A stretch of DNA of 64,000 nt, taken from the NCBI GenBank assembly GCA_000997385.1, contig LCBT01000001.1, forward strand, positions 307,663 through 371,662, in the 5' to 3' direction. The first letter of the stretch is position 1; each line of letters starts with the position of its first letter. Position numbers and translations under genes: made by a program. This DNA comes from Candidatus Daviesbacteria bacterium GW2011_GWA1_41_61 (GTDB lineage Bacteria > Patescibacteriota > Microgenomatia > Daviesbacterales > UBA10151). The notes under the pieces were generated by a model. That model searched no databases, was not told the DNA's origin, and worked only from the letters and a program-made list of their open reading frames with translations. This document shows, piece by piece, positions 1-64,000 of this stretch.

Positions 1-165
1 TTTAAGATGTCGATAACCATATGGATATAATTTATCAATTATATTTTTGGCTTCTATCTCTGTTAATTCGTCAACCTTTTCTTCTCCACCACGAACACGA
101 CAATAGATGCAATTTAAATTACATTTTTTAGTGATTTCCCAGTTAATGCTTAAAGTATTATTCAT
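1..165 (-). CDS. Radical SAM protein, 5' part only (runs off the left edge); absent from the ORF track
   Basis: ATG at 165 reads MNNTLSINWEITKKCNLNCIYCRVRGG..., with a CxxxCxxC motif; the frame stays open to base 1 and the start overlaps the stop of the upstream gene. Confidence 0.88.
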   Translation of the reverse strand, partial: MNNTLSINWEITKKCNLNCIYCRVRGGEEKVDELTEIEAKNIIDKLYPYGYRHLK

Positions 166-1507
166 TTGAGCGAAGTGTTATTGCGCGTGCTCCTAATAAT
201 TTTATTAGCATATTTTTTGTACCTACGGTGCTTAAAGATTTATCTTTTGCGTAACGTAATATTTCTTGAAAAGTATGCTTTCCATTTAATACTTCTTTCA
301 AGAGGAGAACAGATTGCAAATCAATAGAAATTGTTTGATGTCGAGTAATAAGTAGCTTATTTTTATGTGTAAGATTTAGTTTTGTGAATTTATCTGGACA
401 AATAATATCCTTTGCTTTTATTCTTGTTTTATGATCCTTATCTTTCTGCTTCGTCATAAACATTTGTAGTCTTTTTTGCCATTGAACCTTCGTTATTGGT
501 ATTTTTTTGTAATTTCTGACTGCATAATCAATACAGTATTTACCCTTTTGACTATTGTCCACTTTACAACCACCTAAGCACTTATTAAATAAAAAGCAGT
601 CTTTGCAAGGGACGATAACCCATGATTTATTTCGGAATTCATCAAGATTTTTATCCTTCCAAATCTCAATTAGATTATGTTTAAGAATATTTCCATATGA
701 AGTATCCGATTGGTTGCAGATTCTTACTTCTCCATCAGGGCTAATCACTAACAATGATACTCCAGCGCCACAATTAGCTAATAAGCCATACTCAGGTAAT
801 CTAGCATCAAGACAAAATGGAACTGCAGTACAAAAACCAATATGGAGCTTGGTTTTATCTTGAAGTCTAATAATTTGATCTATAATTTTTTTAAAATGAT
901 CTTTTGAAGGAACTAAATCAGTAAAATTTGCTACACCTAATCCTGCTGGCTCAAATTTGTTTATAGAATATTGATATATTCCCCATTCATTAGCTAAAAA
1001 GGCGATTTCTTCAAAATTATTATAATTTATTGAAGTTAATGTAAAATCTAAATTGACTTCAAACCCATTAGAAATATATTTTTTAATATTCTTGGTTATT
1101 TGTTCCCACTGGCATATTTGTTGAAGTTTGTCATGATATTTTTTCGTGCCATGAAGTGAAATATATATTGATGCCAAAGCGGGAGTTAAATCTTTAATAT
1201 AAATAATCCCGTTAGTTTGAATAGATACATTGGAATTTTTACTTAACTCGTTAATAATTTCATTTAAAAATTTACTCGGGAGAAGTGAAACTTCTCCACC
1301 AGTTAATTGAACATGAGGAATGTGGGATTTTGTAACTTGATGTACGATTTTCCTTAATTTTTTGTAATTTGGAGGATTATTCCTATTAGGGTTGTAGCAA
1401 AATGAACAGTGAGCATTGCAATTATATGAAGTTTCAATTTGTACAAAATGCGGAATCTCTTCGAAAGGAATTTTTTCCATAATTTTATTAGCACAATTAT
1501 TCATCAT
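158..1507 (-). CDS. Radical SAM/SPASM-domain protein (PqqE/MftC-like) with a C-terminal extension
   Basis: CNAHCSFC, TGGE, SPASM cysteines CGAG...PDGEVRIC...CKDCFLFNKCLGGC. Confidence 0.9.
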   Translation of the reverse strand: MMNNCANKIMEKIPFEEIPHFVQIETSYNCNAHCSFCYNPNRNNPPNYKKLRKIVHQVTKSHIPHVQLTGGEVSLLPSKFLNEIINELSKNSNVSIQTNGIIYIKDLTPALASIYISLHGTKKYHDKLQQICQWEQITKNIKKYISNGFEVNLDFTLTSINYNNFEEIAFLANEWGIYQYSINKFEPAGLGVANFTDLVPSKDHFKKIIDQIIRLQDKTKLHIGFCTAVPFCLDARLPEYGLLANCGAGVSLLVISPDGEVRICNQSDTSYGNILKHNLIEIWKDKNLDEFRNKSWVIVPCKDCFLFNKCLGGCKVDNSQKGKYCIDYAVRNYKKIPITKVQWQKRLQMFMTKQKDKDHKTRIKAKDIICPDKFTKLNLTHKNKLLITRHQTISIDLQSVLLLKEVLNGKHTFQEILRYAKDKSLSTVGTKNMLIKLLGARAITLRSNE

Positions 1508-2102
1508 AACGATGAATCACAAATTGACTTGGATTATAATCAATCCCGCCCTCCCCAATAATATCTCTAAAAACTTTTTCGATGTATTTTACTGATTCTT
1601 TTGGATTTACTTCGAAAGTATTATCTTTATATATTGAGGATCTAGTATCATCCCATTGATCAAAACGCTCTAATAATTCTGGTTTAATCAGACTATGTGT
1701 TCTTGTATATAATTCTGTGCCTGGAAAAGGAATTAATACAGATAATCCAATATAAGACGGTTTTACTTGACAAACAAAAGCTGCGATTGCTTCAATATCT
1801 TCTTTTGTTTCAGTTGGTACACCAACCATAAAAAAACATCCTGGCTTCATGCCTACTTCTCTTGCCCAAGTCATTGCTTGAGTCGCTTGATCTATACTAA
1901 TGTTTTTACCTAAATAAGTTAATAACTTTTCAGTTGCAGCTTCAATGCCAAAATAGATTTCTTTACAACCAGAATCGTACATGGTTTTTAATAATTCAGG
2001 ATCAACAGTGTTAACTCTTGCTTGACATGACCATGATACCTCTAGACCCTTAGACTGAATTTCTTGGCATAATCCAAGCATGACATCTCTCTGAGTTGAC
2101 AA
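1497..2102 (-). CDS. C-terminal half of a B12-binding radical SAM enzyme, separated from its N-terminal half by a -1 frameshift at T8 (2112-2119)
   Basis: WSCQARVN, IYFGIEA, FFMVGVPTET, PFPGTELY are typical class B rSAM C-terminal motifs; one extra T restores IFFFDDNLSTQR. Confidence 0.85.
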   Translation of the reverse strand: MSTQRDVMLGLCQEIQSKGLEVSWSCQARVNTVDPELLKTMYDSGCKEIYFGIEAATEKLLTYLGKNISIDQATQAMTWAREVGMKPGCFFMVGVPTETKEDIEAIAAFVCQVKPSYIGLSVLIPFPGTELYTRTHSLIKPELLERFDQWDDTRSSIYKDNTFEVNPKESVKYIEKVFRDIIGEGGIDYNPSQFVIHRYDE

Positions 2103-2905
2103 ATTGTCATCAAAAAAAATATATCTTCTACTAAATTATAGTCTGAAGTAATTCTCTCCATCTCATTTACAATTCTTGTAGGAGAATTGTGTCGAAATTT
2201 ACGACCAAAAATTGTTTTATCACAAAAAACACATGCGTATGGACAACCTCTTGATGGAAAAATTGATATTGATCCCATCCCACCGTTTTTTTTCCAAAGC
2301 TCAATGTATCGACTCGCATCAATTGCCTCTAAATCAGGAAATGGAAGAGTATCTAAATCTTGAATTTGTGCTCGTGGGGGATTTATTTTTATCTGATCTT
2401 TGGTAAAAAGTACTGTACCCTGTATATCATCAAATATGTATTGAGGTTTAAGCAACTCTTTGCTTCGGTTATCAGAACCTAAAAAGCGTTTCATAATATT
2501 AGCCCATGTTAATTCTCCCTCACCTTGGCAAACAAGATCAACAGAATTACCAGTATAACTATAGAATTGTTCAGGTGATAAACAATTCGGACCAGCACCT
2601 CCAAAAACTACAGTTGACCAAGGATTTGATGCTTTTATTTTCTTTGCTAACGCAACAGAATCTGGAAGTTGCATTAGCGTAGCCGATATCCCAACTAATT
2701 GTGGGCCTTTTTTATCAAGTAAGTTTGCAATTTTTTCTGGGAATTCGGAAAATTGACTATCAATTACATTTATTCCAATTCCGTTTTGTATTCCAATGGC
2801 AGAAAGATATGCTATACCCAATGGAGGATATGGAATGCCACTATGCATCCATTTAGCTGGAGGTGAAATTAGATGAATAGTACTTAATTCTCGTTCTGAT
2901 GTCAT
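2042..2905 (-). CDS. N-terminal half of a cobalamin-binding radical SAM enzyme (class B methyltransferase-like)
   Basis: PPLGIAYLSA, VVFGG, QGEGE, LDTLPFPD, SRGCPYACVFC. Confidence 0.88.
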   Translation of the reverse strand: MTSERELSTIHLISPPAKWMHSGIPYPPLGIAYLSAIGIQNGIGINVIDSQFSEFPEKIANLLDKKGPQLVGISATLMQLPDSVALAKKIKASNPWSTVVFGGAGPNCLSPEQFYSYTGNSVDLVCQGEGELTWANIMKRFLGSDNRSKELLKPQYIFDDIQGTVLFTKDQIKINPPRAQIQDLDTLPFPDLEAIDASRYIELWKKNGGMGSISIFPSRGCPYACVFCDKTIFGRKFRHNSPTRIVNEMERITSDYNLVEDIFFLMTICQLREMSCLDYAKKFSLRV

Positions 2906-3028
2906 ATTATTATATACAGTTTTTCTTACATAATGGGCATAAATTTATAGTAAATGTTATAATTCAGCGTATTATAACAAATAATTGATTTAAAACATTG
3001 ATTAAGGCTATAAGATATAAAATTTCAT

Positions 3029-3727
3029 ATGTTATGGGGTGTGCTTACTAAGGCTGATTTTACAAAAGAGGTTAAAGAAAAAACTGTCATTATTCCAATT
3101 GGTGCAATTGAGGCACATGGAAATCATTTACCTGTAAATACAGATTCCTGTATAGTTGAATACCTAGCCGAGAAAATTGCCAAACATACTGGTTGTATTG
3201 TGGTTCCTACAATCTATTATGGACCTTGCGAAACCATGCTATCATTTGCTGGAACTATAACTATTTCTGAGAAAATTAGCTATAAAATTATTGAAGAAAT
3301 TATAAAATCTATTATTTGCCAGGGATTTAAGCAAATTTACATTTTGAATGGACATGGTGGGAATAATGAATTTTTGGCAAGAATTGCTAATAAATACTCA
3401 AAAAAGCTCAATGTTAAGACAAAAAACTGGTATGATTTGGAAATTATTAATAAACTCAAACAAGAGAATACTAGTTATTGTGGAGATCATGCAGATAGAT
3501 TAGAAACTGAAATTATGTTGGCAATAGATAAACAGAAAGTCAGAATGGAACTGGCAGTTGATGATATGCCTAATTGGCCAGAAAACACTGAAATGTTGAC
3601 AGATTATAGTAAAATAATGACATATGCAGTTGAAGGATATCCTTCAAAATCAACTCTGAAAAATGGAAAATTACTATTACCTAAAGTAATAAAAAGTTTA
3701 TGTGAAGATATTGGTAATTTTCTATAA
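3029..3727 (+). CDS. Creatininase/MftE-family amidohydrolase
   Basis: PIGAIEAHGNHLPVNTD, NGHGGN, DHADRLET. Confidence 0.9.
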   Translation: MLWGVLTKADFTKEVKEKTVIIPIGAIEAHGNHLPVNTDSCIVEYLAEKIAKHTGCIVVPTIYYGPCETMLSFAGTITISEKISYKIIEEIIKSIICQGFKQIYILNGHGGNNEFLARIANKYSKKLNVKTKNWYDLEIINKLKQENTSYCGDHADRLETEIMLAIDKQKVRMELAVDDMPNWPENTEMLTDYSKIMTYAVEGYPSKSTLKNGKLLLPKVIKSLCEDIGNFL

Positions 3728-3728
3728 T

Positions 3729-4076
3729 ATGACTAAGGAGCGTTTAGAAAATATGGATGATAAAGACAGAAAAAATTTCTTAGTTCCAGAACAGGAACCA
3801 TATATTTGTGGCAATTGCGGTATTGAAATTATGGGAGGAAGATACAATAATCATTGCCCACAATGTCTTTGGAGCAAGCACGTTGATGATAAAATTCCAG
3901 GAGATAGAAGCTCTGACTGTCAGGGGATGATGAAACCAGTTGGAGTTTTTCAGAAAAAGGGTAAATGGAGAATCAAACAAGAATGTACAAAATGTGAGCA
4001 TACTTTTATTATTGATAGCTCTCCAGAAGATGATTTTAGCATCATTATTGAACTCTCAAAAACCCCTTTACGTTAA
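3729..4076 (+). CDS. RNHCP-domain zinc-binding protein
   Basis: CGNCG...YNNHCPQCLWSKHVD...PGDR...CQGMMKP...CTKC; start uncertain (3702, 3729 or 3753). Confidence 0.8.
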   Translation: MTKERLENMDDKDRKNFLVPEQEPYICGNCGIEIMGGRYNNHCPQCLWSKHVDDKIPGDRSSDCQGMMKPVGVFQKKGKWRIKQECTKCEHTFIIDSSPEDDFSIIIELSKTPLR

Positions 4077-4166
4077 GAATTAAAGATTTGTCACTAAAAA
4101 GACAAAGGATTCTAAATTTACTGGTTGATATAGCTTAACACCCTATAATTAGAGTTTGCAGATCGT

Positions 4167-4194
4167 AAAATACCCTGCGGCAGAGACCACAGGG
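4167..4194 (-). terminator. Probable intrinsic terminator
   Basis: Minus strand CCCTGTGG-tctctg-CCGCAGGG-TATTTT; the single mismatch is a G-U pair only on the minus strand. Confidence 0.5.
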
Positions 4195-4551
4195 AGTCTC
4201 TCATCCTTGAAAAAGTTTAAATTATCTCGCAAGTATTGCACCAAAACAGGCGTAAGATTACTTTTTGGGAGTTTAATATGGTTATTTACTATTATTGTTA
4301 AACCACGCAAAAGGAATATCTAAAAAATACCGAAAAACTCCAAAAAAGATTTCAACGCTTAGCAGTCAAAATAGAGAAAGAGGTGGAGAGAGATATAAAA
4401 GGATCGCGATAAAAAGTTCATGTATGATCCTTCGAATTTGCTCACCATACAAGGTTAAAAGCCAACTAACCCCAGGGGTTGGAACCCTTATTACCCTCCG
4501 GGTGTGAAATGCGTAGTTGCCCAGAGCCAGCAATATCTTGTGGTTACCTTC

Positions 4552-4935
4552 TTAACTATTCCCCTTTTGAGATGTAAAGGCGTTAATGCTTAAATACAAA
4601 GCAATACCAAGTGGTGCTGCATGCTCTATAGCATCCAAAAGTCCACTAATATTCATACTACTTAGCAAGAGTATGATAACTGTACCTATCCAAATGACTG
4701 CCCAAGTATTAATAAGTTTAGGTAATACTCGAAAAGCGATAAATATACCAATAATTGCATCATGTATACCTATCAGCTGAATTGGAACTTTATCTAGTAT
4801 GTTTTTAAAAATTACTGAATTAGCAATTACATCGCTGATTTCATCTGGAGAGATAAATGCTTTAACCGCCATGGCCACAAAAGTCAATGCAAGCCCCAGA
4901 CTAAGAATGTAGATATGCCACCTTTGCATATTCAT
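4552..4935 (-). CDS. Small four-TM membrane protein (DoxX-like)
   Basis: Four hydrophobic segments in 127 aa. Confidence 0.65.
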   Translation of the reverse strand: MNMQRWHIYILSLGLALTFVAMAVKAFISPDEISDVIANSVIFKNILDKVPIQLIGIHDAIIGIFIAFRVLPKLINTWAVIWIGTVIILLLSSMNISGLLDAIEHAAPLGIALYLSINAFTSQKGNS

Positions 4936-5095
4936 GTTTAGTTGATTTTTAAGCCACCTACTTTAATATTAGTAATAAGTTCCCACAGAGTCAACCCAGA
5001 TTAAATCGGAGCCAACCAGTGCCAGCAAGCTGGGCCAAGCAAAACTGACTAAGGTTAACACTTAAAATTAGAAACTGTGGTATAATACACAAGCA

Positions 5096-5365
5096 TTGAA
5101 TAACACCACCACCATCTCCGCTTCTTTAAAATGCAACCAGTGTGGCTGTGAACTCATTCTCCAAAAAACCGGTATCAGAAATACTCAAAATTGCTTCTTC
5201 CCTACCACAGTTATTACCTACCGCTGTTCTAATAAATCCTGTCAGGAGGAAATAGATAAGAAAACTGTTAAAAGAATCGAATTAAGACATGAGCAAGAAC
5301 TAGCCAGACAAAAACGTTTGGAAAATATGACCAATAGAAAGTATAATCAACCAAAAACTGTCTAA
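5096..5365 (+). CDS. Small zinc-ribbon protein
   Basis: CNQC...CSNKSC plus a charged helix; TATAAT just upstream and a terminator just downstream. Confidence 0.65.
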   Translation: MNNTTTISASLKCNQCGCELILQKTGIRNTQNCFFPTTVITYRCSNKSCQEEIDKKTVKRIELRHEQELARQKRLENMTNRKYNQPKTV

Positions 5366-5396
5366 AAGGGCACCGGTTTACACCGATGCCCTTTTT
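5364..5396. terminator. Bidirectional intrinsic terminator
   Basis: aaaagggcaccgg-tttaca-ccgatgcccttttt between convergent genes. Confidence 0.8.
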
Positions 5397-5399
5397 TAA

Positions 5400-5744
5400 T
5401 TAATGACCTCGGCGGTTACCTCGGAAATTCCTATTAGAAGAAAAACTTGGTTTGTTATCTCTTCGATCAAACCCTCTTGAGAAATTCTCATCTCTTGGTT
5501 CTCTTGGCCTGGCCTCATTAACCACAATAGCCCGGCCGTCTAATGTCTGGCCGTTAAGCTGTTGTATTGCCTTCTGTGCTGCTTCATCATCCATTTCTAC
5601 AAACCCGAAACCTCTTGATCTACCGGTAAATTTATCATTTACGACGGTTGCTGATAAAACTTGTCCCACTTGAGAGAAAAAATCTTTTAATGATTGGTCG
5701 GTGGTATCCCACGAAAGTCCACCTATAAATAGTTTTTTAGTCAT
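5400..5744 (-). CDS. RRM (RNP-1) RNA-binding protein
   Basis: KLFIGGLSW and RGFGFVEM motifs; GGAGG SD. Confidence 0.95.
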   Translation of the reverse strand: MTKKLFIGGLSWDTTDQSLKDFFSQVGQVLSATVVNDKFTGRSRGFGFVEMDDEAAQKAIQQLNGQTLDGRAIVVNEARPREPRDENFSRGFDRRDNKPSFSSNRNFRGNRRGH

Positions 5745-5932
5745 ACAGTTATCACCTCCAATTTATTCACGATCTCTGGCAAACTGTATAACTAACACTA
5801 TTTAAGAAGAAGGATAACTTTTCTTGCTAATAAGTTATATTAATACTAGTTACAAAAAGAGTAGTGAATTCTTATCCAAGTATATCATACTAATGCATTT
5901 CAAGCAACTAACCCGTAGTAAATTCGGGCATA

Positions 5933-7351
5933 TTAATTAAATAGACTGATTTGGCTCTTTTTTATAATTTTTGTAATAGCTTCATCTTCTACTTCTAAAA
6001 AATTGGGGTGTTCTAATAAAGTTTTAAATCTGGAAACCTGATTTGGTTTCTTTTGGCGTTTTTTAGCATACAATAAATACAGCTCTTCCTTAGCCCGGGT
6101 CATAGCAACATAAAGCAAACGTTTCTCTTCCTCTAAATCTGCCTCATTCTTTATGTAGGGAATCAAGCCTTCTTCAAAACCGCAGATAAAAACAAATTTA
6201 AACTCTAACCCTTTGGCAGCATGCATGCTTAATAGTTTGATATGGTCTCCTTCTACAGGTGTATCTTCTTTAACAATCTGATAGGGCATCCCTGATTCCT
6301 CAAACTGCTTTCTTAAAACACCGCTTAGATGATGAGCCCGAAAAACTACGGCAAAATCAGAAAAATTTACCTGGGTTACCAGATGTTGAGCCTTAAGTAA
6401 ATCAGTTCCTCCGATTTTGTCACTGATAAATCTGATAACCCAGTCTGCCTCGGAGTATTCATTTAAAGTCTTAACTAAAGACACTTTTCCACCTTTCTTT
6501 GAGGCAGGTTGTAGAGTTAAAGACTGAGGAAACAACAAATTACTTATTTGTACAACATTGCTGTGACTGCGGTAATTAATACCTAAAGTTTCTTCACAAA
6601 CTGCTGAAAAATCATCTTTTAAAGTCTTAAAAACCTCGGCACTGGCTCCCCGAAAGCCGTATATTGACTGAAAAGGATCGCCAATTACAAAAAGATTAGG
6701 ACTATCCTTTAAAATCATTTTAATAATTTGATATTGCAAATCATTAGTATCTTGAAACTCATCTATCAAAATATATTGATAAAGATTTTTTAGTTGCCGT
6801 CTCTTATCATTTTTCTCTTCTAAGCTCTTGTACATTTGCATTAACAGATCATCAAAATCTAGAAGTTGTTGCTGATTCAATGCCTTATTGTAATCTACAA
6901 TAAGTCTCTCCATCTCTGAATCTTTTTTAGAAGGGTTAGTCGTACTTTTATGTTGAGAAATAATTACAGACAAAGCGCGGGGGGATATCTTAACTTTACT
7001 TTTTCCAGCAACCTTTTTTAAAAGAGTCTCCTGATCTTCTTCAGAGATAATCTTAATCTCCCCAACTAAACCAGTTAAAAAATTAAAGGCCAAACCATGG
7101 AAAGTGGTTATTGTTGGCAAGTTACTTCCCAATATTAGGTTTAATCTCTCCTTCATCTCTAAAGCTGCCCGTTGGGTAAAAGTAAGAGTTAGAATATTTG
7201 CTGGGTTAATATGCTTTTCTAATATTAAATATGCCACCCTGCTTATTAAAGTTTTCGTCTTACCGGTTCCTGGGCCAGCCTTAACCATGACTACTCCGTC
7301 ACCTTGTTCTACAATCTTCCGTTGCTGATCATTTAAATCCAGAAAATCCAT
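5933..7351 (-). CDS. Compact UvrD/PcrA-family SF1 helicase
   Basis: AGPGTGKT, DEFQD, GDPFQSIYGFRGA, NYRS, HAAKGLEF, EEKRLLYVAMTRA. Confidence 0.92.
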   Translation of the reverse strand: MDFLDLNDQQRKIVEQGDGVVMVKAGPGTGKTKTLISRVAYLILEKHINPANILTLTFTQRAALEMKERLNLILGSNLPTITTFHGLAFNFLTGLVGEIKIISEEDQETLLKKVAGKSKVKISPRALSVIISQHKSTTNPSKKDSEMERLIVDYNKALNQQQLLDFDDLLMQMYKSLEEKNDKRRQLKNLYQYILIDEFQDTNDLQYQIIKMILKDSPNLFVIGDPFQSIYGFRGASAEVFKTLKDDFSAVCEETLGINYRSHSNVVQISNLLFPQSLTLQPASKKGGKVSLVKTLNEYSEADWVIRFISDKIGGTDLLKAQHLVTQVNFSDFAVVFRAHHLSGVLRKQFEESGMPYQIVKEDTPVEGDHIKLLSMHAAKGLEFKFVFICGFEEGLIPYIKNEADLEEEKRLLYVAMTRAKEELYLLYAKKRQKKPNQVSRFKTLLEHPNFLEVEDEAITKIIKKSQISLFN

Positions 7352-7357
7352 AATTTT

Positions 7358-8647
7358 TTATAGTAGGCTCATTTGTCCTGATAACTTTTTCCTCTCCTCT
7401 TTATCTTGGAAAATCTTTATAGTTCCATATACTCCGTCATAGCCTGGCTCAATAACAACCTGCCCTTTTCTCATCTTATCAATAGCAAAGGAAAGATCAT
7501 CAAACCCGGCCTTTTTTATGGCATCAATAGAAAGTCTTCTTAAAATATTAAACTCATTGCCCAATATTGAATAAACTTTTTCATAAAGCCCCAAAACAGG
7601 TTTGGAGCTGACCCCAGTACCTTTTACTTCAGCAATAATTTCAACTAAGGGAATAATATATTCTACTAATTTATCATTTGGGGGTTTGTAATCTGTGGGG
7701 TGATTAGCTAGATCATCCACCCGATGATCTACTCCCACTGTTACTGGTTTATGACAAACCGGACAGATTCCCTGATGTTGTTTAGTTTCTTGAGGAGAAA
7801 AACGGACATGATGATCCCTATGACCATCATAGTGATATTTACCTTCCTGAGGGAAAAACTCAATGGTCCCTACCACTCTTTGGTCATTGGTTTTTATACC
7901 TTGGACAATATCAAAGTAATCCAGCTTGGAATCTATCACTGTAGCCTCGCGTCCAAGTTTTGAAGGGGAATGGGCATCGGAGTTAGAGATAATGGCAACT
8001 TTTTGTAACTGGTCAAGCCGCCAATTCATAAAAGGATCCGAAGAAAGACCTGTTTCAATAGCCTTAATTTCCAAAGACAACTCTTCAAAAGCCTCTTGGA
8101 TAGAATCAAATCCAGAGTTGGAGCCAAACAAGGCAAAATAGGGTGTCCAAATATGGGCTGGAATGAATAAAATATTTGGGTCAGTTTCCAGGCAAATTTT
8201 TAGTAACTCTTTACTATCAAGACCCAATATAGGCCTGCCATCAGCTTTTAAATTACCGATATGGGACAATCTTTCACCAACTGCCGACACAACTTCAAGA
8301 GTTGGAGCCACTATTAGATTATGGAGTTTTCTGACTTTGCCATATTTACTATAAATATTGCTGATCTCCACAGTTAAAATAAAGCGTATCGCCTGACCTT
8401 GAATAGATTGGGGAAGGCTAGCATCAACTTCTAAAGCATATTTTTCTTTTAGTCTAAAAAGTCCTGGCTCTGCCGGCTCTAATTTTTCCTGAAGTTCTAA
8501 ATACCAGCTTGGATGAGTAAAATCCCCGGTGCCGATAATACTGATTCCTTTAATCTTTCCCCATTTATATAAACCCTCTAATGTAGAGTCACGGCTTGTA
8601 GCTCGGGAGTAATGAGAATGAGTATGCAGGTCAACAATTAATTCCAT
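7358..8647 (-). CDS. PHP-domain endonuclease Q / TIGR00375-family protein
   Basis: DLHTHSHYSRATS, GTGDFTHP, PAHIWTP, ETGLSSDP, NSDAHS, GKYHYDGHR, CPVC, PGYDGVYG. Confidence 0.88.
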   Translation of the reverse strand: MELIVDLHTHSHYSRATSRDSTLEGLYKWGKIKGISIIGTGDFTHPSWYLELQEKLEPAEPGLFRLKEKYALEVDASLPQSIQGQAIRFILTVEISNIYSKYGKVRKLHNLIVAPTLEVVSAVGERLSHIGNLKADGRPILGLDSKELLKICLETDPNILFIPAHIWTPYFALFGSNSGFDSIQEAFEELSLEIKAIETGLSSDPFMNWRLDQLQKVAIISNSDAHSPSKLGREATVIDSKLDYFDIVQGIKTNDQRVVGTIEFFPQEGKYHYDGHRDHHVRFSPQETKQHQGICPVCHKPVTVGVDHRVDDLANHPTDYKPPNDKLVEYIIPLVEIIAEVKGTGVSSKPVLGLYEKVYSILGNEFNILRRLSIDAIKKAGFDDLSFAIDKMRKGQVVIEPGYDGVYGTIKIFQDKEERKKLSGQMSLL

Positions 8648-8746
8648 TTAATAATTATACCCTGAAACTTTCCACTTTTTCACACCTTCTCCAGCATCAG
8701 ACGTAGCAACTTGTTTCTAACATTACCTCCTGCTATTATTTAAGGA

Positions 8747-9085
8747 ATGAAGGTTTTGATCAACTGGCTAATAAGCACCTTAGTCATTATTATTGCTGCC
8801 TATCTTCTACCGGGGGTTAAAGTTCAAGATCTGGCCACAGCCTTAGTAGCAGCTTTAGTTATCGGAGTAATTAACGCCTTTATCAGACCTATCTTAATCT
8901 TATTGACCTTACCAATTAACATTCTCACCTTAGGACTTTTTACTTTAGTTTTAAATGCTCTGTTAATCCAGTTGGCTAGCTCTATTGTAGCAGGATTTAC
9001 CGTAGACAATTTTTTGTGGGCTTTAATTTTTAGTGTTGTTTTATCAGTAATAAATTCACTTTTGCATCAGTTGTTTAGAAGTTAG
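8747..9085 (+). CDS. YvlD-like four-TM phage holin family membrane protein
   Basis: RPILILLTLPINILTLGLFTLVLNA signature. Confidence 0.9.
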   Translation: MKVLINWLISTLVIIIAAYLLPGVKVQDLATALVAALVIGVINAFIRPILILLTLPINILTLGLFTLVLNALLIQLASSIVAGFTVDNFLWALIFSVVLSVINSLLHQLFRS

Positions 9086-9180
9086 TTTTTAATTTTTTTA
9101 CTTTTTTGAACTCTTTGTTTTCCTTGTTAATCCTCTCTTCTAGGATCTCCCACCAAACATCTCATCCTCATTATCAGAAG

Positions 9181-9378
9181 TCAGGATTTTTTTAAGATAG
9201 GCAAACCAGTCCGCTCATTTTCTACCACTTTAAACCCTGCTGGAACATTATCTAAAGAACCAGATCCAGCCTCCTTGGCAAAATAGTAGATGGTCTGGTT
9301 ACGACCGCTACGTAGTTTTACCTCTTTGGAATGCAGATAATAATCCACACCCTTTTTATTGGTATGTTTGTAGGCCAT
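9181..9378 (-). CDS. Small conserved hypothetical protein (65 aa)
   Basis: MAYKHTNKKGVDYYLHSK...IYYFAK...ENERTGLPILKK; AAAGGA SD before ATG 9378. Confidence 0.8.
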   Translation of the reverse strand: MAYKHTNKKGVDYYLHSKEVKLRSGRNQTIYYFAKEAGSGSLDNVPAGFKVVENERTGLPILKKS

Positions 9379-9570
9379 TTTCCATCCTTTCTTTAAATTT
9401 TCTAGATTTAATCTTAATCTTAGTACTTGAGAAAATAACAATAGCTTTGTAAGAATATGGTAAGGAGAAAAACTCCCTTTCATGAAAGGTTGCCTTAATA
9501 TAAAAAACCTTTTAAAAATATGTAAGAGGAGGGTTGTGATTATTAATTATAATTGGTATAATTGTTTTGT

Positions 9571-10242
9571 ATGGCTAAGACTATACTGGTAGTCGAAGAT
9601 GATGCTGCTTTGCAAAAATACCTTAAAGAACTTCTGATGAGTGAAGATTTTGCGGTTCAAACAGCTTCGGATGGGGTGCAGGCATTAAATACTATCCAAA
9701 AACTTCCTCCTGATTTAGTAATTTTAGATTTGGGGCTGCCCAATATGAGTGGCGAATCAGTTTGCATGGAGATCCGCAAAAAATATCCAAATCTGCGGGT
9801 AATTATTCTTACGGCCAAAGATGGGGTAACGGATATCATTCATGGTTTAGATCTGGGAGCTGACGATTATATCACCAAGCCCTTCTTGGCAGATGAGTTG
9901 CTAGCCCGTATCAAAGCCAGACTGCGTTACCAAAACGGCAATGAAAACACCCTTAAAGTAGATAATTTAGAGCTTGATAACAAAACCTTCGAAGTGAAAA
10001 GACAAGGCAAGCAAATTCAGCTTACTCCCCAAGAGTTTAAACTACTCCAGTACCTAATGAGCAACAAGGGGAGAATTTTGACCCGGGAGATGATTTTAAA
10101 CCGGGTTTGGCTTTTTAATCCGGATATTGAAACTCGGGTCGTTGATGTCTATATGGGATACCTTCGCAAAAAAATCGATACGGGATATGACAAAAAACTC
10201 CTTCATTCCGTTAGAGGCTTCGGCTACATGATTAAAGACTAG
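9571..10242 (+). CDS. OmpR/PhoB-family response regulator
   Basis: ILVVEDD, ILDLGLP, GADDYITKPF, winged-helix VRGFGY. Confidence 0.95.
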   Translation: MAKTILVVEDDAALQKYLKELLMSEDFAVQTASDGVQALNTIQKLPPDLVILDLGLPNMSGESVCMEIRKKYPNLRVIILTAKDGVTDIIHGLDLGADDYITKPFLADELLARIKARLRYQNGNENTLKVDNLELDNKTFEVKRQGKQIQLTPQEFKLLQYLMSNKGRILTREMILNRVWLFNPDIETRVVDVYMGYLRKKIDTGYDKKLLHSVRGFGYMIKD

Positions 10243-11411
10243 CCGCCCTCCGGCAGTCTGACTATTGGTAACCTTATCTCTACCAAAGTACCCCGGTTGA
10301 CTTTAGAATGCAAATGGATCGAGCCGTGGTGTTCTTCAATAATACTTTTGGAAAGATACAAGCCCAACCCCATTCCCTTTTGGGAAGACTGGCTTCCCTT
10401 ATAAAACCCGTCAAAAACCCGTGGTAAATCTTTTTTAGCAATCCCTTCACCTTTATCTTGGACCTGAAGAATAAGGCAAGGTACCTTCACCTTTAAAATA
10501 ATAGAGACCAAAGTATTAGGCGATGAAAATTTAGCTGCGTTATCTAAGACGTTGGTTACCACTTGTAATAATTTACCAAAATCCCCCACTACCAAAACCC
10601 GCTTTTTCCCACTTTCATCCTTAAATATGACCTTCCAACCGGGGTGACTAAAATTAAAATTCTTTATAGACCGGTCAATCACTTTCCTTACGTCGCATTC
10701 CTTCCAATCATATTGGAGTTGTCCGGCCCTGATACGGCTTGTTTCCAACAGTTTGTTAACTAAGGAGGTAAGCCTCAGAGTTTCCACATACAGGTCCCTT
10801 ACCCACCTGGCCTGAGGGGTATTTTCTTCTTTCATCTTATTATTAAGCAGTTGCATATAACCGTGAATGGTTGTGATAGGAGTCCTAAGCTCATGAGCGG
10901 CCATAGAGATAAATAAATCCCGTACCTCTAAAGCTTTTTTTGTTTCAGAATATAGCTGGGTTTTTTTGATTACTAAACTAACTAGTAAACCGAAGAGTTT
11001 CAAATCATTCTGCTGTTTAGCCGTAAGCTTTTCATCTCTAGGAGAATGAATAATTAAAACTCCCATTGTACCCTTGGGGTAGGAAAGAGGTATCAAAACA
11101 TGGGATTTGATATCTTCTCTGCCTAAATTTCCCAGTATCATTTGCGGTCCCAGGGCTGGTTTAGTAGAAATTTGTCCATCTCGAAATACTTTGGAAAGGG
11201 AATTATGTTTATTGATCCTTAGTCCAGAAGGCAAGGGGAGAGAGCTGTACGTAACTTTAAACTCTCCTTCTTGTTGTAATATTAAAGAAGCATGTTTAGC
11301 CTTTAATAAAGTCACTCCTTCTTTGACTATAGTAACATACACTTCTTCTGAAGATAAAGGCTGCAAGAATTTTAAAACCGATTTGTAGATTTTATTTAAT
11401 GTACTATTCAT
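10239..11411 (-). CDS. Cytoplasmic GAF-domain sensor histidine kinase
   Basis: AHELRTP H-box, NVLDNAAKF, DKGEGI, GMGLGLY. Confidence 0.92.
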   Translation of the reverse strand: MNSTLNKIYKSVLKFLQPLSSEEVYVTIVKEGVTLLKAKHASLILQQEGEFKVTYSSLPLPSGLRINKHNSLSKVFRDGQISTKPALGPQMILGNLGREDIKSHVLIPLSYPKGTMGVLIIHSPRDEKLTAKQQNDLKLFGLLVSLVIKKTQLYSETKKALEVRDLFISMAAHELRTPITTIHGYMQLLNNKMKEENTPQARWVRDLYVETLRLTSLVNKLLETSRIRAGQLQYDWKECDVRKVIDRSIKNFNFSHPGWKVIFKDESGKKRVLVVGDFGKLLQVVTNVLDNAAKFSSPNTLVSIILKVKVPCLILQVQDKGEGIAKKDLPRVFDGFYKGSQSSQKGMGLGLYLSKSIIEEHHGSIHLHSKVNRGTLVEIRLPIVRLPEGG

Positions 11412-11413
11412 CA

Positions 11414-12697
11414 CTACTGGCTGCCGTTACCGTTGGCTATTTCCATCCTTTGAATATTTGCCCCCAAACCCACTAACTTTCCTACCACATCCTCGTACCC
11501 CCTCTCAATCAACTCAGCCCGGTTAATAATGCTCTTCCCTTCAGCTACCAAAGCCGCCAAAACTAAAGCCATCCCCGCCCTAATGTCAGGTGTTTCTAAA
11601 TTCCTTCCAAAAAGTCTCGTTGGTCCGGAGATTAAAACCCGGTGCGGGTCAGCAATGGTGATATTGGCTCCCATACTGATAAGTTTATCTACAAAAAACA
11701 TCCTTGACTCATAAACCCAATCATGAAGAAGTGAGATCCCCCTTGCTTGAGTGGCCAACACTATCATTACACTCATTAGATCCGTGGGAAAACCCGGCCA
11801 AACATTAGTAATAAGTTTGGAGATGGCAGCAATCTTTTTAGCGGAAACCTTTATTACTCGCTCGCCACGAGTAATCGATACACCCATCTTTGATAAAGGC
11901 CAAATGACGGGCTCAAGATCTAAATTATGACAATTTTCTATCTCTATCTCCCCGCCTGTAATCGCTGCAGCAATAGCATAAGTCCCAAATTCTATATTAT
12001 CTGAACCAATAGTAAATTCTGTACCTCTTAATTTTTCTACGCCGTCAATAGTTAAAGTGGAGGTCCCTATACCTTCAATAGAAGCCCCCATAGAAATTAA
12101 CATTAAGCAAAGGTCGATTACATGAGGCTCACAAGCAGCGTTGCGGATAACTGTTCTCCCTTTTCTTATTACCGAGGCTAAAATTAAATTCTCTGTTCCT
12201 GTGACAGTAGCTATCTCTAAAAAGATTCTGGCATCCGACATGACATTTGTACCCTTTAATACTTTATAGTTGTGATCATTAACCGAGACCTTACAACCAA
12301 GTTGTCTAAATCCTTCTAAATGGAGGTTTATATCCCGTTTACCGATAACATCTCCTCCCGGATGAAAAAACTCTATTTTCCCTGTTCTTGCCAGCAGCGG
12401 CCCAACCAATAATATGGAAGCCCTAAGTTTACTAGCTAACTGTTGAGTTAAGACAGAATTTTTTATCTTACTGCATTTCACTTTCACTTCTTGATCGCGG
12501 GTTTCTACTTTTGCTCCAAATTGCATTAGTATTTCCGTAAGGACCCGGACATCAGAAATCATCGGCACATTTTTTAAAACTACTTCCTCCCCTGTAAGTA
12601 ATGATGCAGCCAGACAAGGTAAAATGGCATTTTTATTTCCCGAGATTTTAACTCGGCCTTCTAAAATCTTTCTTCCTTCAATGATATATCTAGTCAT
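11414..12697 (-). CDS. murA: UDP-N-acetylglucosamine 1-carboxyvinyltransferase (Cys-to-Asp variant)
   Basis: SGNKNA, LRASILL, PGGDVIGKR, PGFPTD, DIRAG, ERGYE. Confidence 0.96.
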   Translation of the reverse strand: MTRYIIEGRKILEGRVKISGNKNAILPCLAASLLTGEEVVLKNVPMISDVRVLTEILMQFGAKVETRDQEVKVKCSKIKNSVLTQQLASKLRASILLVGPLLARTGKIEFFHPGGDVIGKRDINLHLEGFRQLGCKVSVNDHNYKVLKGTNVMSDARIFLEIATVTGTENLILASVIRKGRTVIRNAACEPHVIDLCLMLISMGASIEGIGTSTLTIDGVEKLRGTEFTIGSDNIEFGTYAIAAAITGGEIEIENCHNLDLEPVIWPLSKMGVSITRGERVIKVSAKKIAAISKLITNVWPGFPTDLMSVMIVLATQARGISLLHDWVYESRMFFVDKLISMGANITIADPHRVLISGPTRLFGRNLETPDIRAGMALVLAALVAEGKSIINRAELIERGYEDVVGKLVGLGANIQRMEIANGNGSQ

Positions 12698-12802
12698 ATT
12701 TTTAGTAACAAGCCAGTATAATTACTACGTAATTATACTCCATTAAGAAAAATCCAAAAATATGGCTTAAAGAAGGCTAAATTAGGTTTATCTCAAGATA
12801 TT

Positions 12803-13003
12803 TTAAGTTGTTCTTAAAGCGCTCTCATCTTCAAATTCTACGGGAACTACCAAACGGGGCTCTGCTACTCCCTCCACCAAATAAAGAGTGCTCATATAAA
12901 AAAACAGTATTCCTAAAAATATCAGCAACAGCAAGCCAATAATAAATCTGGCTTCCCTAGACCCTATTTTGGTCTGAGACAGGTAACTAAAAAGGGAATT
13001 CAT
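12803..13003 (-). CDS. Small single-TM hypothetical protein
   Basis: 66-aa ORF with one hydrophobic segment, filling an intergenic gap. Confidence 0.55.
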   Translation of the reverse strand: MNSLFSYLSQTKIGSREARFIIGLLLLIFLGILFFYMSTLYLVEGVAEPRLVVPVEFEDESALRTT

Positions 13004-13102
13004 TATAGCTATCTTAAGGATATAAAGAAATAAATCAGTGCAGAAAGGGTAAGAATTTTGTCAGAACAAAATTATTGTGATAATGTGATTATCTAAAGAA
13101 TT

Positions 13103-14425
13103 CTATAAGAGCCTTGGATATTTGGAAACTAGGGATTTTATTCTGGCTAAAGTTTCCTCTTCTCCCAAGATTTGGATGCTTTCAAAAAGGGGAGGGGTGA
13201 CCAGTTGGCCGGAGACGGCAACTCTAATCAGTTGAAAGATACTGCCGGCAGGAACACCTAATTCTTCAGCTAAATTTCTAAAAGTTTTTTCAAACTCTTC
13301 ACTTTTCCAAGGTTTTTTTAACTCCTCCAGTTTATAAACCACCTTATCCAAAACATCTTTTATATCTAAATTATCCAGTTTAATCTTTTTAAAAACCTCC
13401 AGATCATATTCCGGCTTCTCCCACAAAAAATCTGTTAAAGGTATAAAATCGGATAACTTTTTAATCCTTTCCTTTATCAAAGGCACCACTTTTTCAATCT
13501 CCTCTTCTGTAGGGTGATCCTGGGGAGTTAAAGTACCTTCTGATAACTCTCTTAAATACTGATAAATTTGAGTTTTGAGTTTTGAGTTTTGAGTTTTTCT
13601 AATATATTCTCCATTCATCCACTCCAGCTTGGTAATATCAAAAACCCCCGGTGCTACATGGACATCTTTGATATCAAACTCTTTGGCCATCTCATCCAGT
13701 GTCAAAAATTCCTTTTCCGAAGGAGGAGTCCAACCTAAAAAAGCCATATAGTTAAGGATTGCTTCCGGTAAAAAACCATCTTTGCGAAATTCAGAGACCG
13801 ATCTGGCCCCATGTCTTTTAGAGAGTTTGGATCGATCTGTACCTAAAATAAGAGGGAGATGCGCATACTGCGGGACATCCCAACCAAAAGCCTGGAATGT
13901 CAGGATGTGTTTGGGGGTGGAAGGAAGCCATTCCTCAGCTCTAATTACAGGATTTGTTTCCATTATATGATCATCAACCACATGGGCTAGATGATATGTA
14001 GGAAAACCGTCAGATTTTAGTAGAACAAAATCTTTCTGACTGTTGAAATCAAAAACTACCTTTCGACTTCCAATTAAATCATTAAACTCAACCTTACCGT
14101 CTTTAGGTATTTTAAACCAAATCGCTCCTTCTTGTTCATAAGCCATACCTTTATCAACTAACTCTCTGGCATACTTTTGATAAAGTTCTTTTCTCTCTGA
14201 CTGGATAACCAGCCCTTCAAAATCTAAACCCAACCACTTTAAACTATCAATAATATCTTCTGTTGCCCCCTCTACGAACCGGTTACGATCAGTGTCTTCA
14301 ATTCTTAAAGAAAAGATTCCACTATTTTTCCTAGCTACCAGATATGCATAAAGTGCAGTTCTTACACCGCCAATATGCATCATCCCTGTAGGTGAAGGGG
14401 CAAATCTTGTTTTTACCTTATCCAT
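13103..14425 (-). CDS. gltX: Glutamate--tRNA ligase
   Basis: TRFAPSPTG, HIGG, LRIEDTD, KLSKRHG; start set at MDKVKTR (14425). Confidence 0.97.
   Translation of the reverse strand: MDKVKTRFAPSPTGMMHIGGVRTALYAYLVARKNSGIFSLRIEDTDRNRFVEGATEDIIDSLKWLGLDFEGLVIQSERKELYQKYARELVDKGMAYEQEGAIWFKIPKDGKVEFNDLIGSRKVVFDFNSQKDFVLLKSDGFPTYHLAHVVDDHIMETNPVIRAEEWLPSTPKHILTFQAFGWDVPQYAHLPLILGTDRSKLSKRHGARSVSEFRKDGFLPEAILNYMAFLGWTPPSEKEFLTLDEMAKEFDIKDVHVAPGVFDITKLEWMNGEYIRKTQNSKLKTQIYQYLRELSEGTLTPQDHPTEEEIEKVVPLIKERIKKLSDFIPLTDFLWEKPEYDLEVFKKIKLDNLDIKDVLDKVVYKLEELKKPWKSEEFEKTFRNLAEELGVPAGSIFQLIRVAVSGQLVTPPLFESIQILGEEETLARIKSLVSKYPRLL
13567..13594. repeat. Heptamer tandem repeat (TTTGAGT)x4 inside gltX
   Basis: Four perfect copies encoding KTQNSKLKTQ. 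Confidence 0.85.
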
Positions 14426-14472
14426 ATGAAAGATATTATACAGCCTATTCTTATTTCTGTATAATAAAAGTA

Positions 14473-15495
14473 ATGACACTATCTCAGACTACTGCTGTAA
14501 CCAGAAAAGGAATAGTCTTTTTTGGCATCTTCCTGCTTTTGGTGACTTTGAGCTTAATTGGTTATAACCTCTATAAACAATACGAACTGGCTCACCGCAA
14601 ACCAATAGAGGAAAAACCGGAGATGAGATTTGGTACCCTGCCCAAGATTAAATTTCCAGCCCAAACTGTCTCCTCTTCTAACTTTACCTATTCTTTGGAT
14701 ACCACCACCGGAGAACTCCCTCAAGTGCCCAAACTTTTAAAAGTTTATTTTATCCCTCAAACCGGGATCTCTTTGATGGATGCCGATTATGCCAAACAAT
14801 TAGCTGAAAAGCTAGGTTTCCCTCAGGGTCCGCAAATTCTGGCTACCACTGAGTATAAGTTTACCAATGATCAAGATGCCAGCCTGATTATTAATATCAC
14901 CACAGGCAACTTCCACTTCCAAAGACAGGTTATCCCCACCAAGGATGACCCTCCCCAAGGTTCATTCCCGGAGAAAGAGAGATTAATTGGCGATTTTAAA
15001 CAGTTCTTATCATCTAAAGACGTTCTGCCTCCGGAGTTACAAAATGGCACAGGAAATGTCACTTATTCAGGTTCAGGTGATGAAGAAACAGCCCATCTTT
15101 CCCTTTGGCCAGCGGATATTGATAAAATGACGGTCATCACACCTCAGTTCACTCAGGGATTAGTCCGGGCCACTGTTACTAAACATACCCTGGAAGCCAA
15201 TAAATATATTGATATTAATTTTATCTTCTGGCCGGTTGATAAAGCCTCATCCTCCACCTATCTTCTTAAACTCCCTGCCCAGGCTTTTTCTGAGTTAAAG
15301 ATCGGGCAGGGATTTGTAGCTTTAGAACCTGACCAGCCCCAAGTTTCCATCTCTTCGGTTTATCTGGCTTATTATCAGTCGGAAAGCTACAGTCCCTACC
15401 TTCAGCCGGTCTATGTTTTTGATGGCCCGCAGTTTATCGCTTTAGTCCCAGCCATAGGCGCTTCCCTAACACCAACTGATGCTACTCCCAAATAA
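14473..15495 (+). CDS. Membrane-anchored extracytoplasmic hypothetical protein
   Basis: N-terminal TM; C-terminal VYLAYY...YLQPVYVF; TATAAT directly upstream of ATG 14473. Confidence 0.8.
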   Translation: MTLSQTTAVTRKGIVFFGIFLLLVTLSLIGYNLYKQYELAHRKPIEEKPEMRFGTLPKIKFPAQTVSSSNFTYSLDTTTGELPQVPKLLKVYFIPQTGISLMDADYAKQLAEKLGFPQGPQILATTEYKFTNDQDASLIINITTGNFHFQRQVIPTKDDPPQGSFPEKERLIGDFKQFLSSKDVLPPELQNGTGNVTYSGSGDEETAHLSLWPADIDKMTVITPQFTQGLVRATVTKHTLEANKYIDINFIFWPVDKASSSTYLLKLPAQAFSELKIGQGFVALEPDQPQVSISSVYLAYYQSESYSPYLQPVYVFDGPQFIALVPAIGASLTPTDATPK

Positions 15496-16411
15496 AGTTA
15501 TCAAAAGTCCAGTTAATCAAAGATTGAGTTTCACCAAAACGGTCATCGCTTCCTAGAACCACAATAAGTATCCTGTGTCCATCTCTTGCTAAAAGAGTTA
15601 CTAGATTCTCCTTAGCTGCAGGAGTAGTGCCGGTTTTAACCCCTAAAACCCCGGGTAAATCCAACAAACGGTTAAGATTTTTTAAAAAATGGACCTGGCT
15701 GTTATCCGATGAGGCAACAGTGGCTTCTTTAGTAGCAAAAATACGGGCTAAAGTTGGATTTTCGGAGGCGATGGCAGATATTTTAGCCAAGTCAAAAGCT
15801 GAGGAAAAATGGCTGGGGCTGTCAAACCCGGCTGGATTATCAAAAAAAGTATTGATAAGTCCCAGCTTCAAAGATTGTTGATTCATCTCTTGGACAAAGG
15901 TAGAGACTCCTCCGGGATAATTTTTAGCCAGAGTGTAGGCTGCATCGTTTCCAGAGTTTAAAAGCAGTCCATAAAGCAAACTGCGGAAGGTCAACTTCTC
16001 CCCTTCCTCCAAACCCATATTAGAACCCTCCACTAAAGCTGACTTAGGAACGGTTAAGCTATCATCTGCCTGGTAATAATTGGCTGCCACCAGCGCGGTC
16101 ATAATTTTGGTGGTTGAGGCAATAGGCACTCTTTTGTTGGGATCTTTGACAAAAAGCAAAAAATCCGCATCCAGGTCCTTAACTAAAGCTGCAGTAGCTG
16201 AAATTACCGGAGCTTCCAGCCCCAAACTTTGCGGAGTAAGATTGACTCTTTTGGTTCCAGCTACCTGGGGTCGATCATTTTGAGCGTAAACAGTGTTATT
16301 AGGCAGCCCCTTAGCCACTATTTGAGTCTGAGCCACGTCCAAAGCTTGGGGTAAACCCAAAAGGACAGTTATCGAGACCAGTAGAATTGCTAAAGCATAA
16401 ACTATGGGCAT
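15482..16411 (-). CDS. D-alanyl-D-alanine carboxypeptidase (peptidase S11)
   Basis: STTK (SxxK), SGN, KTG motifs; signal/TM segment. Confidence 0.93.
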   Translation of the reverse strand: MPIVYALAILLVSITVLLGLPQALDVAQTQIVAKGLPNNTVYAQNDRPQVAGTKRVNLTPQSLGLEAPVISATAALVKDLDADFLLFVKDPNKRVPIASTTKIMTALVAANYYQADDSLTVPKSALVEGSNMGLEEGEKLTFRSLLYGLLLNSGNDAAYTLAKNYPGGVSTFVQEMNQQSLKLGLINTFFDNPAGFDSPSHFSSAFDLAKISAIASENPTLARIFATKEATVASSDNSQVHFLKNLNRLLDLPGVLGVKTGTTPAAKENLVTLLARDGHRILIVVLGSDDRFGETQSLINWTFDNFIWE

Positions 16412-16421
16412 TTATCTACAT

Positions 16422-17747
16422 TTATTTAATGGTTGAAAGTCTCACATCAACTCTTTCCATATCCCTGGGAAAAAGCGATGCTTCTCTAATATTTGCTAAA
16501 CCAAGGATGTGCATCACAATGCGCTCAGAGCCAAAAGAAAAACCTCCCTCTGGGGGCAAACCGTATTTAAAAGCCTGAAGATATAGCTCACTCTTTTTTA
16601 AATCTACACCTTTCTCTTTAGCTTTTTCCACCAAAACATCATAGTTATTAATTCTTTGACCGCCTGTCAGCCATTCCGTCCCTCGGCCAATTAAATCAAA
16701 ACTTAAGGTGTATCCTGGGTCATCTGGATCTTCATAAGTATAGAAAGGTCTCTTTGACACGGGATAATGAGTCACAAAAACAAGCTCTGAACCATGCTCT
16801 TCAAGTGCCCAACGACTGATTTCCCGCTCATCTTCCGGCTCTAAATCTGGTTCTTCTCTATTATCACGACCAGTTCGTTTATAAATAATTTCCTGAGCTT
16901 CACGTAACTTTACTCGGGGCAGCTTTTCAGAAATCTGAGGAGCAGATGTCTTAAACATTTTTAATATATCTACACATTCTTTATCTACACGATCAAGAAT
17001 ATACTTAATAACATACTCCACCATATCCATTACATCTTGCCAAGATTCAATAAAACCAAACTCTCCATCTAAAGTAGTTACTTCTGTTAAGTGGCGAGTA
17101 GTTACTGAGGGCTCAGCACGTAAAGTTTTATTTACAGTAAAAACCCTTTCAAACACCCCCACCATAATTTGTTTATAAAATTGTGGGCTTTGAGCAAGAT
17201 AAGCTTTATGATCAAAATATTTCACTTCAAAAACCTCTGCCCCACCTTCAGCGGTTTGGGGAATGATCACCGGGGATTGAAATTCGGTAAAATCTTTCTT
17301 TTTAAGGGCTTCCCGGAAAGCATCAATGACTATTTCTTGCACCTTAAACACCTCTTTGACTTTAGGATGTCTTAAAGTTAAAGCACGGTAATCCAAAAGG
17401 GTTGGCAGCTGTAAATCCAGCTCTTTACCCCCCATGTCAAAGGGAAGCTCTTCGGCTTTAGATAAAACTTCTATCTTTTCTGCCTGAAGTTCAATAGTAC
17501 CTGTTTCTAAATTTGGGTTAATCAGTTTTTCCGGTCTTTGGGCAACTTTCCCTTCAATGCAGACCACATCCTGAGAATGAAGATCCCCAGCCACTTCCCC
17601 TGTAGCTACTACCTGAATTACCGCCGATCTGTCTAAAACATCAAGGAAGACTATCTTTCCATGGTCACGCCTGACCTGCACCCAACCACAGATTTTTACT
17701 TTCTCCCCAACTTTATTATTACAGTCTAAAATCAGTGCCCTCTCCAT
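16422..17747 (-). CDS. aspS: Aspartate--tRNA(Asp/Asn) ligase, archaeal-type non-discriminating
   Basis: OB fold RDHGK, AEGGA, LAQSPQFYKQ, RAEPS, GGQRI, PPEGGFSFGSER, FPRD; 441 aa with no GAD insert. Confidence 0.93.
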   Translation of the reverse strand: MERALILDCNNKVGEKVKICGWVQVRRDHGKIVFLDVLDRSAVIQVVATGEVAGDLHSQDVVCIEGKVAQRPEKLINPNLETGTIELQAEKIEVLSKAEELPFDMGGKELDLQLPTLLDYRALTLRHPKVKEVFKVQEIVIDAFREALKKKDFTEFQSPVIIPQTAEGGAEVFEVKYFDHKAYLAQSPQFYKQIMVGVFERVFTVNKTLRAEPSVTTRHLTEVTTLDGEFGFIESWQDVMDMVEYVIKYILDRVDKECVDILKMFKTSAPQISEKLPRVKLREAQEIIYKRTGRDNREEPDLEPEDEREISRWALEEHGSELVFVTHYPVSKRPFYTYEDPDDPGYTLSFDLIGRGTEWLTGGQRINNYDVLVEKAKEKGVDLKKSELYLQAFKYGLPPEGGFSFGSERIVMHILGLANIREASLFPRDMERVDVRLSTIK

Positions 17748-17756
17748 CGTGGTTTG

Positions 17757-17785
17757 ATAATAACAACTCCTACTTACCTTGGCAA
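17757..17785 (-). promoter_or_regulatory. Sigma70-type promoter of aspS
   Basis: TTGCCA-17 bp-TATTAT, ending 9 nt before the ATG. Confidence 0.6.
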
Positions 17786-17804
17786 TACTCTTAACAGAAA
17801 ACTA

Positions 17805-18053
17805 TTAGTAATATGGAGTATTCAGAGTGCTTTCCTGTACTCCGCTAATAAGTACATCTGCAAGTTGATCCACGGCTTTAGGATCTCCTTCAACACCCTT
17901 AAGCAACTCTTCCACTGCCTGCCGATAGTTGAGAACGCAAAGATTTCGAGCCTGGCTGAGCGCTGTCGCTACAGTCACCACTCTTGCATTATCTGGTTCA
18001 CCAACTTGTGGTGTTTCTTCTGACTGTCCTCTTAGATATTCTTGTTTGCACAT
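17805..18053 (-). CDS. Orphan 82-aa protein downstream of the attenuator
   Basis: Strong SD AAAGGAGGTG before ATG 18053 (MCKQEYLRG...NTPYY). Confidence 0.75.
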   Translation of the reverse strand: MCKQEYLRGQSEETPQVGEPDNARVVTVATALSQARNLCVLNYRQAVEELLKGVEGDPKAVDQLADVLISGVQESTLNTPYY

Positions 18054-18089
18054 TTTATTTACACCTCCTTTCAAGTAATTTTTAACCAC

Positions 18090-18113
18090 AAAAAAACCTC
18101 CCTTGCGGGAGGT
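18090..18113 (-). terminator. Attenuator terminator hairpin
   Basis: ACCTCCC-GCAA-GGGAGGT-TTTTTT, between the leader ORF and the orphan gene. Confidence 0.85.
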
Positions 18114-18141
18114 AGGCTTCTTTTATCCTGGAAAACTTTTT

Positions 18142-18222
18142 TTAAGTTCTCAGGACACCAACCAACCTCCCTTTAGGGGGAGTAAACCAAAAGTAAAAAA
18201 AATTTGGTTGGTTGCTTAACAT
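18142..18222 (-). CDS. Attenuator leader peptide MLSNQPNFFYFWFTPPKGRLVGVLRT (26 aa)
   Basis: Six consecutive aromatic codons; overlaps alternative hairpins; has its own promoter upstream. Confidence 0.75.
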   Translation of the reverse strand: MLSNQPNFFYFWFTPPKGRLVGVLRT

Positions 18223-18233
18223 TGACTATTAAT

Positions 18234-18263
18234 AAAATAGCAAATCTTGACAGTATCGTCAAG
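18234..18263 (-). promoter_or_regulatory. Promoter of the leader transcript, with a palindrome over the -35
   Basis: TTGACG-17 bp-TATTTT with extended TG; CTTGAC-N6-GTCAAG at 18246-18263. Confidence 0.6.
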
Positions 18264-18297
18264 TAGAATACAAACTGAGACTGCTTAATGGATAATT

Positions 18298-19734
18298 TTA
18301 ATTAAGCATATAAGCTTTTTTGATCCTTCTTTTAGCTAAAGAGGTAACCACAAAGCCTAGCCAATCCCGGCTGGGCTTTTTTTTAGGGTCTTTAGATAAA
18401 GTCACCTCTACTATATCACCATTTTTTAACTTTGTGTCCAAAGAAACTACTTTACCATTAACTTTGACCCCCATCACCTGATTCCCCATCTGAGTGTGAA
18501 TATGGTAGGCAAAATCGATAGGTGTAGCCCCAGCCGGCAAATCTTTAACATCACCTTTGGGAGTGAAACAAAAGATTCTTTCTCCAAAAAGATCTGTTTT
18601 AATGGTTTTCAAAAATTCTTTGTCGTCAGTAATCTCAGTTTGCCAATCAGCGAGTCTTTTAACCCAGTCCAGTTTTTCAGCTGAGGCAGCAAATCCTTGA
18701 GTGATTTTTTCATCAGATAAACCACTCTCTTTTTTCTCAGCATAGTTCCAGTGTGCTGCCAATCCATATTCTGCTTCCTCATGCATCTTTCTGGTTCTTA
18801 TCTGAATCTCAAAGGGCAGATCTCCCGGTCCATAGACTTTAGTATGTAAAGATTGATAACCGTTAGGTTTAGGATGGGCAATATAATCAGAAAAAGGACC
18901 GGGTAAAGGTTTAAAAAGTTTATGGACAATATCTAAAGTTTTATAACAATCTTCTGTAGTATCAACAATGATCCTCAAAGCTATCAGATCATGAATTTTA
19001 TGCAGATCTTTATTAATCTCGGCTCTAGTTAATTTAGTATAAAGAGAATAGGCATGTTTAACCCGGCTTTGAATCTCTGCCTCAATACCTTGTTGTTTTA
19101 AAGCCAGCATTAACTTGGCTTTAATTTTTAGCAAAATTTTGCCCAAATTAGTCAAATCATTTTTAACGTAAGATTTAACCCAAGTGTATTCTTCAGGATA
19201 AAGATGCATAAAAGCCAGATCCTGCATCTGCCCTCTTAACTCTCCCATTCCCAATCTTTCTGCTAAGGGAGCAAAGATCTCTAAAGCTTTTTGACCAACT
19301 TCTTTCTTTTTAGGATTCTCCACATATTGTAAAGTAGTTAAATTGTCAAAAATATCAGCCAGCTTAATTAAAACTACCCGCAAATCTTTGGCCAAAACTA
19401 AAAACATTTTTCTTAAAGATTCTATAAAGTCATCTTTCATCTCATCTTTGGGTTTAATTAACCTGAGTTTTTCAAAAGATTCCATCATTTGGGCAATATC
19501 TTCACTAAACTCTGCCTTTATATCAGCCATATCAGCAGCGCCTTCATGAATACTGTGGTGTAAGATCGCAGCAGCTAGGGTAGAAGGGTCACTTACTTTA
19601 TAACGGATTAAAGTTTCTGCCACACGAAGACAGTGATCCACCACATCTTCGCCGGAGTTTCTTTTCTTACCGGCCAAAGAAAGTTTGGCAAAATCAATAG
19701 CTTGTTTAATGATCGGATTTTCCAAGGCTTGCAT
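18298..19734 (-). CDS. RelA/SpoT-family (p)ppGpp synthetase (HD-SYNTH-TGS, no ACT domain)
   Basis: DLRVVLIKLAD, FAPLAERLG, RVKHAYS, DYIAHPKPNGYQSLHT, EIQIRT, GLAAHWNY, TPIDFAY. Confidence 0.93.
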   Translation of the reverse strand: MQALENPIIKQAIDFAKLSLAGKKRNSGEDVVDHCLRVAETLIRYKVSDPSTLAAAILHHSIHEGAADMADIKAEFSEDIAQMMESFEKLRLIKPKDEMKDDFIESLRKMFLVLAKDLRVVLIKLADIFDNLTTLQYVENPKKKEVGQKALEIFAPLAERLGMGELRGQMQDLAFMHLYPEEYTWVKSYVKNDLTNLGKILLKIKAKLMLALKQQGIEAEIQSRVKHAYSLYTKLTRAEINKDLHKIHDLIALRIIVDTTEDCYKTLDIVHKLFKPLPGPFSDYIAHPKPNGYQSLHTKVYGPGDLPFEIQIRTRKMHEEAEYGLAAHWNYAEKKESGLSDEKITQGFAASAEKLDWVKRLADWQTEITDDKEFLKTIKTDLFGERIFCFTPKGDVKDLPAGATPIDFAYHIHTQMGNQVMGVKVNGKVVSLDTKLKNGDIVEVTLSKDPKKKPSRDWLGFVVTSLAKRRIKKAYMLN

Positions 19735-19735
19735 A

Positions 19736-21355
19736 TTAGGCTAATTGTAAATCTAAAACTTTCAGTTGCAAGGTGCTGTTACCATTAAACTGATTGATCT
19801 CTAAATAGTAAGCTGCATTAACCAGCTGCCCTTCTTCAAGTAAATTACTTAAATGGCCCAAAGAAAAAGCTATAGATTCTATCCCATCTGCCTTAAATTT
19901 CAAATGTTTCCTCTCCCCTACAGTTTTAAGACCAAAGACTCTTATATTCCTGGTAGCTAAAACCGGTTTAGGATTGCCAACCCCTGTTGGTTCAAATTTC
20001 TCCAGTTTAATAACCAGTTCCTTACTAAGTTTAGAGGAGCTAACCTCTAACTCTATCTCCAGCTCATCAACATCTTCAAAAACAGTCTCTCCCACAAGAC
20101 TTTCCAATCTCTTTTTAAAAACATCAATTTTAGAACTATCAATGGTAAAACCGGCAGCTTTAGGGTGTCCCCCTACATCATTTAACAAATCAGAACACTT
20201 TCTTAAAGTTTCCACAATATCCAAACCGTTAACCGATCTGGCTGAACCTTTCGATTCCGCTTCACCCCGCGATAAAACTATTGTTGGCAGATGATATTCT
20301 TCGGCCACTTTAGCAGCGATTAAACCGATAATTCCCGGGATCCATTTCTCGCTGTGAAGAACTAAAATTTTTTTCTTTCCCACTGTCTCATCCGGGTGAA
20401 GACCTTTTTCCTGAGCTATCATTTCCTTAGCTTCGACCGTAGCCTGCATGGAGAGTTGTTTTTTTTGATCATTAGCAGCGCATAAAAGTTGAGCTAGTTT
20501 TCTGGCTTTATCTTTGTCTTTAGTGCACAAAAGCCTAACCGAATCAATAGCATGCTCCAGCCTACCGATAGCGTTCAGACGAGGACCCAAAATATGCCCC
20601 ACCTCGTAAGAAGTAATTTTCCCAAAGTCCAGCCTTGATTCATAGAAAAGAGCCAGTAGTCCTGCCCTGTTGGTTTTATTAAGCTGAACCAAGCCCAAAG
20701 CTGTTAAGGCCCGGTTGACTCCCAAAAGAGGTACTAAATCACAAATAGTAGCTATTCCCACTAAGTCCAGCAGTTCTTCAGCTAAACCTTTACTGACTAA
20801 AGACCTCACCAGACACCACCCTACAGCTGTTCCGCACATCTTGGTACAGTGGATTAAAGCCAGACACTGAGGTTTTTCTTCTGCCGGCAGATGATGGTCA
20901 GTAATAATTAAATCTAAGCCAATTGCTTGGGCAAAACCAGCTTGTTCCAAAGCTACTATACCGTTGTCGACAGTAATAATTAAGGAGGCCCCTTTTTCTT
21001 TGATGGTTTGTAGACCCTCTTTGGATAAACCATAACCCTCTTTTTCCCGGTGGGGGATATAGGGTAAAACTTTAATCCCAAGTGAGGTTAAACCATGATA
21101 TAAAACAGCTGTCCCACACACTCCATCCACATCGTAATCTCCGTAAACAACAATCAGCTCTTTATTTTCGACAGCTTTCAAAATTCTTTTTTTAGCTTTT
21201 TCTATTCCAGGGATTTGCAGATCTGCCTCATAATCTTCTAATTTAGGATTAAAAAATTTTTCCTTTTCTTCTTCAGTTTTAATCCCTCTGTTAATAAGAA
21301 GTTGTTCTACTAAATCATCAGAAGTTTTTGGGGTAACTTTCCAAACCTTGGACAT
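19736..21355 (-). CDS. recJ: ssDNA exonuclease RecJ
   Basis: GDYDVDG, TVDNG, TDHH, GPRLNAIGR, GSARS, GGHPKAAG. Confidence 0.96.
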   Translation of the reverse strand: MSKVWKVTPKTSDDLVEQLLINRGIKTEEEKEKFFNPKLEDYEADLQIPGIEKAKKRILKAVENKELIVVYGDYDVDGVCGTAVLYHGLTSLGIKVLPYIPHREKEGYGLSKEGLQTIKEKGASLIITVDNGIVALEQAGFAQAIGLDLIITDHHLPAEEKPQCLALIHCTKMCGTAVGWCLVRSLVSKGLAEELLDLVGIATICDLVPLLGVNRALTALGLVQLNKTNRAGLLALFYESRLDFGKITSYEVGHILGPRLNAIGRLEHAIDSVRLLCTKDKDKARKLAQLLCAANDQKKQLSMQATVEAKEMIAQEKGLHPDETVGKKKILVLHSEKWIPGIIGLIAAKVAEEYHLPTIVLSRGEAESKGSARSVNGLDIVETLRKCSDLLNDVGGHPKAAGFTIDSSKIDVFKKRLESLVGETVFEDVDELEIELEVSSSKLSKELVIKLEKFEPTGVGNPKPVLATRNIRVFGLKTVGERKHLKFKADGIESIAFSLGHLSNLLEEGQLVNAAYYLEINQFNGNSTLQLKVLDLQLA

Positions 21356-21477
21356 AACTAGCAAATTGTAGCATAGATTTTAAAGTCGATCAGCCAATAT
21401 CCACCCCCGGGGTGAAATATGCGCAATAGCTCCTGGACCTTGCCTCTGTGAACTTAGAGACGTAAAATGACAACAGG

Positions 21478-22944
21478 ATGGAATACCAATTACCTAAAGA
21501 GGTCAAAAAAATTCTAAATAAATTAACCCAGGCAGGATACCAAGCCTATATAGTAGGAGGGGCGGTGCGTGATCTTTTAATGGGAAGAGAAGTTTCAGAT
21601 TGGGACTTTACTACGGATGCAAAACCAGAGGAGATCTTAAAAGTCTTCCCTGAAGGATTTTATGACAACAGATTTGGGACAGTCGGTATAGCAGCTGAGA
21701 ATATCGGTAAATATTTTGCGAGGGGTGACACGGAAGAGGACTCCCGTCGTCTCACCCGCACGACGAACGATAGTGAGGGGGAGGACGGACGACGGGATAC
21801 TGAAGTGGCAGGACCCCGAGCAAAAAGAGTTAAGCAGATTTTTGAAATAACTACCATGAGGAAGGAAGGAGTTTATCGGGATTTCCGCCACCCAATAGAA
21901 GTGTCTTGGACCAATAAAATAGAGGAAGATTTAGCCAGAAGAGACTTTACTATAAATGCCATGGCTTTATCAATTACAGAAGAGTTAATTGATCCGTTTG
22001 GTGGGCAAAGAGATCTACAAAATAAACTGATTCAAGCAGTTGGGGACCCCAAACTAAGATTTCAAGAAGATGCTCTCCGTTTAATGAGAGCAATCAGAAT
22101 TGCTACAGAACTTGGATTTGAAATTGAAAATAAAACCTGGCAAGCCATCCAGGAAAATGCTCCTCTTATCAGGAAAATTGCCTGGGAAAGAATCAGAGAT
22201 GAGCTGTTGAAAATTCTTGCTAGTTTGTATCCATACATAGGTATAGTAAAGCTTAGGGAAGCGGGGATACTGCCTATTATCTTACCTGAGGTAGAAAGAT
22301 GTTTTGGAGTTGTCCAAAAGGGACCAAAACATGCCAGAGTTTATGATATTGGAGAGCATTCCCTACTGACTTTAAAAGAGACCCCCTCCTCTGACCCATT
22401 AACTAGGTTAGCAGCTTTACTTCATGATATTGGCAAACCTGATACTTTAAAAATTGGAGTAGATAGTAATGTAACTTTTTACCATCATGAAGTAGTGGGA
22501 GGAAAATTGAGTTTACAAATTGCCAAAAGGTTTAATTTATCCAAAGACCAAACTGATAAACTTTACCGCTTAGCCAGATGGCATCTTTTTACCGTTGATG
22601 AAAAACAAACTGATTCTGCTATCAGAAGGTTTATCAAAAATATTGGAGTAGAAAATATAGATGACATGATGGCATTAAGAGTTGGTGACAGGTTAGGCGG
22701 AGGAACCCAAAAAGCAGTTTCCTGGAGAATGGAAAGGTTTAAAGAAAGAATTAAGGATGTTTTAAAAAAACCATTCTCTGTAACTGATCTTAATGTTAAT
22801 GGTAAAGATGTCATGGAAGTTTTAAAAATTAAACCAGGTCCCAAAGTGGGAGAAATTTTAAACAAATTATTTAAGGAAGTCCTAGAAGATGCTTCCAAAA
22901 ATAACAGAGACTATCTCTTAGAAAAAATTAAGTCACTTAAATAG
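21478..22944 (+). CDS. cca: CCA tRNA nucleotidyltransferase (class II, HD domain) with an in-frame insertion
   Basis: VGGAVRD, DWDFTT, DLARRDFTINAMA, EDALRLMRA, ERIRDEL, LLHDIGKP. Confidence 0.92.
   Translation: MEYQLPKEVKKILNKLTQAGYQAYIVGGAVRDLLMGREVSDWDFTTDAKPEEILKVFPEGFYDNRFGTVGIAAENIGKYFARGDTEEDSRRLTRTTNDSEGEDGRRDTEVAGPRAKRVKQIFEITTMRKEGVYRDFRHPIEVSWTNKIEEDLARRDFTINAMALSITEELIDPFGGQRDLQNKLIQAVGDPKLRFQEDALRLMRAIRIATELGFEIENKTWQAIQENAPLIRKIAWERIRDELLKILASLYPYIGIVKLREAGILPIILPEVERCFGVVQKGPKHARVYDIGEHSLLTLKETPSSDPLTRLAALLHDIGKPDTLKIGVDSNVTFYHHEVVGGKLSLQIAKRFNLSKDQTDKLYRLARWHLFTVDEKQTDSAIRRFIKNIGVENIDDMMALRVGDRLGGGTQKAVSWRMERFKERIKDVLKKPFSVTDLNVNGKDVMEVLKIKPGPKVGEILNKLFKEVLEDASKNNRDYLLEKIKSLK
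21714..21825. repeat. GC-rich nested palindromic element inserted in frame in cca
   Basis: ttttgcGAggggt/acccc GA gcaaaa, tcccgtcgtc/gacgacggga and ctcac/gtgag nested inverted repeats. Confidence 0.8.
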
Positions 22945-22945
22945 T

Positions 22946-23833
22946 TTAGTGGCCTAATCTTTCTTCCCAAAGGGCTAACAGGGCTGTGGCATTAAAGATG
23001 GAAGAATAAGTCCCGGAGATAATTCCTACCAGCAAGGCCACCACAAACCATTTAATAGACTCCCCTCCAAAAAGTAGGGTAGCCAGTAAAACAAAGATGA
23101 CTGTTAAAGAAGTATTTAAGGATCTGGCTAAAGTTTGGGTAATAGAAATATTGGCTACTTGGGAAAAATTTTTAGAAAGATGTTTGGGTAAATTTTCCCT
23201 AATCCTGTCAAAAACCACAATAGTATCATGAACGGAAAAACCGATGACTGTGAGGAGTGCTGTAACAAATAACACATCCACCTCAACCCCTAAAAAATGT
23301 CCTAAGATAGAAAAAAGTCCTACCACCACTAAAACATCATGTAATAGCGCCACCACTGCTGTAATACCAAACCTCCAGGAAGAAGCAGGTTTGGGAACTT
23401 TATAAAAAGCGATGGCCAAATAGATAACAATCATCACCGCCGCCAAGGCCACAGCAATGAAAGCATTTTTAGTGGTTTCTCCCCCAATAGTTGGTCCCAC
23501 ACTCTCTACCCTCATAATCTCAACTTTACCAAAATCCTTGCCTAAATTTTCTTTAACAGCCAAAATCTTTTCCTCTTTGGCATGTTTAGCTTTAATAATA
23601 TAACTCCCAGGCCCTGACTCGATAACCGAAGAAACTTCAATCTCCCCTTGACTAATTTTTTGACGCAGTTCATCTTTATTTAAAGGTTTTTCAAACCTAT
23701 ATTCCAACAATGTCCCTCCAGTAAAATCAATCCCCAGTTTTAAACCATATAAAAATAGGGAGATCACCCCCGGGATAATAATTAGGGTGGATAAAATAAA
23801 AAACCACCATTTTTTACCCATTAAATTATTCAT
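22946..23833 (-). CDS. secF: Protein translocase subunit SecF
   Basis: GIDFTGG, VGPTIG, GFSVHDTIVVFDRIRE, RSLNTS, GTYSSIF. Confidence 0.97.
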   Translation of the reverse strand: MNNLMGKKWWFFILSTLIIIPGVISLFLYGLKLGIDFTGGTLLEYRFEKPLNKDELRQKISQGEIEVSSVIESGPGSYIIKAKHAKEEKILAVKENLGKDFGKVEIMRVESVGPTIGGETTKNAFIAVALAAVMIVIYLAIAFYKVPKPASSWRFGITAVVALLHDVLVVVGLFSILGHFLGVEVDVLFVTALLTVIGFSVHDTIVVFDRIRENLPKHLSKNFSQVANISITQTLARSLNTSLTVIFVLLATLLFGGESIKWFVVALLVGIISGTYSSIFNATALLALWEERLGH

Positions 23834-24155
23834 GACATCTTATCTCCTCAATATCTTTATTAAACTCTTCAATTAACTTGTCCACCGTATGGTAAATTTG
23901 TTGCTGGGCATTGTCAATTCTGACAGTTAAAAACTCCATCATTTCTCCCTTGTCTGAAGTGGTCTTTAACATTTCTACAAAAATCTCTTTCTCATCTTGT
24001 TTTAGCTGAGAAAAGATGAAATCTAAAACAGTACTTTCAATGGTGGCATCAAGCAGTTTAGCCAGATGTTCTCTTTGCTCCTCAGACAAATCCAGGCCCT
24101 CCAGTTTTACCAGAACCGGCTCTATGTTAATTAGATGAGAATAAAAATAACTCAT
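23826..24155 (-). CDS. Hypothetical helical protein
   Basis: 109-aa ORF tightly coupled within the secD-secF run. Confidence 0.75.
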   Translation of the reverse strand: MSYFYSHLINIEPVLVKLEGLDLSEEQREHLAKLLDATIESTVLDFIFSQLKQDEKEIFVEMLKTTSDKGEMMEFLTVRIDNAQQQIYHTVDKLIEEFNKDIEEIRCHE

Positions 24156-24157
24156 GA

Positions 24158-25045
24158 CTAATTTTTCCCTTCTTTTATTGAAATTGGCCCCAAAGGAACC
24201 TCATCTTGGGGATCATCAACAAAAAAGTAAAGCACTGGCCCCTTCCTTGGTCCTTTAGCCAGTCCTAAAAAATGCATCACCTCAGGTGAACCTCCTAAAT
24301 GTTTTCCGGTCCACTCCGCCGGGCCGGCATCCCCAACGACTGCCACTACAGCCTGACCGCTTTGGGGATTCACTACTACCATTTTACGGAATTTAAAAAA
24401 ATCCCTAAACTTTCCCACATTCTCAGCAAATCCCGGAGCTAAAAAGGTCTGAACCGCCAGATAATACCTTTCCCTCTCTTTATCTTTGGCAGTAAAAGCC
24501 GCCTGGGAGGGGGCAAAATATCCCCAAGCTCCAAGTCCGGGAGCCATACCTGCAGGTCCATACATCGCCCAATCTGAAGCATTGTCGGCATGTTTAAAAA
24601 GATCATCTCCCGGGTAACGGTAAAGATGTTGCTCCCCGCCGATTAAGCCATAGGAACGGTTTAATCTGATCCCCTCAATCTCAGCAGCCACTCTAATATC
24701 TAATTTTTGGGAAACAGTTTGCCTAATTTTTTCCTCTTCTTGGGGGGTTAACTTCCCAACCTCACCCGGAACTTGATCTTTTAAAGCCTCAGCTAAAAGT
24801 TTATTTTTATCTTCAGCTTTGTTAATACTAGACCCTTGGGGGAAAGAGGCTAAACTATCAGCAACGCCGGGAAAAATCGCCGCAGCGGGAGTAGTCAAAA
24901 GCACCATCCCCCCCAGTCCTCCTATGGCCGCCCGCCGAAGAGAACTGCTATTATCTACTAACAGCTTGTCGCTTAAGGCCTTATGTTTGGCCAGCCATTT
25001 TTTTCTTAAGTGTTCATATTGAGGATTTTTTGAGTAAAACTTCAT
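24158..25045 (-). CDS. Membrane-anchored protein with a possible RlpA-like double-psi beta-barrel C-terminus
   Basis: TM segment; VVVNPQSGQAVVAVVGDAGP...LGGSPEVM resembles the DPBB VxVxDxGP motif. Confidence 0.6.
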   Translation of the reverse strand: MKFYSKNPQYEHLRKKWLAKHKALSDKLLVDNSSSLRRAAIGGLGGMVLLTTPAAAIFPGVADSLASFPQGSSINKAEDKNKLLAEALKDQVPGEVGKLTPQEEEKIRQTVSQKLDIRVAAEIEGIRLNRSYGLIGGEQHLYRYPGDDLFKHADNASDWAMYGPAGMAPGLGAWGYFAPSQAAFTAKDKERERYYLAVQTFLAPGFAENVGKFRDFFKFRKMVVVNPQSGQAVVAVVGDAGPAEWTGKHLGGSPEVMHFLGLAKGPRKGPVLYFFVDDPQDEVPLGPISIKEGKN

Positions 25046-25059
25046 AACTTCCCTACTAT

Positions 25060-26442
25060 CTACCGTCTAAACCTCGGTAATAACCTTAAAAAAGTTCTGG
25101 TTACCACAATGGCAGAAAACATCGAGACCATTACCCCAATAGCTAAAGTTAAAGCAAAACCCCGCACCACACTAGTACCAAAGATAATTAATATCGAAGC
25201 AGTGATCAAAGAAGAGATATTGGAATCCCTAATAGAGGTCCAGGCCCGGGAAAAACCATCTTCTAAAGCTAACCTACCGCTTTTCCCTGACCTTAGCTCA
25301 TCTTTAATCCTCTCAAAGGTCAAAATATTGGCATCAACAGCCATACCAACGGAAAGAATAAAACCGGCAATTCCGGCTAAGGTTAAGGTCACAGGGGGGA
25401 GAATAAACAGTCCGGTTCTAAAGACAGTTAAAACTAACAGAGTATAGATTATTAAGGCCAAATCTGCCAACAGTCCATAAATACCATAATAAGCCACCAT
25501 AAAAATCATCACTGCTAAAATACCAATAGCTCCTGCTATCAAGCTCTTCTCCACGGATTGATTGCCTAAAGTCGCCCCGATTGATCTTTGCTCTAAAATT
25601 TCAATTGGTACGGGCAAAGCGCCAGCGTTAAGTTGAATACTTAAATTTTTAGCCTCTTGGGAAGTAAAACTGCCGGTAATTACTCCGCTTCCGCCAATGA
25701 TCTCCTGCTGGACCGTCGGCGGAGGCCACATCAAAGGTACGTCATCTAAAAAAATCGCTAAAGGCTTACCGACATTTCTTTTAGTAATCTCAGCAAATTT
25801 TTTACCACCTTCCTCTGTAAACTCAATCGCCACCTGAGGCCCAGTCTTGGTTCCAGAAGAGCCGAAGGTCACTGAGGCTTTTTTCAGGTCTGCTCCGGTT
25901 AAACCGGTCGGCTGATAGGAAAAAATATCATTTAAAGCGGAAGAGGTGGCTTCTGCTGATGGTGAAGCCTGGGCTGAAGGGGTAGCCTGAGCAGATGAGG
26001 TGGCAGGACTCTCCCGAAACTCCAGCTGAGCAGTCCTACCCACTAAATTAACTGCCTCCTGAGGATCTTTAACTCCAGGCAACTCTACCAAAATTCTTCT
26101 TTGTTCGCCTAAAGTGGAAGATTGGACCACAGCTTCCGAGACTCCATATAAATTAACCCTTCTTTCAATTACTTGCCTGGCTGCTTCTAAAGCGGTATCA
26201 CGATCAGTAGAGTTAATCTTATCCATCTTCGTCTCCAAAGTTAACTGGGTTCCCCCCTGTAGATCTAAACCAAGTTTAATAGGAAACATTTGAGATAAAT
26301 TAGCTGGCGAAAAGAAGGCGACATTAATCTCTTGGCCAAAAACTCGAGCGTTTTGGGGAAAAGGCATTGTCGAAGGAACGTTTATAAACGCTGCCAAGAT
26401 AGTTATGACAATAATTAACCACAAAACTCTCCGTGGAGTCAT
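25060..26442 (-). CDS. secD: Protein translocase subunit SecD
   Basis: LGLDLQGG, RVNLYGVSE, LNAGALP, GMAVDANILTFERI, DSN. Confidence 0.97.
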   Translation of the reverse strand: MTPRRVLWLIIVITILAAFINVPSTMPFPQNARVFGQEINVAFFSPANLSQMFPIKLGLDLQGGTQLTLETKMDKINSTDRDTALEAARQVIERRVNLYGVSEAVVQSSTLGEQRRILVELPGVKDPQEAVNLVGRTAQLEFRESPATSSAQATPSAQASPSAEATSSALNDIFSYQPTGLTGADLKKASVTFGSSGTKTGPQVAIEFTEEGGKKFAEITKRNVGKPLAIFLDDVPLMWPPPTVQQEIIGGSGVITGSFTSQEAKNLSIQLNAGALPVPIEILEQRSIGATLGNQSVEKSLIAGAIGILAVMIFMVAYYGIYGLLADLALIIYTLLVLTVFRTGLFILPPVTLTLAGIAGFILSVGMAVDANILTFERIKDELRSGKSGRLALEDGFSRAWTSIRDSNISSLITASILIIFGTSVVRGFALTLAIGVMVSMFSAIVVTRTFLRLLPRFRR

Positions 26443-26486
26443 GAAAAGATTATATAATTTCAGCCGATGATTGTCAGCACTACAAT

Positions 26487-27071
26487 CTAAATCAATACTC
26501 CTAAGAGAAGATCTTCCTCGTCACCAATCAACATAATCTTAGACTGGGTGACAACTCTTAATATAAATGGATCGCGGCGCCTGACCCGGAATTGAAACTC
26601 GGCCTCATCCATAAAAGAATAATTGATCTCCTGATCTCTTTTAGCCTGCTCATTAGAAATGAGAGATTGTAGCTCCGGCAAAACAATTTGTCCCACCACC
26701 AAAAGATCAACATCCTCCGGACCGGAAGGCTGCCGTTTAAAAAAACGGGTGGCAATCATGGCATATTTAATCTTGCCTAATCTAACCCGGTTTTTAATTA
26801 TCTCTCCTCCTAAACCGCTCTGTTTGGCCACCATTCCCACCAACTGATGATAAAAAATATAGTCTTTACGGAAATGATAAAGTCTTCTGTTAGCCCGCCA
26901 TTCCGAAGCCACCATACCAAACTTTTCCATCCTTAAAAGTTCACGTCTGACAGCATTGATCTCTTCATCAACGCGGCGGACAATCTCCCTAACATGCAAC
27001 AGCGGTTCTTGGGAAGTCAAAAAGAGTGTTAGCAGTTTCACCCTCACCCGTGATATGAATAATTCTTCCAT
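26487..27071 (-). CDS. Winged-helix plus minimal nucleotidyltransferase-like protein
   Basis: HVREIVR...INAVRREL HTH; DVDLLVVG. Confidence 0.75.
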   Translation of the reverse strand: MEELFISRVRVKLLTLFLTSQEPLLHVREIVRRVDEEINAVRRELLRMEKFGMVASEWRANRRLYHFRKDYIFYHQLVGMVAKQSGLGGEIIKNRVRLGKIKYAMIATRFFKRQPSGPEDVDLLVVGQIVLPELQSLISNEQAKRDQEINYSFMDEAEFQFRVRRRDPFILRVVTQSKIMLIGDEEDLLLGVLI

Positions 27072-27111
27072 AAACTATTCCCTAACCTCCTTTCTAGGCA
27101 GAAGATTTATT

Positions 27112-28296
27112 TTAGTAGCTAACTTTTGCTCCCTCTGGGACAGTTTGAATCCAAATTAAACCACGGTTAAAAGCAATCTCTTTACCACGAAGATCAGTAT
27201 ACTTACTTCTAGCTACCCGGGAAGTTTTCTCCCACTTGCCCTCCGTAACCTTACCATCTTGAAAAATTAAAGCTTTACCGCTGCCAATGGTTTTATACAG
27301 AAGATGCAAGTTACCCTCATAACCATCATTAGCCCGTGATTCCCGTTGAAACTGCACCACCACAATTTTAGCTGCCAGTTGTTGGTTGTTGTTTAAATCC
27401 AAATGGGCAACTCCGCCGTTAGCTCTTTGATAACAGTTACAGGTTTGATCATAAGACCAACTAACGGAATAGTCACCTTTGCCTTGCCAAAACTCCACTT
27501 CTGCTTTTGAAGCCAAAGAGGTTAAAGTAGCATCAGTAGTAGTAGCTAAAGAATCGTTCTTAAACTCCCAAGGGGTAAACCACTGGCTTAATTGATCTTC
27601 TGTGTTTTCAACTACCCAGCCCTTTTTAGCCCCAATGGCCCAAAGCTTTTGAGTGGTGGAATACATAGTATGTTCGGTAGCTACAGGCCTGCCTAACCTT
27701 TGATAATCTCTCCAAAAAGTAGGAAAGCCGATACTGAATTGGTTTAAATCTTTAATTTTATATTTGATAATTTGCCCTAAGGCATTAGCCGGGCCTGGAG
27801 TATTAGCTCCTCCCACATGAGCATACAATCCGTCGTATTCGGAGAGCCAATCTAAAAAGTAGGTCCTGGCAGATCTCACCGGGCCTATCTGAACATCAGA
27901 GAGGTTGCAAAGATAGATGACCATAAAACGGGTAATCCCTCCTTCAGCCACAGCTTCATAGATAATATCGGCTGAAGAAAGTCCCGATTGGGGACGGGCC
28001 TCAGTTGAGTTTTCAATCATCACTGCTAGGGGGAACCTCTTCTCCCAATTTTCCCGGGCTTTTTGGGTCCGCATAGTGCCGTTTAAAGGGCACTCCTCCG
28101 TCCTGGGCTCTTTTTCATCCTCTACCAGAGCGGTGCTGGGACCAGGCAAAGGGCTATTATCGGCTATGGGAGTCCCTTGGATAGTCTTAAAAAAGACAGA
28201 ATAGGAGGCTCCGGCAGAAGATATAAAAAGGATTATTGATAGGATAGAAACAGCCAAACTTTTTTGTAAAGTAGATAAATTGTTAAAAAAGTTCAT
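27112..28296 (-). CDS. DUF3048 (YerB-like) membrane-anchored protein
   Basis: PLAVMIEN, ARPQSGL, AEGGITRF, GPVRSAR, AHVGG. Confidence 0.9.
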   Translation of the reverse strand: MNFFNNLSTLQKSLAVSILSIILFISSAGASYSVFFKTIQGTPIADNSPLPGPSTALVEDEKEPRTEECPLNGTMRTQKARENWEKRFPLAVMIENSTEARPQSGLSSADIIYEAVAEGGITRFMVIYLCNLSDVQIGPVRSARTYFLDWLSEYDGLYAHVGGANTPGPANALGQIIKYKIKDLNQFSIGFPTFWRDYQRLGRPVATEHTMYSTTQKLWAIGAKKGWVVENTEDQLSQWFTPWEFKNDSLATTTDATLTSLASKAEVEFWQGKGDYSVSWSYDQTCNCYQRANGGVAHLDLNNNQQLAAKIVVVQFQRESRANDGYEGNLHLLYKTIGSGKALIFQDGKVTEGKWEKTSRVARSKYTDLRGKEIAFNRGLIWIQTVPEGAKVSY

Positions 28297-28368
28297 AAAT
28301 TTCTACTGGATACAGAAATTACTCTTTTAATATACAGTTTTGGTTAGCTTTTTGTCAATTGGAGGTTA

Positions 28369-29193
28369 TCAGGCAGTAATCGGCCGGGCTTGCAAGATAT
28401 AAAAATTACCTTTTTCTAGAGCCCATTCAATATCTTGAGGGTAACCATAATGACTTTCAATTACTTTACCCAAATCTGCCAGCTTTTGAACCTGTTGGTA
28501 AGTCAAAGCTTGTTTACTACCATTCTCATTAGAAAGCTGAACTTCCTTATTTTCTCCATCTTTAAAAATGAGCATTCTTTCTTGGGTTTGGATATCAATA
28601 CTTTTTATCTTTAAAGTATTTTTGTCTGCTACAAAGTTATCAGGGGTAATCATCCCCTGGACTAAATACTCTCCCAAACCAAAACCTGCCTCTATCATTA
28701 TTTCACCATCATTTTTAGTAACCGGGTTTTGGGTAAACATCACCCCAGACACCTCACTTTCCACCATCTTTTGAACTACCACTGCTACTACCAGTTGATC
28801 TTCCGATAAATTTTGTCCAGCAGTATAAGATAAAACCCTTTCAGATCTGATGGAGTTCCAACACTTTCTGATATTTTCGATTAAGTCAGCCCTGGTTACA
28901 TTCAGATAACTCTCCAGCTGTCCGGCCCAAGAGGCAGTTTTAGAGTCTTCAGCAATAGCAGAGGAGCGCACAGCTACTCGCTCTGTTTCTAACCCATTAA
29001 AAGCTTGAAGGATCTCTTCTATAACATCAACAGGAAGCTCATTATTTACAAACTGCCTATAAGTTTTGGCAGTCACTACAAATCCAGGAGGTACTGGGAT
29101 GCCAGCTTGAGTCATCTCCCCCAAAGAAGCTCCTTTCCCCCCAACCTCTGCCACATCCTCCTTAGAAATCTGTTTAAAAGTTTTAATATACAT
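28369..29193 (-). CDS. Stand-alone PEP/pyruvate-binding ATP-grasp domain (PEP synthase N-terminal type)
   Basis: GGKGASLGEM, VAVRSSAIAED, SWAGQ, DIEWA, LQARPIT. Confidence 0.9.
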   Translation of the reverse strand: MYIKTFKQISKEDVAEVGGKGASLGEMTQAGIPVPPGFVVTAKTYRQFVNNELPVDVIEEILQAFNGLETERVAVRSSAIAEDSKTASWAGQLESYLNVTRADLIENIRKCWNSIRSERVLSYTAGQNLSEDQLVVAVVVQKMVESEVSGVMFTQNPVTKNDGEIMIEAGFGLGEYLVQGMITPDNFVADKNTLKIKSIDIQTQERMLIFKDGENKEVQLSNENGSKQALTYQQVQKLADLGKVIESHYGYPQDIEWALEKGNFYILQARPITA

Positions 29194-29525
29194 TAATTTA
29201 AAATTTTCACTATCCCTTCATTAGCATCAACTTCTACTAAATCTCCATCTTTTAACACTTGAGTAGCTATACCGCTGCCGACAATACAAGGAATACCCAG
29301 CTCACGCGAAACAATAGCTGCATGGCAAGTTACTCCTCCAATATCTGTGACAATCGCTGCTGCTTTTTTAATAGCTGGCATAAACTCAGGTGAGGTCATT
29401 TCTATCACCAAAATCTCCCCTTCTTCCATTGAATCTGCGTCTTGAGGAGATCTTAAAACACGCACTTTGCCTTTGACTAAACCTAATGATGCAATAATAC
29501 CTTTAAGCAAACTATCTTTTTTCAT
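29193..29525 (-). CDS. Stand-alone PEP-utilising phosphohistidine swivel domain
   Basis: GGVTCHAAIVSRELGIPC, VEVDANEG. Confidence 0.92.
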   Translation of the reverse strand: MKKDSLLKGIIASLGLVKGKVRVLRSPQDADSMEEGEILVIEMTSPEFMPAIKKAAAIVTDIGGVTCHAAIVSRELGIPCIVGSGIATQVLKDGDLVEVDANEGIVKILN

Positions 29526-29527
29526 AA

Positions 29528-30586
29528 CTAGCTTACAAAATCATTTCTGGGATCATATAATTTTTTAAAGAAACTGTCTGACAAATTTTTTTCTGAGGGA
29601 TTATTTGATTCATATTCATCCCAAAACTTGTTACCCCAACTTTTCAAACGGTTGTGGAATTCTTTTGGTGGTCTCCAATCTTGTTTGTAATAACTAAAAA
29701 AGGGATTAAACATGTAATAATAAATGTCCGCTCCTTTTTGGATAAAATCCTTAGGTTTCATTTTATTGATTATGTCTAGCTGGACTTTCCTTTGGGTACC
29801 AAAATAATCATCCAGCTTTTTGATTTCTTCTTCACTAGGTAGGAACCGGCCATCAACTTCAACTGCAATTTTCTCCAGATTATTCCAAATATCGCTTTGG
29901 TAAATTATATGGTTCATAAAATCAATCTTCGCTTCAACTTTACCCTTAAAATAATAATAAATACTGATATTTTTATAAGGAATTGCTTGTCCCCAAACAG
30001 GAGAATTTAAATCAGTAAAACTTTTGACAAGAACCGTGTCATTAGTGGAAGTCTGATAAGGACCGTGCCAATACGCGCCATAAGCGTAAATATCAAAATC
30101 AATTGACCAAACAAATGACTCCAAATCAATACTCAAAAAATTAACCACTCTTTTAAAGCTTTTATCAAGCCAGATAAGTTTTGTTATTTTCTTCTTTAAT
30201 TCTTCAGGTTTATAGATCAAGTTCTGCTCGTCTAAAGAAAAAGGGTTAGACGAAATTTGAGATGCTAAAACCTCACAAGTTGCCTCTATTAAAGAAGCCA
30301 TTTCTGATTCTGTGACTTTAAAATGATTAAATTCCCTAGCAACTTTTAACCCCAAAATTGTAAAAGGTAAGAAAAACCATCTTAGAATGTGGGAGGATAC
30401 AGTAGAAAGGCCTGCTTTAAACTGACCTGTATTTTCTTTAAACTTATCAAAAAACTCTATCGCTAAAAGATCATTAAAATAAGCGTCTACTTGACCGGGA
30501 GCTACTGGCCAATATTTTGATTCCCCGCAATTTTGCAAGGACCTAAGTACTGCTTCTAAGTAGTCTTCAACAACTTGATTGTTCAT
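29528..30586 (-). CDS. Hypothetical protein (candidate substrate-binding subunit of the split dikinase)
   Basis: 352-aa ORF tightly coupled in the operon; WHGPY motif; no family recognised. Confidence 0.75.
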   Translation of the reverse strand: MNNQVVEDYLEAVLRSLQNCGESKYWPVAPGQVDAYFNDLLAIEFFDKFKENTGQFKAGLSTVSSHILRWFFLPFTILGLKVAREFNHFKVTESEMASLIEATCEVLASQISSNPFSLDEQNLIYKPEELKKKITKLIWLDKSFKRVVNFLSIDLESFVWSIDFDIYAYGAYWHGPYQTSTNDTVLVKSFTDLNSPVWGQAIPYKNISIYYYFKGKVEAKIDFMNHIIYQSDIWNNLEKIAVEVDGRFLPSEEEIKKLDDYFGTQRKVQLDIINKMKPKDFIQKGADIYYYMFNPFFSYYKQDWRPPKEFHNRLKSWGNKFWDEYESNNPSEKNLSDSFFKKLYDPRNDFVS

Positions 30587-31272
30587 GGATTCTTTATTTC
30601 TAATCTTAATCCTTTATAAATTAAAGTTGGTTCTTGGCCAGAAACTGGCAAGCTAATCTTAAATTCTTCACAATTTACCAAAGAGCCTTCCGGCCTTTGT
30701 CCTGTTAAGCCCTGGATAAGCACTTCTGAGGGTCCAGTGTGTGTTATAACAACAATATGTACATCTGGACCTTGAGGAGATAATTTTTTAGCAAAATTAG
30801 CTAACTTTGAAAGATAAGAGTTAAAGTTCTCTCTACTTTTTTCTACAGCTTCAGTTGGATTATCTAGGAAATAATCCAAAGGGTTTTGGCCTTTAAACAA
30901 TACATTCAGCCATTCTTCTGTTGCTTTATCACTGACAGCCAGACGACTAAATGCTTTAGGTCTTTCATTATGGAGTACGATATTTTTACCTGACTTTCTA
31001 ACCAGCTCAGCAACTTCTGCCTGGATTTCTTGGGCAGTTTGTATTGTCCTTAACCGAGAACTTGAATGAAATGCGACAACTGCTCCATCTGATAAATCAT
31101 TAAACAATTTTTCTCCTGCTTGCCTGGCCTGTTGTCTTCCTTTTTCTGTGAGATTACCTTCATAGTCCTCAACTTTTTTATATTCAGCTTCTCCATGACG
31201 GATAAAATGAAGCACTGCTTTTCGGGAAGTCAGTTCTTGTTCTTTAATTTCCCTAGCATCAGAAGTCTCCAT
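30583..31272 (-). CDS. Histidine phosphatase (phosphoglycerate mutase superfamily)
   Basis: FIRHGE, LTEKGRQQA, SSRLRTIQTA, VITH. Confidence 0.88.
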   Translation of the reverse strand: METSDAREIKEQELTSRKAVLHFIRHGEAEYKKVEDYEGNLTEKGRQQARQAGEKLFNDLSDGAVVAFHSSSRLRTIQTAQEIQAEVAELVRKSGKNIVLHNERPKAFSRLAVSDKATEEWLNVLFKGQNPLDYFLDNPTEAVEKSRENFNSYLSKLANFAKKLSPQGPDVHIVVITHTGPSEVLIQGLTGQRPEGSLVNCEEFKISLPVSGQEPTLIYKGLRLEIKNP

Positions 31273-31409
31273 TTCAGCTTAATCTTAACACCTTCTTTTG
31301 AAGAATCAACCTCTTACTTATCATCCTCTAGATAACATCCTGCTTGACAGGCACGGGTATTCATGCTAGGCTCAAATGAGCTTAATAATTAGGCACAATT
31401 AATCTAGAG

Positions 31410-31697
31410 ATGTCCTACTCTCAATCTAAAAAACTGACTGATACCGAGAAAAAGCTTCAATCTTTAAGAGCTCAACTCTATGGGAAAGATAAAGATTTAA
31501 CCCCCACTTCTCCCTCTAAAACCAACAGCTTTAGCTTTAAATCTTCCCCAGAGGAAGCTGCCCCAGGCACAAAAACTACTGCTGATACTGGATATTTAAG
31601 ACATGACCTGTTAAAAATTCTGCTACTGGCTTCTTTAATGATTGGAGCCCAAGTAGCTTTATACTTTAGTTTAAAAAGTAACTTTATCAAATTTTAA
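31410..31697 (+). CDS. Small protein with a C-terminal TM segment
   Basis: 95 aa; promoter TTGACA-17 bp-TAGGCT upstream. Confidence 0.7.
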   Translation: MSYSQSKKLTDTEKKLQSLRAQLYGKDKDLTPTSPSKTNSFSFKSSPEEAAPGTKTTADTGYLRHDLLKILLLASLMIGAQVALYFSLKSNFIKF

Positions 31698-31735
31698 CTA
31701 GACTTGTTAATACCTTATGAAGGGAGGTGATATAA

Positions 31736-31873
31736 ATGGAAATGTACTGTGTCAAATGCCGCACTAAAAGGCAAGCTAACAATCCTCAAAAAATAACTAT
31801 GAAGAATGGCAAACCAGCCACTCAAGGAGAATGTTCAGTTTGTGGCACTAAGATGTTTAGAATTGGTGGTTAA
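31736..31873 (+). CDS. DUF5679-like small zinc-ribbon protein (45 aa); absent from the ORF track
   Basis: MEMYCVKCRTKR...MKNGKPATQGECSVCGTKMFRIGG; GGAGGTG SD. Confidence 0.85.
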   Translation: MEMYCVKCRTKRQANNPQKITMKNGKPATQGECSVCGTKMFRIGG

Positions 31874-31922
31874 CTTCGTAGCGTCGAAGGTGGTCCGATT
31901 TAATCGGGATTTCACCATTTGC

Positions 31923-31953
31923 AAAAACCCTGTACTAAAAGTACAGGGTTTTT
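31923..31953. terminator. Bidirectional intrinsic terminator
   Basis: aaaaaccctgtact-aaa-agtacagggttttt perfect stem between convergent genes. Confidence 0.85.
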
Positions 31954-31975
31954 GTGGGAAATTTTAAAAGATAAA

Positions 31976-33496
31976 TTAACTCTCTTCTTTAGAGCGGTAG
32001 GTTAAAGCCTCTGCCACATATTCTACTGAAATACTTTCTGATGAAGCTAAATCAGCAATAGTTCTAGAAAGCTTTAAAACCCGGTGATAACCCCTGGCTG
32101 ATAAGTTCATCTGGGAGATGGCTAACTTTAAAAGCTCCAAACCTTCTGGGGTAATCTGGCAAAACTGTTTTATATGCGGATTGCCCATCTCGGAGTTGGT
32201 TAAAATGCCCAGTCCTTGAAATCTTTTTAGCTGAATCTGCCTGGCTGCTTCTATCCTGGCTCTAATGGCTGCAGAATCCTCTGCCTCCTCTTGACCCGTC
32301 AGTTTATCCACATCGACTGCCGGCACATCTAAATGAATATCAATCCTATCCAAGAGTGGTCCGGAGATCCTTTTTTTATACCTGGCTATTTGCCCGGGCA
32401 TACAACAACAGTTTCTGTTGGGACTGCCTAAGCTGCCACAGGGACAGGGATTGTGAGCCGCCAGGAGGATAAATTGAGAGGGGAAGGTTAAAGTGCCCGA
32501 GCTTCGAGAGATGGTTACTTTCCGATCTTCCACCGGTTGTCTTAAGGCTTCTAAAACTTGCCGGGGGAATTCCGGCAGTTCGTCCAAAAACAACACCCCC
32601 CGATGAGCCAAAGAGACCTCTCCCGGTTTGATATTATTTCCCCCGCCGATAATTCCCACATAAGAGGCAGTATGATGAGGAGATCTAAAGGGCCTTTTAG
32701 TAATCAATGGTTGGGAAGATGTTAAGTTCCCCGAGACAGAGTAGATCTTGGTGACCTCTAAAGCTTCCTCTTTACTCATAACAGGCAAGATAGAAGCAAA
32801 AGCCCTGGCCAAAAGCGTTTTTCCAGCTCCGGGAGGACCTTTTAAAATGATGTTGTGCGCCCCGGCAGCAGCTATCTCCATTGCCCTTCTAGCTTGATGT
32901 TGGCCTTTAATATCCTTAAAGTCATACTCAAAGGTAGCTCCATCAGTTAAATTTAAATCTGTTAAAGGCTGAGGGGAGATGGCTAAAGTTTTATTTAAAA
33001 ATTTAAAAACCTCTAGCAAATTTTTAAAGGGGTAAACTTCGATCCCTTCCACTACCGCTGCCTCTAAGGCATTATCACAAGACACAAAGATCCTTTTTAA
33101 ACCTACAGATTTAGCCAAAATAGTATAGGATAACACTCCATGAGTTGCCCTTAAGCTGCCATCCAAAGACAGCTCTCCTATAACTAAAGTATCAGATAAA
33201 TCCACTTCCAGCTGCTGGGAGGCTAAAAGCAACCCCAAGGCAATAGGTAAATCAAAAGCCGGCCCTTCTTTAGGCAAATCAGCCGGGGCTAAATTGACGG
33301 TAATCCTTTTAGCTGGAAAGTCTGCCCCGCAGTTTCGAAGAGCAGACCTGACCCTTTCCCTGGACTCCTCGACAGCTCGATCTGCCAAACCCACTAAGGT
33401 AAAAGAAGGCAGTCCTTGAGCAGCAATATCCACCTCTACTTCTACAGGCACAGATTCCAGCCCTACATTAGCCCCAGAGATCACCTTAGCCAGCAT
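31976..33496 (-). CDS. comM: YifB/ComM Mg-chelatase-like AAA+ ATPase
   Basis: VNLAPADLPKEG, GPPGAGKT, PFRSPHH, GVLFLDE, SGPLLDRID, SARGYHR. Confidence 0.94.
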   Translation of the reverse strand: MLAKVISGANVGLESVPVEVEVDIAAQGLPSFTLVGLADRAVEESRERVRSALRNCGADFPAKRITVNLAPADLPKEGPAFDLPIALGLLLASQQLEVDLSDTLVIGELSLDGSLRATHGVLSYTILAKSVGLKRIFVSCDNALEAAVVEGIEVYPFKNLLEVFKFLNKTLAISPQPLTDLNLTDGATFEYDFKDIKGQHQARRAMEIAAAGAHNIILKGPPGAGKTLLARAFASILPVMSKEEALEVTKIYSVSGNLTSSQPLITKRPFRSPHHTASYVGIIGGGNNIKPGEVSLAHRGVLFLDELPEFPRQVLEALRQPVEDRKVTISRSSGTLTFPSQFILLAAHNPCPCGSLGSPNRNCCCMPGQIARYKKRISGPLLDRIDIHLDVPAVDVDKLTGQEEAEDSAAIRARIEAARQIQLKRFQGLGILTNSEMGNPHIKQFCQITPEGLELLKLAISQMNLSARGYHRVLKLSRTIADLASSESISVEYVAEALTYRSKEES

Positions 33497-33604
33497 ACCT
33501 TGAGTTTACCAAAAAATATAGGATAGTAATATAGGAAATTAACACCACCTCTAGAACATCTTTTTAGGATTGATTTAAAACCCTAAATTATCTAGACTAA
33601 TGAT

Positions 33605-36451
33605 GTGCCCAAAGATTTAACTGCTCTTTTTTATCCCCAATCCATCGCTGTTTTAGGAGCATCACGTTCTCCTCAAAAAATAGGGGCGGTTGTTTTAAAA
33701 AATATCATTGACTCCCACTTTAACGGTTCAATTTACCCCATCAACCCTCAAGCACAGTCCCTTAACGGCTTAAAGTGTTACCCTGATTTAAGCTTCCTCC
33801 CCCACACCCCCGATCTGGCTATTATCTGTCTTCCTGCCTCATCAATAGTGGAGATACTCAACCAGATAGGAAGAAAGGGGGTTAAAAATGTGGTGGTGTT
33901 CTCAGCCGGTTTTAAAGAGAGCGGAGAGGAAGGAGAGGCTTTAGAAAATCAGTTAGTAGAGATAGCCCAAAAATATCAATTGAATATTTTAGGACCTAAT
34001 TGTTTAGGTTTTGCCAACAATCTCTGCCCCATAAATGCCACCTTTGGAGAGATTGTCAGTCAAATAGGGAACCTGCGTTTTATCTCCCAATCCGGAGCGA
34101 TCGCTGCCGGTCTTTTTGACTGGTTTAAAGTTAGCGGCATAGGGTTTTCTCAATTTGTAACCTTAGGGAATAAGGCAATTTTAAACGAAAATGATCTCTT
34201 AGAGTATTTTGCCGATCACCCGATTTCCATCTCTCAAGAAGGCCTATCTGAGGTGAGTCCCATTGGGATGTATCTGGAATCAATTTCTGACGGGCCAAAT
34301 TTTCTACGTTTAACTGGCCAAATGTCTAAAAAAGATCCCATTTTTATTATTAAACCTGGAAAAACTAAAGAGGCTGCCAAAGCGATGCAATCTCATACCG
34401 GAGCTATTGCCGGGCAAGATGAGGTCTTGGAGGCAGTTTTAAATCAGGCTGGGGTGATCCGTTGCCAAACCCTGGAAGATTTCTTTGATCTATCCCGGGC
34501 CTTTGCCTGGGAAAACGCTCCGCAGGGACCTCAAGTAGCTATTATCTCCAATGCCGGAGGTCCGGCAGTCATCTCAGCTGATGCCGTGATAGAGGAAGGA
34601 TTAGAGTTAGTCCAGTTTGACAGCCCAACTAAAGAACATCTGGCTCAAATTTTACCCCGGGCCTCAACCATCTTAAACCCGGTGGATGTGTTAGGAGATG
34701 CTTTAGCACAGCGTTTTGCTCAAGCTGCCGAGATTATCCTTCAAGGGAATCAATCTCAGGCGTTGGTGGTTATCTTAACGCCTCAGTTGATGACTCAAAT
34801 TGGCCAAACTGCCCAAAATTTAGGAACCCTTTCCCAAAAATACCACAAACCAATCTTTTGTTCCTTTATTGGGGGAAGCCGGATTGCCGAAGGGGAACAA
34901 AAATTGAACGAGTACAAAATTCCTTCTTTTCGTTTTCCAGAACGGGCGATTGCTGCCGTTGGAGCCATGTGGCGCTGGAAAAAACAACAAACTGAACAAA
35001 AAGAGGGTTCATTAACTACTACAGAAGTTCCCTCTAAGATAAGTGCTATAGAAAAAATTATTCAAAACGCCCTGGAAAATAACCAAAAAACCTTGGATAA
35101 TCTTCAATCTAACGACCTGATATCCAAACTGGGTATTCCTACCCCCCCTACCTTGGAAGCGGCAGATCTAAACCAGGCCAAGGATTTTGCTCAAAGCAGC
35201 GGCTGGCCGGTTGTTTTAAAACTTTCCTCACCCGGGCTATTACATAAAAAAGAAATAGGAGGGATTATAACCAATGTTTATAACTGTCACCAACTGGAGA
35301 CAGGCTGGGAAGCGCTGCAAAGAAAGATTACCCAGCTTGATAGTGCCATCCAAGATCATATCAAAATCCAGATTCAAAAAGAGATTGCCCAAGGAATAGA
35401 AACAATCGTCGGGATAAAACATGACCCTACTTTTGGGCCAGTACTGCTCTTTGGCGCAGGAGGCTCTTTGGCCGAACTGATTGCCGACAAAAACATGCAT
35501 CTTTTACCCATAGATCTGACTCAAGCTCAAATATTAGTAAAACAATCCAAAATTTATCCCCTTCTCCAGGGCAAACAAGGGGAACCTCCTTACTTATTAG
35601 ATAAACTCTATCAAACCATCGTCCAGATGGCTAAATTGTCAGAGGTGACTACCGAAATTTCAGAGATGGAAATCAATCCTTTGATTATCACTTTAAATAA
35701 TGTCTGGGCAGTAGATAATAAAGTCATCCTTAAAAAGGGAGAAGAAAAAACTGTACCTAAACCTCAGTTTCGATTGGCCACAACTTTGGAACACACCCAC
35801 CTGGTCAGCAACTTCCACTACTTTACTTTCACTACAAACCAACCCCTCATTTTCCGGCCAGGACAATATATCAGCGTCAAAGTAGCCGGTGACAGAATCA
35901 ACTGTTATTCTATTGCCGGGCAAGATAAACCTAGTGAATTTAATTTACTGGTCAATGTGACACCTGCCGGGCCGGGATCCAAATTTTTTGAAAACTTAAA
36001 AGTGGGAGAAAAAATTACTTTTCTTGGTCCGTTTGGAACTTTTGCCTTCAGTCCCGATGATGGTTCCAGTCATCTGTTATTTTTGGCCACCGGCAGCGGG
36101 TTGGCCCCCTTGATCTATATGATAAATAAAATTCTCCATGAAGATGGTGAACAAAAACAAATCACCTTATATCTGGGATTTAATACCCATCAAGATATCT
36201 TCTGGTTAGACAAGTTCCAAAAATTACAGGCCCAACATCCTAACTTCAATTACCATATTATAGTTTGGAAACCAGATACCAACTGGCAGGGAGAAACAGG
36301 TTTTATCACCCAAGCCATCGAGAAAAATCTTCCCGATACTACTAACTGTTCAGCTTACCTTTGCGGAAATAAGGGGATGATTGTTGACGCCATAAAAGTT
36401 ATAATAGAACGCGGTTGTCCCAAAGATCGGATTTACACCGAAAAATTTTAG
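33605..36451 (+). CDS. ADP-forming acetate/acyl-CoA ligase (alpha+beta) fused to a C-terminal FNR-like FAD/NAD(P)-binding domain
   Basis: GPNCLG, SQSGA, SHTGAIAG, NAGG, NPVDVLGDA, HKKEIGG, DPTFGP, EINPL; then PGQYI, YSIAG, GPFG, ATGSGLAP, YLCG and C-terminal EKF. Confidence 0.9.
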   Translation: MPKDLTALFYPQSIAVLGASRSPQKIGAVVLKNIIDSHFNGSIYPINPQAQSLNGLKCYPDLSFLPHTPDLAIICLPASSIVEILNQIGRKGVKNVVVFSAGFKESGEEGEALENQLVEIAQKYQLNILGPNCLGFANNLCPINATFGEIVSQIGNLRFISQSGAIAAGLFDWFKVSGIGFSQFVTLGNKAILNENDLLEYFADHPISISQEGLSEVSPIGMYLESISDGPNFLRLTGQMSKKDPIFIIKPGKTKEAAKAMQSHTGAIAGQDEVLEAVLNQAGVIRCQTLEDFFDLSRAFAWENAPQGPQVAIISNAGGPAVISADAVIEEGLELVQFDSPTKEHLAQILPRASTILNPVDVLGDALAQRFAQAAEIILQGNQSQALVVILTPQLMTQIGQTAQNLGTLSQKYHKPIFCSFIGGSRIAEGEQKLNEYKIPSFRFPERAIAAVGAMWRWKKQQTEQKEGSLTTTEVPSKISAIEKIIQNALENNQKTLDNLQSNDLISKLGIPTPPTLEAADLNQAKDFAQSSGWPVVLKLSSPGLLHKKEIGGIITNVYNCHQLETGWEALQRKITQLDSAIQDHIKIQIQKEIAQGIETIVGIKHDPTFGPVLLFGAGGSLAELIADKNMHLLPIDLTQAQILVKQSKIYPLLQGKQGEPPYLLDKLYQTIVQMAKLSEVTTEISEMEINPLIITLNNVWAVDNKVILKKGEEKTVPKPQFRLATTLEHTHLVSNFHYFTFTTNQPLIFRPGQYISVKVAGDRINCYSIAGQDKPSEFNLLVNVTPAGPGSKFFENLKVGEKITFLGPFGTFAFSPDDGSSHLLFLATGSGLAPLIYMINKILHEDGEQKQITLYLGFNTHQDIFWLDKFQKLQAQHPNFNYHIIVWKPDTNWQGETGFITQAIEKNLPDTTNCSAYLCGNKGMIVDAIKVIIERGCPKDRIYTEKF

Positions 36452-36454
36452 CTT

Positions 36455-38257
36455 ATGTCAAACAAAGAAGTTTTTTCTGTGAAGATTGGCGGGCAGGCTG
36501 GACAAGGAGTCAAATCAGCGGGACTCATGTTGGCTAAAGTTGCCAACCGCTCGGGATACCATATCTTCACTTACACCGAATACCCTTCTTTAATCCGGGG
36601 CGGACACAATGTTATGCAGATTAATATCTCTCCCCGTCCGGTTTTAGCCCCTTTTAAAACAACCGATCTTTTAGTAGCTTTAAATAAAGAAACTGTTGAC
36701 CTCCATCTAGAAGAACTCCAAGACGGCGGGGGTATTATTTTTGAAGGTGGAGATAATTCCAGCCTTCCTCAAGCTTCTAAAAACCTAAATCTTTACCCTA
36801 TCCCTCTATCTAAATTAGCTACAGACACTGGGGAAAAAGAGCTTTTAATAAACAGTGTGGCTTTAGGAGCCATCCTGGCTATCCTGGGAGGACAATTATC
36901 CACGCTTCAGCAACTTATTGGGGAAGAGTTTGCCAGTAAAGGCAACCCGATAACTTTAGCCAACAACCAAGCAGCCCAAGCAGGATATGACTATGCAGTC
37001 AAAAACTTTGCCCAAAAGAGGGAAAATATATTAAAGCCACTTGAGGAAAGCGGACCTGCCTCCCTGAGTCGAAGCGGGCAAAAGATGATCGTCAACGGCA
37101 ACGAGGCAATATCTTTAGGAGCTATTGCCGGGGGTCTCCAGTTTGCCTCTATTTACCCCATGACTCCCATCACTAACATTTTACATTTTTTGGCTTTGCA
37201 CCAAGATAAATACGGTTATATTTATAAACAACCGGAGGATGAAATTGCGGCTATCAACATGGCCATCGGAGCCTCCTTTGCCGGAGCCAGAGCCATGACA
37301 GCTACCTCCGGGGGTGGTTTTTGTTTGATGAGTGAAGGTTATGGCTTGGCCGCCATCACGGAAACACCTCTAGTTATTATCGAAGGAATGCGTGGAGGGC
37401 CAGCCACCGGCCTACCCACCTGGAGTGGACAAGGGGATCTGCAGTTTGTGCTTCATGCCCACCAAGGGGATTTCCCCCGTCTGGTTTTAGCCCCCGGTGA
37501 TGCCCAAGAAGCTTTCATCTTAACCAGACAAGCTTTTAATTTAGCTGACAAATACCAAACCCCAGTGGTTATCTTAGTCGACAAAAATATCTGTGAAAGT
37601 GACCAAAGCTTCCCCGTCTTTGATACCGCCTTTGAAGTTAACCGCGGGAAGATGACCCGAGAAACTATCCCCGGCTATCAACGGTTTGCTGATAATGGCG
37701 ATGGGGTATCGCTGCGCGCCACTCCTGGGAGTGGTAATTTCTTTATTGCTAACTCTTACGAGCATGACTCTTTAGGACTGACTACTGAAAGAATAAATGA
37801 CCGTCAAACCCAAATGGCCAAAAGGATGACTAAGCTTGAGAGTTGCCAAAGAGAAGACCTTCCCTCTCCCCAGCTTTTTGGGCCGGAGGAAGCTGATATT
37901 ACCATTGTCTCCTGGGGAAGTAATAAAGGGGTCATTTTAGAAGCCGTCAAGCACTTTGATAAAGTTAATTTCTTACATCTGACTTGGCTTAGCCCTTTCC
38001 TTACACCAGAGATTAGAAAGAGGCTAGAGCAAGCCCGTTATTTAATTGATATAGAATGTAACTACTCCGGGCAGTTGGCCAACTTGATCAAAGAAAAAAC
38101 CGGGGTAGATATTTTAGATAGAATGTTAAAAGTTGACGGACGGCCCTTTTTTGTCGAAGAAATCGTGGAGAAAATTACCAGTGTTTTGGAAGTAACCGCT
38201 AACAAGGCAAGTCAGTCCCACCTGCCCAATGGTCAGGTGGAGAACATAATAAATTAA
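36455..38257 (+). CDS. 2-oxoacid:ferredoxin oxidoreductase alpha (gamma-alpha fused) subunit
   Basis: GGQAGQG, IRGGHN, GNEA, YPMTP, EDEIAA, TSGGG, RGGPATGLPT. Confidence 0.95.
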   Translation: MSNKEVFSVKIGGQAGQGVKSAGLMLAKVANRSGYHIFTYTEYPSLIRGGHNVMQINISPRPVLAPFKTTDLLVALNKETVDLHLEELQDGGGIIFEGGDNSSLPQASKNLNLYPIPLSKLATDTGEKELLINSVALGAILAILGGQLSTLQQLIGEEFASKGNPITLANNQAAQAGYDYAVKNFAQKRENILKPLEESGPASLSRSGQKMIVNGNEAISLGAIAGGLQFASIYPMTPITNILHFLALHQDKYGYIYKQPEDEIAAINMAIGASFAGARAMTATSGGGFCLMSEGYGLAAITETPLVIIEGMRGGPATGLPTWSGQGDLQFVLHAHQGDFPRLVLAPGDAQEAFILTRQAFNLADKYQTPVVILVDKNICESDQSFPVFDTAFEVNRGKMTRETIPGYQRFADNGDGVSLRATPGSGNFFIANSYEHDSLGLTTERINDRQTQMAKRMTKLESCQREDLPSPQLFGPEEADITIVSWGSNKGVILEAVKHFDKVNFLHLTWLSPFLTPEIRKRLEQARYLIDIECNYSGQLANLIKEKTGVDILDRMLKVDGRPFFVEEIVEKITSVLEVTANKASQSHLPNGQVENIIN

Positions 38258-38275
38258 CCTGTTACTTATCTACAT

Positions 38276-39124
38276 ATGGATAAACTTGAAGATTTACAGA
38301 CACCAACATGGTGTCCTGGTTGTGGCAACTTTGGGCTATGGGGGGCTTTTAAAAATGCTGCTTTAAAAAAAGGCTGGGATAACACCAACTCAGTTTTAGT
38401 AGCCGGGATTGGCTGCCATGGTAATATCTTAAACTTTATTCGGCTGACCTCTTTTGAAGGACTCCATGGCCGGGCTTTGCCTTTAGCCACCGGTATAAAA
38501 ATAGCCAACCACCGTCTTAATGTCTTTGTCTTTACCGGAGATGGAGATTGTTTAGGGGAAGGAGGTAATCATTTCATCCATACCTGCAGACGTAATCATA
38601 ATTTAACTGTTTTACTTCATAACAATGCTATTTATGGGCTGACCACCGGTCAAACTACCCCCACCTCTCCTCACAGCTTCAAATCTAAATCTACCCCCCA
38701 GGGTAACCCGGACTGGCCCATCTCTCCTTTAGGTTTGGCCATAGCTTCTGGAGCTACCTTTGTAGCCCGGGGTTATAGCGGCAACCTACCTAAGTTAACC
38801 GAGCTGATTATTCAAGCCAATGAGCACCAAGGGTTATCCGTAGTAGAGATCCTCCAACCCTGTACTACTTGGAATAAGGAGTATACTCATCCTTTCTTTC
38901 AGGAAAATACTTACTTCTTGGGCGAAAACCACGACACTTCCAGCAAAGAAGCCGCTTTTGACAAATCCTTACAGTGGGGAGTCAAACAAATTCCCCTAGG
39001 GATTTTTTACCAGGTAGAAGCTCCTACCTTCGAGTCCCAGTTGCTACAAATAGCCGAAAAACCCTTAATAGAAAGCTCTCCTAAGGGGAGAGACCTCTCT
39101 GAGCTACTTAAAAAATATACTTAG
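38276..39124 (+). CDS. 2-oxoacid:ferredoxin oxidoreductase beta subunit (TPP-binding)
   Basis: WCPGCGNF, GIGC, LHGR, GDGD, NNAIYGLTTGQ, LQPC. Confidence 0.95.
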   Translation: MDKLEDLQTPTWCPGCGNFGLWGAFKNAALKKGWDNTNSVLVAGIGCHGNILNFIRLTSFEGLHGRALPLATGIKIANHRLNVFVFTGDGDCLGEGGNHFIHTCRRNHNLTVLLHNNAIYGLTTGQTTPTSPHSFKSKSTPQGNPDWPISPLGLAIASGATFVARGYSGNLPKLTELIIQANEHQGLSVVEILQPCTTWNKEYTHPFFQENTYFLGENHDTSSKEAAFDKSLQWGVKQIPLGIFYQVEAPTFESQLLQIAEKPLIESSPKGRDLSELLKKYT

Positions 39125-39134
39125 TCCATTAAAA

Positions 39135-39181
39135 AAAGTTCAAATTTTTTAAGGTTTTTTTTTCTTCAAAATTTGAACTTT
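39135..39181. terminator. 14-bp inverted repeat after the OFOR operon (terminator or operator)
   Basis: aaagttcaaatttt ... aaaatttgaacttt. Confidence 0.45.
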
Positions 39182-39213
39182 GGCTCATAGTTCTGGTATT
39201 ATTTCTAAATCAT

Positions 39214-39513
39214 ATGGCTAGAGAAGTACATACACCAGATTTTGGACAGCAATTGTTATTTGAAACAACAGCGGAAACCCAACAAGCAGGTTTCGTCGAG
39301 CCGATTATGAAACTATTGACGTAGTAAAAAGAGACTTGGGAAATGATTGTTCGTGGGCGTTAAGTCTAAAAAATGATATTGATAGAGAAATTGAATGGAG
39401 TGATATAATGTGATGAATATATTCAACAAAATAGAAACTGTTTAACTCAAGGCTTTGTAGAGTCATTAGAAGCTACCCTTTCTGATTTGAGTGATTTACG
39501 GAAAGGGGGTTAG
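39214..39513 (+). pseudogene. Degraded orphan gene with two apparent frameshifts
   Basis: ATG 39214 MAREVHTPDFG... continues in shifted frames (DYETIDVVKRDLG..., DEYIQQNRN...RKGG stop). Confidence 0.4.
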
Positions 39514-39525
39514 AACCAAGATAAT

Positions 39526-40074
39526 ATGTCAGCAGAACATCAACATCAAGAAAAGTGGTTAGGATTACGATTTGTCAGAATTGAAGATTTATTATTAAGT
39601 GATATACAAGAATACCTAGCTGAATGGAGATTGGAAGTAGTTCGAATGAAAGATGTATTTCCAGAAGGATTTGAGCCTTTTACAATTACCCTTCCTTCCC
39701 GAGATTCGAATTATACTGGTGGTGGGTTAGTAAGACATATTCCTGTTACCTTAGGAGCAGGAGTGAAAGGTACTCCTGAAGAAATTATATCTTGGGATTT
39801 TTCTAGATTAGTAGCATGTGGAAATAGGTTTAAACTTAGTGTATTACAACCAAGCAAAGCTTTGAATTTACATATATTTACTACCTATCCAAATAATTGG
39901 GATAGATATAATGATATGGCTATAGGGATGCGTGATCTTGAATGGGCAGAATTAGATAGTAAAAATAGAGAGATGACACTTAGGTCTAGGGATGCTTCGT
40001 ACAAAATTGAGTCCAATGGAAGACATATTTTTACTCACAGAGGTATCCCAATGGAATCTGCTTTTAACCCTTAG
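39526..40074 (+). CDS. Hypothetical protein
   Basis: 182-aa AT-rich ORF; no family recognised. Confidence 0.65.
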   Translation: MSAEHQHQEKWLGLRFVRIEDLLLSDIQEYLAEWRLEVVRMKDVFPEGFEPFTITLPSRDSNYTGGGLVRHIPVTLGAGVKGTPEEIISWDFSRLVACGNRFKLSVLQPSKALNLHIFTTYPNNWDRYNDMAIGMRDLEWAELDSKNREMTLRSRDASYKIESNGRHIFTHRGIPMESAFNP

Positions 40075-40165
40075 TATGTAAAATAATTGAGTAAATCAAT
40101 CTCATTTTGAACAGACATCTCAGCTATTGCAAATTTAAATTTCGGTCCTTATACTTTAAAAAGTC

Positions 40166-40513
40166 ATGGATGAACAAACCAACAATCCACAAGCCCCAGC
40201 AACGCCACCAGTTGATCCTGATCAAATCCGGACTAGTCATCAACCAAATCAACCTACAGAACAACCAACTGGTGACCAAGAAGTCCAAATAGGGAATTAT
40301 AAAGTTCAGGTTAAACGGAGTCTTTGTATCGGAGCTGCCTCTTGTGTAGCCATTTCTCCTACCACTTTCCAGCTGGATGGTGAAAATAAAGCTGTTATCC
40401 AGCAAGGTAGCACTGACAGTGAAAATAATATTTTAATGGCAGCCCAGGCCTGTCCAACTAAAGCTATTGTTATTGTTGATACCCAAACCAATAATCAAAT
40501 TTGGCCTGAGTAG
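40166..40513 (+). CDS. Single-cluster ferredoxin with a disordered N-terminal extension
   Basis: CIGAASC...CP (AAQACPTKAI), a [3Fe-4S]/[4Fe-4S] type. Confidence 0.9.
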   Translation: MDEQTNNPQAPATPPVDPDQIRTSHQPNQPTEQPTGDQEVQIGNYKVQVKRSLCIGAASCVAISPTTFQLDGENKAVIQQGSTDSENNILMAAQACPTKAIVIVDTQTNNQIWPE

Positions 40514-40530
40514 TATTAAATTATTTTAAG

Positions 40531-41448
40531 ATGACCTCCAACCACACTAGAGGAATATATTTAGCCTTAGTTGCAGCTTTCATTTCCGGAGTAGCCATCT
40601 TTGTCAATAAGTTTGCCGTCGGTATAATTACCCCTCCTTTAGTCTTTACCGCCACCAAAAACACCGCTGTTGGACTGCTAATTTTGGGTCTTCTACTTTT
40701 GACCAGGAAGTGGAAAGAAGTTAAAAACCTCAGCCGCCGTGAATCACTTTATTTAATATTAATCGGTATTGTGGGCGGATCAATCCCTTTTTATCTTTTT
40801 TTCACCGGGTTGTCTGAAGTTTCTGCCACGAGCAGCGCTTTAATTCATAAAACTTTAGTCTTTTGGGTGGCCATACTGGCAGTGGTCTTTCTTAAAGAAA
40901 AACTATCTAACTGGCAAATTTTAGCAGTGATGCTTTTATTTGGCAGCAATTTTATCATCGGAGGGTTTCAAGGATTTGCCTTTTCTAAAGGAGAACTTTT
41001 AATACTTATCGCCACCATCCTTTGGGCAATAGAAAATATTCTGGCCAAAAAAATATTACCTTCAGTTGATCCCGATATTGTAATTGCAGCCAGGATGGGA
41101 TTTGGGTCTTTAATACTTTTGAGTACTGCCGTAGTTACAGAGCCCACAGCTTTAGGTAAAATTTTAGTCCTTACTCCCAGCCAATGGTTTTGGATGATTC
41201 TCACTGCAGCCACACTTTTAGGTTATGTAATGAGTTGGTACCGGGCCTTAAAACTGGCCCCGGCTATTACCGTCGCTTCGGTTTTAGTTGCCTCCACCAT
41301 AGTCACCAATATCCTCTCGGCAGTTTTTATTACCCGGGTTTGGACTTTAGAGATGGCTTTTCAATCTGGGTTAATACTGGTAGGTCTTTTAATCTTTTAC
41401 TTTGCCGCTAAAAGATTAAAAACTACGGCCAAGATAGCCACAGTTTAA
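40531..41448 (+). CDS. EamA/DMT-family transporter
   Basis: About ten TM segments in two repeats; LKEKL motif. Confidence 0.88.
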   Translation: MTSNHTRGIYLALVAAFISGVAIFVNKFAVGIITPPLVFTATKNTAVGLLILGLLLLTRKWKEVKNLSRRESLYLILIGIVGGSIPFYLFFTGLSEVSATSSALIHKTLVFWVAILAVVFLKEKLSNWQILAVMLLFGSNFIIGGFQGFAFSKGELLILIATILWAIENILAKKILPSVDPDIVIAARMGFGSLILLSTAVVTEPTALGKILVLTPSQWFWMILTAATLLGYVMSWYRALKLAPAITVASVLVASTIVTNILSAVFITRVWTLEMAFQSGLILVGLLIFYFAAKRLKTTAKIATV

Positions 41449-41452
41449 ACTC

Positions 41453-42157
41453 TTAAAACAACAACCGCAGTGTTTCCTTAGTCCAAAAAGAAAGCTTTTC
41501 TTCTTCCTTCTTCGTTAAAATCTTGACCACCAAATTCCAATGAACCGCCACAATGTGGCCAATTTGCAGCCCGGGAACAAAGCTCTTATCAAACGGGACA
41601 CTGCAACCTCTGACTGTTAGTTGATAACCTAAACCTTCTTCCTTTAAAGAGTTTAAACTGATCTGGGCTTTTGGGCCAACTATCTTTTCCACCTTCCCCC
41701 AACGGATCATACAGTTATTAATGGAATCTAAATTAAAAGGAACCGACCCGCTGACCCGGCCAACCCCAACGTGTAACACCTGAAACAGGTGGTTAGGGAT
41801 AAATACCTTAGGTTTCTTTTGTTTTAGTTCTTCTATCAAAAAACCTGGTACCCCTTGTTTTTCCAAGTTCTCTAAAAGAAGCTGATAATCCTCCACTTTG
41901 GCTTTTTTAAGTTGATCATTTCCCAACCAATAACTTTCTATCACCTCATAAGAAAAAATTGGTAAATTAGTAATGGCGGAGATCGTTTTCAGGTATGGAT
42001 AAAGGCCGATAAATTTGGAAATCTCTTTCTCTATTTCTTGACACTCTCCCCCAATAACACATCTTTTAAATTTTGCCGGGGCACTATCTTTTCCGCAATA
42101 ACCCAAGAAGTTAGGTGGCAGAGCAAAACGGGAAACCAATTGTAGATTCTTACTCAT
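41453..42157 (-). CDS. DUF6390-like protein (hydrogenase-associated)
   Basis: RFALPPNFLGYCG, YPYL, ESYWLGN, HLFQV, CMIRWG, HypC-like GHIVAVHW. Confidence 0.75.
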   Translation of the reverse strand: MSKNLQLVSRFALPPNFLGYCGKDSAPAKFKRCVIGGECQEIEKEISKFIGLYPYLKTISAITNLPIFSYEVIESYWLGNDQLKKAKVEDYQLLLENLEKQGVPGFLIEELKQKKPKVFIPNHLFQVLHVGVGRVSGSVPFNLDSINNCMIRWGKVEKIVGPKAQISLNSLKEEGLGYQLTVRGCSVPFDKSFVPGLQIGHIVAVHWNLVVKILTKKEEEKLSFWTKETLRLLF

Positions 42158-42203
42158 CCGCCTTAAATCATACTACATGGTGATGGTAAAATTAAACTTA
42201 AAG

Positions 42204-42605
42204 ATGAAAGTTTATGTTTTTGGAAATCAAGACCTCCCCCAGGACAATTTGGCCTTTCAAGTAGCTGATAAACTTCAAAACAAGATCAAAGGTGTGGAGT
42301 TTACAACAGTCAAGCTAAATGAAGATTTACCGTTTACTGATGAAAAACAGGTAGTAATTTTAGACACAGTTGAGGGGATAAAAAAAGTAGAGATTATTGA
42401 TGAAAACGATCTGGACAAATTAACTTTATCGCCTAAAACCTCGGTCCATGATTTTGATTTAGGATTTCAACTGAAGTACTTAAAAAAACTGGATAAGTTA
42501 CAAAAAGTGACTATTATCGGCTTGCCGCCAAAAGGAGAAATTAACTACTTTCTGATCCAGTCAATCTTAAGAAAGTTAGTGGCACAAGACATGCAGGGAT
42601 CGTAA
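42204..42605 (+). CDS. Hydrogenase maturation protease-like protein
   Basis: VFGNQDLPQDN, VILD, SVHDFDL. Confidence 0.75.
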   Translation: MKVYVFGNQDLPQDNLAFQVADKLQNKIKGVEFTTVKLNEDLPFTDEKQVVILDTVEGIKKVEIIDENDLDKLTLSPKTSVHDFDLGFQLKYLKKLDKLQKVTIIGLPPKGEINYFLIQSILRKLVAQDMQGS

Positions 42606-43846
42606 GCCCGGATAATCTTCTCAGCATCAAGACGCAGAGTTTGTTCATCCTTATCCAAATTTTCATTGAAGTATTTTTTTAAATCACTTTCAATATTGAT
42701 CTGGTTTTGGGCAGTCGGCACAATCACATCATAATCTTCAATCAGCCCTTTCTCACCTACTACCGCTTTGTGATACAAAATACCCCGGGGGGCTTCCACC
42801 ACTCCGACCCCTATTCCGGCCTGGAAAGACTTTCTGACCGGGCCCTCTTGATTAATGCGGATAGTTTTGAGGATATCTAAGGCATCATCAACACATTGCA
42901 GTATTTCTATGGCTTGAGCCAGATTGTTATGATAAATATTATTAGAAGGGAATGTCTGCAAATAAGTTTGACAATCCATCTTGGTTTGAGGATGGAGTAG
43001 ATCTTTATTGAAATTAATTCTGGCCAAAGCTCCCACCAGGTAGTCCTCATGGGAATCAGAAAAAACATAACCCTCGGCTTGAGAATAGGGTATAACCACT
43101 GATTTTAAAAAGTCATGGAACTTCTCCTCAGGTACCCGTTTACCGCTGGAATTAATAATCTGCCCCTCGAGAAAATCAAACTGCCGGTCATTCCTTAAAC
43201 ATAAATAATCAGAGTTTCTCATTAAACTCTGAGGCCACTGGGAAAAAGTCTTAATCCCCCTTAAAACTTGCGGCCTGATCGCTTCCAGCTTGGAGATTAG
43301 CTGCGGGAATAAACTTGGATCAGGTAATTTTAAAAATCCGCCAATAGTCGGCAGGGGGGCATGGATGGCTGCTCCAATGATAACATTGGTAATTTCAGTT
43401 CCCGCTTTTTTGATATCAAAGGAGTCATGAAGCAAGGTATATCCGATGTTGCCTGGGTCATCAGGAATATCCAAAATTGAGTCAATACCTAAAATATCCG
43501 GCAGTACAAAAAAATAAAGGTGCAGGGCATGGTCCCGGATGATCAAGCCATCATAAGACAGCCGGCGGAGCAGTTTCGTTTGTTCTGTCACCTTAATCTC
43601 CTGGGATTTTTCCAAAGCCTCCAAAGCAGCAAAAAGATGAGCTACCGAGCAAGTGCCACAGATCCTGGATAAAAAAGAAGGGACCGCAATAAGGGGTTTC
43701 CCTTTAACAGCCTCGGTATAAAAGCGCCGGTAGTCTTTAATAATAAATTTTAAATCCGTCACCACGCCTTCTTCGACAGTCACCTTAAGGCCTGCTGAAC
43801 CTTCAATTTTAGTAATGTTATCAATGGTTATCTGTCGGTTATGCAT
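42545..43846 (-). CDS. NiFe hydrogenase large subunit (group 3b-related)
   Basis: KIEG, RICGTCSVAH (L1), EAPRG, PTAQN, RAYDPCMSCATN (L2). Confidence 0.92.
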   Translation of the reverse strand: MHNRQITIDNITKIEGSAGLKVTVEEGVVTDLKFIIKDYRRFYTEAVKGKPLIAVPSFLSRICGTCSVAHLFAALEALEKSQEIKVTEQTKLLRRLSYDGLIIRDHALHLYFFVLPDILGIDSILDIPDDPGNIGYTLLHDSFDIKKAGTEITNVIIGAAIHAPLPTIGGFLKLPDPSLFPQLISKLEAIRPQVLRGIKTFSQWPQSLMRNSDYLCLRNDRQFDFLEGQIINSSGKRVPEEKFHDFLKSVVIPYSQAEGYVFSDSHEDYLVGALARINFNKDLLHPQTKMDCQTYLQTFPSNNIYHNNLAQAIEILQCVDDALDILKTIRINQEGPVRKSFQAGIGVGVVEAPRGILYHKAVVGEKGLIEDYDVIVPTAQNQINIESDLKKYFNENLDKDEQTLRLDAEKIIRAYDPCMSCATNFLKIDWIRK

Positions 43847-44336
43847 CTGGGGAAATATTAAAAAGCTTCAGATATTTAGTTAAGATCTCCAAAAATATTG
43901 ACACAGTCATGGGGCAACCTGGCACCTGATCATCAACCTTAATTACCTCATCCAGTTTCTTTACCTTCTGGCTGTAATCAAAATGATGTAGATAATAAGC
44001 GATTTTTTGATTAACCTCGTCACTGACAAATTCGTTACGGCTGGCAGAGGGCATCCCGGTGCAGGCACAAGCTCCAACTGCTACCACATATTTGGCATGA
44101 CCCCTAATCTTTTTAACTTCCTCTGCCTGGGTATCCGACGAGACAGCTCCCTCAATAAAAGCCACATCAAGACCTGCAATTTCATTTTTTGATTTAAGAG
44201 CCTTTAAATAACGGAACTCCACCACTTTTTTCCATTCATCAAGATGATCATTTAGTAGTTCTGTAAATAAAATAGTGCTGTCTTCACTACAGGTAAAAGA
44301 AAACCAACCAACTACCAGCTTTTTCTGCTGATCCAT
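43839..44336 (-). CDS. NiFe hydrogenase small subunit, truncated (proximal cluster domain only)
   Basis: FTCSEDS, FIEGA, AVGACACTG, VPGCP. Confidence 0.85.
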   Translation of the reverse strand: MDQQKKLVVGWFSFTCSEDSTILFTELLNDHLDEWKKVVEFRYLKALKSKNEIAGLDVAFIEGAVSSDTQAEEVKKIRGHAKYVVAVGACACTGMPSASRNEFVSDEVNQKIAYYLHHFDYSQKVKKLDEVIKVDDQVPGCPMTVSIFLEILTKYLKLFNISPDA

Positions 44337-44382
44337 ACATTTAGTCTACCATAGTATAATTAGGGAGTAATTACATCTCATT

Positions 44383-44595
44383 ATGTGCTTAGCTATTCCT
44401 GGAAAAATCATCAAAGTTGAAAAGCGGCAGGTTTTAGTTCAGTACCCCGGACAGACCCGTTTGGCTTTGGTAGGAGATGAAGCGGTCAAAGTTGGAGACT
44501 GGGTTTTAGTCCAAATGGGAATTGTTATTAAAATTCTTTCTTCTAAAGAAGCCCAAATTGCCCAAAAAAGCTGGATAAAATTTGACAAAAGATAA
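44383..44595 (+). CDS. hypC: Hydrogenase maturation chaperone HypC/HupF family
   Basis: MCLAIPGKI, VGDWVLVQMG. Confidence 0.9.
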   Translation: MCLAIPGKIIKVEKRQVLVQYPGQTRLALVGDEAVKVGDWVLVQMGIVIKILSSKEAQIAQKSWIKFDKR

Positions 44596-44610
44596 AAATC
44601 GTCTTATGCT
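44582..44610 (+). promoter_or_regulatory. Sigma70-type promoter with no downstream CDS
   Basis: TTGACA-17 bp-TATGCT. Confidence 0.6.
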
Positions 44611-44614
44611 AAGA

Positions 44615-44810
44615 AGGTCTGCAGGTGCACAGGTAGACTTGCCAAAAAAAGTAGTTGCTCTAGACCTCTGCTTTTGAGGGACATTTCTGCAAAGAGCACA
44701 CGCAAAATAGGTGCTTTTAAATGGGGAAAAGGCTAGTACCGAAAGTGGAGCTTTTTTTCCAAATTGTTGGTAAACAAAAAGGGACCGTAAGAAGTGGGTC
44801 CCTTTTTGTT
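44615..44810 (+). ncRNA. Candidate structured small RNA of unknown family
   Basis: Promoter upstream, several hairpins with G-U pairs that form only on the + strand, terminator at the end, no credible ORF. Confidence 0.45.
44773..44810. terminator. Bidirectional terminator between the candidate sRNA and rnpB
   Basis: aacaaaaagggacc-N10-ggtccctttttgtt. Confidence 0.85.
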
Positions 44811-44811
44811 C

Positions 44812-45157
44812 GCTTAGGAAGTCTGTAAGCCAGATTCTGTTTTGGTCAAAATTTCGACCTAGATGAAATCTATCTTTAAAGTGATGCTTACCCCGATTTT
44901 ATCAGGGTTTAAGTCACTCTAACCTCGCCTTTTTAGGCGGGTGCTCCTTACTTTGACTATCGGGCGAGCAGCCCAGTCAATTCTAGGATTACAGCGGGGA
45001 GGATTGCCCTTTTCACTCCGGCTTGACCCGGCATTAGTCTCTGTTGCTCTAACTAGGTCTTACGACTCCTCGCCTTACGGCGGGCACCCTGCTCTGCGCT
45101 GTCTGGACTTTCCTGAGCATACCGGAACGATACACCCTATCATCCAACTTCCTAAGC
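44812..45157 (-). ncRNA. rnpB: RNase P RNA
   Basis: Minus strand AGGAAAGTCCAG, AGAGCAACAGAGAC, GTGAAAAGGGCAATCCTC, AACAGAATCTGGCTTA; P1 GCTTAGGAAGT/ACTTCCTAAGC. Confidence 0.93.
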
Positions 45158-45189
45158 TGCCCATATTATACCCGAAGTTTGAAAAGTTA

Positions 45190-46167
45190 TCAAATAGGGC
45201 TGGCGATATCTGTTTTTAAAACTTCGCTTAAAATAACTTGGATCACCACAGCTATTGGTACAGCCAGCAAAGCTCCACCAATCCCTAAAAGTCTACCCCC
45301 AATGGTCACCGCTAAAATAACTAAAATAGGGTTTAAACCAACCGCTCTTTTCATCACCTGAGGAACTACGACGTGACTTTCAATCTGCTGGATAGCAAAA
45401 TAAAGTCCGGCTACTATCGCTGCCAAAAACGGTGAGGTAGTAAGAGCGATCAGGATAGCGGGAATAGCCGCAATAATCGGTCCAATTACCGGCACTACCT
45501 CAAGCAAGGCTCCTAAAATAGCTAAAGGCAAGGCAAACTCAACCCCTAAAAGTACCAAACCAACATAATAGAAAACCCCCACTAAAACCGAGAGGAACAG
45601 TTGCCCCCGCAGCCAAGCTCCCAACTTCTCCTCCAGTTTACCAATAAGCTTTCCCACCTGCTGCTGGCGACCAGCAAAAAATGAAGCTACAAGATTCTCT
45701 ATCTTTTCCCGGTCTAAAAGCAGATAAAACGTCAGTACAACCACTGTAGCAAAGGCAATTAAATTCCCAAAAAAGCTAAGAATAAAATCAATGATCCGCC
45801 GGGAAAACTCTGAGAACTCTTGGCGGACAATGGATTGATCAATAAAGTTGGTCTGAAGTAACGAGGAAGTAGCTTCAGCTAACCTTTGAGTTAAACTGCT
45901 TGTTTGGTTTAAAAGAGGAGTCAGTCCCACCGCTATCAGGCTGGAAAAACTCCCTATAACCAGGATGAAGATCAGGGCAATGGCTAAAGGCCGGGGGATC
46001 TTCCATTTGGCTAACCTTTCCACCAAAGGGGCTAAAGCAGACATTAAGATAAAGGCCAAAAAGATTAATAGGATAATATCTAAAATTAAAAAAAGCACCC
46101 ACAGAAGGAGTAAAAACCCAGCCACAAAGAAAATGGTTTTATGAGAGATATCAATCTTTCTTGTCAT
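45190..46167 (-). CDS. AI-2E (PerM) family transporter
   Basis: WLRGQL, VPVIGP, QQIESHVVVPQVM, GLNP, GALLAVP. Confidence 0.92.
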   Translation of the reverse strand: MTRKIDISHKTIFFVAGFLLLLWVLFLILDIILLIFLAFILMSALAPLVERLAKWKIPRPLAIALIFILVIGSFSSLIAVGLTPLLNQTSSLTQRLAEATSSLLQTNFIDQSIVRQEFSEFSRRIIDFILSFFGNLIAFATVVVLTFYLLLDREKIENLVASFFAGRQQQVGKLIGKLEEKLGAWLRGQLFLSVLVGVFYYVGLVLLGVEFALPLAILGALLEVVPVIGPIIAAIPAILIALTTSPFLAAIVAGLYFAIQQIESHVVVPQVMKRAVGLNPILVILAVTIGGRLLGIGGALLAVPIAVVIQVILSEVLKTDIASPI

Positions 46168-47125
46168 CACCTGGATAGTACCATGAATCCACTAAATTTT
46201 CTACTTTCTCATGATAAGTAAGAGTTGTTATATCAAACCAATGAATATCTGGTTCTTTTTGAAACCAGGTCATCTGTCTTTTGGCATATTGGTGGATTTT
46301 TGTTTGAAGCTGAGTAGTAAATTGTTCATTGCTAAGTACCCCACTTAAAAGGTCAGCCATCATCCCATACTCCAAACCTAGCTCCTTCATTCTTTGAAGA
46401 CTTAAACCCTTTTCATGAAGATTCTCCCCTTCCTCAATCAACCCTTGTTGAATTCGGGAAAGCAAACGTAGATCAATTCGTTCATATAGAACCGGTCGGG
46501 GAGCAGTTAGTCCAATTTTTAACATATTCCATTTTTTACTTTTAATTTTTAACTTTTTATTTGTCTTTCTGTATGGATACGTGTATATTATCTCAATGGA
46601 GCGGAGGATTCTACGGGGATTTTTCTTATCCGACTGATTTAAACTTGCCCATTTGGTAGGGGAGAGTGATTGTAATTTTTGTTGAAGTTCTTTTAAAGAA
46701 AGTTTTTGTAACTCCCCTCTTAAATTCTCATCCATAGGAATATCTAAAGAAGCAAAGCCCTCCAAAAGACCCTTAACATAAAAACCTGTCCCTCCCACTA
46801 CAATAGGCAATCTACCTCTTTTAATTACATCCTCCACAATCTTACCAGCTTGCAGGACATAATCTTTGACTGTAAATTGCTGTTTTGGATTCACCACATC
46901 ATACATCCAAACTTTAGTCCCATCCATCTCCCAAAAGCCATCACCTCTTTTAACCTCCACCTCTCTTCCAGGAAGTTTTCCTGTTCCAATATCCAACCCT
47001 TTATAAACCTGCCTGGAATCAGCAGAAATTAACTCTCCCGAAAACTTCTTTGCCAAAGATAAGGCCAGATCAGTTTTCCCCGTAGCTGTTGGCCCTAAAA
47101 TGACTAAAAGTTTATGTTTATCCAT
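46151..47125 (-). CDS. miaA: tRNA dimethylallyltransferase
   Basis: GPTATGKT, SADSRQVYKGLDIGTGK, VGGTGFY, YAKRQMTWF. Confidence 0.97.
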   Translation of the reverse strand: MDKHKLLVILGPTATGKTDLALSLAKKFSGELISADSRQVYKGLDIGTGKLPGREVEVKRGDGFWEMDGTKVWMYDVVNPKQQFTVKDYVLQAGKIVEDVIKRGRLPIVVGGTGFYVKGLLEGFASLDIPMDENLRGELQKLSLKELQQKLQSLSPTKWASLNQSDKKNPRRILRSIEIIYTYPYRKTNKKLKIKSKKWNMLKIGLTAPRPVLYERIDLRLLSRIQQGLIEEGENLHEKGLSLQRMKELGLEYGMMADLLSGVLSNEQFTTQLQTKIHQYAKRQMTWFQKEPDIHWFDITTLTYHEKVENLVDSWYYPGDDKKD

Positions 47126-47145
47126 AGAAGATTAAAGAAGTTATT

Positions 47146-47430
47146 TTACTCTGATTTGCCAAAAATCCAGGGAGTTTTACTTTTTTTAGTTTTAAGTTGT
47201 TTGTCTAAAAGCCTTCTTAAACCCCTTTTTTCAGCCATTCTGGCTACTCTAACCACGGTATCAGTTCCTACTTTAGCCTGTTGGGCTATTTTCCTGATAG
47301 ACAATCCTTCCTCTAAAAGATTAATAATTAACAGGCGTTGTTTAACCATCCTAATCTCAGAGTCTGTTAAAAGCTCTTTAATGAGGTGGTCTGGTACATT
47401 AATATTATGCTCAGTTGATGGTTTTGACAT
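47146..47430 (-). CDS. Trp repressor-like (YerC/YecD/TrpR) HTH protein
   Basis: LLTDSEIRMVKQRL...GLSIRKIAQQAKVGTDTVVRV; start uncertain (47430 or 47442). Confidence 0.8.
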   Translation of the reverse strand: MSKPSTEHNINVPDHLIKELLTDSEIRMVKQRLLIINLLEEGLSIRKIAQQAKVGTDTVVRVARMAEKRGLRRLLDKQLKTKKSKTPWIFGKSE

Positions 47431-47481
47431 GTATGGATTCATACTATAATGGTAGAGTAGAGAAGTCAAGAAAGAAATTAA

Positions 47482-47754
47482 CTATTTAATTTGTCTTTTT
47501 AAGGTTTTGCCGGCAGAAAAGCCTGGAGTTTTTTTCTGAGGTATTTGAATAGCTGCTCCTGTTTGAGGATTCCTCCCTCTCCTGGCAGCCCTTGATCTAA
47601 TTAAAAATGTTCCAAAGCCAGAAACTACCACCTTTTCTCCTCTGACTAAAGCATCTTTTATTAGATTAAAGGTAGAATCTACAGCATCCCTGGCAGCCCT
47701 TTTAGTTAAAGAGGATTTTTTGGCAACCTTCTCGATCAGTTCATTTTTGGTCAT
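47482..47754 (-). CDS. hup: HU family DNA-binding protein
   Basis: MTKNELI, GFGTF, RRGRNPQTG, FSAGKTLK. Confidence 0.95.
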   Translation of the reverse strand: MTKNELIEKVAKKSSLTKRAARDAVDSTFNLIKDALVRGEKVVVSGFGTFLIRSRAARRGRNPQTGAAIQIPQKKTPGFSAGKTLKRQIK

Positions 47755-47840
47755 ATGTAATATGGACAAAAATATGGTTAACTTCTTAAGTTAATCAATA
47801 TTCTTTATCATAGTAATGCTTAGAATTTATCAGAAACTAT

Positions 47841-49178
47841 CTAGGAAGTCAAGGCAAACTCTATAGCCCGAACTTCTCTAATAGCTGTTACTTTAACCTG
47901 TCCCGGGACCATCACTTCCCTAGAAATATGTTCAGCAATATCATGGGTTAATTTTGGTAATTCCTCGTCAGAAACTTTATCAGGGAAAACGATCACTCTC
48001 ACTTCTCTGCCAGCGGCTACAGCAAAGGCTGATTCCACACCCTCATAGGATGTGGCAATTCTTTCAATATCCTCAATTCTTTTAATATAATCCTCCACAT
48101 CTTCACGTCTGGCCCCAGGCCTGGCTCCGGAGATAGCGTCAGCAATATAAACAATGATTGATTCAACAGCAGAAAAAGGTTTGTCCTCATGGTGCTCAGA
48201 GATGGCATTAATTATCTCTTGGGGCATGCCAAACTTCTTGGCAATTTGAACCCCTTTTTCAACATGGGTGCCTTCATCCTCATCAACAATAATCTTACCG
48301 ATATCATGCAGTAGACAGGCTAACTTCACCACACTGGCATTAGCTCCCAGCATCTTGGCTAAAGCTACTCCAATCCTGGTTTCTTCCATGGTGTGTTGGA
48401 TCATACTTTGGCCATAAGAGTAACGGTATTTAAACCTTCCTAAAAGACAAATCAGCTCTGAAGGCAAGTTATAAACACCCACTTCATGACAGAGTTGTTC
48501 CCCAGCCTGACACATCAATTTCTCTACGTCCTCTTTAGTTTTCTCCACTATCTCTTCAATTCTTTGCGGTTGAATTCTCCCATCCTGTATTAGCCTTTCC
48601 AAAGAAATCTTGGCAATTTCCCGCCTCACCGGATCAAAAGAAGACAGGATCAAAATTCCGGGGGTTTCATCCATTAAAACATCCACCCCTGTAGAATTTT
48701 CAAAAGTTCTAATATTTCTTCCTTCCTTACCGATAATCCTGCCCTTCATCTCATCATCAGGAAGTCTGACTTGAGAGGTGGTAAACTCAGCTACATAATC
48801 TGTTACCCCATGGAGCATCGCCTCAGATAAGATCTGTCGGGATTTTTCATCGACATGAAGTTTTATCTCATCTTCAGCCCCTTTTATCTTTTTAGAAATT
48901 TCAGCAGCTAAATCTTTCTCGACACTTTCCAAAAGGACTTTTTTAGCTTCCTCTGCGGACATCCCGGAAGATTTTTCTAATTTGGAGACTAAATCTTTTC
49001 TTTTTTCTTCAACCTGCTTTAACTTTTCATCTAAAGCCTCATGCTTTTGGGCCAGCAACCTCTCTCTTTCTTCTAAAATCCCTTCTCTTTTAGCCAAATC
49101 TGCTTCACGTTGGCCAAACTCGCCTTGAGAGGCACTTGAAGATTGAGCTGGTTGTGTAGAACCAAAAGTCTTTTGCAT
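47841..49178 (-). CDS. rny: Ribonuclease Y without an N-terminal TM anchor
   Basis: KH domain MKGRIIGKEGRNIR, HD domain LLHDIGK, ADAISGARPGAR, AGREVRV. Confidence 0.95.
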   Translation of the reverse strand: MQKTFGSTQPAQSSSASQGEFGQREADLAKREGILEERERLLAQKHEALDEKLKQVEEKRKDLVSKLEKSSGMSAEEAKKVLLESVEKDLAAEISKKIKGAEDEIKLHVDEKSRQILSEAMLHGVTDYVAEFTTSQVRLPDDEMKGRIIGKEGRNIRTFENSTGVDVLMDETPGILILSSFDPVRREIAKISLERLIQDGRIQPQRIEEIVEKTKEDVEKLMCQAGEQLCHEVGVYNLPSELICLLGRFKYRYSYGQSMIQHTMEETRIGVALAKMLGANASVVKLACLLHDIGKIIVDEDEGTHVEKGVQIAKKFGMPQEIINAISEHHEDKPFSAVESIIVYIADAISGARPGARREDVEDYIKRIEDIERIATSYEGVESAFAVAAGREVRVIVFPDKVSDEELPKLTHDIAEHISREVMVPGQVKVTAIREVRAIEFALTS

Positions 49179-49303
49179 AAATTTTAAATAAGGGATTAAA
49201 AAGTCAAGCCGATTAAATGTGGCTCAAAAGAGTGAAGTCTTCAGTTTTCAACTCTAAACAAACTTTCCTCATGTTACTTTTTGTTTCCTTACTTACCAAT
49301 AGT

Positions 49304-49975
49304 TTACCTTTTTTGCCCCAACTTTGCAACTACAACTCTCACTATAGAGTATTCAAACCCTCTCCTTAATAAAAACTCTATAGCCTTCTTTTTAAACTCC
49401 AGTTCTGGTAAATTTTTCCATGATTTCATCTTTTTTTCCAAAGCAAGTTTCGCAAGGTCCTCCTCAGAAACTTGTCCTGAGCGAGCGTCAGCGAGTCGAA
49501 GAACCTCCTCCACTATCTCTCGATCAATACCTTTTTGATAAAGCTCAGCTTTTAAAGCCCTCACCCCTTTTTGTTTACTTCTCCTTCTTCCTTCTACCCA
49601 AGCTTTGGCAAACTCCAAATCATTGAGCATCCCTTTTTGCTTTAATCTTTCTACTAAAATGTCAATCACTAAATCTGAAATTTCTTCTTTACCTTTAGTT
49701 TTCCTTTTAAAAGACAAGTTCTTTAGATAGTCACGGACTTCTTTCTCGGAACGCATTCTGACAGAAAATAAGCCATACATCCGCTCCATTAGTTTTCCCA
49801 CTTCTGATTCAAAAAGCAGCTTCTCCAACTCCCGAGGTTGCACAATCTTACCCGGAACTAAGTGGTAATTTACCACCAAATCTTCATCTGCCCCAAAGGC
49901 AAATACTCCATCTAAAAAAATGTTAAATCTTCTAGGATTCTTTTTCTGAGGTTCTACTGAAATAATTTTAGGCAT
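49304..49975 (-). CDS. recX: RecX regulatory protein
   Basis: RSEKEV, LNDLEFA, ELYQKGI, FLLRRGF; directly downstream of recA. Confidence 0.9.
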   Translation of the reverse strand: MPKIISVEPQKKNPRRFNIFLDGVFAFGADEDLVVNYHLVPGKIVQPRELEKLLFESEVGKLMERMYGLFSVRMRSEKEVRDYLKNLSFKRKTKGKEEISDLVIDILVERLKQKGMLNDLEFAKAWVEGRRRSKQKGVRALKAELYQKGIDREIVEEVLRLADARSGQVSEEDLAKLALEKKMKSWKNLPELEFKKKAIEFLLRRGFEYSIVRVVVAKLGQKR

Positions 49976-49983
49976 TCAGCAAG

Positions 49984-51051
49984 CTAACCCGCTTCCTCAA
50001 CCAAACCTTCTTCCCCTTCTTCTTTACCCACCACTAACTCTTTACCGGATTCTTGTTTACCCCACTTGTCTCTAATATCTTTTTCCAGTTTTTCCGCCAG
50101 TTTTTTATCTTCTTTCAAGGTAATTATTGCTGCTTGTCTGCCTTGACCCAATAATTGTTCTTCCCATTTAATAAAAGCCCCAGATTTTTGCAGGATTCCC
50201 AGTTCAATCCCAACATCCAAAAGCTCCCCTTCATGAGAGATGCCATCAGAATCCATATCAAACTCAGCAATCCTAAATGGGGGAGCAACCTTATTTTTCA
50301 CCACCTTCACCCGATGTCTGGATCCTACCACCACATCTCCATTTTTGATATTTTCAATCTTTCTGATATCCAGCCGGACCGAAGCGTAGAATTTCAGAGC
50401 CAACCCTCCGGTAGTGGTTTCCGGGTTGCCGAACATCACTCCAATCTTTTGACGAAGTTGGTTGGTAAAGATAGCAATAGTGTTAGTGTTGGAAATAGCC
50501 CCGGTAAGCTTTCTTAAAGCTTGGGACATCAACCTTGCCTGCATTCCCATCACTGCATCTCCCATTTCACCCTCAATCTCAGCCTTCGGAACCAAGGCTG
50601 CTACCGAATCAATGACAATCACATCAATACCTCCAGAACGTATTAGCGTATCAGCAATTTCTAAAGCTTGTTCGCCGGTGTCTGGTTGAGAGATTAAAAG
50701 CTCGTCTAAGTTGACTCCCACTCTTTGAGCTCTTTGGGGATCTAAGGCATGTTCAGCATCAATAAAAGCTGCAGCCCCGCCTTTTTTCTGGGCCTGGGCG
50801 ATAACATACAAAGCCACGGTAGTTTTTCCGGAAGCTTCAGGTCCATAGATTTCAATGATCCTGCCCGTTGGTAAGCCGCCAACACCTAAGGCTAAGTCTA
50901 AAGCTAGAGAACCGGTGGAGATAACACTGCCCGCCAGTTTTTCCGCTCTTTCACCAAGCCTCATAATTGAACCCGTGCCATACTGTTTTTGAATTTGCTG
51001 CATAGCAGCTAAAATGGCAGCTTTTTTAGCATCTTTATTATCTATGGCCAT
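49984..51051 (-). CDS. recA: Recombinase RecA
   Basis: [48 protein letters not shown]. Confidence 0.98.
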
Positions 51052-51250
51052 ATTTATACATAATAACAAAACCCGAAACGTTGTCAATCCCCAATTTTAG
51101 TCTAATTTTGTTGTATGGATACATAAATACATATTAAATAGAGTAGAGGATTAGGAGTAGTTAATTGTGGGAGTAAAGTTTAACTGCTTGAGTAATTTCT
51201 TCAGGGATCCCTTGAATACAATTATATCTTTTAACATCTTCCCCATCTAC

Positions 51251-53474
51251 CCAGGCTCAATTTTGCGGATTCCCTTTCAGTCGAGTTATATCGAAAAATT
51301 CGAACTCGCTTCAAGTCGAATCGGTAGGCGCGCTACGCGCGCCACCTTACTGCGAAGCAGGAGCTTCGCTCATCCGCTCGACCTTCGGCCGAAGCTCTTA
51401 AACTGTCGGTTGAACTCCGCCATAGGCGGACAAAAAACGCGAAAATTTTTTAAAGAACTTTTTTCTTTTGTTTTTTCACTTAAAAGGCGCAACCGGTGGA
51501 CTCAGCAAGAAATTGCTTTCAACTGTCCGATTGCGCCATTAAAAAAAGCAATTTCCATTAAAACTGAGTCCACGAAAAATTTAGCAGTTAAAGAATCTTA
51601 AAGCAAGAATGATTATCTAATGCAAACTAAATCAGAAGATATAAGTTTATCAGGAAGATTAAAATTCCAATTGTAATACAGCCATTTTTATGAAATACTG
51701 TAAGCATATGGAAACAGATAAAATTCCTCAAGAATTACCTATGGCTCAAGCTCATCTTGAAAATGAGTCTGTACATAAAAGTTTTTTAAATCAAAGGGGC
51801 AACTTTCTTCTTATTCTTGGTGCCGTTGTTACTATTCTTGTCGTGATTGGGGCAGGAGGATATTTGTTAACAATGAATAAGAATTCAAACCCGAACCAAT
51901 ATTCTCCTCAAGCAACATCTACTTCAACTCAACCAATATCGTCAAATGAAACTGCAAATTGGAAAACATATACCAATAAACAATATGGATTTACTTTTAA
52001 ACATCCTAACCTGTCACTTGAAGGTTCTATCTGCGGCCAAAAGCCAGTTGCTAATTCTGATATTGAAATATTAAGTCTAACTAGTATATCGGTAGATACA
52101 CCAAACTCTTGTGATTCATTTAATTACTATCTCGTATTTCACATCAATAGCAAAGACGAAACAATAGATCAGGAAATACAAGCCATTAAAGATAGCTTAG
52201 ATTTTAAGGATAGAGATGTCGTTATTACTGAGGAAACATTAGGGAATTACAAAGTCAAGAAAATGTCATTAATAACAGATTTGCCTACTGAGCCAAAGAC
52301 ACAAGCAAGGAATTTTTGGTTTGTCAAAAATAATGAATATTACTTCTTCTACGATCCTAAAATAAAAAGCGTCTATACGATTTATGCCCACTTTGAAGAC
52401 CCAAAATATAAAAGTGATATTGAGAAGATAATCTCTACTATAGCTTTTGATTCTTCATTAACAAACATTGCAATTAAGACTCCCTTTTATCAATATTTTC
52501 CCAAAGAAGCATTTACAAGACCTGATTACACAAAAAGAAATTATGATAAAACCGCTCAATCCAGTTACACTTCAAAAGATTTTTATAGCCCTTTAGATAA
52601 GATTTCTGATGGCAATTTAGCGGACTTTAAGTGTAGCTATGATATTTATCAAGACCCAAAAAACGCAAGTTATCACTATAATATTATCGGTAAAGACAAT
52701 ACAAGTAAATCCTATGAGATTCCCATAGGAGCACAGTTATACCGGGTTCTAAACAACGATCCAAGAATAGGATTTAGGGGTTTTGAATACTGTTTAACAA
52801 GCGAGAACAAAGAATACATCTTAGCTACTTATAGCGGTGGTCCACTTGAACTAATCCAATTGAATGGTGACAAGGTAGATATCAAAGCAAAAGACCCACA
52901 AATAACTGGTTGGTATTCATCATGTAGCGATATCATAGCAATTACCAAGGATAATAATTTTTATATTAGATGTGGTGGAGGTGATACTACAACATATAGC
53001 TCAATAAGCAAAGTTGATGCAAATACAGGTAATATTAAAAAAATTATTGAATGTGTAGCTCCCGCAGAGGGAGAAACTAAATGTACATCTTTTTAGATTT
53101 ACAAAATAAAAATAACTGTCTGTCAAAATTTTCAGTAAATTGGCCAAAATGGTGGAAATTAGCCAACTACCTCCAGCCTTTCTAAATTTTCTGTATAATA
53201 AGGGAGTAAAAAAAGTTTTCGCGCTGGGTAGGTTGGGGCAAGAAAACATTTGAGGTTTGTCTTGTCCGGTGTAGCCGGACTATAATAATAAAAATCGCGC
53301 GCTCAAAAAATACATCCGAAGATTTAGCAATCTTCGGAAAAACTGTCGGCTCGAACTTCTTTTTAACTGATCGGCGGCTTGTCCCAGTTTACAAAAAGGG
53401 CTTTGCAGAGCTCTGCGCGCCCCCACCCGCGCAGAGTCACTCCAGGCTCAACTTTGCGGATTCACTTTCGGTCG
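51251..53474. mobile_element. 2.2-kb islet bounded by a 33-bp direct repeat that overlaps the tRNA-Pro 3' end; no integrase
   Basis: ccaggctcaattttgcggattccctttcagtcg (51251-51283) vs ccaggctcaactttgcggattcactttcggtcg (53442-53474), 30/33 identical; AT-rich cargo gene. Confidence 0.6.
51690..53096 (+). CDS. Membrane-anchored secreted protein (TANWKTYTN / PsbP-like N-domain plus a Cys-containing C-domain)
   Basis: NQRGN + TM, Ser/Thr linker, NWKTYTNKQYGFTFKHP. Confidence 0.8.
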   Translation: MKYCKHMETDKIPQELPMAQAHLENESVHKSFLNQRGNFLLILGAVVTILVVIGAGGYLLTMNKNSNPNQYSPQATSTSTQPISSNETANWKTYTNKQYGFTFKHPNLSLEGSICGQKPVANSDIEILSLTSISVDTPNSCDSFNYYLVFHINSKDETIDQEIQAIKDSLDFKDRDVVITEETLGNYKVKKMSLITDLPTEPKTQARNFWFVKNNEYYFFYDPKIKSVYTIYAHFEDPKYKSDIEKIISTIAFDSSLTNIAIKTPFYQYFPKEAFTRPDYTKRNYDKTAQSSYTSKDFYSPLDKISDGNLADFKCSYDIYQDPKNASYHYNIIGKDNTSKSYEIPIGAQLYRVLNNDPRIGFRGFEYCLTSENKEYILATYSGGPLELIQLNGDKVDIKAKDPQITGWYSSCSDIIAITKDNNFYIRCGGGDTTTYSSISKVDANTGNIKKIIECVAPAEGETKCTSF

Positions 53475-53543
53475 GGGATGGGAGAATTGAACTCCCTACA
53501 TCCGGACCCCCAGCCCGGCGTTCTGCCGATGAACTAATCCCCG
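53472..53543 (-). tRNA. tRNA-Pro(GGG), CCA not encoded
   Basis: CGGGGAT acceptor stem, D arm GTTC/GAAC, anticodon arm CCGGG-CTGGGGG-TCCGG, T arm GGGAG-TTCAATT-CTCCC. Confidence 0.95.
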
Positions 53544-53612
53544 TATTATTTGAATGATTATATGCAATTTTACCATTTACCAAGAAGAGAAAAAAGGATT
53601 ACTTTAAAAAAA

Positions 53613-54380
53613 TTAAATTTTACTTGGATCAAAATTAACTGAAGCCCATTGGAAATTAATATTAGAATCTGTCCTCTGATCCGCTTGGGATTGATTATCT
53701 ACAGTTGTTCCTTGACTAACTTTTACTGGTACAGATTGTTCTCCTGCTGTTAAGTTACCCTGTCTTTTTACAATAAGCATATTAATAGTTCTCTGGCTTC
53801 CATCTTCTCCATAAACTGTCAAATCTACTACCTCATCATTTTTCCCTTCTGTTGGAATATTCAAAGACTCTACCCCAAAAACAGAGTTAAGTATCTGGGT
53901 CCCCGTTTGTTTATTGAGAATATCTGGATTTTGCCACAATACAATTACCCCTGCTTCCTCATAAGGTCTAGATCCCCCTGGGATATCTTTAAGACCATCA
54001 TCAAATCTGCTAAAAATTGCTCCTCTTTCAATCTTATACCCCTTTCTTTTAGTTAATTCCTCGACACTTTTTCCTACATCTACTTGTGTCGCACAGGCAT
54101 CTGCTGCTACTTGAAATTCATTGAAATCACTGTCGGGGAGAACTACCTCTACCAGATTGATCTTATATTCTTCTGTAGCTGCTAAAAGTCTGGGGTCTAG
54201 TAAACTTCCACCTTCATCTGGCAAGGGAGCCACATTTTTAACTCCTCTGGTAATTATTTCTCTAAAAGATTGTGAACTAAAAAACTCCCTATCAGTATGA
54301 GGAAAATTAGAAACAGCATTATTTTTACTGACGCTGTCAGCTGAGAGATTGGGAACTAAAGATTTGGCTTCATTACCCAT
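53613..54380 (-). CDS. Hypothetical protein
   Basis: 255-aa ORF; no family recognised. Confidence 0.7.
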   Translation of the reverse strand: MGNEAKSLVPNLSADSVSKNNAVSNFPHTDREFFSSQSFREIITRGVKNVAPLPDEGGSLLDPRLLAATEEYKINLVEVVLPDSDFNEFQVAADACATQVDVGKSVEELTKRKGYKIERGAIFSRFDDGLKDIPGGSRPYEEAGVIVLWQNPDILNKQTGTQILNSVFGVESLNIPTEGKNDEVVDLTVYGEDGSQRTINMLIVKRQGNLTAGEQSVPVKVSQGTTVDNQSQADQRTDSNINFQWASVNFDPSKI

Positions 54381-54482
54381 AGTTTAGACTATATTAGGGG
54401 GATTATACTCTTATTAGTCCAGTTTTTCAAAAAGAAACCTCACAATAGGCTATTTTGGACTTTCCTAACTCTTATAATCCAG

Positions 54483-54878
54483 TTACTGTTTTTTTAGAAG
54501 ATATTTTTCAACTAACGCTATTAGATCATCTATATTAAAAGGTTTGGCTAAAAAATCATCAGCTCCTGCTTCCTTGGCAATCTTCTCCCCATGGCTTAAA
54601 GCGGAAATAGCAACAACTGGAATATGTTGGGTACTACTATCTTTTTTTAGCTCCCTAGTCACCTCATGTCCATCCATCCCTGACATCCACAAATCAATTA
54701 AAATAACTTCTGGCAGAAAATCTTTAACCCTTTTTTTAACTACCCTCCCATCGGCAACTGCTAAAACATCATATCCTTTATCCTCCAAGATAATTTTAAT
54801 AACTTCTAAAATACCCAGGTCATCATCAACTGCCATGACTCTTTTTTTACCACTGTCTTTTAAGGCCGCATTACTCAT
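54483..54878 (-). CDS. Single-domain (CheY-like) response regulator
   Basis: VMAVDDD, LIDLWM, ISA, GADDFLAKPF. Confidence 0.92.
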   Translation of the reverse strand: MSNAALKDSGKKRVMAVDDDLGILEVIKIILEDKGYDVLAVADGRVVKKRVKDFLPEVILIDLWMSGMDGHEVTRELKKDSSTQHIPVVAISALSHGEKIAKEAGADDFLAKPFNIDDLIALVEKYLLKKQ

Positions 54879-54885
54879 TTTTAAA

Positions 54886-56553
54886 TTAATCCTCTTTCCC
54901 TTTAAGGGGTAAGGTAAAGAAAAAGGTCGAGCCTCTTCCCTCTTCACTCCTTACTCCTATTCTACCACCATGTTTTAGGATAATCTCGGAAGAGATATAA
55001 AGACCTAAGCCCAAACCCCCAAATCTTTCACCGGTGGCATTTTTTACCCGGTAAAAGCGTTCAAAGATTTGAGGGCGGTCTTTTTTGGGAATACCAATAC
55101 CGAAATCTTGGATACTGACCACAACTTCGTTTTTCTTTTTGGCCGTCCGGACAACGATTTTATTAGATTGAGGAGAATATTTAATAGCATTAGAGATCAA
55201 ATTAATCAACACTTGGTTTAGACGGTCCCGGTCTCCCATAATGGTAGACTCTACTCTGCCATGCCTGATTAGACAATGCGTGTCAGCAATCCTTTGAAAA
55301 TCTTCCACAGTTTCATTGACTAATTCATCAATGTCTAACTCTTCCCAATGTAAATCCAGCTTTCCCGCCTCAATCCTGGTGACATCTAAAAGTTCTTCTA
55401 TCAGCCCTGTTAGTCTGTTGAGTTGCAAATCAACCTTAGACAAATACCGGCTGGCTTCTCCCTCCTCACTTTTATCTAACCTCTTTTGTAAAATCTGAAT
55501 AAAAGCTTTAATTGTGGTCACCGGAGTTTTAATTTCATGACTGGCAGTGGCGATAAAGGTATCTTTTTGTTTTTCTACCTGCCAGCTTTCCGAGACATCG
55601 TGCAAAATTACCACTGCACCCGTAACCTTATCTCGGTGGCGGATAGGAGATGCCGAAGCTACCACCATGATATCCTTACCGCTAGCGTCTTTTAAGATCA
55701 AATGTTTACTGGAAATAACGTTCCCCTTCAAAGCCTGGGTAGAGAGCATCTCATCTTTACTGATTATCTCGCCCCGGCGGTGCCGCGACTGTAGACTGAT
55801 AGACAGATTCACTTGATCTTGGCCGATAGGATTAAAACCAAACATTCTCATGGCGGAAAAATTAGCTCCTACTACTACCCCTTTGACATCATAAACTAGT
55901 AGAGCATCAACTAAAGCCATAAAGACTGCATCTAACTCGCTGGCCCTTTCTTCAGACTCAATAGCTACCTGCTCAGCCTTCTCCCGGGCTTTCTCTACCT
56001 CCTTTAATAATATCTCCCGCTCTTCTTCTACAGCCTTATGAGCTAAAAAATAACCAATTTGGTGGCCTACAGAGTTCATCATCTCCAATAAATCTAAATC
56101 GGGAGTTACTATCTGATGATGGAAAAAATCGATAACTCCCAACACTTTTTGCCGGTAAATTAAGGGGAAAGCAAAAGCCCCGTGTAACCCTGCTGCTGAA
56201 GCTGCCCTGGCTCTGAGAAAGTTACTATCTTTGGTTACATCTTCGATCCAGCAAGCCTTTTTAGCAGCCCAGACTCTGCCCGGTAAACCAACCCCTTTGC
56301 TGAATTTAAACTTTTTGGTCGCCTCTTCAAACTTAGCCATTTTATGGGGCGAAATGGACCATAGCTGATGATAGACTAGAAGGTTCTTCTTTTTATCCAC
56401 AACCCACAAAGCTCCCATAGTCCACCCTAATAATCTGCCAATAACCCCTAAAACCTCACTGATACTTTTATCATGACTTTGATGCTGCGATAAAACGCGG
56501 ACTATTTCAAATTGGGCAGCTAAACGTTGTTCAGTTTTTAAGGCCATAGACAT
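54886..56553 (-). CDS. GAF-PAS sensor histidine kinase
   Basis: GLPGRVW GAF, PAS, SHEIKTP, NLISNAIKY, DFGIGI, GLGLGL; start approximate. Confidence 0.92.
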   Translation of the reverse strand: MSMALKTEQRLAAQFEIVRVLSQHQSHDKSISEVLGVIGRLLGWTMGALWVVDKKKNLLVYHQLWSISPHKMAKFEEATKKFKFSKGVGLPGRVWAAKKACWIEDVTKDSNFLRARAASAAGLHGAFAFPLIYRQKVLGVIDFFHHQIVTPDLDLLEMMNSVGHQIGYFLAHKAVEEEREILLKEVEKAREKAEQVAIESEERASELDAVFMALVDALLVYDVKGVVVGANFSAMRMFGFNPIGQDQVNLSISLQSRHRRGEIISKDEMLSTQALKGNVISSKHLILKDASGKDIMVVASASPIRHRDKVTGAVVILHDVSESWQVEKQKDTFIATASHEIKTPVTTIKAFIQILQKRLDKSEEGEASRYLSKVDLQLNRLTGLIEELLDVTRIEAGKLDLHWEELDIDELVNETVEDFQRIADTHCLIRHGRVESTIMGDRDRLNQVLINLISNAIKYSPQSNKIVVRTAKKKNEVVVSIQDFGIGIPKKDRPQIFERFYRVKNATGERFGGLGLGLYISSEIILKHGGRIGVRSEEGRGSTFFFTLPLKGKED

Positions 56554-56613
56554 GTGCATTATACAGCAATAACTTGTCATTGCCATAAAAAAACTCCTAT
56601 AATGAAAAGAGAA

Positions 56614-57621
56614 ATGAAAATTGGCTTCTTTGAAATTACCGAGACAGAAAAAAAAGATTATTTTATTCAAAATCTTCCGGGGTATGAACTGATTTTTATT
56701 GATAAACCGCTGACAGAAGAATCTCTCCCTCAGATTTTAGATTTTGATATTATCTCCGTTTTTGTCAACTGCCAAGTCACACCGAAAGTAATAACTGCTT
56801 TTCCCAGACTAAGACTGATCACTACCCGATCAACCGGTTTTGATAACATTGATCTTCCCTTTGCCAAAAGTAAAAATATTATGGTGGCTAATGTTCCAGC
56901 TTATGGTTCTCACACCGTGGCTGAATATACTTTTGGGCTAATGCTAGCTTTATCAAGAAAGATCTATCAAGCAGCCTACAGAGTTAAAGTAGGAGAAGAT
57001 TTTACCTTACAAGGGTTAAGAGGCTTTGATTTATGCAGTAAAACCTTGGGAGTAATTGGCACCGGGAAAATCGGCTCTAATGTAGTCAGTATTGCCCAAG
57101 GGTTTAATATGAAAGTTTTAGCTTTCGACGCTTTTCCTAACGAAGAGTTAGCCAGAACACACAATTTTTTGTACACTTCCTTAGAAGAGCTCTTAAAAAC
57201 TGCCGATGTGGTGACATTACACACTCCCTACAATGAGCAGACTCACCATTTGATTAACCGGCAGAACATCTTCCTGATGAAAAAAGGCAGCTTGCTTATC
57301 AACACCGCCCGGGGTCAGGTTGTGGAAACTGAAGCCTTATTTCAAGCTTTAATTCAAAATCATCTGGGAGGAGCAGCTTTGGATGTTTTAGAAGAAGAAA
57401 AAGAGTTAAAAGATGAAATGGAGGTCTTGGCCAAAAATACTCAGTCTGCCGAGGAATTGAAAACGATTTTGCATAATCATATTTTGATTAACTTACCTCA
57501 AGTAATTATTACTCCTCATATGGCCTTTTACTCTAAAGAGGCAGAGTTTGCTATCCTGGAAACCACCGAGGAAAATATCAAATCTTTCTTACAGGGTAAT
57601 CCTAAAAATATAGTCCATTAA
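56614..57621 (+). CDS. D-lactate / D-2-hydroxyacid dehydrogenase
   Basis: RSTGFDNID, NVPAYG, GTGKIG, INTARG, LDVLE, TPHMAF. Confidence 0.92.
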   Translation: MKIGFFEITETEKKDYFIQNLPGYELIFIDKPLTEESLPQILDFDIISVFVNCQVTPKVITAFPRLRLITTRSTGFDNIDLPFAKSKNIMVANVPAYGSHTVAEYTFGLMLALSRKIYQAAYRVKVGEDFTLQGLRGFDLCSKTLGVIGTGKIGSNVVSIAQGFNMKVLAFDAFPNEELARTHNFLYTSLEELLKTADVVTLHTPYNEQTHHLINRQNIFLMKKGSLLINTARGQVVETEALFQALIQNHLGGAALDVLEEEKELKDEMEVLAKNTQSAEELKTILHNHILINLPQVIITPHMAFYSKEAEFAILETTEENIKSFLQGNPKNIVH

Positions 57622-58799
57622 AGCATCTCTTCTATCTCTATCAACCTTTGATATTTGACTAACCTTTCTTTTTGCAAGGGACAGCCACTCTTTAAACCAT
57701 CGGCTCCCAGTCCCACTGCCAAATCAGCAATGAAAGTATCCATTGTTTCTCCGCTGCGGTGGGAGACAATAACTTTCCAGCCATATTTTTGAGCTAAAGT
57801 AGCAGCTTTGATAGTTTCTGTCACTGAACCAATTTGGTTAGGTTTGATGATAACAGCATTGACTGCTCCTTTTTGATAAGCTTGGGTAATCCTTTGAGGG
57901 TTGGTAGTGGTTAAATCATCTCCCACAACCCACACTTTACTCCCCAATTGTCTTCTAATATCTTCAAATCCCTGCCAATCATCTTCCTGGAAAGGATCTT
58001 CTATGGAAAGCAGGGGAAAATCTGAAGCAAAATTATGATACAAACTTAACATTTCTTTTTCATCCAGTAACTTTTCTCCTATCTGATACTTGCCATCTTT
58101 AAACAACACTGAAGCAGCTACATCTAAACTTAATTTGCTGTGAGTATCTATACCAGATCTTACTTCTTGTAAAAGTTCCAAACCCTCTCTGGGGTTATCC
58201 GAAGGCATGGTAAAACCACCTTCATCTCCGTAAGTTACCTTTCCATATCTTTGATACTTCTTCCCTTCTAAAATTTTTATGGCCTTTTGGGCCAACTCTA
58301 GACTGAATTTAGGAGAAACAGTTTGGGGAACCAACAAATACTCTTGGAAAGGTAAGGAGTTTTTAGCATGAACCCCTCCTTCAATTAAATTATAAAAACA
58401 CAGTGGTAATTTTTGAATCTTGTGACCAATTATCCCAGCTATTAATTGATAAATCTCCAAATTTTGAGATGCTGCCAAAAGCTTAGTAAAACCAAGACTT
58501 AAGACCAAAATTAAATTCCCACCTAAATTTTGTTTATTAGGAGTATTGTCTAAAGAGATAAGGTAATTATCAAATTCCTCTAGGGTAGAAAACTGCCGGG
58601 TAAACAAATTAAATTTAATCTCAGTAAATTTTTCTAAAGCTTCCTCTGGTTCTAACACAAAGGCTTCGTTTGAGCCTTTACTCTTTCCGGAAGGGACACT
58701 AGCCACTACCTTGTGCCCCTCCAAGCTCATCTCGACTTCTAAAGTCTTCTCACTCCGGGAATCAGGGATAATTTTTAGGGTAATATCATCTATTTTCAT
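57618..58799 (-). CDS. eno: Enolase
   Basis: DSR, VPSG, GGVHA, GDEGG, IEDPF, GDDL, KPNQIG, SHRSGET. Confidence 0.93.
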   Translation of the reverse strand: MKIDDITLKIIPDSRSEKTLEVEMSLEGHKVVASVPSGKSKGSNEAFVLEPEEALEKFTEIKFNLFTRQFSTLEEFDNYLISLDNTPNKQNLGGNLILVLSLGFTKLLAASQNLEIYQLIAGIIGHKIQKLPLCFYNLIEGGVHAKNSLPFQEYLLVPQTVSPKFSLELAQKAIKILEGKKYQRYGKVTYGDEGGFTMPSDNPREGLELLQEVRSGIDTHSKLSLDVAASVLFKDGKYQIGEKLLDEKEMLSLYHNFASDFPLLSIEDPFQEDDWQGFEDIRRQLGSKVWVVGDDLTTTNPQRITQAYQKGAVNAVIIKPNQIGSVTETIKAATLAQKYGWKVIVSHRSGETMDTFIADLAVGLGADGLKSGCPLQKERLVKYQRLIEIEEML

Positions 58800-61248
58800 C
58801 ACCCTTACCCAACTTCCTTTTCTTCTCCTGTTGATAAATTTTTAAAGTAGTCTTAATAACTGTATCCGGATTTAGAGAAATACTGCCAATTCCCTCACTG
58901 ACCAAAAACTGGGCAAAATCCTCGTAATCAGAAGGGGCTTGACCACAAATACCAATATATTTATCTTTGGCTTGACACTTTTTAATTACTTCACTAATTA
59001 AAATCTTCACTGCTGCATCGTTTTCATTGCTAATACCGCGGACTCTTTCATTGCCATCTCTTTCAATACCCAAAGTAAGTTGAGTTAAATCATTACTGCC
59101 GATACTCATCCCATCAAAAACTTTTAAAAATTCATCGGCCAAAATAACATTGGAAGGGATCTCACACATCACATAAACTGCTAAATCATCATTATTTAGT
59201 CCCTCCTTCTCTATCAACTCCTTGACCTTTCTCCCTTCCTCAACAGTCCGGCAAAAGGGGACCATCACACAAACATTACTAAGCCCCATTTGCTGCCTGA
59301 CCTTTTTGATAGCCTGAAGTTCCAGTAAAAAGGCTGGGGCAAATTGGGGATGATAATAACGGGAAGCTCCCCGCCAGCCGATCATCGGGTTTTCCTCAGC
59401 AGGCTCATAAATCTCCCCGCCGATTAGTAAACGATACTCGTTAGTTTTAAAATCAGAAAACCGGACAATGACTTTTTTCGGATAAAATGCTGCACCAATC
59501 CTGCCAATTCCATAAGCTAGCTTATCCACATAAAATTGGATTTTATCCTCATACCCCACAGTTTTTTGATCAATCTGCCTTTTTAAACTTGGAGAAAGTG
59601 TTGCATAATTAATTAAGGCCATGGGATGGATACCAATATCAGAGGCGATAATAAATTCCTCCCGGGCCAGTCCTACCCCATCGTTGGGGAGAAATGATTT
59701 TTCAAAAGCACTCTCCGGTGTGGCAATATTCATCATAATTTTAGTTTTAGTCCGGGGAAAATCTTTGACGTCATGCTCTTCAATGGTAAATTTCAAAACC
59801 CCGGCAAAAACAAATCCTTCACTACCGGTAGTATCAACGGTGATAGTTTGGCCGGTTTTAATTTTCTCTGTTGCATTAACACTCCCTACAATAGCCGGAA
59901 TCCCAAGCTCCCGGGAAACAATAGCCGCATGGGAAGTTCTCCCGCCTTGATCAGTAACAATGGCAGAAGCAATTTTCATAATTGGTTCCCAATCAGGATC
60001 AGTCATAACTGTTACCAAGATCTCACCAGCTTTAAATTGACGAATTGCTGACACATCACCAACCACCCTGGCTTTGCCAACAGCTATTTTGCTGCCTACT
60101 GAAGCTCCCTGGGTAATTACCTTGCCCTCTTCTAATCTCACATACTCTTTGATCTTTGTAAAATCCCGCACGGAATGGATCGTCTCCGGCCTAGCTTGAA
60201 CCATAAAAAGCTCCCCGCTTTTACCATCTTTGGCCCACTCAGTATCCATAGGGGTCCACTTGCCATGTTTTTTACTGTAATGATCCTCAATTTTGACTGC
60301 CCAATCAGCCAGCTGCAAAATCTCTTTATCTGATAAAACAAAAGTTTGCCTCTCTTTTTGGGAGGTGGCAATAATTTTAGTGGGGGTTTTATCAGAATAA
60401 ACCATCTTTTGGTTTTTCACACCCAATTTTTTATTAATAATCGGTTGATAATCTTTTTGCCCCAAGGTACCTTTAAAAACTAAAAACTCATCGGGGGTCA
60501 CCTCTCCTTGGACAATCATCTCCCCTAAACCCCAAGAACCGTTAATTAACACCACATCAGGGAAGCCGCTTTCAGTATCGAGGGTAAACATTACCCCAGA
60601 ACAGCCCAGATCTGATCTAACCATTCTTTGCACTCCCACTGACAAAGCAATTTTAAGATGATCAAACCCTTTGTCTACCCGGTAAGAAATAGCTCTATCA
60701 GTAAATAAAGAGGCCATAGATTCCCTAATATACTTTAAAATGTCTTCTATCCCCCTAATGTTTAAATAAGTTTCATGTTCTCCAGCGAAAGAAGCATCGG
60801 GTAAGTCTTCCGCAGTGGCAGAGGACCTCACAGCAAAATCAGAGTGCTGGCCATATTTTTTCTCAGCTTCTTTATGCGCTTCGGTAACAGCTTCTTTTAG
60901 CTCTTTAGGAAAATTGGTTTTTTTAATAGTTTCTCTAATTAATTTAGCTTTTAAAGCCAGATCCGAGAGATTATGAGTGTTTAAACCATCTAATGTTTTT
61001 CTGATAAAAGTCGTTAGCCCTGTTTCATCAAGGAAATACCTATAAGCAGAAGCTGTGACGGCATAACCGCCGGGAATTTTCACACCTTTCGGGATAAGCT
61101 CTTGTAACATCTCCCCCAAAGAAGCATTTTTACCACCCACCTCTGGAACATCCTCGATTCCTACTTCTTCTAAGTGTTTGATAAACAATGAAGGAACGCT
61201 TTTTTTTGAGGCGGGCAAAGGAGTATGGGTTTTAAAAATAGGCAGCAT
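58786..61248 (-). CDS. ppsA: Phosphoenolpyruvate synthase (full length)
   Basis: GGKNASLGEM, SFAGEHET, GGRTSHAAIVSRELG, GVGLAREEF, EENPMIGWRG, SIGSNDLTQ, GICGQ. Confidence 0.96.
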   Translation of the reverse strand: MLPIFKTHTPLPASKKSVPSLFIKHLEEVGIEDVPEVGGKNASLGEMLQELIPKGVKIPGGYAVTASAYRYFLDETGLTTFIRKTLDGLNTHNLSDLALKAKLIRETIKKTNFPKELKEAVTEAHKEAEKKYGQHSDFAVRSSATAEDLPDASFAGEHETYLNIRGIEDILKYIRESMASLFTDRAISYRVDKGFDHLKIALSVGVQRMVRSDLGCSGVMFTLDTESGFPDVVLINGSWGLGEMIVQGEVTPDEFLVFKGTLGQKDYQPIINKKLGVKNQKMVYSDKTPTKIIATSQKERQTFVLSDKEILQLADWAVKIEDHYSKKHGKWTPMDTEWAKDGKSGELFMVQARPETIHSVRDFTKIKEYVRLEEGKVITQGASVGSKIAVGKARVVGDVSAIRQFKAGEILVTVMTDPDWEPIMKIASAIVTDQGGRTSHAAIVSRELGIPAIVGSVNATEKIKTGQTITVDTTGSEGFVFAGVLKFTIEEHDVKDFPRTKTKIMMNIATPESAFEKSFLPNDGVGLAREEFIIASDIGIHPMALINYATLSPSLKRQIDQKTVGYEDKIQFYVDKLAYGIGRIGAAFYPKKVIVRFSDFKTNEYRLLIGGEIYEPAEENPMIGWRGASRYYHPQFAPAFLLELQAIKKVRQQMGLSNVCVMVPFCRTVEEGRKVKELIEKEGLNNDDLAVYVMCEIPSNVILADEFLKVFDGMSIGSNDLTQLTLGIERDGNERVRGISNENDAAVKILISEVIKKCQAKDKYIGICGQAPSDYEDFAQFLVSEGIGSISLNPDTVIKTTLKIYQQEKKRKLGKGDENR

Positions 61249-61352
61249 AAATTAATACTAGCATAAACTTCTACCAATAAGAAACCTAGCCAAAAAATCC
61301 AGGAAGGCTTAGAAACCCTCAAGAAAAAAGGATTGCTTTAATTCTTTACCTA

Positions 61353-61392
61353 TTGACATATAGTAAAGAGTATGGTATAAAGTCTTTACTAT
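61353..61392 (+). promoter_or_regulatory. TA operon promoter with a palindromic operator
   Basis: TTGACA-17 bp-TATAAA; atagtaaaga (61360-61369) / tctttactat (61383-61392) inverted repeat. Confidence 0.75.
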
Positions 61393-61678
61393 GCAAACAT
61401 ATTCTCCTAATAATCGAGGAAAAGAAGAAATTTCTACCATTAGTAGTAAAGGGCAAGTAACTATCCCTGTTAAAGTCCGGAAGCATTTGGGAATAAAGAG
61501 TAATGATAAAATTGCTTTTGTTATTGAATCCAGTGGTGAAGTTAAAGTAACTCCAGCTAAATACCCTGATATCCAATCTTTAAAGGGAGTAGCTGGCTCT
61601 TTAACAAAACCTTTATCATGGGAAAAAGTTAAACAGATAGCTCAAGCAGATCGTCTTAGTAAAAAGTATGGCCGATAA
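61391..61678 (+). CDS. AbrB/MazE/SpoVT-family antitoxin (VapB-like)
   Basis: STISSKGQVTIPVKVRKHLGI. Confidence 0.92.
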   Translation: MQTYSPNNRGKEEISTISSKGQVTIPVKVRKHLGIKSNDKIAFVIESSGEVKVTPAKYPDIQSLKGVAGSLTKPLSWEKVKQIAQADRLSKKYGR

Positions 61679-62096
61679 CCCACCCGCTGATCCCTACCTA
61701 GATACGGATATTATAATTCGGTTATTAACCTCCGACGATGTAAAAAAACAACAGGCTGCAGCTAAGCTATTTGAGCAGGTAGAAAAGGGAGAACTGCTTA
61801 TCTTGGCTCCAGATACAGTTATAGCTGACACAGTTTATGTTCTTTCTTCTCCCAGACTATATCATTTCCCCAGAGTTAATATCCATGATACCCTTTCTGT
61901 CTTGTTAAAGCTTCCTAATTTCAAAGTTGATAATAAACAAGCAATAATAAAAGCTTTAGATTTATATGTTACACATAATATTGACTTTTCAGACGCTTTT
62001 CTAGCTGCTTTGACACTTCAAACTGAGTCAAAGATTATTTTCTCCTATGATCTTGATTATAAAAAGATACCTCACTTAAAACGCATAGAACCTTAA
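61668..62096 (+). CDS. PIN-domain toxin (VapC-like)
   Basis: LDTDIIIR, DFSDAFL, IFSYD; overlaps the antitoxin gene. Confidence 0.9.
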   Translation: MADNPPADPYLDTDIIIRLLTSDDVKKQQAAAKLFEQVEKGELLILAPDTVIADTVYVLSSPRLYHFPRVNIHDTLSVLLKLPNFKVDNKQAIIKALDLYVTHNIDFSDAFLAALTLQTESKIIFSYDLDYKKIPHLKRIEP

Positions 62097-62109
62097 GACA
62101 GCTTAGTAT

Positions 62110-62352
62110 TAGAAAAATTGCCGCTTCATGGTTTACAGCAGCACAAACTGCAGGCTTACCATCTGGCTCAGACTGGCCGGTTTTTTTATTAAATTGCATC
62201 TGCTGACGGGGTTATAAGTTTTCTAGTTTTTGAGGAGAACCATGAAAGACAAATTTTCCAGTTTTGGAAAGCTGCTCTAAAATTTCCTTACCACTTTTGG
62301 AACCTTCTCCTGTCTCAACTGAAAAATCTTTTGTAGCTGATCTTATCTCCAT
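62110..62352 (-). pseudogene. Interrupted gene with an FHGS...L(E)PRQ motif (possible ADP-ribosyltransferase-like fold)
   Basis: MEIRSATK...KFVFHGSPQKLENL*PRQQ...DGKPAVCA...AAIF; in-frame TAA at 62212-62214. Confidence 0.5.
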
Positions 62353-62434
62353 ACATTGAAGGATACCACTTTTCACTTCCTTCTTACAGTTTGTTTACCT
62401 CAATTTCATCTTGCCTCCTTAAGATGACCTAAAT

Positions 62435-62965
62435 ATGCTCGCCCATGGAGAGATCCATTTTAATCACTTTCCTAAGAGAAGACCACCTCAGAAAGCTCAA
62501 AAAGTAGAAGAAAAGCCAACTGAGGAAGCTCAAAATTCCAAGGCCCAAGCTGAAGCAAAAATGGAGGAGTTAATTGAAGAAGCAGAAAACCCTTTATTTA
62601 AACTATCCACCATCTTTCCTTTTGATTTCTTTCCTGATCAGATCATTATCGACACTAACAAGGTAAATATTATCAGCAAAGAATTTTTTAGTTCAGGCAG
62701 AGTCCATAGCATTATGATTAAAGATATTGGCGATGTTTTTATAGAAACAGATCCTTTTTTTGCCAAACTGACCATTATTGATAAAGGGTTTACGGAAAAC
62801 TCCATTAATTTAAAATATTTAAAAAAGGAGGATGCTGCTAAAGCCCGCAAGATTATCCAAGGTTTAGTAGTAGCTCATGAACAAAGCATTGACCTTGCCC
62901 ATTTTCCCCCAGAAGAGCTAACTTTAAAACTAGAGAAGCTGGGAAAAATTAAGACTGAAAGGTAA
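62435..62965 (+). CDS. Hypothetical protein (possible bacterial PH-like domain)
   Basis: FPFDFFPDQIIIDTNKVNII...IKDI...FAKLTI. Confidence 0.7.
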   Translation: MLAHGEIHFNHFPKRRPPQKAQKVEEKPTEEAQNSKAQAEAKMEELIEEAENPLFKLSTIFPFDFFPDQIIIDTNKVNIISKEFFSSGRVHSIMIKDIGDVFIETDPFFAKLTIIDKGFTENSINLKYLKKEDAAKARKIIQGLVVAHEQSIDLAHFPPEELTLKLEKLGKIKTER

Positions 62966-63032
62966 TTTAGGCTGTAATTACCCCCCTAGGTATGATAATA
63001 TTCATCTTGACTACTCATATCAACAGTTACTG

Positions 63033-63965
63033 ATGAAGCACCGATTATTTATCTTCCTGCTGTTTAGTCTCTATATTTTTACCGTCACTGTTTTGATGGT
63101 TTTCCAGGGTATAGCTATTTCACCGGAGAGATATGCCTTTGTGCTGCTTTTAGGGAGCCTTCTGGTTAAAAAAACCAGAAACTTTATCTTTGATTGGACC
63201 CCCTTCCTCTTTATTTTAATCTCCTATGATTTTTTAAGGGAACTGGCAGGAAATTTAAATTCCGGCACTCACTATCTTGAGGCTATTAACTTTGATCAAA
63301 AGCTTTTTCAGACACTACCTACTGTAACCCTGCAGGAAAAATTTTTTAATACTAGCCAGGTAGTTTGGTATGATTACGGAGCTGCTTTTTTATATCTTCT
63401 CCATTTCATCTTACCTTTAGGTTTTGGGTTTTTACTCTGGATAAATAATAGAAGATACTTTAAGGAGTTTGTCACTGGCATCTCTCTTCTTTCCTATTCT
63501 GCCCTTGTCACTTATCTGCTCTTTCCTGCTGCCCCACCTTGGATGGCCCAAAGAGATGGATATATTGTAGGGGTCACTAAGATTTTAGATCAAGTCCTGG
63601 AGGTCTTTTCTACCAATTTAGACCTCGTGACTGTTTATCATAACCTTAACCCTAATCCTGTAGGAGCTATTCCTTCTGTTCATACAGCTTGGCCACTATT
63701 GATCTTTCTTTTTGCCTACCGTTATTTTAAAACTAAGGCTTTATACTTTCTGCCTTATGTTTTATCTGTTTGGCTAGCCATTATTTATCTAGGAGAACAT
63801 TATGTGCTGGATGTTTTAACTGGCATAATTTATGCCATTGTTTTTTATGTTATCTCAGTAGAAATAATGCACCGTATCAACTGGGGCCATCTTTTCCGGC
63901 AAATAGAGAATAAATTATTTAATAAAAAGTTATTAAAAACTGCCCGAGATGATCAAGCACTTTAA
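63033..63965 (+). CDS. PAP2-superfamily membrane phosphatase (IPC-synthase-like)
   Basis: PAAPPW, PSVHTA, IYLGEHYVLDV; multiple TM segments. Confidence 0.88.
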   Translation: MKHRLFIFLLFSLYIFTVTVLMVFQGIAISPERYAFVLLLGSLLVKKTRNFIFDWTPFLFILISYDFLRELAGNLNSGTHYLEAINFDQKLFQTLPTVTLQEKFFNTSQVVWYDYGAAFLYLLHFILPLGFGFLLWINNRRYFKEFVTGISLLSYSALVTYLLFPAAPPWMAQRDGYIVGVTKILDQVLEVFSTNLDLVTVYHNLNPNPVGAIPSVHTAWPLLIFLFAYRYFKTKALYFLPYVLSVWLAIIYLGEHYVLDVLTGIIYAIVFYVISVEIMHRINWGHLFRQIENKLFNKKLLKTARDDQAL

Positions 63966-64000
63966 TATTCGCATCTTTGGTTTAGTCCAAGGTGTCTTTT
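63949..64000 (+). CDS. Acylphosphatase, 5' part only (runs off the right edge)
   Basis: ATG 63949 reads MIKHFNIRIFGLVQGVF, matching the GxVQGVxFR signature. Confidence 0.75.
   Translation, partial: MIKHFNIRIFGLVQGVF

Follow-up and report, generated by a model that had tools for sequence, protein, structure and literature searches.

A probable pheL-type leader-peptide attenuator over an orphan gene in Candidatus Daviesbacteria and its CPR relatives

The leader attenuators trpL, ilv, leu, thr, and cys are separate RNA families. CPR bacteria are mostly uncultured, are held to be auxotrophs with little regulation, and are rich in orphan genes. The closest known systems to the element analyzed here are E. 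coli pheL and C. glutamicum aroR. In the accessible part of PMC3082878, pheL is listed only in gammaproteobacteria, Bacteroides, and Desulfobacterium. The aroR leader, according to the accessible parts of two reports, places mixed Phe-Tyr-Phe codons before a DAHP synthase gene, aroF (PMC4046766, PMC11802643), and was reported to respond to Phe but not to Tyr (PMC11802643). A mixed aromatic leader as such was therefore already known; what the original prediction did not recognize as described was a sensor pooling all three aromatic residues ahead of an orphan gene in a presumed auxotroph. Our literature searches found no attenuator in CPR bacteria, although subscription journals and supplements may hold prior entries; the accessible parts of PMC2965389 and PMC1173090 contain no CPR case.

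We analyzed a window of 64,000 nt from Candidatus Daviesbacteria bacterium GW2011_GWA1_41_61 (contig LCBT01000001.1, 307,663-371,662). On its minus strand, relA is followed by an attenuator unit, an 82-aa orphan with a strong Shine-Dalgarno (SD) sequence, and an aspS-type synthetase gene (Table 1). The original prediction had placed here a promoter, a 26-codon ORF with FFYFWF, a GGGAGG segment, and a terminator, and each was found where it had been claimed. The promoter comprises a -35 element TTGACG (18262-18257), 17 nt, and a -10 element TATTTT (18239-18234) preceded by TG; the match alone is no better than chance (10 found vs. 9.3 expected), and most homologous leaders are also preceded by similar promoters. 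Downstream, CCTACCTCCC at 18116-18107 (minus) is complementary to segment 2, GGGAGGTTGG, at 9 of 10 positions, the same count that had been given for this leader segment and the terminator 5′ arm. In the folds, CAACCAACC at 18214-18206 (minus) is able to lengthen the state in which segments 1 and 2 pair. The terminator hairpin spans 18113-18096 (minus), with a T run to 18090. The -35 element lies within an 18-nt inverted repeat (18246-18263) that also yields a plus-strand TTGACA without a good -10; relatives carry a back-to-back Leu-type unit at this position, and thus the repeat may be left over from a divergent promoter. At 478 aa, the relA/spoT-type protein is short and comprises HD, synthetase, and TGS only.

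Table 1. Features of the attenuator locus, in window coordinates
Feature	Position	Strand	Basis or remark
relA/spoT-type gene upstream	18298..19734	-	Neighbor varies in relatives; outside the unit
Sigma-70-type promoter TTGACG-17-TG/TATTTT	18234..18262	-	Promoter scan; putative activity
26-codon leader ORF, no SD, ATG 11 nt past the -10 hexamer	18142..18222	-	
Sensor codons Phe-Phe-Tyr-Phe-Trp-Phe (FFYFWF)	18184..18201	-	In-frame conservation in relatives
Segment 1, ACTCCCCC, pairs with segment 2	18176..18183	-	Folds
Segment 2, antiterminator strand, GGGAGGTTGG	18162..18171	-	Covaries with terminator arm across units
Spacer hairpin bringing segments 2 and 3 together; contains leader stop codon	18117..18161	-	MFE folds
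Intrinsic terminator, segments 3:4 and T run	18090..18113	-	Compensatory changes in relatives
Shine-Dalgarno sequence of the orphan, AAAGGAGGTG	18062..18071	-	Anti-SD intact in window genome
82-aa orphan ORF: 0 Phe, 0 Trp, 4 Tyr	17805..18053	-	Three helices predicted, low confidence
aspS own promoter TTGCCA-17-TG/TATTAT	17757..17785	-	Kept at 26/29 aspS loci
aspS-type class II synthetase	16422..17747	-	Downstream of orphan

The unit is real and conserved in relatives. At least five consecutive F/Y/W codons occur in 6 of the 7,774 short ATG ORFs of the window genome, and the leader folds with z = -4.35, one of 200 shuffles being equally good. By pattern, generic scan, and covariance model, the unit is the sole one of its kind in the genome; a covariance model of aromatic units scores it at 80 bits and the next genome match at 22. 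Low-depth contig pieces from four DNA runs agree with the leader and the orphan, with no listed differences, and an assembly error is therefore unlikely; variants in leader or orphan that could be used for testing selection were absent from these four runs. The lack of aromatic biosynthesis genes noted for the region extends, by profile and tblastn searches, to the whole assembly (1.06 Mb, 99.75% complete). Neither DAHP synthase nor PDT was found in it, and tblastn returned no DHQ synthase, EPSP/shikimate kinase, DHQase/SDH, or chorismate mutase-PDT; the absence holds for these genes. The EPSP-family match in the assembly is a murA-like gene at 11414-12697. A T-box or metabolite riboswitch was rejected, no such Rfam family being found up to E 10 in 17600-18500. 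At ~24900-25010 (minus) in coordinates of contig C1, the window genome has another promoter, followed by a short hairpin leader, a GC-rich terminator, a strong SD, and a 93-aa ORF; this element has no leader ORF and no Rfam match and is possibly another kind of switch.

The gene below the unit had been called an orphan, and searches of protein, metagenome, and structure-sequence collections returned no clear homolog. It has no Pfam domain and shows no likeness to DAHP synthase. A word-index search matched the protein itself alone, and HMMER against 1.84 billion representatives gave itself and two weak repeat-protein matches, which we took as noise. There was no match in JGI metagenomes, no usable match in Atlas (likewise for a sister orphan), and nothing among PDB sequences. 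The AlphaFold model has three helices at pLDDT 62. A profile built from four orphans recovered its inputs and two relatives of one input, with a pairwise E of 0.004 to one of those, a hint that the window orphan may share a family with orphans under aromatic leaders elsewhere. Among units preselected for a 35-aa ORF, all 46 have an SD-anchored ORF of 50 aa or more, vs. 2.7% in shuffles. In each of the 30 orphan homolog pairs, both members belong to one leader class; 29 of the pairs have pN/pS <1, a measure that local alignments bias downward. Judged by these measures, the family orphans look like real genes. The most likely role of the window orphan would be that of an intracellular starvation-response protein. 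Seven aromatic leaders head small orphans that contain Cys; one such orphan family occurs in several genomes, and Atlas gave no match. At most of the 30 aspS loci, including that of the window (17757-17785), a conserved extended -10 promoter lies 6-12 nt before the start of aspS, which suggests leaderless translation.

The leader ORF and its aromatic run are conserved: orthologous leaders occupy the same locus in relatives. Across 30 related loci, the leader recurs ahead of aspS, and the gene that follows it is rarely the same. Two same-locus orthologous leaders, near-identical to that of the window and ending GLVGVLRT (L010) and GRLVDVLRT (L232), head DAHP synthase, and the Phe-rich leader of another related locus (L009) heads PDT. 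Across the 96 family genomes, 30 carry DAHP synthase (PF00793), in 31 genes, and all 31 lie under an F/Y/W leader, 29 of them directly. When 18 of these genes were taken blind to the leader, 17 were directly under an F/Y/W leader and terminator; the 18th sits, by coordinates, in an operon with the order leader-transketolase-tyrA/pheA-DAHP. The loci of the other 13 had been selected in part because they carry a unit; a leader stands directly over 12 of these genes, and the remaining gene comes second in a PDT-led operon.

We scored 166 of 171 CPR units (5 without a leader or ORF were dropped, as were 5 pattern matches inside coding genes and 56 gammaproteobacterial units; L224, whose terminator was missed by the script, was dropped from the unit counts, and its leader was read separately). 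Aromatic leaders account for 92 of the 166, 46 over aromatic genes or operons, 36 over short orphans, and 10 over longer genes, shares that are no population estimates because 16 of the 46 enzyme-headed units were fetched by their enzyme. One of the 74 nonaromatic units was scored as heading an aromatic gene, through a mis-picked ORF. The aromatic run falls in the promoter-defined ATG frame in 43 of 43 enzyme-headed units, vs. 1 and 2 for the other frames, and the runs of relatives mix the synonymous codons TTT/TTC and TAT/TAC. The aromatic leader was kept in the absence of both DAHP synthase and PDT in 25 of the 59 family genomes having it (units 48 and 72 left out; 37 and 67 added by hand), a Pfam-based count that may miss divergent enzymes, two DAHP-like genes having given no Pfam match. 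A loose aromatic pattern proved noisy, with frequent matches in the control, and served solely for picking regions.

Several neighborhoods of aromatic leaders were observed in passing. At four loci, the leader stands over a pfkB-family kinase gene, beyond which lie a divergent DAHP-like gene and further aromatic genes. Aromatic leaders at seven more loci head divergent proteins of the DAHP synthase family whose Pfam score is weak or absent; several of these lie beside tyrA-pheA fusions and chorismate mutase. At another seven, the leader is followed by an orphan or DAHP synthase and then by pheS; the aromatic unit is often located at the pheST locus.

The mutually exclusive pairings that had been proposed for the segments (1:2 / 2:3 / 3:4) are supported by folds and covariation. 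The window leader folds to -45.7 kcal/mol with the terminator enforced and to -47.5 kcal/mol with the antiterminator, a difference within 2 kcal/mol. Over 43 units, 4 of 6 terminator pairs show changes on both sides (compensatory). The arm of a unit pairs with its own upstream region over 6.57 bp, vs. 6.07 bp when swapped (maximum 6.25 in 300 swaps), and a CGGAGG partner is present in 10 of 11 units with CCTCCG arms vs. 2 of 131 with CCTCCC arms.

Folding with the codon region blocked by a ribosome, the check suggested along with the prediction, caused the window leader to switch in a cotranscriptional model in which the transcript ends before arm 4. In this model, all 42 scored gammaproteobacterial pheL/pheM controls switched, 11 pheL controls being left unscored. 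For the window unit, predicted arm capture is 1.0 at each of the six aromatic codons and ≤0.3 from codon 16. Of the CPR aromatic units, 27 of the 46 that head enzymes and 31 of the remaining 46 passed a strict switch cutoff. The predicted default with no ribosome is read-through in CPR leaders (0.74-0.82; window 1.0), whereas pheL controls gave 0.19, which is termination. When the ribosome was instead walked along the complete transcript at equilibrium, 7 of 53 gammaproteobacterial controls switched; this model, having failed its positive control, was set aside, and the folding support thus depends on the model. The window unit combines an in-frame run of control codons, a terminator with an exclusive antiterminator backed by covariation, and, as modeled, a codon placement by which a stall would free segment 2 and passage would block it. 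Coupled transcription and translation in these cells is an assumption.

We next consider the amino acid composition of the orphans, comparing 28 families under aromatic leaders with 31 under Ile/Leu/Val (ILV) leaders. Phe makes up 1.0% of aromatic-led vs. 3.2% of ILV-led orphan families (p 2e-6), and Tyr makes up 1.5% vs. 2.9% (p 0.002); Trp is not depleted overall (1.0% vs. 0.8%, p 0.85). Leu goes the other way, at 9.2% vs. 6.2% (p 0.001). Met and Asn differ weakly (0.026 and 0.018), the remaining 14 residues do not differ, and the two groups are equal in T content and length. Because the genomes are kin, the p values of these comparisons overstate. Genes free of Phe number 17 of 36 under aromatic leaders vs. 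4 of 46 under ILV leaders. A hold-out of 7 vs. 6 genes, some of which may be homologous to earlier ones, gave p 0.007 for F+Y, ~0.06 for Phe and Tyr singly, and 0.0002 for Leu. In 20 genomes with both leader kinds, F+Y is lower under the aromatic leader in 18, and Leu is higher in 16.

The bias follows the codons of the individual leader. Taking one aromatic-led orphan per family (the leader of L295 was mis-picked), Trp amounts to 0.47% with and 1.5% without a Trp codon in the leader (Fisher 0.006, rank 0.047), and Tyr amounts to 1.3% with and 3.7% without a Tyr codon (Fisher 0.0005, rank 0.011). In gene sets not collapsed by family, orphans under Leu-rich leaders (36 genes) have 5.4% Leu and 7.3% Ile, and those under Ile-rich leaders (7 genes) have 8.7% Leu and 3.6% Ile. 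Longer genes under leaders show a less clear trend. The window orphan contains 4 Tyr (4.9%) and neither Phe nor Trp; its joint lack of Phe and Trp has a chance of ~1% at background, and the case therefore rests on the family. Because the orphans are poor in the amino acids named by their switch, they are likely made when those run short; that is, they would be translated during the shortage that their leader senses. The composition bias is evidence, drawn from sequence alone, that such switches may be active over orphans. It favors sensing of Phe and Tyr generally and of Trp solely when a Trp codon is present in the leader. In the window, one sensor would pool Phe, Tyr, and Trp.

The window unit is no isolated case. 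The suggested search of CPR genomes for similar leaders and terminators revealed, by pattern scans, a class-wide family with varied downstream genes, of which the window unit is one member. A generic antiterminator-terminator pattern matched 87 of 96 family genomes (control, 1 match) and 125 of 301 class genomes (control, 2 matches; the tally includes one unpublished genome, G160). The model of aromatic units matched 86 of 96 family genomes and 17 of 150 genomes drawn from the phylum. In CPR genomes, units with Ile/Leu/Val runs head ilvB, ilvD, and cimA/leuA-type genes; units with Cys runs head CysRS and a PALP-family enzyme, which we take from its motif to be cysteine-synthase-like; a Thr-run unit heads ThrRS; and a Trp-Trp unit heads a class I W/Y synthetase. 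Nine loci represent other leader types: Cys runs stand over a methyltransferase or a PIG-L deacetylase, one run consists of Tyr only, and a 34-codon leader, which is conserved, precedes a protein of 495+ aa with no Pfam match. Some units with CCTCTC arms (L037, L042 at 1538, and the L063 type, GGAGGATT) lack a clear leader ORF; a Cys/Met PLP enzyme follows one of them, and such units may be riboswitches on the same terminator scaffold. Several records titled as Gammaproteobacteria or Saccharimonadales MAGs contain CPR-type units and neighborhoods, and their titles may be mislabeled.

A ribosome-stalling aromatic attenuator before an orphan gene in a presumed auxotroph, as put forward in the original prediction, remains the best reading, with strong support from relatives. 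We hold it highly probable that this pheL-type leader-peptide attenuator admits transcription into the 82-residue orphan only when a ribosome stalls at its Phe/Tyr/Trp codons. The regulatory mechanism would be textbook attenuation. A shortage of charged tRNA would hold the ribosome at FFYFWF and so cover segment 1, leaving GGGAGG free to capture the terminator 5′ arm and allow read-through. A ribosome moving past the Thr-Pro-Pro codons would cover segment 2, and the terminator would form at 18113-18090. Ancestrally, the switch may have controlled an aromatic biosynthesis gene at the window locus; this enzyme gene would then have been lost or replaced, the sensor being kept for small proteins that can be translated in aromatic shortage. 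In a host-dependent cell, such a sensor would report the outside supply of aromatic amino acids.

Three other readings were weighed. The unit might serve as a general sensor of translation stress, giving read-through whenever a ribosome fails to initiate at the SD-less leader or to get beyond codon 13 (through antibiotics, hibernation, or a slippery T run) rather than upon aromatic shortage specifically. Such behavior is in keeping with the predicted no-ribosome default, which is the antiterminator and not, as in pheL, the terminator, and with the model, which gives read-through for a stall at any early codon. We nevertheless consider it unlikely as the main function: codon runs fit the downstream pathway in the aromatic, Ile/Leu/Val, Cys, Thr, and Trp classes, and orphan composition tracks leader codons residue by residue. 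Stress sensing and aromatic sensing can be compatible with each other.

That the unit is instead the decaying attenuator of a lost aromatic gene, with the orphan as neutral filler, would agree with the lack of an aromatic pathway found in the window genome and with an orphan that has no clear homolog and differs between genomes. However, all segments are intact (80 bits), the leader is kept in the 25 of 59 leader-bearing family genomes lacking both enzyme families, the ORF lengths (50 aa in 46/46 units vs. 2.7% expected) and pN/pS values (<1 in 29/30 pairs) are those described above, and the composition bias requires selection; we regard decay as very improbable. A last reading makes aspS the real target, or has the hairpin merely end relA transcripts, with the leader ORF incidental. 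The relA gene does end 36 nt above the promoter, and no terminator was found between the orphan and aspS in the window, so that read-through could add to aspS mRNA. This reading seems to us extremely unlikely, given that a separate aspS promoter is preserved at 26 of 29 loci, with or without the attenuator, that the unit persists without relA and also occurs far from aspS, and that the leader has no Asp run. Retention of the aspS promoter makes the orphan the likely target.

With stalling at the aromatic codons as the preferred reading, what surprises is that these units have spread through a lineage of reduced metabolism, that they are kept above orphans, and that the bias of these orphans is residue-specific. 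The occurrence of units (87/96 family and 125/301 class genomes) suggests that amino acid supply is monitored one residue class at a time, and the leader codons would predict the inducing condition of the orphan below, providing a first handle on such genes. A tentative extension, which we hold possible but doubtful, is that Patescibacteria turned one pheL-type scaffold into a swappable amino acid sensor, kept after loss of biosynthesis to fire fast-changing small proteins that avoid the missing amino acid. Such a starvation program might serve an epibiont, at some stage of its life cycle, in exploiting its host, detaching, or going dormant, and each orphan would be marked by its leader with the inducing nutrient.

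Compared with the known systems, the CPR units most resemble gammaproteobacterial pheL-pheA and pheM-pheST, with which they share a Phe-rich leader, Phe-Thr, a C-rich segment 1, a GGGAGG segment 2, and a CCTCCC...GGGAGG-T terminator; both groups are retrieved by a single DNA pattern. Among Rfam families, RF01859 (Phe_leader) fits the CPR units best, and Leu-type units match it too; it scores the window at 25.8 and the best CPR relative at 52.4, both under the cutoff of 55, and gives 46.5 bits for Kangiella pheL and 133.8 for Pantoea pheL. Conversely, the CPR model scores 12 of 12 gammaproteobacterial pheL/pheM-type loci at 34-60 bits, although these loci were picked by pattern and are hence biased. 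Common descent with gammaproteobacterial pheL may account for the likeness, but motifs this short and low in complexity allow convergence. The two groups also differ. Whereas pheL lies upstream of pheA, the window unit heads an orphan, some relatives head PDT, and CPR targets further include DAHP synthase, DHQ synthase, and other orphans, unlike those of pheL/pheM. Tyr and Trp codons are mixed into CPR leaders, Phe, Tyr, and Trp all being present in 55 of 92, whereas Trp occurs in 2 of 56 gammaproteobacterial leaders. The CPR leader often continues through segment 2, unlike pheL, and its predicted default is read-through rather than termination. The aroR leader, whose likeness to CPR units is by description only, has three aromatic codons and no Trp, and the accessible parts of PMC4046766 and PMC11802643 describe no orphan targets for it. 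Cognate bias, by which biosynthetic enzymes contain less of the amino acid that is short when they are needed, is described in the accessible part of PMC4209129; here, it appears in small orphans and is sorted by the codons of the leader above. The trpL, ilv, leu, thr, and cys attenuators follow the same stalling logic as the CPR sister units; in contrast to them, the CPR codon-run units share one CCTCC/GGAGG scaffold across residue classes.
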